A DNA stretch of 64,000 nucleotides from Vitrella brassicaformis CCMP3155 (Eukaryota > Protista > Chromerida), in the NCBI GenBank assembly GCA_001179505.1, contig CDMY01000850.1, forward strand, positions 124,001-188,000. The letters run 5' to 3'. The position numbers and the translations under genes are program-made. Positions 1 through 64,000 of the stretch are shown in pieces (position 1 is the stretch's first letter; each line of letters starts with the position of its first letter). The notes beneath the pieces are model-generated. The model saw only the letters and a list, made by a program, of their open reading frames with translations, had not been told where the DNA came from and did not search any database.

Positions 1-2604
1 CGCAGCCAGTTGTGCGTTTGTCTGAGAGAGGACCGGTATTGCACGGTGAAGAGCTCGTCGCAGTGGCGGAGAAAGCGGTAGAGCGTCTGGCGACCCTCCT
101 CCAACCGAGAGGCAAAGGCGAGAATCTCAACGCTCCCTGACGACAGACAGACGAGTAGATGATACACACAAGAATGGGTCGACCATTGTATTGTGGGTTC
201 TCGCGTACAAGTGAAGGTCATCTTGTGCAGGACGGTGACGAGGAGGCTGCACTGGTATGGCCGGCCCTGGTAAGCCAGCTTCACAATCAGCTTCTCCATC
301 AAACGACACACGCACCGGGGACCGAGCCGCTCACCCTACACAGACACACACACACACACACATACAGAGGCCACATCCACCCACAACGGTATCTCTCTCT
401 CCCCTCCCATGCTCACTCACATGTGAGTCGAGATATTTGAGCACGGTGTGTGACATCTTCAGCGGCGCACACGCGATATAAGCCATCAGCTCCACCACAT
501 GCTGCTGGCCCTCGGGGAACCGCCTCTGCTGCAGCGGCCGGGGGCTAAGCGACGAGGGCCCGTCGAACCGCTTGGGTGAGGGCGAGGGCGAGCCGGGTGG
601 CGATGGGGGGCTGGCAAAGGGGTCCGGCTGGGCCTTGAGGTTGTCCTCGATGATGTCCCTCAGGAGCTGGAACACGATGGGCGCGTGGGAGGGGTGGATG
701 TCGCAGATGTCCTGCACGCAGACACACAGAGGGAGAGAGAGGTGGTGCCGGTCCGGTACGGTGTGGAAGTACAGTAGTTGTTGGTCCACCGGGGGGGCGG
801 GCCGGGCTTACGGCGAGGAGCAGAGGGATGGTGGCGATGCGCTCCAGGGCCAGCAGGGGGTCGACATGGCCGTCAGAGGACTCCTCTGTCATGGCTATCT
901 GACGCACGTAGCGAATGCACGCCTGCAGACGATGAGCACAGACATCCAGCCATGCCATGCAGTGCAGTGCAGTGCAGTGCTGGTCCGCTCGGTGTGGCGG
1001 CCTCACTCACCAGTGCGGCGAGCGGCGTCTGTATGGTCTTGCGCAGCAGCGCGACTTTGCAGTTCTTGCGCAGGTCGTCAGCCCAGATGATGTCACACAC
1101 CTGCACACACCGACACCGACACACATAGATATGTATGTCATCCGGTGCACCACCGTGTTTGTTTCTTTTGCTCATGTCCTCCAATCATCTCACATGTCTG
1201 TCACCTGGTTTAGCTCCTGCCTGCACCGCGCCCTCAGTGCGTCGAGCTGCCGCCTCAGCCGCCTCAGCGCCTTGGCCTCCTGCCGCTCCCTCTTGAGCGT
1301 CTTGACCTTCTGCAGCAGCTCACCGCGGTCGCGCGTCACGTCAAACTCGCCCCCAGGGAGGGGCAACACGTAGTAGCCCTTCCCTTTGCCCTTGCCCTTC
1401 CCCAAACCACCCATCATCCCCAAGCCCATGCCGCCCATGTCCATATTATCCGGGGCAGGCCATATGGGGGGCGGGAGAGCAGCAACGGCACCAGCAGCAG
1501 ACGGCTGGTTCTCATCAGGGATACCTGCTGCTGCTGGTGCTGCTGGCGGCGGGCTGCCCCCTCGCATCATCCTCATCCTGGACGAGTCGTCCTCGGCCGA
1601 CCACGAGCTGCGCGGCCGCCCCCCCTCCTCCGACGAGGGCACGTTGTCATGCAGCATGAGCGAGGGGCGGAAGGACGACGGACTCTCCTCGCTGGTTGGC
1701 TCCTCGCGCTCGCCGTAAGAGTTTCGGTTGTCCTGCGAGTCGCCCTCGTCCATCGAATCTGACACATCTCCTCCTGCGTGTCGGGGGCGCTTGAGCGGCG
1801 GCCCGCCCCCCAGGTGGTCGTCGTCATCTTCTTCTTCGCTGTCTGATCGAGCTCTGCGTGGCGGGAGGGGGGGCGGGAGGGGCTCGTTGCTGTTAGACGA
1901 CTCATCCGATGGGGTGAATGGGGGACACTCATTGTGGTCGACTGAGGCCATCGACATGGGCTGCGGGCCGCTCGCGGCATCGTCGCCCTCGTTGCCCTGC
2001 CCCTCTCCAGCGTCACCATCTCCCTCTTGGTGGTCTTCTGAGTCGTTGTCGGTGTCGGAATCGTTCTTGAGCTGGACGAAAAGCTGGTACAGCTCGCTGA
2101 CGGAGTAGTCGTCGAGCTCATCGTCCTCCTCGATGTCGAAGTACTCACACAGCGCCTGGTAGCACTGCTTCTCGGCACTTATCACATCCTGATGTGATGA
2201 TGTGGCGGCAGACACACATCACATGGGTCTCTCTCTCTCTCTCTCTGCGTGTGTGTGTGTGTGTGTGCGTGGATTGTGTGTCGCACGTACGTCGTATTCG
2301 CCGACTTGTTCGTTGTGGGTGAAGCTGTCGTCCTTGCGCTCCTGCAGGGAGCGGTGCTCCACAAACGCGTTGCGAAGATCGACCTCATCCCACACACACA
2401 GCTCCACCAGGAAGTCTATCAGAGACGCCTGTGAATGAATGAGAAAGGAGGAAGAGGGCAGAACGCACCGATATATGAGAGGATGCTCAGGTGGGTGACA
2501 CACTGCATGGCTTGACATAGCAGCTTACGCGGACGGTGTTGTCGAGCGCCTTCTTGGGGTATGTGAGCATGTCCAGGACCATGTCGATCACCCATGGGCC
2601 TCTG

Positions 2605-2638
<34 letters not shown>

Positions 2639-3615
2639 CGCACACACGCACACACGCACACACAGGGAACGAGCAGTGAGAGGACGGGTGTGAGCTGGAA
2701 TGGATGGCTCAACTCAAATCAGCTTACCTGAGTAGGTCCTCTAGTCGCACATCGGCCTTGAGAGAGGGGTTCCCCACACCCAGTGGGGCAGGGCCACCTG
2801 CACGCAGACAGAGGTGCCGGTGGCATGACTCACGTACCTCAGTCTTATCTGCCCCCTTCCCTTCTGTGCCGGCCCGCCTCAGCCCACTTACTGTCTTTGC
2901 TGACGCCCGAGAAGCTCTCCTCCCAGGCCGACTCCCTGCCCTCCCCCTCGGCCCCCTTAGCCGCACTCTCCCCCGCACTCCCCGCACCACCCACCACCGA
3001 CCCAGCAGCGGGCGTCTCCCACGCCCAAGGGTCCAAAGCCGCTCCCGTGTGGGCGTCATCGAGTGCTGCCAGTCTCATGGGTGGGGGCGGCGAGCTGGGC
3101 GGGCTGGGGAGAGGGAAGGGGAGGTTTGCCGCGTCGGCGCCGAGAGGGAGGGAGTCGTCTTGTGTCGGTGTCTGGTGCTGCTGATGGTGGTGGGTGGGGG
3201 AGGGTGTGGGCCATGTGATTGCGAGGGGGAGGGGGAGAGGGGAGGCTGACTGCGGGTGAGTCTTGTTGCGGTGTCGGGAGAAGAGGCCCGACAGATGTGA
3301 TATGTCGTCGGCAGTAAGGGGGCCGCCGGTGCGGTCTGCACAGACAGAGAGGGAGAGAGAGAGGTCCCGGTGCGGTCAGTGTACTCTGCGTTTGGCGACA
3401 GGGTGTGGTGTGTGCTTACATGACTGTTGCATGAAGACGCTCTGCACGGCGTTGAACAGCTCAACATCCCTGACACACACACACACACACACGAGACGGA
3501 GAAGCATTCAATAATTGCTGGGTGGCCCGGGTGCGTCTGACTTGCTGTGCAGGTCAGTAAACCGCAGGCACAGCCGACCCACAGACTTCTTGGCCTCGCC
3601 ACGCAGCTGCACACA

Positions 3616-3651
<36 letters not shown>

Positions 3652-5274
3652 CCGCCCAATGGACGAACACAATGTGTTCTGTTCGTCCCTCAGGGGAGCC
3701 CAGCGCCCCTCACCCTGCCCACCCTGTCGATGAGTGCGTGTCTGAGTCTGAAAATCTTGTGCTGGTCCCTGGGGGGCCGGATGCGCTGCAGCACGAACAG
3801 CAGGGCCTGCGCGACGATGAAGGTGTACTCGCCCGTGCAGGCCATGCAGTACACTGACTGCAGCAGCTCCTCCTCGGCGGCCAAATCCTGCAGGACACAC
3901 ATTACATTAGTTACACACAGCACAAGGGTAGGGTGCCCAGGGTGCCCATCTTGGCTCGTGTGTCGGCCGGCGAATGAATAAATGGGTCATGGTGGAGTGG
4001 ACTCGACTCACCGCAGCGATGTAGCTGGCGACGGTGTGGCAGAATGTGGTCAGGTACACGCGGAAGTTGGCCATCTCAGCCCCGGTCTGACGACACACAC
4101 ACACACACGCACAGCCGTCCATCCATCCATCCATCATGTCATCTGTCTGTCTTGCGCACCTTGACGATCTCTTCGACCGTCTCAGCGGGCGATACGGCGT
4201 GTGCAATGCCGCTGACGATGGAGTGGAGCACCACTGAGTCGTTGTCGCGGGTCAGCGCGTAGACACTCTCGCGCCAAATCTTGTGCTTGCACAGCTGCAC
4301 GGCGATCTTCTGCCACTTCTCCTGGTGCTCAGGGGTGGGGTGCTCGAAGTCGAAGAACTGCGCGTCTGAACCAACCAACCAACAAAGATACACACACACA
4401 CACACACACACACAGTTACACTGAGCATACACACATGCGAGCCCGCACAAGACCGGTCTCTCACCTAGTGCAGCAGCATCGAAATGGTCTTTGAGGAGCT
4501 TCTGGTACTGCTCCTGCAGCTGCAGACGCGACAGCGACACGGCATGAGAGAATCAGATCAGCCTCCATGAGTGCAGTGCGCGGCGGGCGTGTGTGCATCC
4601 CTCGCGCCGCGCCCGCCCTACCAGTCGTTCTGCGTTTCGCGTCTCGCCGGGCAGCCCGGCCACCCACTGTGCGAGCTGCCGGGCGCGGGAGGGATAGCCC
4701 ACCAGATTGTCACACAGACAGTCCTTCACCTCCTGGCCCCATCAACACACACAGAGGACAATAGAATGCAGATGAAAGCACTAGGTGCGTGTCTGTCAGG
4801 GTCCCTCCCTCCCTCCTACTGACCTGCAGTGTGCCTCCCGCCGCGATGAACCTCCGTATGTGTGTGCCGATGTTGACATCTAGAGCGGCGTCGGGGCGCT
4901 CCAGCCGGCGCTTCAGGTCCTCCCTACTGCCGCCGTCCCTACCGTCAGCTGTGCTGCTCACAGAGGGGTGCTGCCGCTCCTTCCGCTTCGCTGATGGACA
5001 CACACAATGCAAATCAAATGGGTGGATTGCCCTCATGTGAGCAAGGAGTGAGTGACGCCACGCCGGCAGCATCGTGCGCCCGATGCGGCCTGCCTATCTC
5101 TCGCGTCGGTTGGCCTCGTCTTATCATATATCATACATCCGGCGATGAGTGTGATGTGTGTGTGTCCCCTCCCTCCTCACCTTCGTTCATGAATCTTGCC
5201 GCTGCGGCACTTCGGTCGGTTGCCTTGATCAGCTCCCAGTACCACAGGAGCTTCAAGGTGCCCGCCCCGGCCAT
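1..5274 (-). CDS. NELFCD: NELF-C/D (TH1-like) negative elongation factor subunit homologue, multi-exon, 3' end runs off the left edge
   Basis: Spliced exons match recalled human TH1L in colinear order: DAALDVNIGTHIRRFIAAGGT vs DYIMEPSIFNTLKRYFQAGGS; QYQKLLKDHFDAAAL-DAQFF vs HLKSLLIKHFDPRKADSIF; HKIWRESVYAL vs HTTWRDLFYKL; MACTGEYTFIVAQALLFVL vs MVCHGEHTYLFAQAMMSVL; DLLR-GPWVIDMVLDMLTYP vs ELIRVPAFLDLFMQSLFKP; DICDIHPSHAPIVFQLL vs EISTCHQLLHPQVLQLL. Probable ATG at 5274. Confidence 0.75.
2605..2662. repeat. (CA)n/(CACG) microsatellite, representative of many intronic microsatellites across the window
   Basis: The cacacaca...cgcacacacg run is directly visible. Similar (GT)n, (GGAT)n, (CAGG)n and (GACA)n tracts occur in most introns. 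Confidence 0.9.
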
Positions 5275-5589
5275 TCTGAGTGCAAGTCCTCAATGAATCA
5301 CTTCAACGCTCAACGAGTCGTCTGGTAGCAGGCTCCCACTCAATCCATCCGCCTCCTCGAGATTTTCCCACATCGGAGAGAGAGCGGTTTCATGGAGCAC
5401 CCTAGGCGGCTTATGCGAGCTTGAAGCTCGTGAGGTTTTTCGTGCTGATGATTCGATGCCCATGAGGCCGCCACTTGACGTTTCTCCACGGCGTTCTGCG
5501 GGTCGGTGATGGCCTCGGCTGAGTGCGGCTGGTAGGAGGGCGTTGGTTGCATTCATCGCCATTCGGCCACCCGCCTCTGTAGCTTTCCC

Positions 5590-7130
5590 ATGGCGTCTAA
5601 GAGGCGTCTGGATCTCCCGGACGGTCCGCAGCCTGCCTCGCGCTTTCGCTATGCAGGGCCCAACGACCCGTTGGCGCCGCCATGCAGCGCTGACTTCACG
5701 TGAGATGGATGCATGGCAGGCAGCGAGGGAGAGGTCACGGCGTTGGTGGTGGTGGTGGTGGGTTGGGATGGCTCTCTTGTGTTGGTCTCTTTCAGGTATG
5801 CGTTCGACTTAGCCATCGCTAACGTGCTGTGCAAGGTGAAACCTGGCGATGACATTGAAGTCAAGGTACGTGTGGGAGGGGCCACGCGATGATGCTCGAT
5901 GCTCCTCTTTCCCTCATCCATCCATCCATCCATCCGATGTGTGTGCCTTCCCTCACCCCCCCAGTGGTACATTGCCAAGGACGGTGAGAACGAAACCCAG
6001 CAGTCGGCGTCGACCGCTGCCCCGTCGGCCTCCCCTCCCGCCCCGGCCCCTATGCACGACGGGTCATCAGAGGAGTCGAGCACGGCCGCAGCGACCACCA
6101 CCAACGTGTCGCCCACTGAGAGCAAGGCGGAGGGCGGCACTGATGACAAGGAGGGGGGAGACAATAGGGACGAGGAAGAGGGTGAGAGAGAGAAAGGAAA
6201 TCGACTCACATAGGGGGTGGGTCGATGGATGGATGGATGGATGCCATTCATGGGCCTGTGTGTGTGTGTGTGTGTGTGTGTGTCAGAGGAGGCGGGGCAG
6301 CCGGTATGGTTTCGTGCGACGGTAGAGGGCCCGGATGGGGAGAAGAGGGACCCTAGCGGCAGGCGACTCTGGAAGGTAGGTACCCACACCTACACCTACA
6401 CACACAGACCATCCATCTATCCATCCATCCATCCATCCATTCTGTCACACACATCCCACAGCTTTGCTACGCCCCTCTAGTGGAGTTCAGCGGCGAGACG
6501 GCCTCGGTGTCGTTCATCACTCGCCACCTGCTGTTCGACCCCCGCCACTCGGGTCTGTTGTCGTGGCGGCGTGAGGGCGAGGACTATGAGGACGAGGAGG
6601 AGGAGCACGAGCTGTCCGAGCAGGACTCGACGCTGGAGTTCATCGAGGGGCTCAAGGCACAGGAGGCCTGCCAGCTGATCAACCCGGAGGAAATGGCGGT
6701 CAGGCAGCCACAGAGAGAGAGAGGCGCAACCGAGACAGGAAGGGAATGGTCGATGAATCGCTGATGGTCGATGGGTGTGGTCCGATGGTGTGTGCAGGGT
6801 TCTGTGTTGGAGGGGGACTTGGGCGACCAGCTCCGCGGCCTCCCAATGACGCAGCAGATCCAGGTCGTCGACCACATCAAGTCCATCACCAAACGGTTCA
6901 AGGTGACTATATTGCGCTCCCCACCACCTGGACGGCTGTCTTGTTGCATCCATCCATCCAGCCAGCCATCCAGCCATGCATCTGTCCACCTGTGTGTGTG
7001 TCAGGAGCGGTTGCGTGATTTGGTAGCTACCAAGGGCGCCGAGTACGTGTTGACGGCGGGCGATGTGCAGAGTCTGGAGAGGGAGTTGCGGGAGGCCAGG
7101 CAGCGGCTGCGACAGGGGAACCAGTCCTAA
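5590..7130 (+). CDS. Conserved-looking hypothetical protein with Tudor/SH3-like barrel motif and acidic and helical C-terminal regions (7 exons)
   Basis: MASKRRLDLP... joins in phase across GT/AG introns to YAFDLAIANVLCKVKPGDDIEVK|WYIAK...|PVWFRATVEGPDG...RLWK|VEFSGETASVSFITRHLLFDP...|...QGNQS*. The GDxIEVxW...W-x-x-A-T-V pattern is barrel-like (inference). Confidence 0.7.
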
Positions 7131-7576
7131 TCGACCATGGTTGTTTGTTGCTGAACACACCTCCTCCTCTAAAGGCACGACTGACCGTTGTATAACTGCA
7201 TACCCGTGTTTGTCTGTGTGTGTGGCTGCGCGGCTCGGCCGGGTGGGGTGGGGTGGCTGACTGTGTGTGTGGAGACAGACAGTGGGGTGGTTGGGTTTTG
7301 TTTGTGTGTGGTCCGGTCGGTGTGTGGCTGAGCGGGGTGTGCGTGTACCATGAATACGTCATGTATGCCTCGTCGCACTGTTGTATTACTATGTGAAGGA
7401 GACACGCGGGCTATTGAGGAACCTTTCTCTTCAATTGTTCTGACGTATAAGAGGCCGCTCGCACACATGCACTCACTACGCACACCCGTCAGCCAGTCTC
7501 CCTCCAACAGCTGTACAAGCACGCACACGCTCTCTCTCTCTGTCAATCAACCATCGATCGACACACACGCATCTGC

Positions 7577-10305
7577 CTACTCAGCCCCCTCCTGCAGCAG
7601 CCTGCCCGAAAGGCGGTACGTGTTCTCAAAATGGTGGATGCTCCGCCACGTAATCTCATACAGCTTCTCTACCTCGCTCTCACACCCACTCAGACACTCC
7701 TGGACGAACGCCTCGCTGCCCGCAGACATGTCAGACAGTGCAGTCAGGTCAAAGACGAGAGGCTTGATGGCACAGATGAGCCTCACGCAGCCCCGCACAC
7801 ACGCATACGACACGAGTGGGTCGTCGGTGCGGATAAGGCTGATCGCCCGGCCTGCCTTCATGATGAGATGCTCGATCAGGGGGTAGACAAATGAGGGCCC
7901 ATCGGCAGGCAGCTCACTCAGACACGCACCACAGAATACGGAAAGGGTCGGCACGCGGGGGGGGAGGAGCGAGACGGCCTCCCCCACCGCCTCCAGGCTA
8001 CTGCTCTCGATGACCACCTTTTCCAACGAATGGATCGACCCCAGCAGCACCCCCAGGGTGTGCGGAGGCGGGGGGTCTGCTCGTACTCGTCTCGCTCCTC
8101 CTCCCCCACCCCCCGCCCGTCACCCTGGATGCAGCCGACCTGCAGCTTCAGCTCGGTCAAGTTGGGGAATCGGGTACTCTTGCCCTTGGCGTCTCGGTCG
8201 GCCAGCCAGGGGGCCATGGAGGGGATGGCCTGGCATGGCTTGTTGGCGTAGATGTCGAGCTTGCTCGCCTGAGGAAAGTAGAGGTGGTCACTCCAGTCGT
8301 CGTGGAGAGCTAAGGGGCCGCCGCAGTACGACACCTGCCGACAATCAATCAGTGGATGGAGGGAGGGAGGGATGGAGGGAGGGAGACAACGACGCTGGCG
8401 TGCTGAGTGGGTGTGCAGGTGGGTGGTACCTTGTCGGCTTTGCTCGCGAGTTGGCCAATGAAGCGCGCGGCCGTGGGGTCTGGAGGCGAAGCGAATGGCA
8501 TGGCGGTCTTGTCGCTCTCGCACGACAGCCACATCTGGTCACACTCCCACTCAATCTGATACGCATAGACACGGCACACCCAGACAGACATAGTCTCACA
8601 CGTATGTGCAGTGAGTGAGCGAGTGCGGCGTGCTTGATTGCCTGGCAGTTGCTGGATTGTGCCCACGAGAGGAATGCTGGTATGCTGAACGAGCCGGGCC
8701 CTCGAGGGAACGAGTGGATCTGCAGGGAATGAACACGCAAAGTGGTTCACACCTAGACATAGCACATGTGTCCATCGTACCTGGTCATTGAAGTCGGCTC
8801 CAACACCTACAGTCTCAACAGCGAAGCGCAGTTTCTTGGGCACCCCTGCACACACACACACATCGGAACGCATCGAAACATCTGTGCGTGCCGTGCACCA
8901 CCCATACCCACCCCAGTGCCCACCTAGCATTGCTGGTGCGGCCCACTGTGCCGAGAGGGCGTTCTTGACCATCGACAGGGGTGTCAGGGCCTTGCTTAGG
9001 TCTGTGGCCCTGATGTTGAGCTTGGGCAGCGATTCGACGGCGGGGCAGCTCTTGAGAGCGGAGAGAAAATCCTGCTGCTTCTTGTCGATGACCACCCCGA
9101 GCGGCTCTGGCATGAAGCCCGCTGGTGTAGCCGACATGTGGCCGCTGATGTGGATGAGCTTGGGGGATGTCTTGATGATGTGCTGGATCGCCTCGCTGCA
9201 GCTGCTGTCGAGGTGAAGGGTCAGCAGGCCGGGGAAAGTCCAGCGGTGACTCCTGATACACAGCATCGGGCGATATGATGAGTGAGCGGGTAGAGGTGAC
9301 GGGCCGGGCACTGCTGGAGCTTACTTGAAGTATGATAGCCAAGTGTCGCTAGTGACGCTGAGGTGCTCCACACTTGTCAGGGCCACACCACGCCCACGGT
9401 GAAACAGCTCCCTGATGTGCCTTTGTTCGTTCGTTAACGGACACCTGCCGATGCCCCTCACTCGCCGCTCGTTTGGGGTGCCTCCGACGTCTACTGGCGT
9501 GAGTGTGCTGCTGTTGGCCGCCAAGATCGACGCAGCGAGTTCCAGCGACGACTCCTGGAAGACAGCCACGATCGTGGCTGCCTTGACACTCGTCTACACG
9601 CGCACATACGGAGAGAGGATGTGTCAGAACCGCTGCAGCCGACACACCACGTCATACTCACCAGCCGTTGCTTGAGTAGCGTCTGTTGCTGCGGTGTGTA
9701 TGCGTCGTCGCTGGAGATGGTGAAGTGCTGCAATATGCCGGTCTTCTTGCTCATGACCTGAGTGCGGAGATCCCTACTGACGCGGCACAGCCGGGCGGCC
9801 TCCTTGGTGCTGAAGAAGGCCGCGATGCCCTGGACGAAGAGGCCGGCGGGCAGCCCGTCCAGTGAGGCGCGGCAACGAACCTGACGACAACAGATGGGGT
9901 CCACACACAATGCTCTGTGGAGAGAATGTGGTGTGTTTGTTTGGTCACCCACCGACCTGGCTATGCATCGTCTGGTTGGTCAGTGATGTCTTGGCGACGT
10001 CTGCCGCCTCGAGGAAGCCAACCAGCACGCCGCTCACAACACTCTGCGGCAGCCCGTCCAAACAAGGCTGGCCGTATGGCTGCACAAACGAAAGCAAGAA
10101 CAGGCAGGACACATCAATGGGTGGAGGGATGCAGTTGCGTGTGACGAGGTATTCGCACCTGTGCGGGTGGTTTCCATCCGACGGCTATGGGTCGTAGTGG
10201 CTTGATGGCGGCGTCTAGGACCTCACTGGCGCTCGACACCATACCCACGGCAGACGACAACATGGCTACCAACTCACTCCCACCAGGTAGCTACACACAC
10301 AAATA

Positions 10306-10338
<33 letters not shown>

Positions 10339-11531
10339 TGACTTTCGTGTGCGGTGTGCCCTCCGTGTTGCCTACAATGAATCGGTGAGGGTCGCCCAGG
10401 ATCTTCTCCGCCTTGAGCAACTGCGCAGGCACCTGGCAAAGGAACAGCGTCGCAGACCGGAATTGAGGGAAAGGACAGCTCAAGGCCAGCCAATGAGCTG
10501 ACCTGTTTCCTGATTTCCCGGATGCACTTGAGGTCTGGGGATGATGCAGCAGCGACGGGCATGGGTGGCGTGGGGTCAGCCTCTCCCTCGCCCTCCGTCG
10601 AGCTGAGGTTGTCATCGTCATCGCCACTGTCATCGTCCTCATCAGATGAGACCGAGCCGCCATCTGCTGCTGCTGGTGGTGAGTCGGAATCTGGAGCCGA
10701 TGCTCGCTGCCAGTAGATGCCGTGTTTCCCCATCGGCCACTCGCCACACCGACCCACCAACTCCCCCTCCAGCTTCAGACGCTCATCGCGCATCTTCTCC
10801 AACTTCGTGCTGCACACATCACAAACACCAAACAAGCACAAACGACGAACATGATGGGTGGATGACGTGTCGATCTGTCGTGTGCCCGAGCTGTCTGTGT
10901 AGGTGCGCACATACATGAGTTTCTCGTTGTATTTCCGTTCAATCCGCCAGCAGGATGCAGGGGCCGGCTGTTCTGCGAGGGTGAAGGTCTTGGTTATCAG
11001 CTCCTTGTGCTCGACGAGGGCCTTGATGCCCCCCCGCAGAGTGGCCATGCCGCACTTGAGCTGCAGAGGCACAGAGGGAAGCGGAGGGGGCTCAGGCTCC
11101 TGCATGACAAACACACATTAGGATGTTTGTCTGCGGTCGGCTGCGCGGTGAGTGCATTCTCAGTGACCCACCCAGATGGAGGGCAGGAAATTGACGATTT
11201 GGTCCAGTTGGTTGATGTGCCCCGTCAGCTGCACACGCACACGCACACACCCATCCATCCATCCACCCACCCGTATCCCTCCCTCCGCACTCCATCACTC
11301 CCCAATTGTCACTCCCTCACTCACCTGCGCCTCGAGCGTCGGCAGCTGTGCCTTTACCCGCCGCAGCTGCTCATAGATATCACGCAGCTCCTGTCGCCCG
11401 CCGCCCTGCATAACGCAAACAACCGATGCATGATGAGTCAAGCATTCAGGAGAGCATGCTGGCATCACAACCCATCCACTCGCTGTACCTGTCCCTCCAT
11501 CTTGCTCGAGACCGACAGCAGAGAGAGCCAT
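7577..11531 (-). CDS. Large hypothetical protein with N-terminal coiled-coil/acidic region and two tandem F-box-like motifs
   Basis: Exons chain from MALSAVGLEQDGGT (11531) to ...RLLQEGAE* (7577). Motifs CLDGLPQSVVSGVLVGFL (~10070-10010) and SLDGLPAGLFVQGIAAFF (~9870-9810). Confidence 0.6.
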
Positions 11532-11565
11532 TGTCTACCCCCTCACTCCAACGACCCCCGCGAGC

Positions 11566-11604
11566 CCAAAACCCCACAAACCCTAAGCCCCAAACCCTGA
11601 ACCC
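11566..11604 (+). promoter_or_regulatory. Telomere-like (telo-box-like) motifs in the divergent promoter upstream of RPB9
   Basis: aaaccctaa at 11578-11586 and aaaccctgaaccc at 11592-11604, within a 205 bp head-to-head gap. Confidence 0.3.
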
Positions 11605-11736
11605 AGAAAGCCCGCCGCCACAGCAATTGTCCGGTGTCTTCATCTTCCGCGTTCTCCTTCCTCGCCCGCTACGTTTGTCGCGCATCAGCTAATCTGTCCG
11701 TGTGTCTGTCTGTCTGTCTGTCTGTCTGTCGGCAAG

Positions 11737-12185
11737 ATGAGTGGGATGAAGTTTTGCTCCGAGTGCCGCAACCTGCTGGATCCCGAGGAGGATAAGGAGC
11801 GGCGGCAGCTGGTCTTCAGGTGCAAGCGGTGCAACATCAAGGAGGCCACCGACCCAGACAGCGCCGCGGAGAACACTATCGAGCGGCGCAACATCAACTA
11901 CGAGTCCAAGGAGGAGGTCTTCATCCGAAGAGAGATCGTTGAGGACAACACACTCAGCAGAACCAAAGACCACGAGTGCCCAAAATGCAGGTGGGTGGAT
12001 GAGACGAACATCCAACATGCTGCGCACAGGGAGAGAGATGGCTTTTGCGTGTGTGTGTATGTGTGTGGTTCAGGTATCGAGGAGCGGTGTTCTTTCAGCT
12101 GCCCGAGAAGAGCACCGACCAGGCCATGACGCTGGTCTTTGTGTGCGAGAACTGCGGACACTGGGTCAGGGGGGGCAGGGACTGA
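11737..12185 (+). CDS. RPB9: RNA polymerase II subunit RPB9 (2 exons; intron 11991-12073)
   Basis: Two zinc ribbons, MKFCSECRNLL...CKRC and DHECPKC|RYRGAVFFQL...MTLVFVCENCGHW. Phase-consistent GT/AG intron. Confidence 0.95.
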
Positions 12186-12638
12186 CTGACCAATTGCGAT
12201 TGACTGACTGACTGTCTGATTGACCGAGAGTGACTGACTGGTTGACCTATTTGTCAGAATCACGAGGTAGCTTTTATCCGATAAGCACCGTTCAAGTGGT
12301 TTTTCCGTGGCGTGGCGTGTCATGCGACATGATGAGATTAGACCATCAGTGATCGATCGGTTGATTCATCACGCGAACACTGAACGTCCCAGACAGACAG
12401 ACACTCACATTGATTGAGTTCTGTTCTGATGATGAATCACGCACGTCATGTCATGCAGAGAAGCAGACACACGCACATCACATCCAGCTACGCTAAGCTG
12501 CGTCGCATGAGCACAGTGCATTCAGACCCGATAGTGCGTGTTGCCCACCTGCAGGCGGGCATACAACACACAGTCACATTTTGCCGTGATCCTTCGTTGC
12601 TCCTGTACCTTGTTGCAAGTATCACATCATGCCTTCCG

Positions 12639-15600
12639 TCATCCGTCCGAGTCGTCGTCCCTGTGGCGAGACTTCTTGTGCTTCCGCCGCCGACCGCGGC
12701 GGTCGTCCTCCTCTTCATCCTGTGGTCCAAACCATAGCCAGAAATGTCAGTACTCGGGCTTTACAGTGGGTGGTTGTCTCTGGTGTGTGTGTGTGTGCAG
12801 GTACCTCTGACGCGTCGCCCTTGTCCCGTCTGCGCTTCTTGTCCTTTCGCTTCTTGTGCCGACGGTGACCCCTGCACCGCACCCATCACACACACGTGAG
12901 AGGACAGACAGATGTGTGTGGACTGGCAGTGAGTGTGTGTTTACTCATCGGAGTCTGAATCGTCGTCTCGTTCTCTCCTCACCTGCACACACACAGCGAG
13001 AGAAACACAAACAGTCAGTCACTGCGGAAGCGACCACACATAGACGAGAGAGCAACACGGTAAGGAGAGCAGAGCAGAACAGGTATGAAGGGGCATGACG
13101 CATCGCATCAGTGAGTGAGTGATCCATTGGTCCGTGCACTTGTTTGCTTGCGGGTCAGATTTTGATGCTAAGATCGGTGCCTCGATCGTGGCCAAACGGC
13201 CGCCCACAAACATGATAGCCATGAGGGATACGGGATGTACAGATATGCATCTCTCTGCCCACTCTGTCTGCCTGACCCTCGCTCTCCCGTCCACCACTTG
13301 CTTTACCTGTACCACGTTTCGGTTTCGTGGGCCAGCCACACGACATTCGCTACCACTGCCGCCCCGCCCCCTCACGCCACGCACACACAGGTAGGTGTCA
13401 TGCACCCCCCCTCTCGTCCCCTGCCCACCTTGTCTCGGTCTCTGTCCCTCATGTCGACATCGTCGTCATGCCCACCGTGCCTCTGCTGCTGCCCCTTGCC
13501 GTCATCCTTACTGCTGCCGCTCATGGCCGTCATGCGATGATGGTCCGCGTCGCCACCGCCCTCCCTGTGTGTGCAGTAGTATAAGAATGCGTCGCGCCGG
13601 ATGCGGTCGTCGGGCACCATCTCGATGGCGACCTCGAACTGACCCTGCTTCTTCAGCACAGACATGGCGGCGTCATACGAGATGTCAGTCTGAACGGAAA
13701 AAGACGTCTCGTGTGTGCGATGTGTGTGTGGTCCTCTTCAGTCTTCACACCCACCGGGACGTCACACTCGTCCAGAAGCTCGGCGAAGCGTCTGCGGATC
13801 TTCTTGACCTCTTTCTCCGCATGGCGGGCCCTGAGGAGCGGATAAGGGCAGCAGGGAGGACACGGAGTTTTGTGTGTGTGTGTGTGTGTGTATGTGTGTG
13901 GTTGTTCGGCTCACTCGTCTTTGGTTTTGCGCAGGAGAGACTCGTAGATGAGTTTGGCGTTGACGGCCGACACACCCTTGAAGTCGTCGTGGTCCGCACA
14001 CTCCTCGTGAAACCTGATGAATCGACCGACCCGTGGTGGGTGTGTACCTGCATGTGCTCTGTGTTGTGCTTACGTTTTCCAGTCGGTGTCGGCTTTGATT
14101 TTGAGTTGGGCATCTTCGAGTATCTTGATGACGATGTCCTTCTGGTCCTGATACTCCTCCTGCGAAACGATGCACACACGCAGAGGGAGACAGGTATACA
14201 GCTGGGCTGTTTCATTGCTTCCTCTATCTGCTGGCTTGGCTTCTTCTGACGGTGAGGTCTTCAAGCTTGTCTTCAAACAGGTCGCGAGGCGTCGAGCCGC
14301 CCTGACCGAGCTGATACCAAGTTGCAGCAGGGAGAGAGATGGTGTGGGTGTCCTTCCCTTGGACCGTCTCCCTTGTCCCACCTCCCACCTACCCTACCAT
14401 GTTTCTGTATCGCTCGTCGTCCTTGATGGTGGGCATGAAGTCCTGCCACAGCGTCTTGGCGTTGATGTTGTTCCGAACCACCGACTCCTGAACATACAAT
14501 ACACAAACACCACACCCAACATGCAGACGCCCTCTCTCTCCCTCCCTCCCCGCCTCCGCCCCACCCCACCTCATCCCACCTCGAGCAGCTGGTTGAATGC
14601 GTCCCTGTTCTTCCTCTCCGTCCTGTATGTCTTCTTGCGTTTCTCCTCGTCGGCCTTTCTGTCGTCGGCGGCCACCCAATCGCGCCAGGCGAAGAGTGCG
14701 TCGACCTTGTCGAGCCACTTGAAGTCACAGTCGTCCTTCATCAGCTCAACCACGTCGCGCCAGCGGGTGTCGGCCGTCAGGGTGGGGTGCAGGGAGAATT
14801 TCGATTGCACCTGAGCAGACAGGGGAGAGAGGGGGCACAAGTCATGTCATGTGTAGTGTATGGTGGTTGGTGAGCTGGGTGGTTCTGTGTGTGTAGGTTA
14901 GGGAGGGGATTGAGGGGTGTGGTGTGTGTTAGTGGTACCTTTTCCACGTATTCTTGCCGCTTTGCTCGTCGCTCCTCCCGCTCGGTGCGCTCGTGCTCCT
15001 CCATGAAATCCTGAACACACACACGACAGACGGACAGAGAGACGGACAGAGAGAGAGAGATGGCCACAGAATCACGAAGACGTTGTCAGAGGTAAGTGCG
15101 AGCGCAGTGCAGTGCATGTGTGGGTCGAGTCGGGTCGGTCGGCGGATCAGTGCGAAAGACTAATAATATAATGTGTGGATCGGCTCAGCCAGTGCCCGCA
15201 GGCCTGTCTCGATCAACCAATCCTAGGGATACGCTCATCCCACAGCCGCCTCCCTATCTCTGTCTGCCTCCCCATCCATCCCTGTTTTGCCTTGTGTCTT
15301 GCTGACTGACTGACCTGGAATGCGTCATCCCGCTCGTTCTCCTCGGTGTAGCGCCACCAATCGGACTGGAAATACATCTCGGCGAAGTCCCTGCACACAC
15401 ACACACACACACGGAAGCACATCCAACCGTGGATTCACTCACAGGCGGGTGTGTCTGTCTGTCTGTCTGCACGTTGTCTGCGCGTGTGTGTGTGTCTCCT
15501 GCAGCCGACCTGTATCGGTTGGTTCCCTTGGTCTGCGGCCATTTCTTGATCTCCTCCAGCAGCGTCACGCGCGCCTGAATGAACAAGTGGAAGCCGCACA

Positions 15601-17354
15601 CATGCATACCTCCAGTCACGTGTGTGTGTGTGTGTGTTTGTGCGCAGAGCAGGGGTTGGGCGCTACCTGTTTTCGTTTCTCCCTCTCGAGCTCCTTGGCC
15701 CGCTTCTGCGCCTGGCTGAGGTACTCGGCGAACATCTGCCGCTTCTCACCGGTCGTCAGCTTGGAAAACTGCTTCCGAACCCTGATGTATAGGACATAGG
15801 CCAAGGTAGGGGGAGTTCGACATGCATCGAGCGTCTGTCTGTGGCCTCCCCTCCCCTCTCCCTTCCCTCACCGTTTGTCGTTTTGCAGCAGCTTCGACGC
15901 CTCCTCCCATTTCCATCTGTTCGTCACACCCTTGGAGGTGAACAACTCCTGCACCACACCCACAAACCAACAGGGGCAACCGACCAATTCAGTGCACACC
16001 ACAGCCTCCCTCCCAGCCAGCACAGCAGTTCTAATGGTCTTGCTGTACCGTACCATGAGCGGCTCCCTGGCCTCCTTGGCGTCTCTGTATATCACCAGCC
16101 CCTCATCGTCGCTCTCCTCCTCCTGCTGGGGCGGCTGCTGCGATGCCGATGGTGCGACCATGATGACATCGCCCCTGTCGTCGTCCCTCTGCTGCTGTGC
16201 GATGCCGTTGACCGACGATGAGGGCGGGGGGGAGGGGGAGGGCGATGCCGACGGCGGACGGGCCTTTGGCAGGGATGGGGGCAGCTCGGCGTTTGGGTTC
16301 TCTTTGAGGAGTTTGAGCTCTGGGGGCATCTGCCAGAGGCTCTGCTTGGTCAACGTGTTGTAGTAGTACGTGCGACCGTTGGCTGCTGTGTACTCCTGCA
16401 CACATGCAGGACACGACACGACACTCGCATGACTCGTGGGACTACGTGACGTGTGCGTGTGGCCTGACTGACTGATTGCCTACCCGCCAGGCTGTTTTCT
16501 TCATGAGCAGCCGCTCCTGTGCCGTGAGCATCTCCTCAGGCTTGTCCCAGCGAGACTGCTTCGTCTGATCAATGACACACACACAGATGTTTGTCATACG
16601 TGCAGCATAGCATCGTCTGTCTCCCTTTCTCTCGGGGTGGGTGGTTATGGTACTTACTTTGGTGTTGTGGTAGTACTTGCGCCCATCAGCTGCCGTGTGC
16701 TCCTTCCAGCCATGATCTGGACGCATTGAATGCATTCCCACACACACACATTTAAAATAACTGACCACCCATCCCTCCGTCCATCCATCCAGCTAGCCCC
16801 CCCCCCCAAACTCTCTCTCACCTGGCTCCTCTTCCCCTTCCTCCTTCTTGATCACAACTGGTGCGGCCGGCTGCTGGGACTGAGCACCCTGAATGGTGGT
16901 GCTCGCGCCTGCAGCGCCGGTCTGCGCCACCGCCACATTGGGCGACGGCTGCTGCTGCTGTTGTTGCGCCGCAGTAGCTGTGGCGGCAGGCTGTTGTGTT
17001 GGCGGTGTCATGCCGGGGGGCGCTGCCATGAAGGGCGGCATCATGGGCGGCACAGCCATGCCAGGAAAACCCATACCAGGGTACATGCCTGCAGGCAGGC
17101 AGGCAGGCAGGCAGGCAGGTAGGCAGGCAGCAGAGAGAGAGAGAGAGGGGAGGGACTTGCTGTGTGCTGCCATGTGGGTGTGGGTGTGGGTGAGTGTGAG
17201 TGTGAGTCGTCCTTACCCATCATCATGCCAGGGAAAGGCGGACGCGCACCTGAGAACAAACAAGAGAAACACCGACAGGGCGGCAGTGGTGATGTGCTGA
17301 TTGATCTCTCATCCTTTCATGCCGTGGATCCTCACCTGGCGCGTTGCTCGCCAT
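12639..17354 (-). CDS. PRP40: Pre-mRNA processing factor 40 (U1 snRNP; 2 WW plus multiple FF domains, charged C-tail)
   Basis: WW1 WKEHTAADGRKYYHNTK|TKQSRWDKP; WW2 W|QEYTAANGRTYYYNTLTKQSLWQMP; FF-like repeats ELFTSKGVTNRWKWEEASKLL, FSKLTTGEKRQMFAEYL, TADTRWRDVVELM; R/K/D-rich end. Confidence 0.92.
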
Positions 17355-17603
17355 CGATGTCACTCGCGATCCTCACCTTATCGCCTCTGCGGCACACCAA
17401 CAGCGTCACAAGTCTACTCAGGAGGCACCCACTGCCCCCTTTCCCCTTCCTCTCTTCTTTTGCGAGCTCACCACCTTCGTGAGCTTGCGTTTGTTTGGTG
17501 ACGTTAGCGACGCAAAAAGGACATCAGCTAGCCAGGTGTGCACGTCAAGTCAACGTTCTGCCGAACGACCTGACCGTCGACCCCTCCCTACACAGCAAGC
17601 AAG

Positions 17604-18155
17604 ATGGTAAGCACGGAGAGAGCCACGTGGGGAGCTAGAGAGGGAAGCGAGGGAAGAGCTGAGGTGTAGGGAAAAGGAGGAGCCTGGAAGCGCTCACTCA
17701 GTGTCCCTGTTCAAAGAGAGGCAGCGCTTTGTGTGTTAGAATATCGTGTTGAGGCGTGAACGTGACGCGAAAGCACTTGACAGGCCACCCGCACTGTACT
17801 GTGACGTGTGTGTGTTGTGTGTGTGTTGTGTGATGTATGTCAGCCGGCTCCCCGCAAGCAGCAGCTCAAGTCCTCTCAGTTCGAGAAGAACATCAGCAAG
17901 CGCGGCATGGTGCCGACGAGCAAGGACAAGAAGAACAGGTTCGCCGTCGGACCTGCCGTCCTCGCCGTCTTCCTTTTCGTCGTCGTCGGATCGGGTACGT
18001 CACGTGCCTATAGATAGATAGCTACACCACACCACACCAGCCGACACACGTGACCGTGTTTTTTCTGCTTGCGTGTGCCTGTGTTGTGACCCGTGTCGTG
18101 TTGTGCAGCCGTCCTGCAGATCATCGCATCGGCAACGAGGAACCAGGTGTTCTGA
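17604..18155 (+). CDS. SERP1: Stress-associated ER protein RAMP4/SERP1 (3 exons, first exon ATG only)
   Basis: Spliced product MPAPRKQQLKSSQFEKNISKRGMVPTSKDKKNRFAVGPAVLAVFLFVVVGSAVLQIIASATRNQVF*. This has the RAMP4 pattern (F.KNI.KRG.V...VGP..L.LF.FVV.GSA..QII). Confidence 0.92.
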
Positions 18156-19898
18156 GCCACCGTGATGGCCGTCGTGTGGATAGAGAGGATGCTCTAGCAC
18201 AGCGACGGCGATTTTTACTTAACGATGAATGAAGGGCTTTAGATAGAGGTGTGTGAGTGGACAGGACGGGTGGGGTGATGTGCTGTGCAGGGGGAGGAGG
18301 GAGTGGGCGCAGGGCAGGGCAGGGTACCTAATGCGTACCCCTTGTGTGGGAGAGTGAGCGCGTGTGGGTGCTGTGTTGTGGTGTCGTGGTTGCTGTGGTC
18401 TGTCTGCGGTGGTTGACGCTGGCTGCGTCGCCTGCTAATTAGTGGATGGATGGATGGATGGGACGGATGGGGGCCGCTCAGTGAGCTGAATACGTGACGT
18501 TGATAGCACGCTGTTTGGTGCTTCATCCTCTTGGATTGGTTCGTCAGCTGCTCATCGAGTAAGCCATCGACGGCTTACTTGGTGACCGGCTGAGGGAGAC
18601 ATCTGAGGAAGAGGATGGACACAAATGGTGATGCCTGCCTGCCTGCCTGCCTGCCTTGATGCCTTGATGCATGGCGGGTTGATGAAGCACTGCATTGCTC
18701 GACATATGTGCCACCTTTCCCCACTGCATGTGTGTATTTTTGATGGTCGAGCACAACACATCAGATGAGCGTAGGGCATCCACCCATCCCATCCATCCAT
18801 CCATCCATCTATGTGTGTGTGTGTGTGTGTGTGTCCGCGTGTTGCCTGTATGGTGGGTGTTGCGTGGTGAGGACCCTACCCTGGTCAGAATATGACCTCT
18901 CTCTCCGTGTTTGAATGACCATCAATGTATGTGTGTCCGTTCCTTCGTGCTGTCACCCAACCAGACAATGGCGTCCAGTCCACGCACACACCATACAACG
19001 AGAATGTGTGTGAAAGCAGCTAGCTAGCTAATCCGTCGCACAAGGCTGTGCGTGTGTGGTGTAGAGAGTGGAACCTACCGCTGGTTTGTGTTGTTCACTC
19101 GTGAAATCAAGTCAGGCAGAGAGCCGGAAGGAGTCAGACAGAGTGCACCCACCCACCAAAAGCGTGGCAGAGAGGCAGAGAGGATGGAGAGACAAGAGTG
19201 AAACGAAGAGAAGAGTCAGTCACCGACCGCATAGCATACCACCCAGTCTTTTGATAGAGATCGATGAATAAATGCACTTCAGTACTTTGGCGGGAGGGAC
19301 CCAATCACACACAACCTAGTACTCCATCGGTCAATCGAATCGCCTGACTGACCCTCATGTTAATTGCCATTTAATCCTCCCTCCCTCTTCCAGTGACTGA
19401 GTGCACCAAAAGCACGCGTGGCAGGCAGGCAGGCAGACGGAGAGACAAAAAGAGTCGTCGCATCGCATCGTATCGCATCGCATCGCAGAAAGAACCGACA
19501 TTTAGAGTCTTGGAACGCCCCGCCCCGCCCCAGGTGCGTGCACTCTTTGTAGCTATCTAGCTACATATGATTCTCTCTCTCTGTGTATTGACGTCACGTG
19601 TCTATATATTCGGTATTGACGGTACAGAGCTGCCGTGCGCACAAATACACGATGCAATGGCCCCACCCCACCCGCCACACGCAATGCAACCCACCCATCA
19701 CATCGCCTCGCCTCGCCTCAATTCGTGGGGGTACCAATCGGCCGACCAATAAACTCATGGATGAACCAAACGCAAAAAGACAGAGAGTCTTCAAACGGCC
19801 CAAAATCCGTCAGGCAGGCAGGCAGGCACCCCTGACATGTCGGAAAATGCGATAGATAGCGCGCGTCACATCCATCGACACGCTGACACCGTTTGGTC

Positions 19899-22800
19899 TC
19901 ATTGAGGATTGAGCACACGACGGATGAATGACCTGATGACGGCAAAGTCGCCGATGCCCTTAAAGATGACCTCCCTGGCCGCATCGATCATTTTGGCCTC
20001 CACCATGGCCTCCTCGGATGCGTCGCTGTCTTGGGGCGGCTCCACCATGAGCAGCATGCTCGATCCAGATATGTGCAGCTGCACAAAACACAACAACGAC
20101 ACAGAGAGGGGCAACGCACACGTAAACCTGATGTACCCTCATCCCATCCTTGGCTGTCGTGTCAGTCGGTCACTCACCTCTTTGGTTCTCTTGATGACTT
20201 CGTGCAGTCTGTCTCCATGTCTCTGCTTCTTGTCGTCAGTCATCCTGCCCATCTGCTCCTCAATCGCAGACACCAGATCGGCAGAGTCCCACGACCGGGC
20301 AGCAGGATGGCCTCCCTCTCTCTGTCCACCACCACCACCGCCACCGGGCGGCCACTGGATGGACTGCTGCCGCTTGAGTGACCGGAGGAAGGACCGCAGC
20401 TGGGAGATGATGACCAGCGCGATGCCCTTCTGCAGGCCCAGCTCGCGGCGGATGTCCTCACAGGCATCCACGCTGCCGATGTTCTCCAGCATGTCTAGCA
20501 GACTCACGGCCGAGGTAATGTCCAACGCCTGCAAACACCATACGCCACCCATCCGCCTTGCTGTTTATGTGCATTCATTGTGTTGTGGTGACCTACCTAC
20601 CTCGATCTTGTCGGCAACGTGTTGCATGTCGGGTCGTGGGTCGGCCTTGAGCAGCTCAACCAGCTGCTCCCTCGTCAAGGCATCAAACGCAACGCCCTTG
20701 CCGCCACCCCCACCACCACCACCACCCTGCCCCTCCTTGACGGCATCCCCCACCACACTACCGCCCCGACCGCTGCCCATGTTGGGGTCCCGCTGTCGCT
20801 GAGGGACCTGCGGGTCGCGTGATGACATGCTCGCACCCATATCACCACTCCCACGACTCGGTGGCTTGCTGGCCTTCTTGGGTGCTGGTGGCTTCGGTCC
20901 TCTCTCGGCATCCAGCCGCGCGACGAATCGCTTGGCCGCCTCCAGGGTGCCCTCGTCATCGCCGCGACCCACGATCACAGGCACCTCTTTCCGCAGAAAG
21001 GTCTTGATGGCCGTGATGCTGCGGTTCGGGAAGGCCGCGAGGATCTCGCCCGCGTCGTTGCCCACCGTCGCAAACAGCCGACAGAAGGCCAGCCGATCAG
21101 CCTGTGTCCACTCCTGCTCCTGGTCGTCACCGTCCTCCATATCCTCTCGCTCTCGGCGCCGTGCCCATGCCGCATCGATGGCTGCCTCCATGGCTTGCTC
21201 CGTGGGGGCAGAGAGGGGGAAGGTCTCCACAGCAGCCGTGCCAGGGATGACCAGCTCGATGGCAACCCGCATCAGCCCCTGCCCCGCCTGCTCTCGCCTC
21301 AGCCTCAGGCAAAGGGCCCTGCTGTGCTTGGAGTCTGCGAATCTCTCGAGCTTGTTGTGGAAGATGCGATGCAGCTCCGTGAGTTGGGCGGGCGTCAGTG
21401 GAGGGCCGGTGAGGGGCGGCTGCTGGACCACCTCATTGGCGGCCTTGGGGGGAGGGGACGGCTGCTGCTTCTCTGGGCGGCGTTTGTCAGACTTGAGTCG
21501 CTTAGGGGTGGGCCTCATGTTGTCCTCGGACGAGGAGGAAGACGAGCTGCTGTCTTGGTGGTCGTCACGCGGTGGCTCGTGCATGGCGTCATCTCCCTCG
21601 GCCTCCTCTTCCTCCTCCTGGATACGTTTGAGCCAACTGGCGTCAATCATGACCGCCCTATCTCCCAGCTGCGACCCAAAAAACGCGTTGCGATGCTGGA
21701 TGGCCTGGTGAAGTGCCTCGAAGACTTCGCAGCGGGAATTGATGTCACTGACGATGAAGCGACGCCCGGAGGTGGTAGCTTGGGACGAGTAGTAGGTGCA
21801 GAAACTCCGAGAGGCCTTGTTCCATGTGATGCCCAGCCTGAGGAGGGGAAGCAAAACATCCAATCCAGACAATGACAGCCCGGTGCCCCTCGCCTCGTCC
21901 TTGGTCGCGTGTCCATGGCTGCTTACCCCCCGCTGCCACAGGTCCGCACGCCCCCCAGCTGCTGCTCTCGAATGCGCTGCAGCAAGGCCAGTGCCAGCCG
22001 CTTCCCCTCAAGGCCAGACAAGTCGACCACATCCCGCCCGCCGACAGGACCCCCGCCACTGCCTCTGCGACCTCGGCGGGTCATGGGGGGCAGCACACGG
22101 TCATCATCATCGTCATCACTTGTGTCCATCTGACGGCCCTCCGGCGATGGCGTCAACCGCTTGTGGCGCTTCAGACGGGGAGTGGCCAAAGGAGGGTCGT
22201 CGCCCATTGTTTCCTCCTCGCCTTGTAGCTGATGGAGCCAGTCCAGCTTGACGACTGTTGCTCGATCTCCCAGCTTGTCGCGATGGAGGCGGTTGCGGTG
22301 TGTGACGGCACGACGGAAAGCATCGATGATGGCCCCACGGGAGCTTAGGTCCGCGATTTTGAACAGCTCCTGCTGCGCGGTGTTGGAGAAGTAGGCTGCG
22401 AAAGCGCCACAGTACCACGTGAGGCCAAGTCTGCACACATACACATACACACGCACAGACACATGGCCCGACAGCTGATCTTCCCGTCGATTCCACCCTC
22501 TCAGACCTTACCCGCCGCTGCCATATTTCCTGAAGCCGTCCTCCCGCTCTTGTCGCGCCCGCTGAAGCAGAGATCTCGCAAAGGCATGCGCCGACTGCAG
22601 TGCCACCTGCGGCATCCCACGGCCCCTGACTCCACGAGCTGGCACACGGGCTGGGCGACGTTGCGGCGCGTTGCGGTGGCTGCTCCAGTAGTTGCCATCC
22701 AGGCCACGCTCGTCCCGATGCGCTGGGCTGGCACCGTCGAAGCGGTCCTCGTCGGATGAAAGACCATGACCATCTGATCCATCAGCATCGTCAGCACCTG

Positions 22801-25800
22801 CCGCCGATGCACGGCGCCCTCTCTCCAGAGCTTGGATGGCGGCCTGCATGGCACCGTTGTAGCCCAGCTGTGCGACCGAGAAGCGCCGGGCCTTCCTTTG
22901 GCCGCCCTGCTGCCAGCGGGCGAGCCACATGTTGTTTCCCTGATTGAAAGTGACGCCCCTCACGCCGCTCTGATGCTGTGATCGCACCTTCTGCCCCGCC
23001 CGCCCGGTGCGCTCCATCTCGCGACGATGGTGCTCTGCCAGCGCCTGGGAGCTCAATGGAAGAACAGGACAGCGTGCAATCCAGTTCAATGACGAATTGT
23101 CTTGCCTCGCCCTTTATACCTTTGCCTTGTTGAAGCCATGCTCGCTGATGTAGAAGTACTTGCTCTTCTGCCCGCCACCCTTCTCCGACCAATGCGCCAT
23201 CCAGGCCTGGTCCTGTTCATACCAACACACACCCACCACATCCGACTGGTGTGCGGCAGGACTGTGCGGCAGGCCGTGGGGCCTCGCCGATCGGCCATAT
23301 GGGGGGGCTGAAGGGCCGCTGCTGGCCTCTGCGTCTCTGTGGCGATGTTTGCGGGGTGGGCTGTCATCGAACGACTCGTCACGCGCCGACGGCCCTGCCT
23401 GTCTGAGCCACGAGATGTCGAGAGTCGTTGCCTGGTCACCGAGGAGGGAGCGGTGAAGGGCGTTCCGGCGGTGGACGGCCCGCTCGAATGTCTTGATGAT
23501 GTCCTCGGGAGAAGCCATGTCGGTGGGCTTGAAAGACTTGATGCGGACGTCGGTGCGATGGTCACAAAGGTAGGTCTGAAAGGCACGATTACTGCGGTTC
23601 CAGAAGATACCGCGCCTGAAGAATGCACACCCAACCCACCATACACAGTGACTTGTTGCCCGTTCCCCCCGCAGCTTGCTTCCTCCTCACCCGCCTCTGC
23701 CGTATGTGCTGAAATCGCTTGGCTGCTCCTGAGTGAGTCGCTCAAGGAGGGCTCTCGCCAACGCCTCGTCGGTCAGCCCACTGAGGCGGGTCTTCTCCCG
23801 CGATCGTTTGCCGCCAAAGATGTTCCGCTTTGAAGCAGGACTCGGATGCAGATCACGGCGGGGCTGCACGGACGGAATGTCACGCGGCCGCATGCGAATG
23901 GGGGGACGGGAAGCAGGGAGGTGGTCGTCTGGCCATTCCTTGTCGGAGTCGAGCCAGCTGATGTCGATCATGGCGGCTCGGCGGCCCAGCGCCGCTTTGT
24001 AGATCTCGTTGCGGCGTTGAACACACCGGCGAAACGCATCGATGATGTCAGCACGACTGACGACACGATGAAGGCCGAAGTAACCCGACAGAAACCCCCG
24101 ATTCCCTCGATTCATTTGGGCGTGAAAGCCATAAGTGGATCGCTTGCTGGAGGAGAATGAAACACCAACCCTGATTGAAAGAAAGGGACGCAATAAGATA
24201 CTGTTGTATGACACTATAGGGCTTGTCTTACCCGCCCCTGCCGTTCCGTGGGTGCACCTCCGGCTGCTCTTGACTGATACGGCGGACAAGTCGACGCCCC
24301 AACTCCTCGACCTCGGAGGGACGCATTGGGTCCGTGCTGCAGTGACCGACCTCACGCTGGCCATCGAGTGCCTCATCACGGTCACTTCCCAGCTCCTCCC
24401 CGTCGAGCCACGAGATGTCGACAGGGGTCGCATGGTCACCGAACCGGCTCTGCCAGAGGCCGTTGCGCTTCTCGACGGCCTCGCGAAACGCGCGGATGAT
24501 GTCGTCATTGGAATCGAGGTTCGCGACGGTGGTGAGTTGATGGTAGGTGCCGTTGACGAAGGCAGCGAAATCCCGCACACTGCGGACCCACACCATGCAC
24601 AACCTGAACACACACCCGATGCAGCATGGATGTGAGTATTCTTTGTGACCGGTCTCCTGTGTCCTCTGTGTCCTACTCACCGGCCCTTTGTCTGGTGTTG
24701 CTCGCGAGCACGGTCAATGAGGGCATTTGCCAGCGCACTGCCTGACAGGCCAGAGAGGCCGGTCCTCTGGTGTGTGCTGATTGAGTTGCGACCATCGACA
24801 CCTCCATCGCCATCGAACGCAGGTGGTCCCCTCTCCTTCACCGGTCCCCCGCTGCGACGCCGACGACTCTTCACGGGCGGACCCATGCCCTTCCGATGGC
24901 CCTCGTCCGCTGCCTGGCGCAAGTTGATGTGCCGGAGGTCGATCGTCGCCCCCTCGCCATGGTGGGCACGGAGGATGCTGTTGAAGTGCTGACAAGCTTG
25001 GGCAAAGGCCATGAGGAGTTGCTGCCGGGACGTCATGTCCGCCACGGGGAAGACACGCTCGGCCCGCCTGCCGGTATCATCCTCAGAGCGGTAGGCAACG
25101 AACTGCCGCTCGTGGGGGCGCCACTCCAGACCAATACTGCAAAAGACATTGATACGTGGGACAGCAAATTGAGCGTTCGTCCTCCATCCATCAAGCACAC
25201 GTTTTGCCCACCCACCTGTCGGCATCGCCGTTGAGCTGCTTCTTGGCCTGCCTCACCAAGAGGCTCGCCAGCGCCAGGCCATCCTCCTCACTCAACGGAG
25301 GCCGCACAGACTGCCGTCCTCTCTTCTCGGACCCATCATGTGGGCGCTTGACGCCGTGCGGGCAGTGGTCGGGTTGCTGATCGTCTTGCATCATCCCGCG
25401 TCGGCGTGTGCTGGAGTGGCGGCGATGTCGGGGCAGCCGTATGGAGAGAGGCATGTTGTCGTCGAGCCAGCCGATGGACAGCGGGACTGAGTCTTTTCCC
25501 AGATGAGTGGAGTGGAGCTGGTTGCGCTGTTGCACCGCCTGACGGAAAGCGGCCAGGATGTGCTGCTGGGATGGGGGTTCTGCCACGGGGACGTCCAGGA
25601 CGTACTGCCGGCCGTCTTCATAGGGGGACCGCACGAACACACGGAAGGAGCCAGATGACCAGCACAAACCGTACCTGAAGCAAGGAAGCAAGACGCAGGC
25701 AGGCACCAGGGGGTTTTCAATCAGTGAGTGGGTCTATATCGTCTCATGCGTGAGCGTTTCTTACCCTTCGCTGTTGCCATCTGCGAGTTGTGGGTGCTCC

Positions 25801-28800
25801 TCTCTCATCCGCCTCACGAGGGACGCCGCAAGATCGCCCTCGTCCAACTCACCCAGATCCAGATCAGTGTCGCGACGGCCATGGGCAGGCGACAACTGCA
25901 TCTTATCGCTCAAGCGGGTGTTGCGCTTGCTGGTCTTGGCTGTCTTGGCGGCGCGAGGAGGTGACAGACTGCCTATGCCGTCAGACGCGTCGGTCATCGG
26001 CTGCTCCTGCTCCTTCCCTCCCTCATCTTCCTCCTCTTGAAGCCCGTCCAGCCACGCGGTGTCGATGATGACCGCTCTCTCGCGATGGTAGGCACGGTGG
26101 GCGGCGTTGCGGTGCTGGATGGCCATCCTGAGGGCATCAATGATGGCGCTGCGAGAGGTGAAATCGGTGATGTGGAACAGCTTGTGTGTGCGGGCGTCCC
26201 TCCAAAGCCCGGACTGGAAGGCATTATATTGCCAGTACACTCCCAACCTGCCGCACGCACCACGAACAAGGGCAGAAGATCCAATGGGCGCGTGACCTCT
26301 GTCATTGCCCTGTCTGTCTGTCTGTCTGAGTTTCCTTACCCGCCAGTGCCCCGTGGAAAGACGACTCCCTTCTCTTGGAGCTCCTCCTTCAGCCGCACCA
26401 CCAGAGCTGCTGCAAACTCCTTCCCACGCGACGCAGTGCGCTGATCCACCGGACGTCTCGCTGGTCGACCCCTGCGATGACGCCGGACCGAAGCACCCGT
26501 CTCAGGCTCGTTCGTCGAGGAGAGACCTTGCTCCTCCCTCTCCTTTGCCCGCGTGAGCCGTGAAGCGTCGATCAGCACCGCCTGATCTCCGAAGTGCTCG
26601 CGGTGGAGGGCGTTGCGGTAGGCGAGAGCTTGCTGCGCCGCGTCGATGATGTCCGACCGAGATGACATGTCGGTGACCTTGAAGCCCCTCTTGCCGATTT
26701 GTGCTCCAGCGCCAGCAGCGATGTAGGCCTCGAACTTTTCTGTGCTATAATTCCACGTGAGGCCGACCCTGGTACACCGAGTACAGAGAACATGGTCACA
26801 AGAGATGCAGTCAGTAAGATATCGACGCCGGCTGGCAATCCTTACCCTCCACGACCCCTGAAATGCTCTGCAGGACCGAGTCGCCTCAGCAACGCTCGCG
26901 CAAGAGCTTCCCCCGTCAGCCCATCCAGCCCTGCCCCACCCAGCTGTCGAGCCATCTGTCGGGCCGCCACCATGCGCGACAGCTGCGTGGCGCCGGGCCG
27001 CTGGAGGCTTTGATGACGGGTACCAGGTGGGGAGAGAGGGCTCTCGGGCGATAGGTACCTTGCTGTGCGCCTTGTGTGATGGTGGCGGCCCCCTTGGCCT
27101 CCTTGCTGCTCCTCCACCTCTCCCCGTGTGAGGTTGATGAACGTCGCCTGGTCACCGAGAAATGTGCGGTGGAGGGCGTTTCGCCGCTCGACAGCCAGCT
27201 CGAAGGTCTTGATGATGTCTTCGCGCGGACCGTCGAGAGAGACTTTGAGTCCCTCTTGGCCGATCTTCACGTCCGACCTCCGAGAGACGTAGATCGCAAA
27301 CTCACCGTTGGTACGATTCCACGAGATCCCGACCCTGATCACGAAGCGCACAGGACATACCATGTATGATCAGACGACGTGGCAGCGGCTCCTTCCCGAC
27401 TCATCAGTGCTGGCCGACCTTACCCTCCACGGCCCATAAATGGCGAATGAGGACCGACTCGCCTCAGCAACGCTCGGACAAGAGCCTCCCCCGTCAGCCC
27501 ATCTGTCTGCCCGGTCGGCTGTGAGGCATCGCCACGTTGCTCGTGATGAGTGTCCGGTGGAGAGAGAGGCACGTCGGGTGCGAATCGCTCCTCGGGCGGT
27601 TTGGCACTGGGAGGCCCCACCCCAGATGGACGGCCAGGGGGCAGGGAGGTAGGGTGGGGCGGCTGGAAGGTGCTCAGCCCTGAATGCACACATACACACG
27701 TTATGTGATGTGTACCGATGCCCTCATCCCGTTCGTTGTCTTACCAGCAGGGCTCAGCTGCAGGACCCTTTGCACCTTGCCGTCGACTTCCACAGTGACG
27801 GTCTCGAAGCGGTCGTCAGTCTCGGCCACACCCTCGCGAATGGCCTTGAGCACTGCAGTGAGCCTGTTGGTGTCCCACCCTCTCTCCGCTCGGATGCACA
27901 ATGCACGAGCCCACAGTGTGTCGGGCCGTCCCCCATCGCGGGCGGTGACAATGAAGCGCTTCCCGTCGCCCTCATCCTCGACTGTGAAGTGCAGCCCCTC
28001 GTAGGCCACATGGTGCTTCCATCGGCCACCGGGGATGCCCTTCTGGCGAAGGACCTTCATAAGATGATCGCGAAGGGATGGAGGCGCCGAGGCCCTTCTC
28101 TCTGCCGATGAGGTGTCTGCTTCCATCCTCCTGGGGAGAGGATGGGGACGCTGTTCTGACGGGCTGGTCGTCTTGGGTGCTGGGGGTGGGGAAGGTGGTG
28201 GCAGTAGCGGTGGGGGCCCTTGATTCTGTGCGAGGGGAGGTGGTGGCGGTGTGCTGGGCGTCTCGGACAGCCGATGCTGCGGTGGTGGAAGCGAAAACGA
28301 ACCTGGAAACACACAAAGCCAACAAACCGTTGACATGCCTTCTGTTCCGCCCCCCCTCCCTCCTACCGGCAGTGTCTGTAGGTTGCTGCTGTGTCTTGGG
28401 CTTGCTCCTGGCCATTGCCGGTGCTCGCGGATCGTAGATGGCATCATCGTCCTCATCCTCGTCGCCGGTGATCTTGGCTGCTCGGCTGCCTAATTGCCTC
28501 TTCCTTTTGCGGGGTCGAGGGGCGGGAGGGGGACGCTGTTCTGATGGGTTGGCCGTCTTGGGCGCTGTGGGTGGGGGCGTTTGGTTTTGGGGGCGGGGCG
28601 GGCGTGTGTGTGTGTCTGGCGTCGTGGGCAGTCGATGTTGCGGTGGCGGAGGCGACAGTGGACCTGAGAAGACAACAGCAACGGACCATTGGCGTGTTTT
28701 CCTCTCTGCCTCTCTCCCTGCCCGCATACCGGCAGATGACTCCTTTGGGCAGAGTACCCGCTTGCCAAGTGTCATCCGCAGCTCAAACGGCTCATCTTGG

Positions 28801-29669
28801 CCTACCGGCCCACCAGCCCTGGCGCGCTCAAGCAAGGCTGTCAGCCGACGCAGATCCCAGCCGTTCTCCCCGTCACGCCGCACCGCGGGATCGCACACAT
28901 GTACCGCCTCGCCCTGGCTGTCATCTAGCGGCCCTGCCACCACGTGCAGAGCGTCACGAGAGTCCTTTGCGGGCCTCACGCCGAACTCTTGGACATCCCG
29001 ATAGGCCTGGTGGAACATGCGTAGGTCACCGGGGTCACTCCTCTTGTAAAGGATATCTCTCAAGGATTTGACCAGCGGGGCAGGCTGACTTGGGAGAGGT
29101 CGAGGGGCTCTGTGCTGATGGGGCGGTGACGGAATCAACGGATGCGCACGAGGGAGAGGCGCCGCCACCGGTGCCCGTGCACGCTGGCGAGCTGTCGCAT
29201 CAGCCAACGCTCCCTGCGTGGCTGCAGCCGCATCTCGGCGGCCTGGGCCTCGAGCACCACCACCTCCTCTACCACCACCACCACGACCAGCAGTCGCCCC
29301 GAGATGCCCTTGATTCGAGTATAGGGCGCGTGCGAGGGACCCCACACGCGGCTGCTGCAATGAACCGCCACCCGGATGGCAGTGACGACTGGCAGGGGTG
29401 GTCTCAGGCGTGCATGTGGCAGTGGGAAGCCGACTCTCCGGCTCAGGCACCGCAGCTGGTGCCGCAGCGGAGACCTTTGGCTGCGCATTGCCGAGAGCCG
29501 ATGTCGCAAGCATGGAAGAGGCGGGCGGGACGTCCTCAGCGGGCGAGGAGGACATAGCGGCAACACCCCCGACAGGAGGTGCCCTCGGGTGGACGGGATC
29601 TATCGACAGATCCGCTTCTGTTGCTGGGGCCGCGTCTGCCGAATGACGCAGGACTCCCGTAGGCTGCAT
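19899..29669 (-). CDS. Very large multi-AP2 DNA-binding protein: 2 copies of an unknown N-terminal domain, 10 divergent AP2-like modules, 2 canonical AP2, SANT/Myb-like, 2 SAM-like domains
   Basis: Phase-consistent chain of minus-strand exons. Canonical AP2s HQSDVVGVCWYEQDQAWMAHW...KSKYFYISEHGFNKAK|ALAEHHRREME and HQSGVRGVTFNQGNNMWLARWQQGGQRKARRFSVAQLGYNGAMQAAIQALE. Repeated modules begin G[IVL]xW. Confidence 0.8.
21837..27334 (-). repeat. Tandem array of exon-sized AP2-like protein modules (divergent at DNA level)
   Basis: Module exons start near 27334, 26768, 26247, 25674, 25136, 24603, 24146, 23615, 22430 and 21837. Shared motifs are IIxxFxxAVxxRNxLHxxxLGDxAxxIDxxWL and, before most junctions, LxGxxLAxALLxR...G[RTS]GG. 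Confidence 0.85.
27750..29070 (-). repeat. Internal duplication: Pro-rich segment plus a ~110 aa unknown domain, two copies
   Basis: DNA similarity gggacgctgttctgatgggttggccgtcttgggcgctg (~28530) vs ggggacgctgttctgacgggctggtcgtcttgggtgctg (~28145). Protein motifs SLRDxL and GWDxxRLTAxLxxxRxG...DxxFE occur in both copies. Confidence 0.75.
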
Positions 29670-30437
29670 GGGTATCCGTAACACGCTTGAACGTCACATC
29701 ACGTGACTGAGATGCTGAGTCGAAGCAGATGCCTGGTCGTCGAGGACGCAAGATCTTCAAGTAGGACAGAAATCTATCAGACAGCTGCTTTCCACGCACG
29801 AATCGCAGCTCTTTGCTTCTTGAGGGGCAACTGCGAGTTTAGCTGGAGGCGTGGATCGGAGGAAGAGGATTTGACTCATTGCAAGTGGCTTCTGATGAGG
29901 CTGTAGTTGGTTTTCTTGTGCTCTGCTCAGACCATCCGAAGGAGATGGTCTAGATCAACACAGGAAGTGGCTTATACACGCTTATACACAGCCTACTGGG
30001 GCACGTATTCAGTTGCAGGGCAAGAAAAGTGCGTTCAGCGCCTTCGGGCTGCATCAAATGTGTGTGTGGTCAGTATCCGTGCGTTTGTGTGTGCACACTA
30101 CACGCGTCTGAAGCACGGAACTGTCGACTGACTGACAGGTGCGGTGCCACCGCACATCCCCCCCTCAACCTAATGTGTGTATGCATGGTACCAACAGTCA
30201 GTACCGAAACCTTCGATAAACACCCGATAAATACAAAGTCCTGCCTGCCTGCATGGCCTGCATCACTACACACTACCTACTCACCTACTCACTTACATGT
30301 GGTCCCAAAAAATGTGTCGAGCGGCGAGAGAGTCACATGACATGCACCTCACAAAAAGGGGCACACATCATGACGTACGTACCTTCGGTAACCTACAGCT
30401 ACGTTAGTTACGGTGCACTAAATGGCGGGACGGTCGG

Positions 30438-32045
30438 TCAGTCGTAGCATTTGTTTGCCTGGTAGGTGACGGAGCGGATCAGCGAGCTGTAGTACCTCCC
30501 CGACGCCTTGATCGTCCGGTTGCGCTCCGCGTCGCCGTAGTCGACATACACAAATCCATACCTGACACACAGACAGACACGCGGACGGGCCCCATCTCTC
30601 TCTCTCTCGGTGTGTGTGTGTGTGCGTGTGTGCGTATTGTGGGGGGGAGGATGAGGACCTCTTATCGTATCCGTCGACCCAGGAGAGGTTATCGAGGAGC
30701 GACCATGCGAAGTAGCCGCTCACGCGCACATTGTCCTCGAGGATGGCCTTGGACAGCTCAGCCAAATACGTCTCGAAGTAGAAGATCCTGCATGCCATGC
30801 CATGCCATGCGGTGCGTGGGGTGGAGACAGACAAGATTGATTGGGTGCAGTCAGTGCACACACATAATACGGCGGTGCGGTACGGATGCATGTAGTATTG
30901 TACCTCACCTCATCTGGTCGCTCAGGTAGTCCTCCACATCTGACTTCTTCTCGTCAGACATGCCTGCAAGCAATGCGTTCACGTAGCATAGACAGCACAC
31001 ACAGAGCAACGCCTGTCAGTCATGTCATGGGCAGCCCAGCCTCGAATCCGCATCCATCCAATCCACTCTCGCTGCCTCTGTCTGTACCTACCGTTTTCGG
31101 TCACGATGATGAACGGCGGGTTCCATTTATCCTGGATGTAGGCCAGCAGCCGCCGAAACCCCTGACACAATTTATTAATAACACATACAGCACCGCAGCC
31201 AGCCACACATGCACTGTTCATTTCGCTCCGGTGCGTGCCCACCCATGGGACGGCGTACAGCCACCATGTGGCGGCGTGCGGCCCGATGACCACGCCATTG
31301 CGGTGCCGAGTCTCCGCGCGTGGGCTGGTGCTGTCGACGTACCTGCAGACACCGAACAGGCGGTGCGGTCACTGAAGTGTCCTCAGCCAGATGTGTGTCT
31401 GTGTGTGTGTGACAAACATGGTGGTGTAGTGGTTGAGGCCGAAGAAATCAGATGAGTTGCGGATGAGGTTCCTGTCCGCTGCAGTCATGTTGGGCAGCAC
31501 GTGCGGGTATTCTTTCCGAAGCGATGCGGGGTAGAAGCCGCTGCCATAGACAGGCTCAGCGAACCACCCGAGTGCACTGTCCATCTCAATTTCGCACTGC
31601 CTCTCGTCCTCGGGGTTGGAGGGGTCCAGTGGCACACGCCAGTCTGGTCACAAACACAAGACACACCAATCGAAGTCGGCCGCAAGTGGATAGATCGGAT
31701 GGATGGCGGGTGGACGTGTGACGTACCTGCGTTGAGTGTGAGGCCGACCTGTGCGCCAGGCCGCTTGGGTGCGAAGTCCTTTTTGAACAGTCTGTAGGCC
31801 TGGTGGGGGTGGATGAGTGGATAACACAAACGAACGCGCACCAAGGTAGGGGAGGCAGAGTAGCGGCTGCCTGCCTGTCTGGCTGTCTCGTTAATTGGCT
31901 AACCCGTGCGTGTGCTTTGAGTGCATTGTGGCCGCACTTCAAGTGATCTGACTCGGAGATTACGCCAGGGGCATCTTCACACCAATCAATACATACCAGC
32001 ACAGGAAACACACACAGGGAGGGACCAAGGCACACGTGAGGCCCC

Positions 32046-32076
<31 letters not shown>

Positions 32077-33236
32077 CTTACGCGAGCCCCATTGGTATCC
32101 CAGCTTGCAGAACACCCAGGGCTCGTTCAGCTGCAGCACACACAAATCCTTACACGGTCAACACCCAAGCACACGCACTCAGCCAGTTAACTTACTGTGA
32201 TCCAGTATTTCACGGTGGGCAGTTCGGTGAACATGAGCTTCGCGAAAGTGACGAAGGCCTCCACGATGCCATCCTCGCGCCAGTCGAGGTGGTCGGGCAT
32301 GTCCCAGTGATAGAGCGTCACCACAGGCTCGACGTTCGCCCGCTTCAGCGCCCTCACGAGATTCTTGTAGAAGGTGATCCCTGCATCCACACAGAGAGGC
32401 CCAGCCAAATCAGGGCACACAACGGGTGTTGACTTTGACATTTGACAGTCCTGTACAGTCCCCCACCAGCTTCGTTTCTGTACATGCCCTGCTTGAGGAC
32501 GCGCGTCCAGCTGATGGAGAAGCGGAAGTGGGTCAGGTTGAGCTCTCGCATCGTCTCGATGTCCTCTTTGTACTGCAGTACACGGGGGTACACACGTGGA
32601 TGGATGAGGAAGGGTTGATTGCAATGCCTGCCTGATCAGTCGGTCGGGCCGCCTACTTTGCGGTAGAAGTGAGCCGCCTCGTCGCCCGTGTCGTCATTGG
32701 CGACCTTGCCGAGGCCCATTGCCTTGGACTGGTGTGTGAACACGTCCCAGATGCTCGCTGTCCGCCCTCCCTCGTTCCACGAACCCTCCACCTAACACAC
32801 ACACACACACACACACATACAGCAGAGCCGCCGTTCTTCTCATGAGGGTGTCACACACACACACACTGCCTCCCTCCCAGCTCACTCACTGACTCACCTG
32901 GTACGCGGCAACGGCAGCGCCCCACATGAATTCGTTGGCGTGCAGCTCTCCCCCTCTGAACATCTTCCGGATTGCTGCGGCCATCTGCCCCGCCGTCGAC
33001 TCCTCCATCCGCTTGCTGCCGGCGCAGTGGCTGACATTGCTGGGCTTCCGGGACACACGCGAGTCGTCGCTTTGCAGGGCCCTGACGAGGCTGTTTGCCC
33101 TCCCTCGAGCAACTGCATCACCGGCGTGTTTCGTCACAAGGTCTGCGGCGGTGGCGTCGGCGACGCCGAAGAAGGGGTTGGCGAGGAGCAGTGACGAGAG
33201 GAGAGGGAATGAGACCGCAGGGAGGGAGGTCGTCAT
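30438..33236 (-). CDS. Glycoside hydrolase family 1 (beta-glucosidase-like) with signal peptide, multi-exon
   Basis: FMWGAAVAAYQ|VEG, FRFSISWTRV, VTLYHWDMP, acid/base LNEP, nucleophile IIVTENG, GYFAWSLLDN, R|YGFVYVD. Hydrophobic N-terminus MTTSLPAVSFPLLSSLLLANPFFGVADA. Confidence 0.95.
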
Positions 33237-33317
33237 GACGACTGTACGTGTACCACAATTTCGTCCCGCCTTCCGTTTACAAGTCGAGAAACCATATCGC
33301 GAGGGGATCCTCAAATC

Positions 33318-34195
33318 ATGGCGGCTGCAGCTGAAGCGTAAGATCCACGCCCACCCCACAATGATCACTATCGAAATGGCTCTCTCTTTTCTCTCTGTTT
33401 CCCTCCCCTCCCCCCCCCCCAGGGCCTTCTCGCCCGAGAAGACCGACGGCGAGGGGCTGTATGTGTCGCGTGAGGAGCTCCAGAAGCAGAATGCTGACCT
33501 CAAGTTCAAACTACAGAGGGCTCAGGAGGAGAAAGCGCAGCTGGGGGTACTCAACACAACAAGGAAGATCTATCTGTCCCCCCATGGTGTGGTGTCACGC
33601 ATTTCCTTTGGTGTGGTGTTTGTGTCTGTAGGGCCGCATTGCGTATTTGGAGAATCTGCCGCCCCGTGTGGAGGTCATGGAGGTGCAGAAGCCCTCGTAT
33701 CGCACCTTCACCTACGAGAACGCCGACCGCATGAGAGCACTCCGAAACACCATACAGTCACAGCAGGTGCGAATGAATCATCATCCTTCCGATGCATTGT
33801 CCGTGTGCCGTCCTCCCTCCATGTTTCTCTCTTGTCATCCATGTCATGTCTGCCCACTGTTAGGATGAGTTGGTGGAGCTGCGTGCCAAGTTGGTGGCGG
33901 AGCGGGGCGCCAAACCGCCGCCAGAGATCATCGAAAAAGAAGTGGTCGGTCGGTCACTCAGCAGCCCTGCTCAGGCGCGGAAGGGATCCGTGTGTATGTG
34001 TCTGTGCATGCGTGTGTCGCTCCAGTACATTGAGGTGCCCAAGGTTGAGACCAAGGTCATCGACATGTCGCAGGAGAGCGCCGCCAAACTCGCAGAGTAC
34101 GTCGACCAGGTCAAGAACCTGCAGCAGCAACTAGCCGCCAAGGTAAGGTAACATAGGCACCTGGGCAAAGCCCATCCAAATGTCGTCCATCCGCC

Positions 34196-34226
<31 letters not shown>

Positions 34227-36574
34227 GATGAAGGAGAGCGAGTTGGCGGGGCTGCAGGCCGCCCGCAGTGTGGAGGTCCGTGAGGTGGAGGTGGAGAGCG
34301 GCCCGCGCATCCGCATGCTCATGCAGCAGATGCGGGAGAAGGAGGAACAGATCGCTGGTCAGTCAGTCAGTCAGTTGATGGATGAATGGATGGATGGATG
34401 GATGGACGTGTCCATGCCTGTCTCCTCTCTCTCTGTAATCAGAGTTGGCTCAGGAGTGCCATCGGCTGAGGAACCTGCCCCCCACTATCGAGAAGATTAT
34501 CAGGCAAGCGAAAGCGGAAGGAGACGCTACACGAAGATGAAGATGGACAGCACATGGGACGGGACCTTCGTGGTGTGTCGTCCTTGTCTCTCCGTTGCTG
34601 ATGCAGAGAGCGTGTGATAGAGGTGCCACAGGTGGAGACTGTTCGTGTCAGAGTCAGCAACGACATCAATGTCGAACGCATCCGCCAGTTCGTGCTGGTA
34701 AGAACCGACACACACCTCCCCCACGCCACCGTCCGCCCTGCATTGTGTCCGCTTGGCCTGCAGTCTGAGTTGCGTCGTCTGGAGGAGTACATCCGCCGTT
34801 TGGAGAGCTGCGGGGCCACCGTCATCGAACTCAACCGCACCGCTGAAGGGCTGCGCACCGTGGCTAGAGATCTGCTGGTGTGTGTGTGTGTGAGTGTGGG
34901 AAGGAGTGATGCCACAAACAAAGAGAATGCGGGCAAGGCATTTGTTTGATGCATTGTGCATTCTCTTGTGGCAGGATCTGATAGAGGAGGGGCGACACGC
35001 CGAGGGACCGCTCAAACAGGTAAGTCAGTACTGCAGTGCACTGCAGCCAGCCAGACACAAAGCGTAGAGATCCACACCCACCACCTGTTTGTGTGTTCAT
35101 GTGGGGCGAGGCAGATATCGACCGTGACGCTGCCCAGACGAACGCTGCAAGCATACACACCCGACCCGGCAAGCCACAGAACAGCAGCACTCTCCAGGAT
35201 TCATCACCTCCACACATCCATCTCCACCATCTGTGTCTTCCCATCCCCCCCTCCCCCGTCCGTTCTTTCGTCAGAACGACAAGGTGGATGTGCGCTTGTC
35301 TGAGTTGCTGATGGAGTGCCCCTGCGCTGTACCCTTCTACCGCATCGCTCACAAACAGTCAGTCGGCACATAGGTCGACCAACAGTCAGTCCCAGACAAC
35401 GCCTGTCTCTTTGGGTCTGGTGTGTGTGTGTGTGCAGGTATGAGTTTGGTTCCCTGGTCGTGCATGTGGATTTCGCCCCCGACGGCGTGGACCTGCAGGT
35501 CAAGCTCATCGACTACCCCAACGTCCAACCTATGGGATTCAGAGTAAGGCACGCAATGAGACGGAAGTATTGTGTGTGTCTTACTTACTGTGTCCGTCGG
35601 CGATCAGGTGTTTCTGTCAACATACGAGCGGCAGGAGTTTCAGAAACTGAAGTTCATCACACAGGGTGTGTACCTTACGTCACGTGGCTGGGGAGCGGAG
35701 CCTGGCTATGGTACAATCCAATCCAATCCATGCCCTGTTTGTGTGGGTGTGGGTGCAGGTGAGGTGCAGCTGCAGCACCTGCCCGTCTCGAGGACCATCT
35801 ACGAGAGTCACACGTCGGCCACGGCGCCGCAGGTGCAGATGCAGGTACGGCAACGGCAACCACCGCACCGTTTTCACAGACAGCGGGAGATTGATTGCAG
35901 TGACTCTCCGTAACTTTTCTTCCCTTGCAGGTGATTCAGGGCGCTGGCGCGAGTGGCTCGAGTGTGTCGTATCACGGCGGCACGGTCCTGCCGCCAGGGA
36001 GAGGGGGGGTATCCACACAGCAGCGTGTCGTCGATAGCAAAGTAAGATAGATAGGACCGCACAGACAGCAACAGGGCTGACACGCAACCATTCTTGGCGC
36101 CTGCCTTTTCCTGGTCTTGGTGACACTGTCGCAGGTTGTGTATCAGCAGCCTGCAACGGTCCGGCAGCCCCAGTACACAGGTCACATCAACGAACGAGGG
36201 GAGAACAGAGAGACAGACATGTGCAAAGGCGTTGGTTGTGTGTGTGTTGCCGTCAATCATCTAGTGTCGAGTTACAGCGGTGGCGTGTATGGTTCTTCCA
36301 TCGCCCAGCCACACACAGTGACCACCACACACACCACCGGCACCCCTGCAGAAGGTCCCCAATGGCACACACACGCGCGCACACACGCGTCTCATCTCAT
36401 GTGTGGTGATGGTACGTGTGTGCAGGTCGGGACGCCGGGCGCATCGGTCTGCTGGCACAGGCCTTGCAGGGTCGTGACATGTTGGGAACGATAGCCGAGG
36501 GCAGCGGCGGCGGCACCGAGTCGGACGACATCTACCTGCCCTCACAGCCGCACCCCTACACTAGCCCCCAGTGA
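33318..36574 (+). CDS. Coiled-coil protein with V/E/K/I-rich alveolin/IMC-like repeats
   Basis: Exons give EELQKQNADLKFKLQRAQEEK, PPPEIIEKEV|YIEVPKVETKVID, PTIEKII...VIEVPQVETVRV. Start and end are approximate. Confidence 0.6.
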
Positions 36575-36989
36575 TAGAATGAAGATGCCTGCCTGTGGGG
36601 TACCGACGGAACCATGAGTGTGTGTGTGTGTGTGCGTGTGTGTGGTTGCGGGGCTGACTGAGAGATGGGTGGACTGATAGAGGGGAGGGGTAGAATTGGA
36701 AACATTCCTTGACGCTTCGGCCACACGCAGACGCGGGGCCAATCATGAAGTCAAACATCAAGCACCCGAATTAGTTTAGGCACACGACACATAGCAGCTA
36801 CATACCACACACGCAACCAACACGCAGACAGACAGACTCGCACGCTCTCACGCACAGCTGAAATGGGGTAAGGTAAAGCCTACACACACTGCCATGCTAG
36901 CTATGCTCCCTAACACACCACACCAGCCCTGACAGCCACCCGGCCCTGTGTCTCTCTACTGCCCCCATCAATCCGCCCGTTCCTTCCAT

Positions 36990-39498
36990 CTAGTAGGGCG
37001 CGGAACGGTAAGGCGCGCCGCCACTGGGTGGGTAGCTGGTCCTGTAGTTGTTCCTGTAGGCGCCATAGCCGCTGCCATAGCCCCCACCTCCTCCTCCAGC
37101 AGAAACAGCCCCCGGCTGATGCATCTGACCGCCTTGATGGTGCTGATATCCGTACCCACCTGCCCCGCCGCCAGAAGCAGCAGAAGCCGCGTACCCGCCC
37201 CCCTGTGTGCCTGCTGCTGCTGCGGGGGGCGCCTGCTGCTGCTGTTGCTGCTGTTGTTGGGACGACGGCGTGTTGCCGTAGCCGGTGGTGGGCTGCTGCT
37301 GGCGATGGTGGTGTTGGTGCTGCTGCTGTTGGTCTGGTGGAGGAGGCATGCTGTATCCGTAGCTGGACGGCCCGTAGCTGGCGCTGTAGCGGTAGGGGTC
37401 CGGGGGAGGCGCCGACGCTGATCGATCCGATCCATGTGACACCGCAAAGCAAGACAAGAGACACGCATCAAACACCAAACATCAGACACGTCATTGCTGT
37501 CAGAATGCTGTGTGCATCTCACTCACTCACCATAAGGGTCAGGAGCATAGGGGTCATAGCCGCCCCTGCTGTCGTAGTAGCCCCCGCTGCCCTCCGGCGC
37601 CTGCTGGTGGTGGTACATGCCGTTGGACGCGCCACGGTCGCCATACATGCCGCCGCCACGATGATCGTAGCCACCACCGCCACCGTAGCTCCCGCCGTAG
37701 CCGTCATATGACCCATAGCCGCTGTAGCCATTGTAGCCATCTGCACAGCACACCGACACCAGAGTGAGATATGTGTGTCAATGGGGTGGTTGGTTGGCTC
37801 CCTCGCTGACTTGTGGTGGGCATGAAGTCCCTGTCTTTGGGCGGCGTGATGGGTGACGCGAATCTGCCGGCCATGCCGACATTGTCCCTCCTGCCCATGC
37901 CCTCACGCAGCCCCCCTCCCCCCATGCCCCCGCCGTCCCTCCAGCCTGCCCCCATGGCTGTGCGGGGTGGTCGGCTGCCCAGCGCCAGATAGGCACTCGC
38001 ATCCGCACCACGCGGCACTGCACGCTTGACCTCTATCTGCACATAGACGGAGAGACAGACAGACAGACAGACATGCGTGTGTGCGTGTCTGGTGGGTGCT
38101 GGTTGGCTGGCTGACCCATTTGTTCTCGATGTAGTGGTCGTTGAATCGCTTGATGACCTCATCAACGGTCTCGGGGTCCTCGAAGTCAACAAAACCGAAA
38201 CCTGCACGTAATCATTCACACACACATGCACCGTCACATCGATAAATGAGATGCACTCGCTGTCCGACTCTCCTGCCTGCCGAGCCGAGCCGAGCGTACC
38301 TCTGTGTTTGTTGGTGTCGCGATCGACCATGACGATGCAGTCCTTGATGGCCCCGAACGAACTGAAATACTCCTCAAGCATCTCTGCACCCACCCACCCA
38401 CCCACCCACACACACAGAAACGAAAAGAAAGATGAGGGGCACATCAGACCTCAGACGAGGGCATGCAGTGCAGCATGGACGGCATGGCATGATCCGTCAA
38501 GCGGCACTAGCAAAGCGAGCGAGCCGAGCCATCTGCCCTTACGGACTAGAGCCAGTCAGCCTACGCCCGCCCCCTTGCCATGCCCTGCCTTGGCTACAGT
38601 ATGAAAATGCATCGGTTGCTCCCTCCCTGCCTCCACCGATGCATCCATCGATCGATCCATGCATCTACCTTTGTTGCACACACTGGGCAGTCCTCCTACA
38701 AATATCTTGGTGCTCCTCGGCCCGCTAAGGGGGTCTCTAGTAGAGGCGGCAGGGTCAGGTAGGGGAGCGGCCATCTGGTCCCGCGGACGGGCCCTCTTAC
38801 ACTCTACCTAACGTGACGAGAGAAAGAAAGAAACAGCACATGCACACAATAAACAAATACGCAGCCATTCAGTCATTCCTAGTCGACAAGGAAGGCACAG
38901 AGAGAGAGACAGACAGACAGGCAGGCAGGTGCCTACAGCAAGGCAAGGCGGTCTAAGTGTGTCACAAAACGTGACACGCCCATGCCATGCCAGCCAGACC
39001 TAGCCAAGCCAGCCTGCCTCGCAACTAGCACAGCAACCGACACCCTCCACCTTTCCTCCAGCCACTGACTGACCTGTTTGCCGTCGAGTGAGTGGCTCTG
39101 GCCGAGCACCGTCTCCGTCGTGAGGTCGTCAACAAACGTGACGAAGCCAAACCCCCGGCACCGACCTGACGACCAAACACGCAATGCACGCACGGCTTGT
39201 CTGGTGCGCGGGGCAGGGCTGCGGCGTCTCGCTGTGTCGTATCCGTCAAGGCGTACCAGTGTTCTGGTCCATCATGAGGACGCTGTCGGTCACCTCACCG
39301 AAGCCCTCGAAATACGCACGGAAGTGGTCTGCAGCATCGCACCGCAGCCCACGAGACAGACAACAATGCCGCACCGGCACACTTGTGTGTGCAGTGCATC
39401 CGGTTCTGCCTCTGCTCACCTTCTGTGACTCCGTCGGGCACGCCTCCCACAAACAGCTTGTGGGTGCCGCTGCCCTGACCCTTCTCACCCTCTGCCAT
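36990..39498 (-). CDS. hnRNP A/B / Musashi / Hrp1-like RNA-binding protein (2 RRM plus G/Y/Q-rich tail)
   Basis: RNP2 KLFVGGV and KIFVGGL; RNP1 RGFGFVTF and R|GFGFVDF; IEVKRAVPR; low-complexity GYGS/Q tail ending YRSAPY*. Confidence 0.9.
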
Positions 39499-39900
39499 CG
39501 CCAAGCGCCGTTTGCGAAGAAAAAGCCGGGGATTCAGTCACTGCACTGCCACTGGCGGCGGGAGTCTTCACACGAGAGGGCAGCGAATGAAGAAGTCCGG
39601 AAGCTCGCAACGATGCGAGCTCGAGGAAGGAGGAAAGGGGGAGAGGAAGGAAGGAGAGCCTGAGTGTTTCTTCTGTTTGTTGAATGCTGCATTGCCCGAG
39701 AATCCGTCCGCATCTCATCTCTTTCAGCCGCTTACCCCACCCAGACCTTCTCGCAGCCCCTCGCCGGTATTGAGGGGAGCCCTTGACCTCCGAGCAGCTG
39801 TAAAAAGGTGCCGCCCACGCCCCCTCTCCCGCCCTCCCCGTGACCATCGGCCACTCATCACCCTCTTGCTTCCCCGGTTGGTCTCTCTCTTTCGCCCACG

Positions 39901-42921
<3,021 letters not shown>

Positions 42922-44393
42922 GCCGTCCGTCGCCCCACTCGGAGGGATCGGTCGGCCGTTCTCCCGCTCTTCTTTTCTTGTTGGTTGAACTTGTCTATCT
43001 GCCAACCTGACCGATTGCTTGCTCGCTCTCTTCGTGCCCGACTACCTGCCTACCTGCCCGCCTGCTTGTGTGTGTACGCGTGTCTACCATGGTGGATGGA
43101 TGGATGGATGGGCGGATGGATGGATGTGGTGCTTTCTGCTAGTTGAATGGGATGCTGCCGTGTCGTGCCGTGCCATTGCCTGCTGTGGTTTGCTCACTCA
43201 ATCACCACCCATATGCAGTCAGCCAGTCAGTGAGCCTGTTTGCTGTGCGGTCGGTCGATCGGTCGGCCGTGCAGTGCTTGATTTCATGCATGCCTCCATG
43301 ACACACATCACTCACTACAAAGGGCAGACCTAAATCAGGGTGCCCGACCCGCCCTCCCACACACACACCTACCTACCTATAGATACACCCGCTTCAGTTG
43401 AAGGGAGGAAGGACACGGAAGGACACACAGACAGATCCGGACACCGACTCACGGACGGACGGACGGACGGACACACACACAACAGGGAGGGATATGGCGA
43501 GAGAGACTGGCTGGCTGGCCGGCTGCATGACATCCGCAGATATTGATCCTGACATGGTGTAGCCGGCCGGGTGGATGGGATGGATGGCGTCAGTCACATA
43601 TTTAGTGCATGCCATGGCCATGCAGCGTGCATTCATTGATCATATCGGACGAGCGACTGACTAACAGCTGTGTGTACGCTTGTGTGTGTGTGTCCAGGGC
43701 CCTCTGTGTGTGACCGTGCCGTGCATGACCGCGCGTCACGTCTTGTCTTGTCTTGTCGTGTGTGGGTCCACTGTGGGGGTGCTGGATTGATGGATTGATG
43801 GTGAATGAATGACGTGTGGATTTGGCGGCTGGGGCGGGCCCGGCCGGGCCCCTCGAGACATCGCACGCATCGCAACAACACTCACTCGCACACGTACTCA
43901 CTCAGTCTCGGATGACTTGACAGGCAGGCAGGCAGACATGCAGGAAGGCAGAGACAGGGAGGGAGGGAGGGAGGGAGGGTGGCTGTGTATGTCATGTGTG
44001 TGCAGAGAGACAGTGGTGTGTACGTGTGTGTGCAATTCACTCGTCCACTCATTCGTACAGACAGACAGACAGACAGGCAGATTTGATTGTTGTGCAGCCC
44101 CACTACCCACCCTCCCCCTTTCCACCCACCCCCACTACTTGTCGGTCGCTAACTGACGTGGACTTATTTGCTTGTGTGTACAGATCGATATCGATTCGAT
44201 ATATATTACCGAGTGAGTCGCAGAACCGAACCGGACAGTAATGATTGACATACTTATTTACTGTGATGTCATCTGTCTGTGGTCTTGCTAGACCACACAC
44301 GCAGATTGAAAGTCCCCACGGAAATCTTAAACTCACACGTACCTCACCTCATACACACACAAAAGCGACTCAATAATCTGATTATGGAATCAA

Positions 44394-47300
44394 TCACACC
44401 CGCAGCTCCCTGACGGTAGCTACGACTTGCTGCACCTCCCCCGACACCTGCACAGGCAGATTCCGGTACACCTCATCCCACAGGTCCTCCTCCTGACTCA
44501 GCGACCCGCCCCAACCGTCCTCCCGCAGCTTCGCCAGCGGCCCCACCAGCAGCAGCTTCCCCGGCCCCTCCCGCGCTATCAGGTACTCGGCGTAGGCCCG
44601 TCCGAAAGCCAGCAGCCGCCCCAGCATCACGTGCCGCCACATGGCCTTGCTGTGAGTGTCGTTCTCTGCTGCTGCCATTCCCATGGTGTCTGTGTCGAAT
44701 GCGCCGTCGATTGCGATGATGAAGCAGCGGAATAGGTCGATGAGGGAGCCGGTGAAGGCCTTGCGGGCGTCGTTGGCCTGCTCCTCCTCTCTGGCCACGC
44801 CACCCTCTGTCTCCATGGCCGTGGCCTCTCCCTCGTCCTTCATCTCGCCGCCGTCCGCTGTGCTGTCCATCTGCATGGCCCCGCTGGTGATCTGCCGCTT
44901 GTTCTGGCGGCGTGCGATGCGATAGGCATCGAGTTTCTCCTCGAGCTCGATGAAGCACCGCTGGATGGTCGTCTCGACCAGCTCCCACACCGACCCACTC
45001 AGACACCACGCATCCGTTACGCCAGCGAGGTCGCGGCCGATGCCCGCAGCCAGGGCCTCTATCTCCTTGTCGGGGTCATCGGCCACCGCTGCGTACTCGG
45101 GCTCGCTGTCGACGGCCAGGAGGTGGAGCATGAAGGGGTTGGCCGAGAGGGGCAGGGGCTCGTGCTGGTCCTTGAGGGTGATGCCGAAGAAGAGGAAGTA
45201 GAGCAGGCCTTTGGGCGAGAGCACGCCCAGCTCCAGAAGCTGCTTGGTGACCAGCTCCAGGCGCAGCGGGCAGTGGCGGTAGAAGTCGAACACCAGCCCC
45301 ACCAGCAGCCACTCGAAACCCATGGCCACCCGCACATCCACCTCGACCTCGGGCACCATGTCGGCCGGCTCCTCCCCCCCTCCCTCCCCCTCCCCCTCTC
45401 GTTGCTGCTGCATGTCCTTCTTGGCTTGATATGTGCGCCAGGCGACGGGGGTCATGCCCTTGAGCACCGGGTGGTAGAGGGTGAAGAGGCGGTTCGAGTG
45501 GGTGAGGGTCTTGCTGCCGTGGCCCAGGAGCGTCTTCATGACCAGACACACCAGCCGACCATGCGTCCACACGGGGCCGGTGGGATGAGGGGTCTCGTGT
45601 GCCGCCTCGTTGTGCTGCATCTCTGCCTCTGCCTCTGCCTCCACATCCATTGCTCCGGCGTTGTCACCGTTCACCGCCTCGCCTCCCTCTGCTGGCTGTT
45701 CCTCCTTCACCGCAGCCCCCTCTGGCCCATCGTCCGACCGCCGCTTCTTCCTGGCCGGCTCCTCCCCCTCCCCCTTGTTGTCCTCTCTGGGCGGCTCCAT
45801 CTTGACCGTCGCGGGCTGCCCCTCCAGGCCATGCAGGTACTCGAGCACCTCCTCGCACACCACGGACGGGGATCTCTCGGTGCGGAAGGGGAACCTATGA
45901 CGCAGCTCGGTGGCCTCCTCACACGTCTCGAAGAAGGCCAGTGGGTCGGCCGACTCCCCCTCACCCTCCACCCCTTCAACCCCCTCTTGCCCCTCCTGGT
46001 CTCCCACCATGTGTGAGGTGCCACTTGGCTTGCGAGAGTGGAGGAAGGGCAGGGGCTCGGGGGGCATGTATGGGTGGACAGATGGGGGCAGCACCTGCAG
46101 CAGGTTGCCGTGGAACCACAGCCGCACCAGGCGCTCCAGCACCCGCTTGATGAACCGCAGCAGGTGGGGCGGCGGCCGCTCGCCAACCACCAACCACTGG
46201 CTCCACTCCCACCCATGCCTGTCGCTCTCCTCACTGCCACCCACGGCGGCAGCCTCCCGCGGAGATGCCCCCTCATCGCCTCGGCCGCCCTGTCGGCGGT
46301 CGAGCTTCTCGAGAATAGGCGCCAGGTAGAATGCGAAGGAGTCCGCGAAGCGCTCGAACGCCACTTCGTCAAAGTCGGCCATCTTCCTGGCGATCGAGAG
46401 GATGGCTTTCTCGAGGGGCGTTTTGATTGACTTTTGCAGCAGTGCGAGATGCTGGAAGAGGCGGAAGTAGAAGATGGGGAGTGAGGGGGGGTAGGGGAGG
46501 GTGAGCATCTGGGTGAGGAGTGTCTCGACCAGGATGTACTCGAACTGCGGGTGGCTCAGGGGCAGCCGCAGCAGCTGACGCGCGCACTCGTTGAGGTCGC
46601 CCGAGAAGGTCGACACCGTGCACCAACACAACTCGTCTACCAACCACCTGATATGATCCCATCAAAACACACACACTCACACGGACACACATCAGACACC
46701 TACCGACCAGCCGAGTTTGTGCGTGTGTCACACTCCACTCACCTGTCGTAATCTGGCATCGGGGTGTCGACGGACGCAATGGTCGAGGGAATCGGACAGC
46801 ACACGGACGGCACCCACGGCCGCCGCTGCAAGTCCGCCCCACTCACACTCAAGCTCAGCCCAGACATTGCCGCATTCCCACCCTCAGCCGTCTCCTCGCC
46901 GCCCTCCACGCCGATCTCCTTGGCGAAGTTGGGGCTCTCCGACAGCCGCAGGATGGCTTTGCACTTCCAGTCTTCCCGCGCCATCGACTGCAGGGCCTCG
47001 TAGAGAGTCTCAAGGCGGTCGGGGGTGGGCACGGCGCTCAGGAAGCTGCCACTGCCGCTGCCGCCCTCGGCTGAGCGGACTGGCTCGAGAGCCCGCTTCC
47101 AGGGGGCCTCTCGCGACTGCATGTGGGCCACTGCTTGCTCCAGCAATGTGTCGATGCGGCCACGGTGAGACGTAAAGCTGCATAGATAAACACAACCAAC
47201 AGCAGAGTAGCATGCAGTGCAGGCATGAGTAGCCCTCCGTTGCCTTGCCACTGTCCTCTCTCCGTGTTAACTACTACTTACATGGGAGAGTTGATCCAGG

Positions 47301-47823
47301 GCAGTGTGGCCAGTGCGAGGAACACGCACAGGTCTCCCCCCTCGTTGGCGGGCACATGCAGCTGCGCCGGAAGGGTGAGCAGGTGCTGCAGGAGGTCGAA
47401 CAGGTGGTCGGGGAGGATGACACTCACATTGGCCAGCTCAGCAAGGAACCGCAGCAGCAGCAGCGCCTGGGTCGGCCGGTGCCCCTTGAGCGCCGTGTCG
47501 AGCTCAAAGATGGTCTTCTCCACCACTTTCCTGCCGAACGCCGCGTACTTGCGTGCGAATCCGACGACGAATGCGGCGTAGATGCTGCTCTTGTGCGGGA
47601 GGTGCATGGCGCACTCGACGACCATGCGGAGGATGAGATCTCCCCTGTCGGCCTTGGTGTAGTCGTCCTCGATGGCCCCGATGAGGCCCTTGATCTGCTG
47701 GAACAGCTTGCCTGAGGAGTCGCCCACGTGAATGATGAGCTTGCGGATGCGGCCGCGGTCGTCCTCTGGACCACCGCCATAGCCACCTCTGTCGCGCCGA
47801 TCGCCACGAGGATAGTACGACAT
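44394..47823 (-). CDS. NCBP1: Nuclear cap-binding protein subunit 1 (CBP80), MIF4G-like repeats
   Basis: RIRKLIIHVGD, VECAMHLPHKSSIYAA, ALLLLRFLAEL, YILVETLLTQMLTLPYPP...FYFRL, FERFADSFAFYL match recalled CBP80 motifs. Confidence 0.85.
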
Positions 47824-48011
47824 CTTCCTCTGCCGCTCTTCTGGTGCGAGCTCTAGCTCGCAACAAGAAGGCGAAACCAAGGCAATTCAGGCGCCCGACA
47901 GAGCGCAGTCGGCCGGCCTCTTACAGGCACTTGCCAACGAGGAAAATCGATTCCATCCATGACATGAACGAGGTCGCGTGAAAATCATCCGGCAGGAGCG
48001 TAGAGGGCAAC

Positions 48012-49727
48012 ATGGGCAACAACCATACTGCGAACCGCCATGGTGCCGTTATCGACAACCAGACACTGGAGTTCCTTCACAAAGCCGACAGAGATGCCCT
48101 CCACACGTATGCAAACCACACACGAGTCAATGAGGGAGGGGGAGCGACTGGGGAGCGGCAGTTGACAGCTGTGTGTGTTCGGGTGTGTTGTGCCATCTGT
48201 GTATGTGTGCAGCCGGTCGGAGGTCGGCAGCCTCAGAGTCACGGCCCACTTCCTCTATGAAGTCGACTTCTCGGCCGCCGTCCTGTGCAACCGACTCAAT
48301 CGCTGCCTGGCGGCCAAGGGACTGCACACCATCATCGCATTCGACGCTCAGCTGGACCGGCCTCTGCTGCTGAAGGCCATCTGGCTGGTGGACACGCAGC
48401 AGTGGACCGAGGTGGCCGATGCGCTGAAGTTGGCGGCTCAGAGAGGCTTCTGCCAGCTGCCCATCACACTGGCTGTGGCGGATTGTGAGCGTCACGATAG
48501 CAAACAGGTGGGCAGATGAGCGTGGCGTGGGTGACTGGCACTCATCTGTCTGTCTGTCTGTCTGTCTGTCTGTCGCGTGTTGTCTGTGTAGGCGTATTTG
48601 GCCGATGTGCGTGTGATTGCGTTGTGGAAGATGGTCGGCCGGCACGTCAACTTCGGCGGCAACTACGGCCGTTTTGAGCTGTTCGACCAGCCGGGCGGCG
48701 GTGTGCGTGCCATCAAGGACGAGCCGGGCTACAAGCTGGACATCAACCCGCCCCTCCCCCCTGCCCACCCATACCACACACACACCATCAACGACAACCC
48801 GCCCGTCAGATCCACAATCTGCCGGCAGGAGGGCGGCTGGACGGCCGATGGTGCGGAGACCACTGATGCATCGATCTCGGCCTTCATCACAAGGGTGATC
48901 CTGGCGGTCTCACTGGCCAATTGGGGCAAGACTCCTTTGGTTCTCATAGACCGGTACGCAGGACAGACCACACTCAGGCAGACACACATCCATCCATCCA
49001 TCCATCCATCCATCAGGGCCTCTTCCCTCTGTTATGTGCTGGTCTCCTCAGGCGTGCTCACGGCGGTGTGCTGGACGGCCTCCTCAACCACTCGCCCCAC
49101 CAGCCCCCCAACCGATGCACCGCCATCATGGCAAGCAGGTTGGACGATAGGTATCCCCCTTTAGAGATTCGGACTGTGCTGCTGACGCCATTCAACGGCC
49201 CATTCGTCGCATGGATCGATCTGTGTATCGTCCCCGACACGAACATAGGTGAGAAAGGGGTCAGAGATCCTCTCTGTTGACTGAGCCATTCTTTGACGTG
49301 TGCTGTTTCGCTGCATGCAGTGTTTGTTTCTGCCCTCACCACCGAGCCGCCAGTGGGTGATGCATCGGATGCCTTCAAGGACCGCCGGCCCGTCACCGCC
49401 CCTCTGGTGGGCGGCCCGCTGGGCAGCACCATCGCAGATATGGTGGTCAACCGACAGGAAGTCGCTGATGAGGGTGAGTGTGCAGCCGGCCGCCTCCGTC
49501 TCGTTATGTCGGCTGGTTGAATCGGTCCTTGTGCTTTGTGCAGAGGAGGGTGCGGATGACGAGGATGGTGAGGATGACGATGACGACGGTAGCGATAGTG
49601 ATGACGGTCAGTGGGGGGCGTGTGTATGTGATTGGGCTTACTCGTACGTGTCCTGCGTGTGCCTTCCCTGTATGTGTGTGCAGACATGGATGGCGAGTTG
49701 GAGGGCGATGCCGATGGCGACGGCTAG
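48012..49727 (+). CDS. Hypothetical protein, probably from a lineage-expanded chromerid family, with acidic C-tail
   Basis: Phase-consistent exons MGNNHT...|RSEVGSLRVTAHFLY...|...FELFDQPGGGVRAIKDEPGYKLDINPPLPPAHPY...DNPPVRSTI.... The family resemblance is from memory only. Confidence 0.65.
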
Positions 49728-50218
49728 CAGTAGCAGGAGGAGAACGAGTGTGAAGAACAGGGGCAGGAGAAAAATGCATGGACGAATGCATTCTGTGAAA
49801 GTCCCGCGTTTTTGGGTATTGGTGGAGGCGATGGATGCGAGAGCGCTTGTCCATCTGATCTGCCTGGGTCTTGACAAATGTGTGTATGTGGCTGGACCCT
49901 GCCATGTGGTTGCATGATCCAAATGCATTGCACTGTCATCCGTCCATTTGAAATCCCCACCCCATCATTCATTCATCCGTCCATCGACAGTCACACACGC
50001 ACTCACGCGAAGGCCAGTCGGTTGTCTGTCTGTCTGTCTGTCTGTCCATCGCCAAGATGAATTCATCACTCATTGCAGAGCTACGCACAGAGAGAGAGAG
50101 AGAGAGGGTGGGTCTGTCGTGTAAGTCAGTATGGCTAACGCTGCGGCATGCACACCTGCAGGCGACTGTCTGACACATAACTCCCTCTCTCTCTTTCTCT
50201 CGCTGCCGAGTGGCTACC

Positions 50219-50249
<31 letters not shown>

Positions 50250-50271
50250 GGCTATCGTGTGGTCTGTCTGT

Positions 50272-51933
50272 CTACTGCGGCGCGTCCACGCCGCCCTCCT
50301 GCCTCTCTCTGTCACTGTCGCTGCCTTTGCTGCTGTCGCTGGTCTGTCGGTGGTCGGCCATGCGTGGGCGCTTGTTGCTCGGGTCGAGGCGCGACTGGGG
50401 ATTTCTTGGGCGGGGAGGGGGCGGGCTGGGCGGACACACAACCTCATCATCGTCACCAAACTGACACACGAGGTCAGCTTTTGTGATGTCTGTCGTGTGT
50501 GGTATCACCCACCTGTTGTTTGTCGATGAGTTTGATGACTTCCTTATCGGTGGAGGCGTCCTGGTCTTGCTGTGCATCGTCGTCTGGCTGGCACTCACAC
50601 TCACACGGCTCCGATGGCCGCACTCGCTTGATGCGGGGCTGGCGCTGTGGGGCTCTGTGGCTGTTGGTGCGTGCGAGGGATGTGTTGGTGGGGCGGCGAC
50701 GGCTGCGGTTGTTGGCGGCGCGGCTGGGGGAGGGCGTCACGTCGTTGCGGCCGCGGCGAGTGGCCCTGGCGAACTCCTGCTCGATCGACGGACAACTGAC
50801 TCACAGTGTCACACATACACACGAGAGAGACGTAGAGTGCATATGTGGGTGTGTGTGTCGGCTGGTGGCGTACTCACTTGGCGTTTGCGTGTTGCATGGA
50901 GAAGCTGTGTCTGTTGCCGGCCTGGCTAATGACCGGCAACATCGAGTGGAGTGACTCAAGCTCCTGCACCGAAACAGACAGACAGACCGCATATACACTG
51001 ATGGATTCATGTGTGCAGCTGGCTGGTGTCATGGTCACCTGCAGCAGTCGTGTGCAAGACGGCAGCGGCGCGAATTTGACCTTGATGCCCACTCTGATCT
51101 GACGCTCACAAGCCGACAGCGCATCCCTGATTGAACACACACACACACACACACTCGTGGATCTCTCCCAAGCTGTGTGTGTGGGTCTGCTTTGCTCACA
51201 TCTCCAATGTGCTGTCGCCGACGGCAACGACCGTGTGAGGGGAGACCGACTTGATCACCTTGTTGAACTTGCGCCTCTGCATCATGACGACAAACCGACA
51301 CAGACACATGGGTGTGTGTTGTGTGGGTGTTGTGTGGTGTGTCAGTTTTTGCCTTCCACTCAGTTATCTTGACGTTGTCGAGTTGAGCCGACAGCATCCT
51401 GACACACACACACACACACACACACGTGTGGACACACACCCAGTGAGCTGGTTGGATGTGTGTGTGTGTGTGTGTGTTACTTGATCTTGTGTTTGGTCAG
51501 GACTTGAAACAGGTTCGGCATCCACCTCTGTGCCGACAGTGTCAGCCAAAGCTCCTCGGCAGCACTCACTATCACAACCATCACACCGTTGCCTACACGA
51601 CACACACCAGACACATGACATCCTCCCTCCCTCCCCCCCTCCCTTTCTTTGTGTCTGTGAGTCTGTGTGTCTGTGAGGCTGACCGATGAGTGTCTCGACC
51701 AGTCCAGTGGCCGCCGCGTCGATCTTCGCTATTAGCTCGACATAGAGTGCCGGCAGCTGTTTGTCCCGCCAGTCGCCGCCGCCGATGCACATGCCGCCGC
51801 TGCCTCCGTTCCTCCGGCCCAGCAGACGCACCAGCACTGAACTCGGCAGCAACGTGTCATCCCTGACAGAGAGACAGACACACACAAAGAGACACATGTA
51901 TGAAAGCATGAATGACCGACGTCTGTCTCTCTG

Positions 51934-51967
<34 letters not shown>

Positions 51968-52084
51968 AGTGTGTGTGTGTCTCAATCACCAGTCGAGGAT
52001 CCACAGTGTCGTCACGTTCTGCCCACCGCTGCTGTCTGATGAGTCGCCAGCCGATGACTCGTCGCCAGCCGGCGTCGACGACAT
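50272..52084 (-). CDS. HAD-superfamily hydrolase-like protein
   Basis: Motif I is joined across an intron: TLWILDW|DDTLLPS (DxDxT). Later VVAVGDS (motif IV-like) and VKFAPLPSCTRLLQ|ELESLHSMLPVI. Basic low-complexity tail. Confidence 0.75.
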
Positions 52085-52426
52085 GAGTCAGACAGAGAGG
52101 GAGGCAGAGCGGCTCTGACTATGCGAGCAGCAACCGATTCGGCTGCTTGCGAGGCCGCTCAGTCACTCACTGCTGCGATCAATTCACTCAGTCAGTCACT
52201 CAGTCAGTCAGTCAGTGTGCATCATCCTCCACTCATCCATCCGTCCATCGATGTGTCGATCGACTGATTCACACTTGCGTACACAATTACATATATAATT
52301 ACACACACGTGTCTGAGAGTTTGTCTCACACAGAGCACACTCACACAGAAAAACCGCGACACGCTTCACAACCAGCTGGCCGACCCAGTGGGTGGACTAC
52401 ACACACAAACGCACACTTCTCCGTCA

Positions 52427-54523
52427 CTAATTGTGCTCTCTGTATTCCTCGTTGATTTCTCTGCCAATGAGGTATCGGCGAATCTCGGACGTCCCCGCCC
52501 CGATCTCATACAGCTTGGCGTCACGAAGGAAACGGCCCGTCGGGTAGTCGTTGATGTAACCTCCACGACACACAAGGCACACATCCATCCATTATCTCAT
52601 TTATGGTCCGTGTCTCTTCTCTCGTTCACTCACCGTTGCCGCCCAGCAGCTGAATGGCCTGCAAAGCCATCCATGTGCCCTTCTCGGCACACGTGAGGAT
52701 GGCCGCGGCGCAGTCTCGCCTCGATGCCTTGCCCTCGTCGTAGGCCTTGCTCAGCGCATACAGGAATGCCCTGTGCGTGAGGAGGGTGGAGTAGAGGTCT
52801 GCCAGGTGGCCCTGCACCAGCTGGAAGTCGCCGATCTTCTGCCCGAATTGCTCACGGGTGTTGACATACGGCACAGCCACGTCGTAGCACGCCTGCATGA
52901 TCCTGATGGACCGACGATAGAGAGGAAGGAAGAACGATAAGACTGGCGGTGGATCGTGTGTGGTGGTCTCCGTTACCCGATCGGGCCTGCCGCGAGCACC
53001 AATCTCTCTGAGTCCAATCCTGTATGAGAAGGCAGCACATGGCATCGCACCACTCTATCGGCCTGTCTGTCCCTGCCGTGCGTACCACTCATTAGGACCT
53101 TCACACCTCCATTGAGGGGTCCGAGGATGTTGGTTGCTGCACAAATCGACGACATCAGGTGCGAGAATCTCTGTGACCGGTATCGTTGTGTCTGCCTCAC
53201 CAGGTACTCGGCAGTTCTCGAAAATGAGCTCGCAGGTCTCGGACCCTCTCATTCCTGCGGCAAACAGCACAGGTCGTGCAGTGCCATCCGCTCTTCACTG
53301 TGGCCCTAAGGCAGTCTTACCGAGTTTGTCGAGCTTTTGGCTGGTCGAGAACCCCGGCATGCCCTTCTCGACCATGAAAGCCGTGATGCCCTTCGCTCCC
53401 GCGTTGGGGTCCGTCTTGGCGTACACCTGCATGACAGTGAATGACAACACCCACACTTGGAGCTGTTGTTGCGTCTGCGGTGTTGGTGGGGTTGCTCACC
53501 ACGAGGACGTCAGCCGAGGGTCCGTTTGTGCACCACATCTTGGTGCCATTGAGGATGTAGGAGTCGCCATCCCGGTCAGCTCGGGTCCTCAGCGACACCA
53601 CGTCGCTGCCAGCACCCTGCACACCACCACACGTACCCACACGCATCAATCAGACTGCCGCCCGGTCCGTCTGCATGTTGCCTGACCGGTTCTGACATGG
53701 AGAGCGCTCCCAGCCAAGAGCCGTCAATCAGCTTGTGAAGATACTTTTCCTTCTGCTCGGCCGAACCCCACCTCACAATCTGAACGCAGACACCCGCTCA
53801 AAGAAGGCAGGCACATCACTTGCCACGGTGTTTTGACAGCTCGTCCCTCCCGGCATGTCCGACCTGGTTGACGCACAGGTTGCTGTGTGCGCCGTAGCTG
53901 AGGGCCACCCCGCCGCTCGTTCGTGACAGTTGCTCCATGATGAGCACGTGCTCCAGATACCCCAGCCCCAAACCGCCTGACACACATGTCAGTGCGCAAC
54001 TCATCATGCGGCGCAGGGCTGCGGACGGACGAGAGATCTCCCATATGCTGTACCGAATTCTGATGGTGCAGTGGGACCCAGCAGACCGAACTCGCCCATC
54101 TTCGGCATCAGGTGCTGCATACACAGACAGACAGACAGACGGACGGACAGACAGCGCGCGCTTCAGAATGTAATGAATTCTCTCTTCCTTGCAGTGTGGC
54201 CTACCCTTGGGAACTTGTCTTCCTTGTCAACTTTGTCTGCGATGGGCGCCAGCTCGTTGTCTGCAAAGGCCCGCACCTGCTCACGCAACTGAACGCCATT
54301 CGAGGCCACAGAAACAACGCCAAACCATCTTCAATGTCAAATGAGGCGGCTGGCTGTGTTCATTGCATCCAACCTGCAGCTGATCTGCCGTAAGGAGGTT
54401 GTCGCACGAGAGAAATGACTGTCCATGTGTGGCGAACGTCCTCGCAGATCCAATTTTCGAACACGAAGATCTCTGCGAAGCACAGCCACGATGCAGAAGG
54501 GCTTTCGACAACGGCCCCAGCAT
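52427..54523 (-). CDS. IVD: Isovaleryl-CoA dehydrogenase, mitochondrial
   Basis: [19 protein letters not shown]|[48 protein letters not shown] (catalytic Glu position of IVD), [17 protein letters not shown]. Basic N-terminal presequence. An alternative start at 54547 is possible. Confidence 0.95.
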
Positions 54524-55016
54524 CGGTCCGCCTTCTGCGAGCTCCACGTAATCTGCGAGCTCAGTTCAAAGCAGGTTAAAGGGAATCGACCGTCCCAGCG
54601 CATGGACACACGGACAATCTTACCCTTAACCACCACCAACGGAAAGGAGGACAAGCGCAGGACCAGGCGGCGTACATACATCGGCGCGTAGCTGTTCGGG
54701 ACCACGAGTGCTGCGGGTTGGAGTGCAGGAGACAGTCGGCGATTTTGCCTGGGGAGGTGTGACGTGCAGCGACGTGGGGGAGCTGCACTCTCAGCACTGA
54801 GCACGAATCGCAAGGCATGCAGCAGGCATCAGCGAAAGGAAAGCAGGTTACCCCATAGCAGGCGAGAAGACACTAGCCAGCAGCAGAAAAGCCATTGTCT
54901 GCGCATGTGTGACGTTTCAGAAGGGCAGGGCGGCCAGGACTAACTCAGGTGACCCCTTTGTCTCGCTCTGGGGTGGTTCGTTCGAGCAGCTGGCGCGTGT
55001 GGATCAGCCGTCGACC

Positions 55017-56122
55017 ATGGCGCCCCCTCAGGGAGACGAAGGGGAGGATCTGGATGAGGACTGTGACGAGCCTCGGCCGACATCCTCCAAGCCACCCAAA
55101 AAGGTGCCCAAATCGGGCTTCCCCGGTGTCAGGTATGCGTGCAACATGGCGAGAAGGGGTGCTGTTGTATTCTCTGTGTGTGTCGTTTGCGTGACATGCA
55201 GTTGGAATAGCCGCATGGCCTCGTGGTTGGCGTTCTGGACGGAGCCGAGCGGCCAACGGAGGTCCAAGACCTTCAACACCAAAGGACAGGGAGTCGAGGT
55301 GAGCCAACAAGCCAGGGGAGGTGTACGATGATGGCTGAATGATGTAACGTGATTGTTGTCCAGGCTGCCCGCCTTGAGGCTGTTGAGTACCTGAAGCTCA
55401 AGAAGTCGCTTCTCGCCGCTGCACCGCGGCGACGAGCCGTGCGGCCGGAGGAGCAGGAGCAGCTAGAAGGGATCGAGGACGCGGGAGAGCCGCCAGGTGA
55501 CGAGTACCAACACTTCACCCGGTCCAAGGGCGCCGGCGTCCCCCTCCCCATCCGCCAGGAGGTGCCTGACATTGACGCCCTACAGCCGCCCATCAAGCGC
55601 GAGAACAAGAAGAATAAGCGGCACAAGAAGCGCGAGCAATTCGACTTCGGCTGCCCAGACGGCGAGGAGGACACGACGCCGTTTGGGTTGCTGGGGGGCG
55701 GGGGCGGGGAGAACGAGGGGCGGTCGAGCTCCTCCAGGGGCCAGCCAGTGGACTATTTCCCCTATGTGCGGGAGAAATACGCTTATGTCTACACAGAGGG
55801 GTCCGGCAGGAAGCGGGCAAGGGACGAGCTGGAGGCGGGGGCGACCGACGCGCCCTGCAAGCCGCTACTCGGCGGCACCCTGCTGGACCACCCGCCCATC
55901 TTCTACCCCCCCATCATCCAGCCGACAGGCGTGACGATGGGCACCAGCCTCGGGGGCGGAGGCGGTGGCCAGACCGCCGCGGCACAGTCCCTGGGCGGTT
56001 CGCGGCCGGTGGTTGAGGATTGCGATGCGCCAGAGGCGAGCAGCGGCGCGTACGGTGCGGCAGAAATGGAGCCGAGCGTCCTCTTTGAGCAGATTGTGCG
56101 TGGTGTCGTGGGTGGCATGTAG
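55017..56122 (+). CDS. ApiAP2 transcription factor, single N-terminal AP2 domain (3 exons)
   Basis: Spliced AP2 KSGFPGVS|WNSRMASWLAFWTEPSGQRRSKTFNTKGQGVE|AARLEAVEYLKLKK. Confidence 0.88.
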
Positions 56123-56841
56123 AGATGCAGATATCTAGATGGATGGTGGCGGTAGCTCAGCTGGTGGGCTGGTGAGTGAGTGAGTGAATGAATGAATGGC
56201 TGGCCGTGCCGTGAGTGACCTTCAATTCGAGAGACAGACTGACTGACTGACTGATTGACTTGCATGGTGGATGGATGGCTGCTATGGTGGTCGGGTGGCG
56301 TACGCGTAAATCTTGTCCTTTGACTGAGGCGGTCGTATGAGAGGGAGGTACCTGCACCAGCGGTGTGTGTACAGCTAGAAGGGGAAGCTACTTGACACTC
56401 ACTCTTGATTTGCCGAATGGTATGATTGTTGATGCTGCTGTGCACACGAACACGGTGAGATGGCTCTGTGTCTTGCCCATGGACACCACGCTCAGCATTC
56501 AGTCCCTGCACACAGGACAGGAGGCAAGAGAGCTCAGTATGGTGTTGGCGGCATAGACACATCATGTGTGCTATGCTGCACGTAGAGATGATAGCATAGC
56601 ACACCCCACTTGATGAGCTGGTTAGGGGAGTGCATTAGCAGGCAGGCTGCAAGCAGGCAGGCAGACCAGTGAGTGACGACGGAGTGATTGACCGGTGTGG
56701 TGTGGTCGAATGGATTGCTGGGTGGGCATGGGCACGACTGATATCTAATTCATCTGCCGGTGTCTGTCTGAACAATCCACACACACACATACAAACTGAC
56801 TAGAACACAGAGCAACTCGTCTCGTCCGCCCTTTTCTCCTC

Positions 56842-57666
56842 AGCTCTCATGGCTGGCTGCAACCTTCTTCTCAGCAGCTGCTATCTCCCTTCCCCCTGCT
56901 ACCTACCTCCAGCCGACACCTCTTGCACCATCTTCTCGGCCACTCCCGAACTCTCTCGCCCAGGTATTACCTGCTCACTCTGTGCCTGAGCGGCGGCCTC
57001 GCTGGCGGCTGCTGATGCCTCTTGCGCAGCCTGTGCAGCTTCCCTGGCCTCGTCTGCCGCTTTCCTGGCCTCTTGCACCATCTCGCTCAACTCCTGCGTG
57101 TCGTCGTGAGAAGGTCTTGGTGTAGTGAGGGGCATATCTGGGCCGATGGCGGGAGAGGCAGTTGAGGGACGAGGGGGCGATTGAAGGGGACCCAGCGCCA
57201 GATCTCGTGCATTGCCGTCATCAGTGTGGGCCAACTCTGCCTCCTCCTTGGTCAGTGCAATGCACTGCGTGTCAATATCAGAAGTGACTGGCCGTCACTC
57301 GTATGCGCAAAAGCGGACATAGTCCATTCGGCCCCCCTGTGTTGCACTGATCACGCGGCCCATCACATCGAGGCAATCGCCCGTTTCGCTCCGACATTCA
57401 TCGGGCGTCGCTAATGCGGGCCCGGGCGGAGCACATTTGACGGTTACGTCGCCGATGATCTCGGATGCCTCGCGGGGCGCCACATAGCAGCAGTCACACG
57501 TACAGGCAAAGGGGGAGGCGGGCTGTCGAGAGTGGTGGAGCTGGACGGCCGAGAAAAAGGATGGGTGGTTCAGAAGATCTGTGCCGTGGTTGGATGCGGC
57601 CGAAGATGCTTGCTGGCCAGCTGACAGCACCTGGCTCAGGGAGAGATGGATAAGGAGCAGGAACAT
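56842..57666 (-). CDS. Putative secreted protein with Cys-rich domain and Ala/Glu helical repeat
   Basis: Hydrophobic MFLLLIHLSLSQVLSA; CTCDCC...C...C...C cluster; EARKAADEAREAAQAAQEASAAASEAAAQA. Splice sites and 3' end are uncertain. Confidence 0.55.
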
Positions 57667-57860
57667 GCGAAGGCAATCGGTTTGCCTCGCGACCTCGGGT
57701 GCTCTCCTCGTCACCCCCTTCGAATCTGCGAGCTAGGCTCGCAGGGAAAATTCACTCTGAGAACGGAGGCCAACGCGGTTCACATTCGCACCACATCCGG
57801 AAGCTCTCCGTGACCCCCCATTTTGCGATAAGGGCCGTCCCCTTGCGGGATATATCCGCG

Positions 57861-59995
57861 ATGGCGGTTGGGATGCGTGTTTCTCGTCTTTCTCGCCAGA
57901 GACCGAGTCATCGGCGCAGGCGGACGACTCGTGTGACTTCGCCCCTCGGTCAGGCGCAGCTCGTGGGCTTGAATGTCACGAGGAAGATAGCAAAGGGGTG
58001 AGCCTGGAAATGGGGCTACACCAGAACACAACACAAATCCATGCAGCTCTGCATGGTCTCGTGTGTCCAGGCTCGGAGAGGCTCGTCGTTCCATCACGGA
58101 GTTCTTCTCGACTCTCCCAGACCTCTGTGGCTGTGCGGACGAGCGGTGCAATCGCCGCCGGGCCTCGGAATATGACGAGACGGACGCTGAGTACGATGAC
58201 CTCAGACGGGTATCCTTCAAGCTCCACCGAACCAGACAGCCGTCGCGCTTCTCTCAAGTGGCGGCCACCGAGTGGGAGGATGACTATGACGACCAAGAGG
58301 ACGATTTCGACAGCTTCGAAGCCGGGAGACGCGAAACACGGTCGCGGTCGTCGATTGCCCCTTTGCTGCGCGAGAGCGTACTACGCAACAGGAAGCGGTC
58401 CCTCGTGCAGAAGTCCATCCTGAAGAGGCAAGCGGATCAGGGGCGAGACACGGTGACGAGTCAGCGGCTGATACAGGCCCCACCCACTATGTTGGGGAGC
58501 GAGACGCGTGGCAGCAGCAGATACGCACCTCATGGTGGCGGCGTTGGACTCAAGGAGGGCGCAAACACTGAGAAGATGCGGCGTGTGGGCGAGGTGGGGG
58601 AGAGGGGCATGAGTATGATGAGTGTGACCGATCACGCGGGGTCGAGAGGCGGCACGATCGAGAGTTGCGGCGGACCATCAGGGGCGCAGGGCCACTGAGA
58701 CGGGCGAAGAGGTCGAAGACCTGACTGATGAGGTGAGGAGACAGCGCTGGTGTGCACCGAGCGACATGTGTATCTATGTGCAGGCAAGGGCTGCCGCTGG
58801 ATTGACGAAAGAGGACTTGGAGGTCTTTCGACGGAATCCCCCTCGACTGTCCATCGTCGCTGCATCAAATGAATCGGACGGTAGGTATGTGGGTGACCCC
58901 AGGCAGCTCAGTTGACCACAGGCATTCCGTCTTTCTGTCTGCACAGAGAGCGAGTTCCCGTACGCCCACTCTGACGCGGATGAGGAGTACGTGCCGACCG
59001 ACCCGGATATTTCGCCCAAGTCGCGGTACCTACCTGTGGACACCAACGTAGCCACGAGCCTGGGAGTGCACCACGCACGACCTGACGAAGCCAGAGCCGG
59101 CGTGAGCAAAGCACTGCCTGCAGCAGGACGTCTTAGCCAGCGTGTGTTGGCTACTCTCTCCATGTATGGGATGGGTGGTATGGTATGGTATTCTGTTGGT
59201 TGGTTTGCAGAAGCGTTCGTCTGCCATCCGGCGTGAGAAGGTTAAGTCCGTGGCCAAGAACCTACAAGGTAGAGAACCTGACAAATAATGCCACACCCGC
59301 TGTGTCTGTCTACCTTGATGCACCCCTCCCATGCAGGCTACCTGGAGAAGCCTCGCGCGCAGAAGTCGATGCCACTCAACCTGGGCTGGATGACGCGTAA
59401 GTTGCAAACAGGGGACATCTGTCGGCGTTCAGCCCACCTTGCTCTATGCCCTTCCTGTCTGTTTTCGTTGGGCAGAGTCGCTTCCGTGTGCGCGTCGTTT
59501 CTACCATGTGACGCCTGATGGTCATCTGTTGACGTGGTACAACTCACATCAGGCCGCCACTGAGGGCAAGAAGGACCCCAATGGCGCCATTCCACTCTCA
59601 TCGGTGAGCTATCGAGCCAACGAGCCAACGAACGAGAGAGACAGAGGCAGCCGAGCAAGAGAGCCATGGAGACATGGGGCGGAAGGATTGTGGGCTGTTT
59701 AAATGAGTGTGTCATGCAGGTGTTGGCGGTTCGCGTGACGGGCTCTCACGACAATCACTTCAAGATATTCTGCAGACTCGGCACAGAAGAGACGTGGGCG
59801 AATGCCAAGAAGCATTCCCTCAGCTCTCTCTGCTCGATTTGGGGGGGCAGGTTTGCGATATGAGTATGTCGTGTCTCTGTGTGTCTACACTTCAGGGCGA
59901 AGGTGTACAAGTGCGACACGGACGGTGAGCGTCAGATGTGGGTCAACGGCCTGAATGAACTCATACAGCTGCACAAAGACCAGGGGACCGCATAA
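57861..59995 (+). CDS. PH-domain protein with long disordered N-terminus
   Basis: C-terminal PH features HAGYLEKP...GWMT|RRFYHV...LTWY...PNGAIPLSS|V...CDTDGERQMWVNGLNELI. The start is approximate. Confidence 0.75.
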
Positions 59996-60419
59996 CGACA
60001 GACACGAGCTGGTGCTGATCTAGATAAGAGGTTGGCTGTGCTGGCTGATTGCAGCAAAAGGATATGTAGGACATTCATAATAATTCCGTATGTGTGTGTG
60101 TGGAGTGGAGTGGACCCTGCAAAGTGTCCTTTGGATTTGATTCATTCATCCAATGCCCATGGCACACATGGCGGCATGGCCGGATCCAGGGCAAGCGTCA
60201 AGGCTGACAAATAGTCCCACACTCATGGCACAACACCTAGGCACACACCAGTATGCACACGCACAGCCCCTCCCCCCACTCCCCCATTCTCTACAGCTAA
60301 TACACAAAGGCAACACCACTAACACGAGGTGTGGAAAACTGATCCAGGCATCGCATCATGGACGCGATGCCTGGCCTGCCTCTCCCTCTTATCATGTCTG
60401 TCACTCCTCAAGTACATAA

Positions 60420-62367
60420 GTCAGTGGGTGTGCCTGTGTGTCCTGTGCGGCCGTGCGTCTGCCTTTGCCTTGCGTGTCTTGGTGTCCTCCGTGTAGGCCG
60501 TATCGACGGCGAAGAAAGCGAAAGGGTCCAGGAAGGCAGCTGTCATGTCGGCCTCTGGGTCAGGCTGCACACACCCATGCAAGATGATGAATGACGTGTC
60601 TTTGTTGTGTGTATATGGGCTGGGCTTACGAAGTCGTCATTGTCAGTGTCCATCAGCCGTTGGTACTCTTCCGGCACGCTGCCCTCGGTGATCATGGCCT
60701 CCTCATCGACGTCATCGAGTGCATCCTCCAGCTGCATCAGCAGCACCGCCTCACTCGGACTCTCGCCTGGCGCATGATGAGACTCGACGGAAGGCGGCAT
60801 GCTCCCCGTCTCCAGGAAATATGCCACACTCTCGTGACCCTGCACACACGACACCACACAACGCATAAAGACTGACATGGATGATGTGTGTCTGAGCGAG
60901 TGGGGGAGTGGACACTGACCTTCCGCATGGCAGAGTCGAGTGCAGTTTCGTTGCGGAGGCCCCTCACCTCAATCAGCGCCTCACCTCCCGCCTCAATCAG
61001 CCTCGCACAGATGGCCAGGTGGTTCTTGGATGCCGCGTTGTGCAACGGGGTCTCACCAAGGGCATCCAGTGCCCATACGCTTCCCCTATCACACTGAAGG
61101 AGGGAGGGGACTTGTGGATGTGGTGGGTCATGTGTGTCTATCTCACCCACCTCCACAAGAGCATCTGCAACCTCGGCATTCCCACAGGCAGCAGCCACGT
61201 GTAGGGGGGTCGACCAGCCGTGACGATAGTCACCAATCCTCGACCGACAGTCGAGAGATGCCCCTGCCATCGGACGCTTCACACCTCCAGCCAGAGCTTC
61301 ACACCTGTTCAAACAGACAGGAGTGCGCCGGTGTCTGCTGCAGCTACCTGGATGTATTTGTTGGCCTGCATCGATTCAATCACCTTGCGATTATCTGGAT
61401 GATCTCCCGGCGACCCTTGGGTGTAGCTGCAGAGTGCAGGAGAGACCAGCCTGCATTGTCCCGTGTGTGGATGTCAGCGCCAGCCTCTATGAGCAAACTG
61501 ACACCAGCTGTCGACCCCTCCTCAACAGCAGCCTGACACACAGCAACGACAGTGCCACCTATGGATCGCCTGCGTCTGCGATCACGTCTTTCCTTCCTCC
61601 CCACCTGCAGCGGTGTCTTGCCCTTCTTGTCTCTCGACTCCAGATCAGCGCCCCTCCGTATTAACAGATCCACCACCTTCCGGCCCCTCCTCCCTGCTCG
61701 AGCAGCGAGATGCAAGCAACTCTCGCCAGCCGCATTGCGCAGATTCGTCAGCGCAGGTAACCCAGAGCTCGACTGGCTTCCTTCTGTGTTGTCCAAGAGC
61801 CATTCAACAGTCTCCAGATGGCCCTTGGCGCAGGCAAGGTGCAGTGGTGTGTTGAGGCTCTTGTCACGCGCGAAGACGCCCGTTTGTCGCGACAGCAGCT
61901 GAGTGAGGTCGGTGCCGGTCTCCCCCCTTGCTGCCATTTCTTGCCACGCTGCATCGGTCCTCTCCTCGATGTCAATCTTGCTGATGTGGTCAGTCAGGGC
62001 AACACAGATCTTGGTGTGGCCATGAAGAGCCGCCAGGTGGAGAGGCGTCGACCCTGACGCGTCGGTGAGGATGGGATCGGCATTGTGGTCGAGAAGGAAC
62101 CGCACCACCTCGAGAAGGCCTCGCTCACTCGCCTTGTGGAGGGCCGTCTGTCCCGTGGAATCCGTGTCGTCGATGGTCACAGTGATGTCGTCGCGTAGCA
62201 GCAGCCGGCCGACATTGACAAATTCGTGTGCCAGGGCATACCGCTGGATGGCGGGCAGCTCTGTAGCGTCAGCGGCCTGACGTGTCCTTATCCACTCTGA
62301 TAACCTGAGCAGCCACACAGCAGCATCAAATAGCGCCACACACATTAAACAGGAACACACGCCCTGT

Positions 62368-62405
<38 letters not shown>

Positions 62406-62814
62406 TTCCTGACCGGTCTGCCACTGCCCGTGCCAGCGTTGGATCCATTGCAGCCACACGAGCGGGGTCCAGCTGCAGTTGATGGATAAGTGACGCCACC
62501 TTCCTCGCCTCGTCTGTCGTCATTGCGGCCCCATGCGAGATGTGGAAGCCTCCCTGGTGCTCAAGATACTCCCTGATCCGGCTGTGGGTATGGGGAGGCG
62601 CATGGGCATGCGCTGCTGCGACCACCCGGATAGTGCGGACGCTCTTGCGGCGCCGTGTTGCGGGTGCATGAGGCGGTAGGAAGGCATGAGAGCTGCGGGA
62701 AGGCCCGAGGGCGTGCCGTTTTGTCCTGCTGATGAGTGCCATCTGGACCGCGCCGAAGCAGCTGGCAGCATAGAAGAGAGGGAAGATCAGCGTCAGACAA
62801 CAGCGGATCTCCAT
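60420..62814 (-). CDS. Ankyrin-repeat protein with N-terminal signal/transit-like leader
   Basis: Repeats GQTALHKAS, GSTPLHLAA, LNTPLHLAC, GESCLHLAA, GWSLLHSAA, WSTPLHVAA, GETPLHNAA. The 3' end is approximate. Confidence 0.85.
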
Positions 62815-62980
62815 ATATCCATGAAGGAATCAACGAACAGAGAACAGACGCAGCAGATAAGCCAATGGGCGGTTTGGTTGCGAGCTCCTGTGCGATCCAA
62901 ATTCTTCCGCCGGTTGCCGCTATTTCCCATTGTGAAACGATGCAGCAGCCTTCAGCAGTGTAGATCTGGCAGTGGTAGTG

Positions 62981-64000
62981 ATGAATCTATCGTTTGCAAT
63001 GAGTTTGTGGCTTTCAACTGGATTGCCGCTCTTCAACCATCTCGTGCGGTGCAGCTGCCAGTCATCCCCCTTGTTTGAGGCGACCATCCCTGCATGGCTC
63101 CGCTCGCGGGACTGGAAACTCGAACAGGACCCTACCTTCCTCACACAAGCACCCCCAGCCTCCCTCTGCCAAGAGGACAACAACCGCACTTGTGCAGCCC
63201 CTCCCACTGACCCGGATCGCCGCCACCTTCGCTCAATCGCCTACCCTCTCTTCAGCACCAACCTCCATCTCGGGGGCGAGGACATTTTCGTCTTCGAGCA
63301 TTTCTTCTACGGCATGACAGGCGGGCTCTTTCTCGAGGCGGGGGCAGCGGATGGCTTCCGCGAATCCAGCACCATGCTGCTGGAGAGGTATGCCGGTTGG
63401 CGGGGCATACACATCGAAGGGTCGCCCATCAACTACCGACTCCTGATCAACAACCGGCCTGATACCCTCAATCTCAATGCGGTGTTGTGCTCAGAGAGGG
63501 CAGGGGAAGACAACGACGGCGTCGTGACGTTTAAGGCGCAGGAGCTAATTGGAGGGATCGTCCGCTTTATGGAGCCGGGCAAGGTCCAGGGCCTCGATGT
63601 CCGCAATGTGACTGTAGATGGCAATGGGACTGTGCGCGTGGACCCCAATGTGACCGACCTGCCGGCAGCTGGGATTGCGAACCTCCCCTGCCTGTCGCTG
63701 AGGCGCGTCTTGCGTCGATTCGGCATCCGGCACATCAACTTTATGATGGTCGACATTGAGGGCGCCGAGTGGCCGGTGCTAGAGGCTTTCAACTTCTCAG
63801 ATGTCACTGTTGATGTGCTCGCCATCGAGACGAACGCACGGGAGGCGGGCACAGGGAAAGCCGACCTCTTCCAGGCCCACCTGTCGCAGTATGGCTATCG
63901 AATGACATACCCCATCCACGGGTACCTGGGGCTCAACACGTATTTCCTGCGCGAGGGCTTCGTGCCTTCCACCAGGCCAGGTGCGGGCAGACAAGCTGAC
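62981..64000 (+). CDS. FkbM (Methyltransf_21)-family SAM-dependent methyltransferase, intronless, runs off right edge
   Basis: Read manually, as it is absent from the ORF track (no stop in window). Open frame from ATG 62981 with GLFLEAGAADG, GWRGIHIEGSP, LPCLSLRRVL...INFMMVDIEGAEWPVLEAFNFSDVTVDVLAIE. Confidence 0.88.
   Translation, partial: MNLSFAMSLWLSTGLPLFNHLVRCSCQSSPLFEATIPAWLRSRDWKLEQDPTFLTQAPPASLCQEDNNRTCAAPPTDPDRRHLRSIAYPLFSTNLHLGGEDIFVFEHFFYGMTGGLFLEAGAADGFRESSTMLLERYAGWRGIHIEGSPINYRLLINNRPDTLNLNAVLCSERAGEDNDGVVTFKAQELIGGIVRFMEPGKVQGLDVRNVTVDGNGTVRVDPNVTDLPAAGIANLPCLSLRRVLRRFGIRHINFMMVDIEGAEWPVLEAFNFSDVTVDVLAIETNAREAGTGKADLFQAHLSQYGYRMTYPIHGYLGLNTYFLREGFVPSTRPGAGRQAD

What the first reader, a model, noticed from the sequence alone, without database searches (positions are those of the whole stretch)
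21837..27424. Ten exon-encoded copies of an unusual AP2-like module in one protein
Seen in sequence: ten minus-strand exons, mostly ~370-500 bp. Nine begin G[IVLM]xW or a close variant (VGISW, VGLTW, LGVYW, YGLCW, IGLEW, LCMVW, RGIFW, LGLTW, LGITW); module 7 is degenerate. Each continues with a beta-rich stretch and the helix IIxxFxxAVxxRNxLHxxxLGDxAxxIDxxWL. After a variable linker, most carry a second helix LxGxxLAxALLxR and end G[RTS]GG. Established: AP2 domains start SGxxGVxW, and characterised ApiAP2 proteins usually carry only 1-3 domains. Inference: this is a polydactyl AP2-derived reader of long or composite DNA sites, analogous to C2H2 finger arrays. The two conserved add-ons (upstream helix, RNxLH...LGDxA tail) would define a module I do not recognise as a named family. 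The tail resembles the LxGxxAxLNF end of plant/bacterial AP2 more than the ApiAP2 end.
Basis: partly seen in the sequence, partly recalled or inferred. Interest (0 to 1): 0.88.

Follow-up and report, generated by a model that had tools for sequence, protein, structure and literature searches.

The report
Ten-module divergent AP2 array protein
One expressed gene of the alga Vitrella brassicaformis, a free-living relative of malaria parasites, strings ten copies of a very divergent, species-restricted version of the AP2 DNA-binding fold plus two ordinary AP2 domains into one protein, far more than the one to four described in parasite AP2 factors; whether the new copies bind DNA is untested.

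Summary
On the minus strand lies one 17-exon gene (annotated CDS 29018..19902; product CEM35342.1 / A0A0G4GWM4, 2622 aa, Vitrella brassicaformis). Ten exons each start a ~75-aa module, xG[ILV]xW/F. Module 7 (VGVSF) is not degenerate. Each module is found by a profile of the other nine at E 1e-12 to 1e-22.

Spliced contigs from two studies remove every intron at my predicted GT-AG sites. One 9.8-kb contig spans all modules.

Pfam and PDB sequence searches do not see the modules. Three other results link them to AP2:
- an AlphaFold model (pLDDT 85) gives helix, three strands, long helix;
- its best structural matches are AP2 domains (PfSIP2, Toxoplasma AP2 proteins, WRINKLED1);
- a profile-profile alignment to the family's canonical AP2 domains is in register and beats 200 of 200 shuffles.

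The module occurs in only about ten proteins among 1.84 billion representatives, all from Vitrella and, apart from one 232-aa partial record, each with canonical AP2 domains.

The "polydactyl DNA reader" idea is untested. The sheet region of the modules is not basic on average and the helices are the best conserved parts.

This scan has noted other poly-AP2 arrays elsewhere in this genome. Verdict: a new variant of a known kind, of moderate interest.

The parts
19902..29018 (-). Annotated coding region of the whole gene: 17 exons, product 2622 aa, CEM35342.1 / A0A0G4GWM4 of Vitrella brassicaformis CCMP3155.
   Evidence: Exact mapping of P0001 onto the window; identity of the protein.
27424..27679 (-). 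Exon before module 1. It encodes the upstream helix (LTGEALVRALLRRV) and the GRGG that completes the start of module 1.
26846..27334 (-). Module 1 exon (489 nt; core 27333-27094, VGISW), plus linker and the upstream helix of module 2.
   Evidence: splice joints 27333/27423 and 26767/26845 in RNA contigs.
26340..26768 (-). Module 2 exon (429 nt; core 26770-26528, VGLTW). The linker holds an RGRP AT-hook-like core.
   Evidence: This is the module modelled.
25765..26247 (-). Module 3 exon (483 nt; LGVYW).
25216..25674 (-). Module 4 exon (459 nt; YGLCW). This module type is also present in paralogs P0002 and P0009.
24681..25136 (-). Module 5 exon (456 nt; IGLEW). This module type is also present in P0002, P0003 and P0004.
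24232..24603 (-). Module 6 exon (372 nt; LCMVW).
23691..24170 (-). Module 7 exon (480 nt; VGVSF). It is not degenerate; this module type is also present in P0003.
   Evidence: (leave-one-out E 4e-12).
23120..23615 (-). Exon with module 8 (core 23614-23384, RGIFW) and the strands of canonical AP2 domain 1 (23263-23120). It ends in a phase-0 intron inside the AP2 helix.
   Evidence: (Pfam AP2 E 1.3e-09).
22512..23044 (-). Exon with the helix of canonical AP2 domain 1 (23047-22991), canonical AP2 domain 2 (22990-22799, SGVRGVTF) and the upstream helix of module 9.
   Evidence: (Pfam AP2 E 1.4e-10).
21927..22430 (-). Module 9 exon (504 nt; LGLTW).
   Evidence: Record 17 of run X4 is continuous across the 22431-22511 intron.
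20601..21837 (-). Exon with module 10 (core 21836-21603, LGITW), an acidic/basic linker, a weak SANT/Myb-like stretch and the start of the conserved C-terminal block.
19902..20528 (-). Last two coding exons (20528-20178 and 20078-19902). They encode the conserved helical C-terminal block shared with P0002 and P0009.
29019..29669 (-). Possible N-terminal extension. The frame stays open for 225 codons upstream of the annotated ATG, with in-frame ATGs at 29669, 29555 and 29513.
   Evidence: The RNA contig has about 2300 nt upstream of module 1, more than the annotated CDS needs. This is an inference.

Best explanation
Shown. This is one expressed, intron-rich gene for a large AP2-family protein, probably nuclear. 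Its ten repeats are a Vitrella-restricted, strongly diverged derivative of the AP2 DNA-binding fold. Each structural unit consists of an N-terminal helix (LxGxxLAxALLxR), a Gly-rich turn, a three-stranded sheet, an elongated helix (IIxAFxxAVxxRNxLH) and a tail (LGDxAxxIDxSWL). A phase-2 intron sits in the Gly codon just before strand 1. One exon therefore carries a core, a linker and the helix of the next unit. All single-module exons are multiples of three, which fits growth of the array by in-frame exon duplication. The duplications are old: modules share only 21-48% identity, and module types 4, 5 and 7 recur in paralogous genes.

Inferred. The canonical tandem AP2 pair between modules 8 and 9 provides the sequence-specific DNA anchor. 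The ten modules, joined by net-basic linkers, act as accessory binding beads, each with its own conserved surface. These add multivalent contacts to DNA, chromatin or partner proteins, giving a scaffold-type transcription or chromatin factor.
For: Gene and transcript:
- Splice model equals the public protein.
- A 9828-nt contig of run X4, and contigs from a second study (X5), remove the introns exactly at the predicted sites.

The repeat is real:
- Leave-one-out E 1e-12 to 1e-22.

AP2 origin:
- AlphaFold model with pLDDT 85 and pTM 0.80, elements H-E-E-E-H-H.
- VIA-align top matches are AP2 domains: 9i05_XH Z 5.6, 9hqv_Yn Z 5.5 over its AP2 domain, PfSIP2 6sy0 Z 5.4, WRINKLED1 Z 5.1, 9g6k_Lk Z 4.6. 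These are the top five of about 1000 chains and four of the top six of 48,161 chains. The AP2 identity of those chains was checked.
- Foldseek against AlphaFold DB clusters finds Vitrella paralogs (TM 0.80-0.83), then AP2/ERF proteins (rows 4, 5 and 30) at probability 0.92-1.00.
- hhalign of modules against the family's canonical AP2 domains is in register over 54 columns, score 19.0. Column shuffles give 9.2 +/- 2.1, and 0 of 200 reach the real score.

Family context:
- Every full-length protein with the module has canonical AP2 domains, in most as complete tandem pairs.
- The same phase-2 intron is present in paralogs, 4 of 4 modules checked.
- Module types are orthologous across genes, with support 96-100.
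- Linkers have net charge +1 to +6 in eight of nine cases.
Against: - No experiment bears on binding.
- Absolute structural Z scores are modest (about 5.5) and frataxin-like folds score nearly as high.
- Foldseek against PDB, Swiss-Prot models and the ESM Atlas gave nothing significant.
- Pfam AP2 does not match any module, even at E <= 10.
- The sheet region is not basic on average (-0.3 against +3.1 in canonical domains). Modules 4, 5 and 9 are acidic there.
- The helices are more conserved than the strands, which would fit a protein-binding rather than a DNA-binding surface.
- The transcript evidence comes from assembled contigs, not single long reads.
Confidence: 0.5

Rival explanations
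1. Polydactyl reader. Each module is itself a sequence-specific DNA-binding domain, and the array reads a long or composite site, as C2H2 finger arrays do.
For: - AP2 fold.
- Surface-facing strand positions differ between module types but are kept within a type across paralogs, for example GLEWR in all four type-5 modules.
- Modules 7, 8 and 10 have a basic sheet region, +3 to +5.
- Different AP2 domains of one ApiAP2 protein usually bind different motifs (PMC6631176).
Against: - Most modules lack a basic sheet, and three are acidic.
- The strands are the least conserved elements.
- Linkers are long and of variable length, unlike the short fixed linkers that let finger arrays read contiguous DNA.
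- Most paralogs carry only one module, next to canonical pairs.
Confidence: 0.2
2. Retired DNA binders. The modules keep the AP2 fold but now serve as protein-protein or RNA-binding scaffolds. The conserved helices form the working surface, as in the AP2-fold proteins built into the Toxoplasma mitoribosome.
For: - The upstream helix, main helix and tail are the best conserved parts.
- The sheet region is on average neutral.
- The closest solved structures include the mitoribosomal AP2 proteins. These do not use the canonical DNA-binding features (PMC11742926).
Against: - The protein also has canonical AP2 domains and a SANT/Myb-like stretch, and it lacks any detected organelle signal, so it looks like a nuclear factor.
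- The net-basic linkers fit nucleic-acid contact.
- Conserved helices may simply be the fold's core.
Confidence: 0.25
3. Not AP2-derived. The module is an unrelated small alpha/beta domain whose likeness to AP2 is convergent or an artefact of the prediction.
For: - No sequence-level hit to AP2 in Pfam or PDB.
- hhalign probability is only 9%.
- Z is about 5.5, with frataxin-like folds close behind.
Against: - AP2 chains are a tiny share of the PDB, yet they fill the top ranks in two rankings.
- The profile alignment is in register and beats all 200 shuffles.
- The module is found only in proteins with canonical AP2 domains.
Confidence: 0.04
4. The exons are separate genes, unexpressed, or a decaying pseudogene array.
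For: None found.
Against: - A 2622-codon frame free of stops across 17 exons.
- Spliced contigs in two independent studies.
- Conserved cores against unalignable linkers.
Confidence: 0.01

Closest known systems
ApiAP2 transcription factors of Apicomplexa and chromerids, such as PfSIP2 with its tandem AP2 pair (PDB 6sy0)
   Same: - Same fold in the model (Z 5.4 to 6sy0).
- The protein itself carries a canonical tandem ApiAP2 pair (Pfam E 3.8e-18).
- It belongs to the large paralogous AP2 expansion of Vitrella; Woo et al. 2015 report a cluster of 50 homologous genes.
   Different: - The ten modules fail the Pfam AP2 model.
- They have an extra N-terminal helix and a helix lengthened by the RNxLH..LGDxA segment.
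- Their sheet is not basic.
- Described ApiAP2 proteins have one to four domains (PMC6631176); this protein has twelve AP2-fold units.
Plant AP2/ERF domains (GCC-box binding domain 2gcc, WRINKLED1 7wq5, TEM1 7et4)
   Same: - Three strands plus a helix.
- Structural matches of Z 3.8-5.1; the match to 2gcc has 22% identity and reaches the end of that domain.
- The G..A tail motif looks similar, but this is a lead only.
   Different: - No sequence-profile hit.
- The Arg/Trp DNA contacts listed for plant ERF (PMC6631176) do not appear to be kept at the corresponding strand positions. This was judged by eye from the alignments; no plant sequence was aligned here.
AP2-fold proteins of the Toxoplasma gondii mitoribosome (9i05, 9hqv, 9g6k)
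   Same: - They are the best structural matches (Z 5.1-5.6).
- They are a precedent for AP2 folds used as scaffolds rather than as classic DNA readers (PMC11742926).
   Different: - Those are single-domain ribosomal subunits with long extensions.
- Here there is a ten-fold array in a protein that also has canonical AP2 domains and a SANT-like stretch.
C2H2 zinc-finger arrays (an analogy only)
   Same: - Many copies of a small nucleic-acid-binding fold in one chain.
- Growth by tandem duplication.
   Different: - Unrelated fold.
- Linkers here are about 50-95 residues and variable, not a fixed short linker.
- No evidence that each unit reads adjacent base pairs.
Other poly-AP2 arrays noted by this scan in Vitrella (s1-235826, s1-226915, s1-246546)
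   Same: Same genome, and the same theme of many AP2-type units in one protein.
   Different: - My profile of this module found only about ten proteins, so the other arrays are canonical or differently diverged AP2 types.
- This was not checked here.

Membership tests
AP2 domain (Pfam PF00847) | Match to the family profile above the gathering score. | tested here: not met
   None of the ten modules matches at E <= 10. Only the two canonical domains match.
AP2/ERF-type DNA-binding fold | Three-stranded antiparallel sheet followed by a helix that packs on it. | tested here: met
   AlphaFold model with pLDDT 85 and elements E34-40, E45-52, E56-64, H71-96. AP2 domains are the top VIA-align matches. 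AP2/ERF proteins are matched in AlphaFold DB clusters. This rests on prediction, not on a solved structure.
AP2/ERF-type DNA-binding fold | Sequence signature xGxxG[VIL]xW/F in strand 1, an aromatic residue in strand 2, and an Ala-rich helix, in register with known AP2. | tested here: met
   hhalign A2 against A3 aligns 54 columns in register, score 19.0, with 0 of 200 column shuffles reaching it. The GG at the end of the previous exon completes the signature.
AP2/ERF-type DNA-binding fold | Basic DNA-contacting face of the sheet. | tested here: inconclusive
   The mean net charge of the sheet region is -0.3 (range -5 to +5), against +3.1 for canonical domains of the same family. Modules 7, 8 and 10 are basic and modules 4, 5 and 9 are acidic. 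The first domain of each canonical pair is also weakly charged.
AP2/ERF-type DNA-binding fold | Sequence-specific DNA binding. | not testable with these tools
   Needs protein-binding microarray, DAP-seq or EMSA.
ApiAP2 protein family (whole protein) | At least one canonical AP2 domain in an alveolate protein. | tested here: met
   Two domains, whole-protein Pfam E 3.8e-18. The organism is Vitrella brassicaformis.
Polydactyl array in the zinc-finger sense | Short linkers of uniform length that allow contiguous reading of DNA. | tested here: not met
   Variable linkers are 16-60 residues, plus a helix segment of about 35 residues, between cores. One gap of about 270 residues holds the canonical pair.

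The most novel reading that the evidence does not exclude
The ten modules are a new, lineage-specific class of AP2-derived readers. Each has its own specificity, set by the variable sheet face that is conserved within each module type. The symmetric phase-2 exon cassettes let the alga build, and perhaps alternatively splice, long programmable DNA- or chromatin-recognition arrays. That would be a natural AP2 counterpart of zinc-finger or TALE arrays.
Probability: 0.12. Interest if true: 0.85.

Novelty: new variant of a known kind. Interest (0 to 1): 0.55.

Why it matters
AP2 proteins are the main specific transcription factors of malaria parasites and their relatives, and chromerid algae show what that toolkit looked like in a free-living cell. 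This gene shows three things.

- The AP2 fold in Vitrella has diverged beyond the reach of the standard profile.
- It has gained two conserved add-ons.
- It has been multiplied to ten copies in one chain through exon-sized cassettes.

Counts of AP2 domains based on Pfam or on an apicomplexan profile therefore undercount the family, at least in Vitrella.

The module offers a defined, testable case for asking which way a diverged AP2 fold goes: does it keep DNA binding, or become a scaffold, as already seen in the Toxoplasma mitoribosome? If the modules do read DNA, the array would be an unusual natural multi-domain reader.

Tried and rejected
- Pfam scans of each module exon, of the 80-aa cores and of the whole protein showed no family for the modules.
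- Profile searches of PDB sequences with A1 and A2 gave only chance hits: HCV polymerase and alanine racemase, E > 0.2.
- hhalign against a single canonical AP2 sequence was too weak (probability 4%). It improved with a 25-sequence profile.
- Foldseek against PDB and Swiss-Prot models gave nothing at E < 0.05, only uL18- and HrcA-like partial matches.
- The ESM Atlas shape search returned unrelated small alpha/beta proteins.
- P0010 and P0012 from the big profile search are spurious helix-only matches (TPR protein and others), and were rejected.
- An AlphaFold model of the C-terminal block from 3 sequences had pLDDT 43 and was unusable. The SAM-like idea therefore rests only on a language-model lead of score 0.83.
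- The N-terminal repeated domain gave no family in Pfam and no credible Atlas lead.
- A second run search restricted to the library word RNA listed nothing.
- A look-up of earlier findings by sequence was blank.
- I did not compute dN/dS between paralogous modules, because at 25-50% protein identity synonymous sites are saturated.
- I did not compare with plant or bacterial AP2 profiles, because no tool gave me such sequences and I did not type them from memory.

Full report
**What is there**

The window has about 60% G+C. Earlier scan notes name the genome as the chromerid alga Vitrella brassicaformis. I confirmed this when the gene product turned out to be CEM35342.1 / A0A0G4GWM4 of strain CCMP3155.

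Reading the minus strand shows clear GT-AG introns. Joining the exons from 27679 to 20601 gives 2064 codons without a stop. This translation is identical to residues 383-2446 of the public 2622-aa protein P0001, recovered later. The annotated CDS runs from 29018 to 19902 in 17 exons.

**The repeats**

Ten exons begin with xG[ILV]xW/F and continue with a core of about 75 residues (alignment A1). All ten score 1e-12 to 1e-22 in this leave-one-out test.

Every intron that precedes a module is phase 2 and lies in the last codon before the module, a Gly codon in most cases (the exons usually end G[RST]GG). The spliced sequence therefore reads xGGxG[ILV]xW, the same pattern as the SGxxGVxW start of AP2.

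The single-module exons measure 489, 429, 483, 459, 456, 372, 480 and 504 nt. All are multiples of three, so each could be duplicated or skipped in frame. This agrees with scan note s1-212183 on the same stretch.

The same intron is present before all four modules that I checked in two paralogous genes (loci L001 and L002). The exon cassette is therefore ancestral to the family.

Between modules 8 and 9 lies a canonical tandem AP2 pair that Pfam recognises (E 1.3e-09 and 1.4e-10; whole protein 3.8e-18). The first domain of the pair is split by a phase-0 intron inside its helix.

**Expression**

I laid public runs on 21750-27700. Run X4 holds one 9828-nt contig in which every intron of the stretch is removed exactly at my junctions (CT..AC on the plus strand). 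This includes the 22431-22511 intron, across which the contig's coordinates are continuous. Run X5, from another sample and study, has a 5672-nt contig with the same junctions from 21926 to 25112, and a second contig across modules 3-4. Runs X1 and X3 hold the unspliced DNA.

The modules therefore lie in one assembled transcript. The caveat is that these are assemblies, not single long reads. No exon-skipping joint was seen, but contigs drop rare forms.

**Is it AP2?**

Sequence searches say nothing:
- There is no Pfam family for any module, even at E <= 10.
- There is no PDB sequence hit.

Three other lines of evidence agree on AP2.

1. *Profile comparison.* A profile of 23 modules (A2) aligns with a profile of 25 canonical AP2 domains from the same protein family (A3) over 54 columns, in register: strand 1 on strand 1, F.AY on W.A.W, R.F.V on K.FSV, and helix on helix. 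The score is 19.0 and E is 0.0036. Reversed and column-shuffled controls give 9.2 +/- 2.1, with a maximum of 17.5 and 0 of 200 reaching the real score.
2. *Predicted fold.* An AlphaFold model of module 2 with its upstream helix (22-sequence alignment A4) has pLDDT 85.2 and pTM 0.80. Its elements in order are a helix at 12-23, strands at 34-40, 45-52 and 56-64, a long helix at 71-96 and a short helix at 103-109.
3. *Structural matches.* A Foldseek-independent comparison against 48,161 PDB representatives places AP2 chains at ranks 1, 2, 3 and 6. These are three chains of two Toxoplasma mitoribosomal AP2-containing proteins and PfSIP2 (Z 5.1-5.6). WRINKLED1, TEM1 and the GCC-box domain follow further down. 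Re-aligning Foldseek's top ~1000 chains puts five AP2 chains at ranks 1-5 (Z 5.6, 5.5, 5.4, 5.1, 4.6), ahead of everything else. I confirmed that these ribosomal chains contain AP2 domains by searching PDB sequences with the canonical profile; for 9hqv_Yn, 9g6k_LG and 9g6k_Lk the aligned range is the AP2 domain, while for 9i05_XH the residue numbering could not be reconciled. The paper on that ribosome describes them as AP2-fold proteins (PMC11742926). Foldseek against AlphaFold DB clusters returns two Vitrella paralogs (TM 0.83 and 0.80), then AP2/ERF proteins (rows 4, 5 and 30) at probability 0.92-1.00.

Against this:
- The absolute Z values are modest, and frataxin-like sandwiches score 5.0-5.3.
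- Foldseek against PDB, Swiss-Prot models and the ESM Atlas gave nothing significant.

I take AP2 descent as well supported, at about 0.9, but resting on prediction.

**Distribution**

The module profile was scored against 1.84 billion representative proteins and found 12 hits. Two are spurious helix-only matches. The other ten are all from Vitrella brassicaformis CCMP3155. No Chromera, apicomplexan or dinoflagellate protein reached E 0.001. AlphaFold DB adds at least two more Vitrella paralogs.

Every full-length member also has canonical AP2 domains, usually as tandem pairs; P0011 is a 232-aa partial record in which none was found. Three members add a PHD finger. In most members a single module sits about 100-140 residues upstream of a canonical pair; this gene has expanded the module to ten.

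A tree of the 23 modules groups module 4, module 5 and module 7 with specific modules of other genes, with support 96-100. The module types are therefore older than the gene duplications and have been kept distinct.

Woo et al. 2015 reported a cluster of 50 homologous apiAP2 genes in Vitrella, but described no such module (PMC4501334).

**How it may work**

What argues for nucleic-acid binding:
- the AP2 fold itself;
- the canonical pair in the same chain;
- net-basic linkers, +1 to +6 in eight of nine cases, with one RGRP AT-hook-like core;
- strand surface residues that differ between module types but are kept within a type.

What argues against a simple reader array:
- The sheet region averages -0.3 net charge, against +3.1 in canonical domains. 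Modules 4, 5 and 9 are acidic there.
- The strands are less conserved than the three helices: top-residue frequency 0.31-0.53 against 0.54-0.60.
- The linkers are long and variable.

My best reading, at 0.5, has two parts. The canonical pair is the specific anchor, and the modules are accessory, type-specific binding beads for DNA, chromatin or partners. The pure polydactyl reader (0.2) and the pure protein or RNA scaffold (0.25) remain open. Only binding experiments can separate them.

**Rest of the protein**

- Two copies of an N-terminal domain with no family, also found in P0004, P0005 and P0008.
- A weak SANT/Myb-like stretch (E 0.012, below the Pfam cutoff).
- A conserved helical C-terminal block shared with P0002 and P0009. 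It looks like two SAM-like units by eye and by a weak language-model lead, but it could not be modelled (pLDDT 43).
- The annotated start is probably too far downstream. The frame is open for 225 codons further up, with three ATGs, and the first copy of the N-terminal domain begins before the annotated Met. The RNA contig also extends far enough.

**Novelty and score**

The gene and its two canonical AP2 domains are already in public annotation. The ten modules, their AP2 origin, their add-ons and their exon-cassette layout are not described in Pfam or in the papers I could search.

ApiAP2 proteins are described as having one to four AP2 domains (PMC6631176); this protein has twelve AP2-fold units. 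The scan has already noted other poly-AP2 arrays in this genome (s1-235826, s1-226915, s1-246546), so arrays as such are a theme of Vitrella. This module family, however, is distinct.

I rate it a new variant of a known kind, with interest 0.55.

Noticed in passing
window 29019-29669 (minus strand): The reading frame stays open for 225 codons upstream of the annotated start codon (29018), with ATGs at 29669, 29555 and 29513. The first copy of the N-terminal repeated domain starts before the annotated Met, so the public protein is probably truncated at its N-terminus.
   Followed up: partly
window 27743-29018 (minus strand; P0001 residues ~1-110 and ~262-385): Two copies of a domain of about 110 residues (SLRDxL...GWDxxRLTAxL...) with no Pfam family. 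It is also present in paralogs P0004, P0005 and P0008. Function unknown.
   Followed up: partly
window 19902-20680 (minus strand; P0001 residues ~2415-2622): A strongly conserved helical C-terminal block (59-62% identity to P0002 and P0009) that looks like two SAM-like units. Support is only a weak language-model lead, and the AlphaFold model failed (pLDDT 43).
   Followed up: partly
window ~20980-21115 (minus strand; P0001 residues ~2275-2317): A weak SANT/Myb-like stretch (Pfam Myb_DNA-binding E 0.012, below the cutoff), conserved in P0002 and P0004.
   Followed up: partly
window 55200-55313 (plus strand): A weak match to the canonical AP2 profile (local HMM E 7e-05; Pfam AP2 E 0.042, strands only). 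This may be another AP2-type gene in the window.
   Followed up: partly
window 26308-26330 (intron between modules 2 and 3): A (CAGA)n microsatellite in the intron. Many contigs of all four runs break here with loose ends, and one contig shows a 1-nt deletion at 26308. This is an assembly-breaking simple repeat and is not part of the coding sequence.
   Followed up: no
L001 (paralog P0002, CDMY01000367.1) and P0003/P0004: Paralogs combine the same module with up to seven canonical AP2 domains and a PHD finger. Module types 4 and 5 appear in the same order as in this gene.
   Followed up: partly
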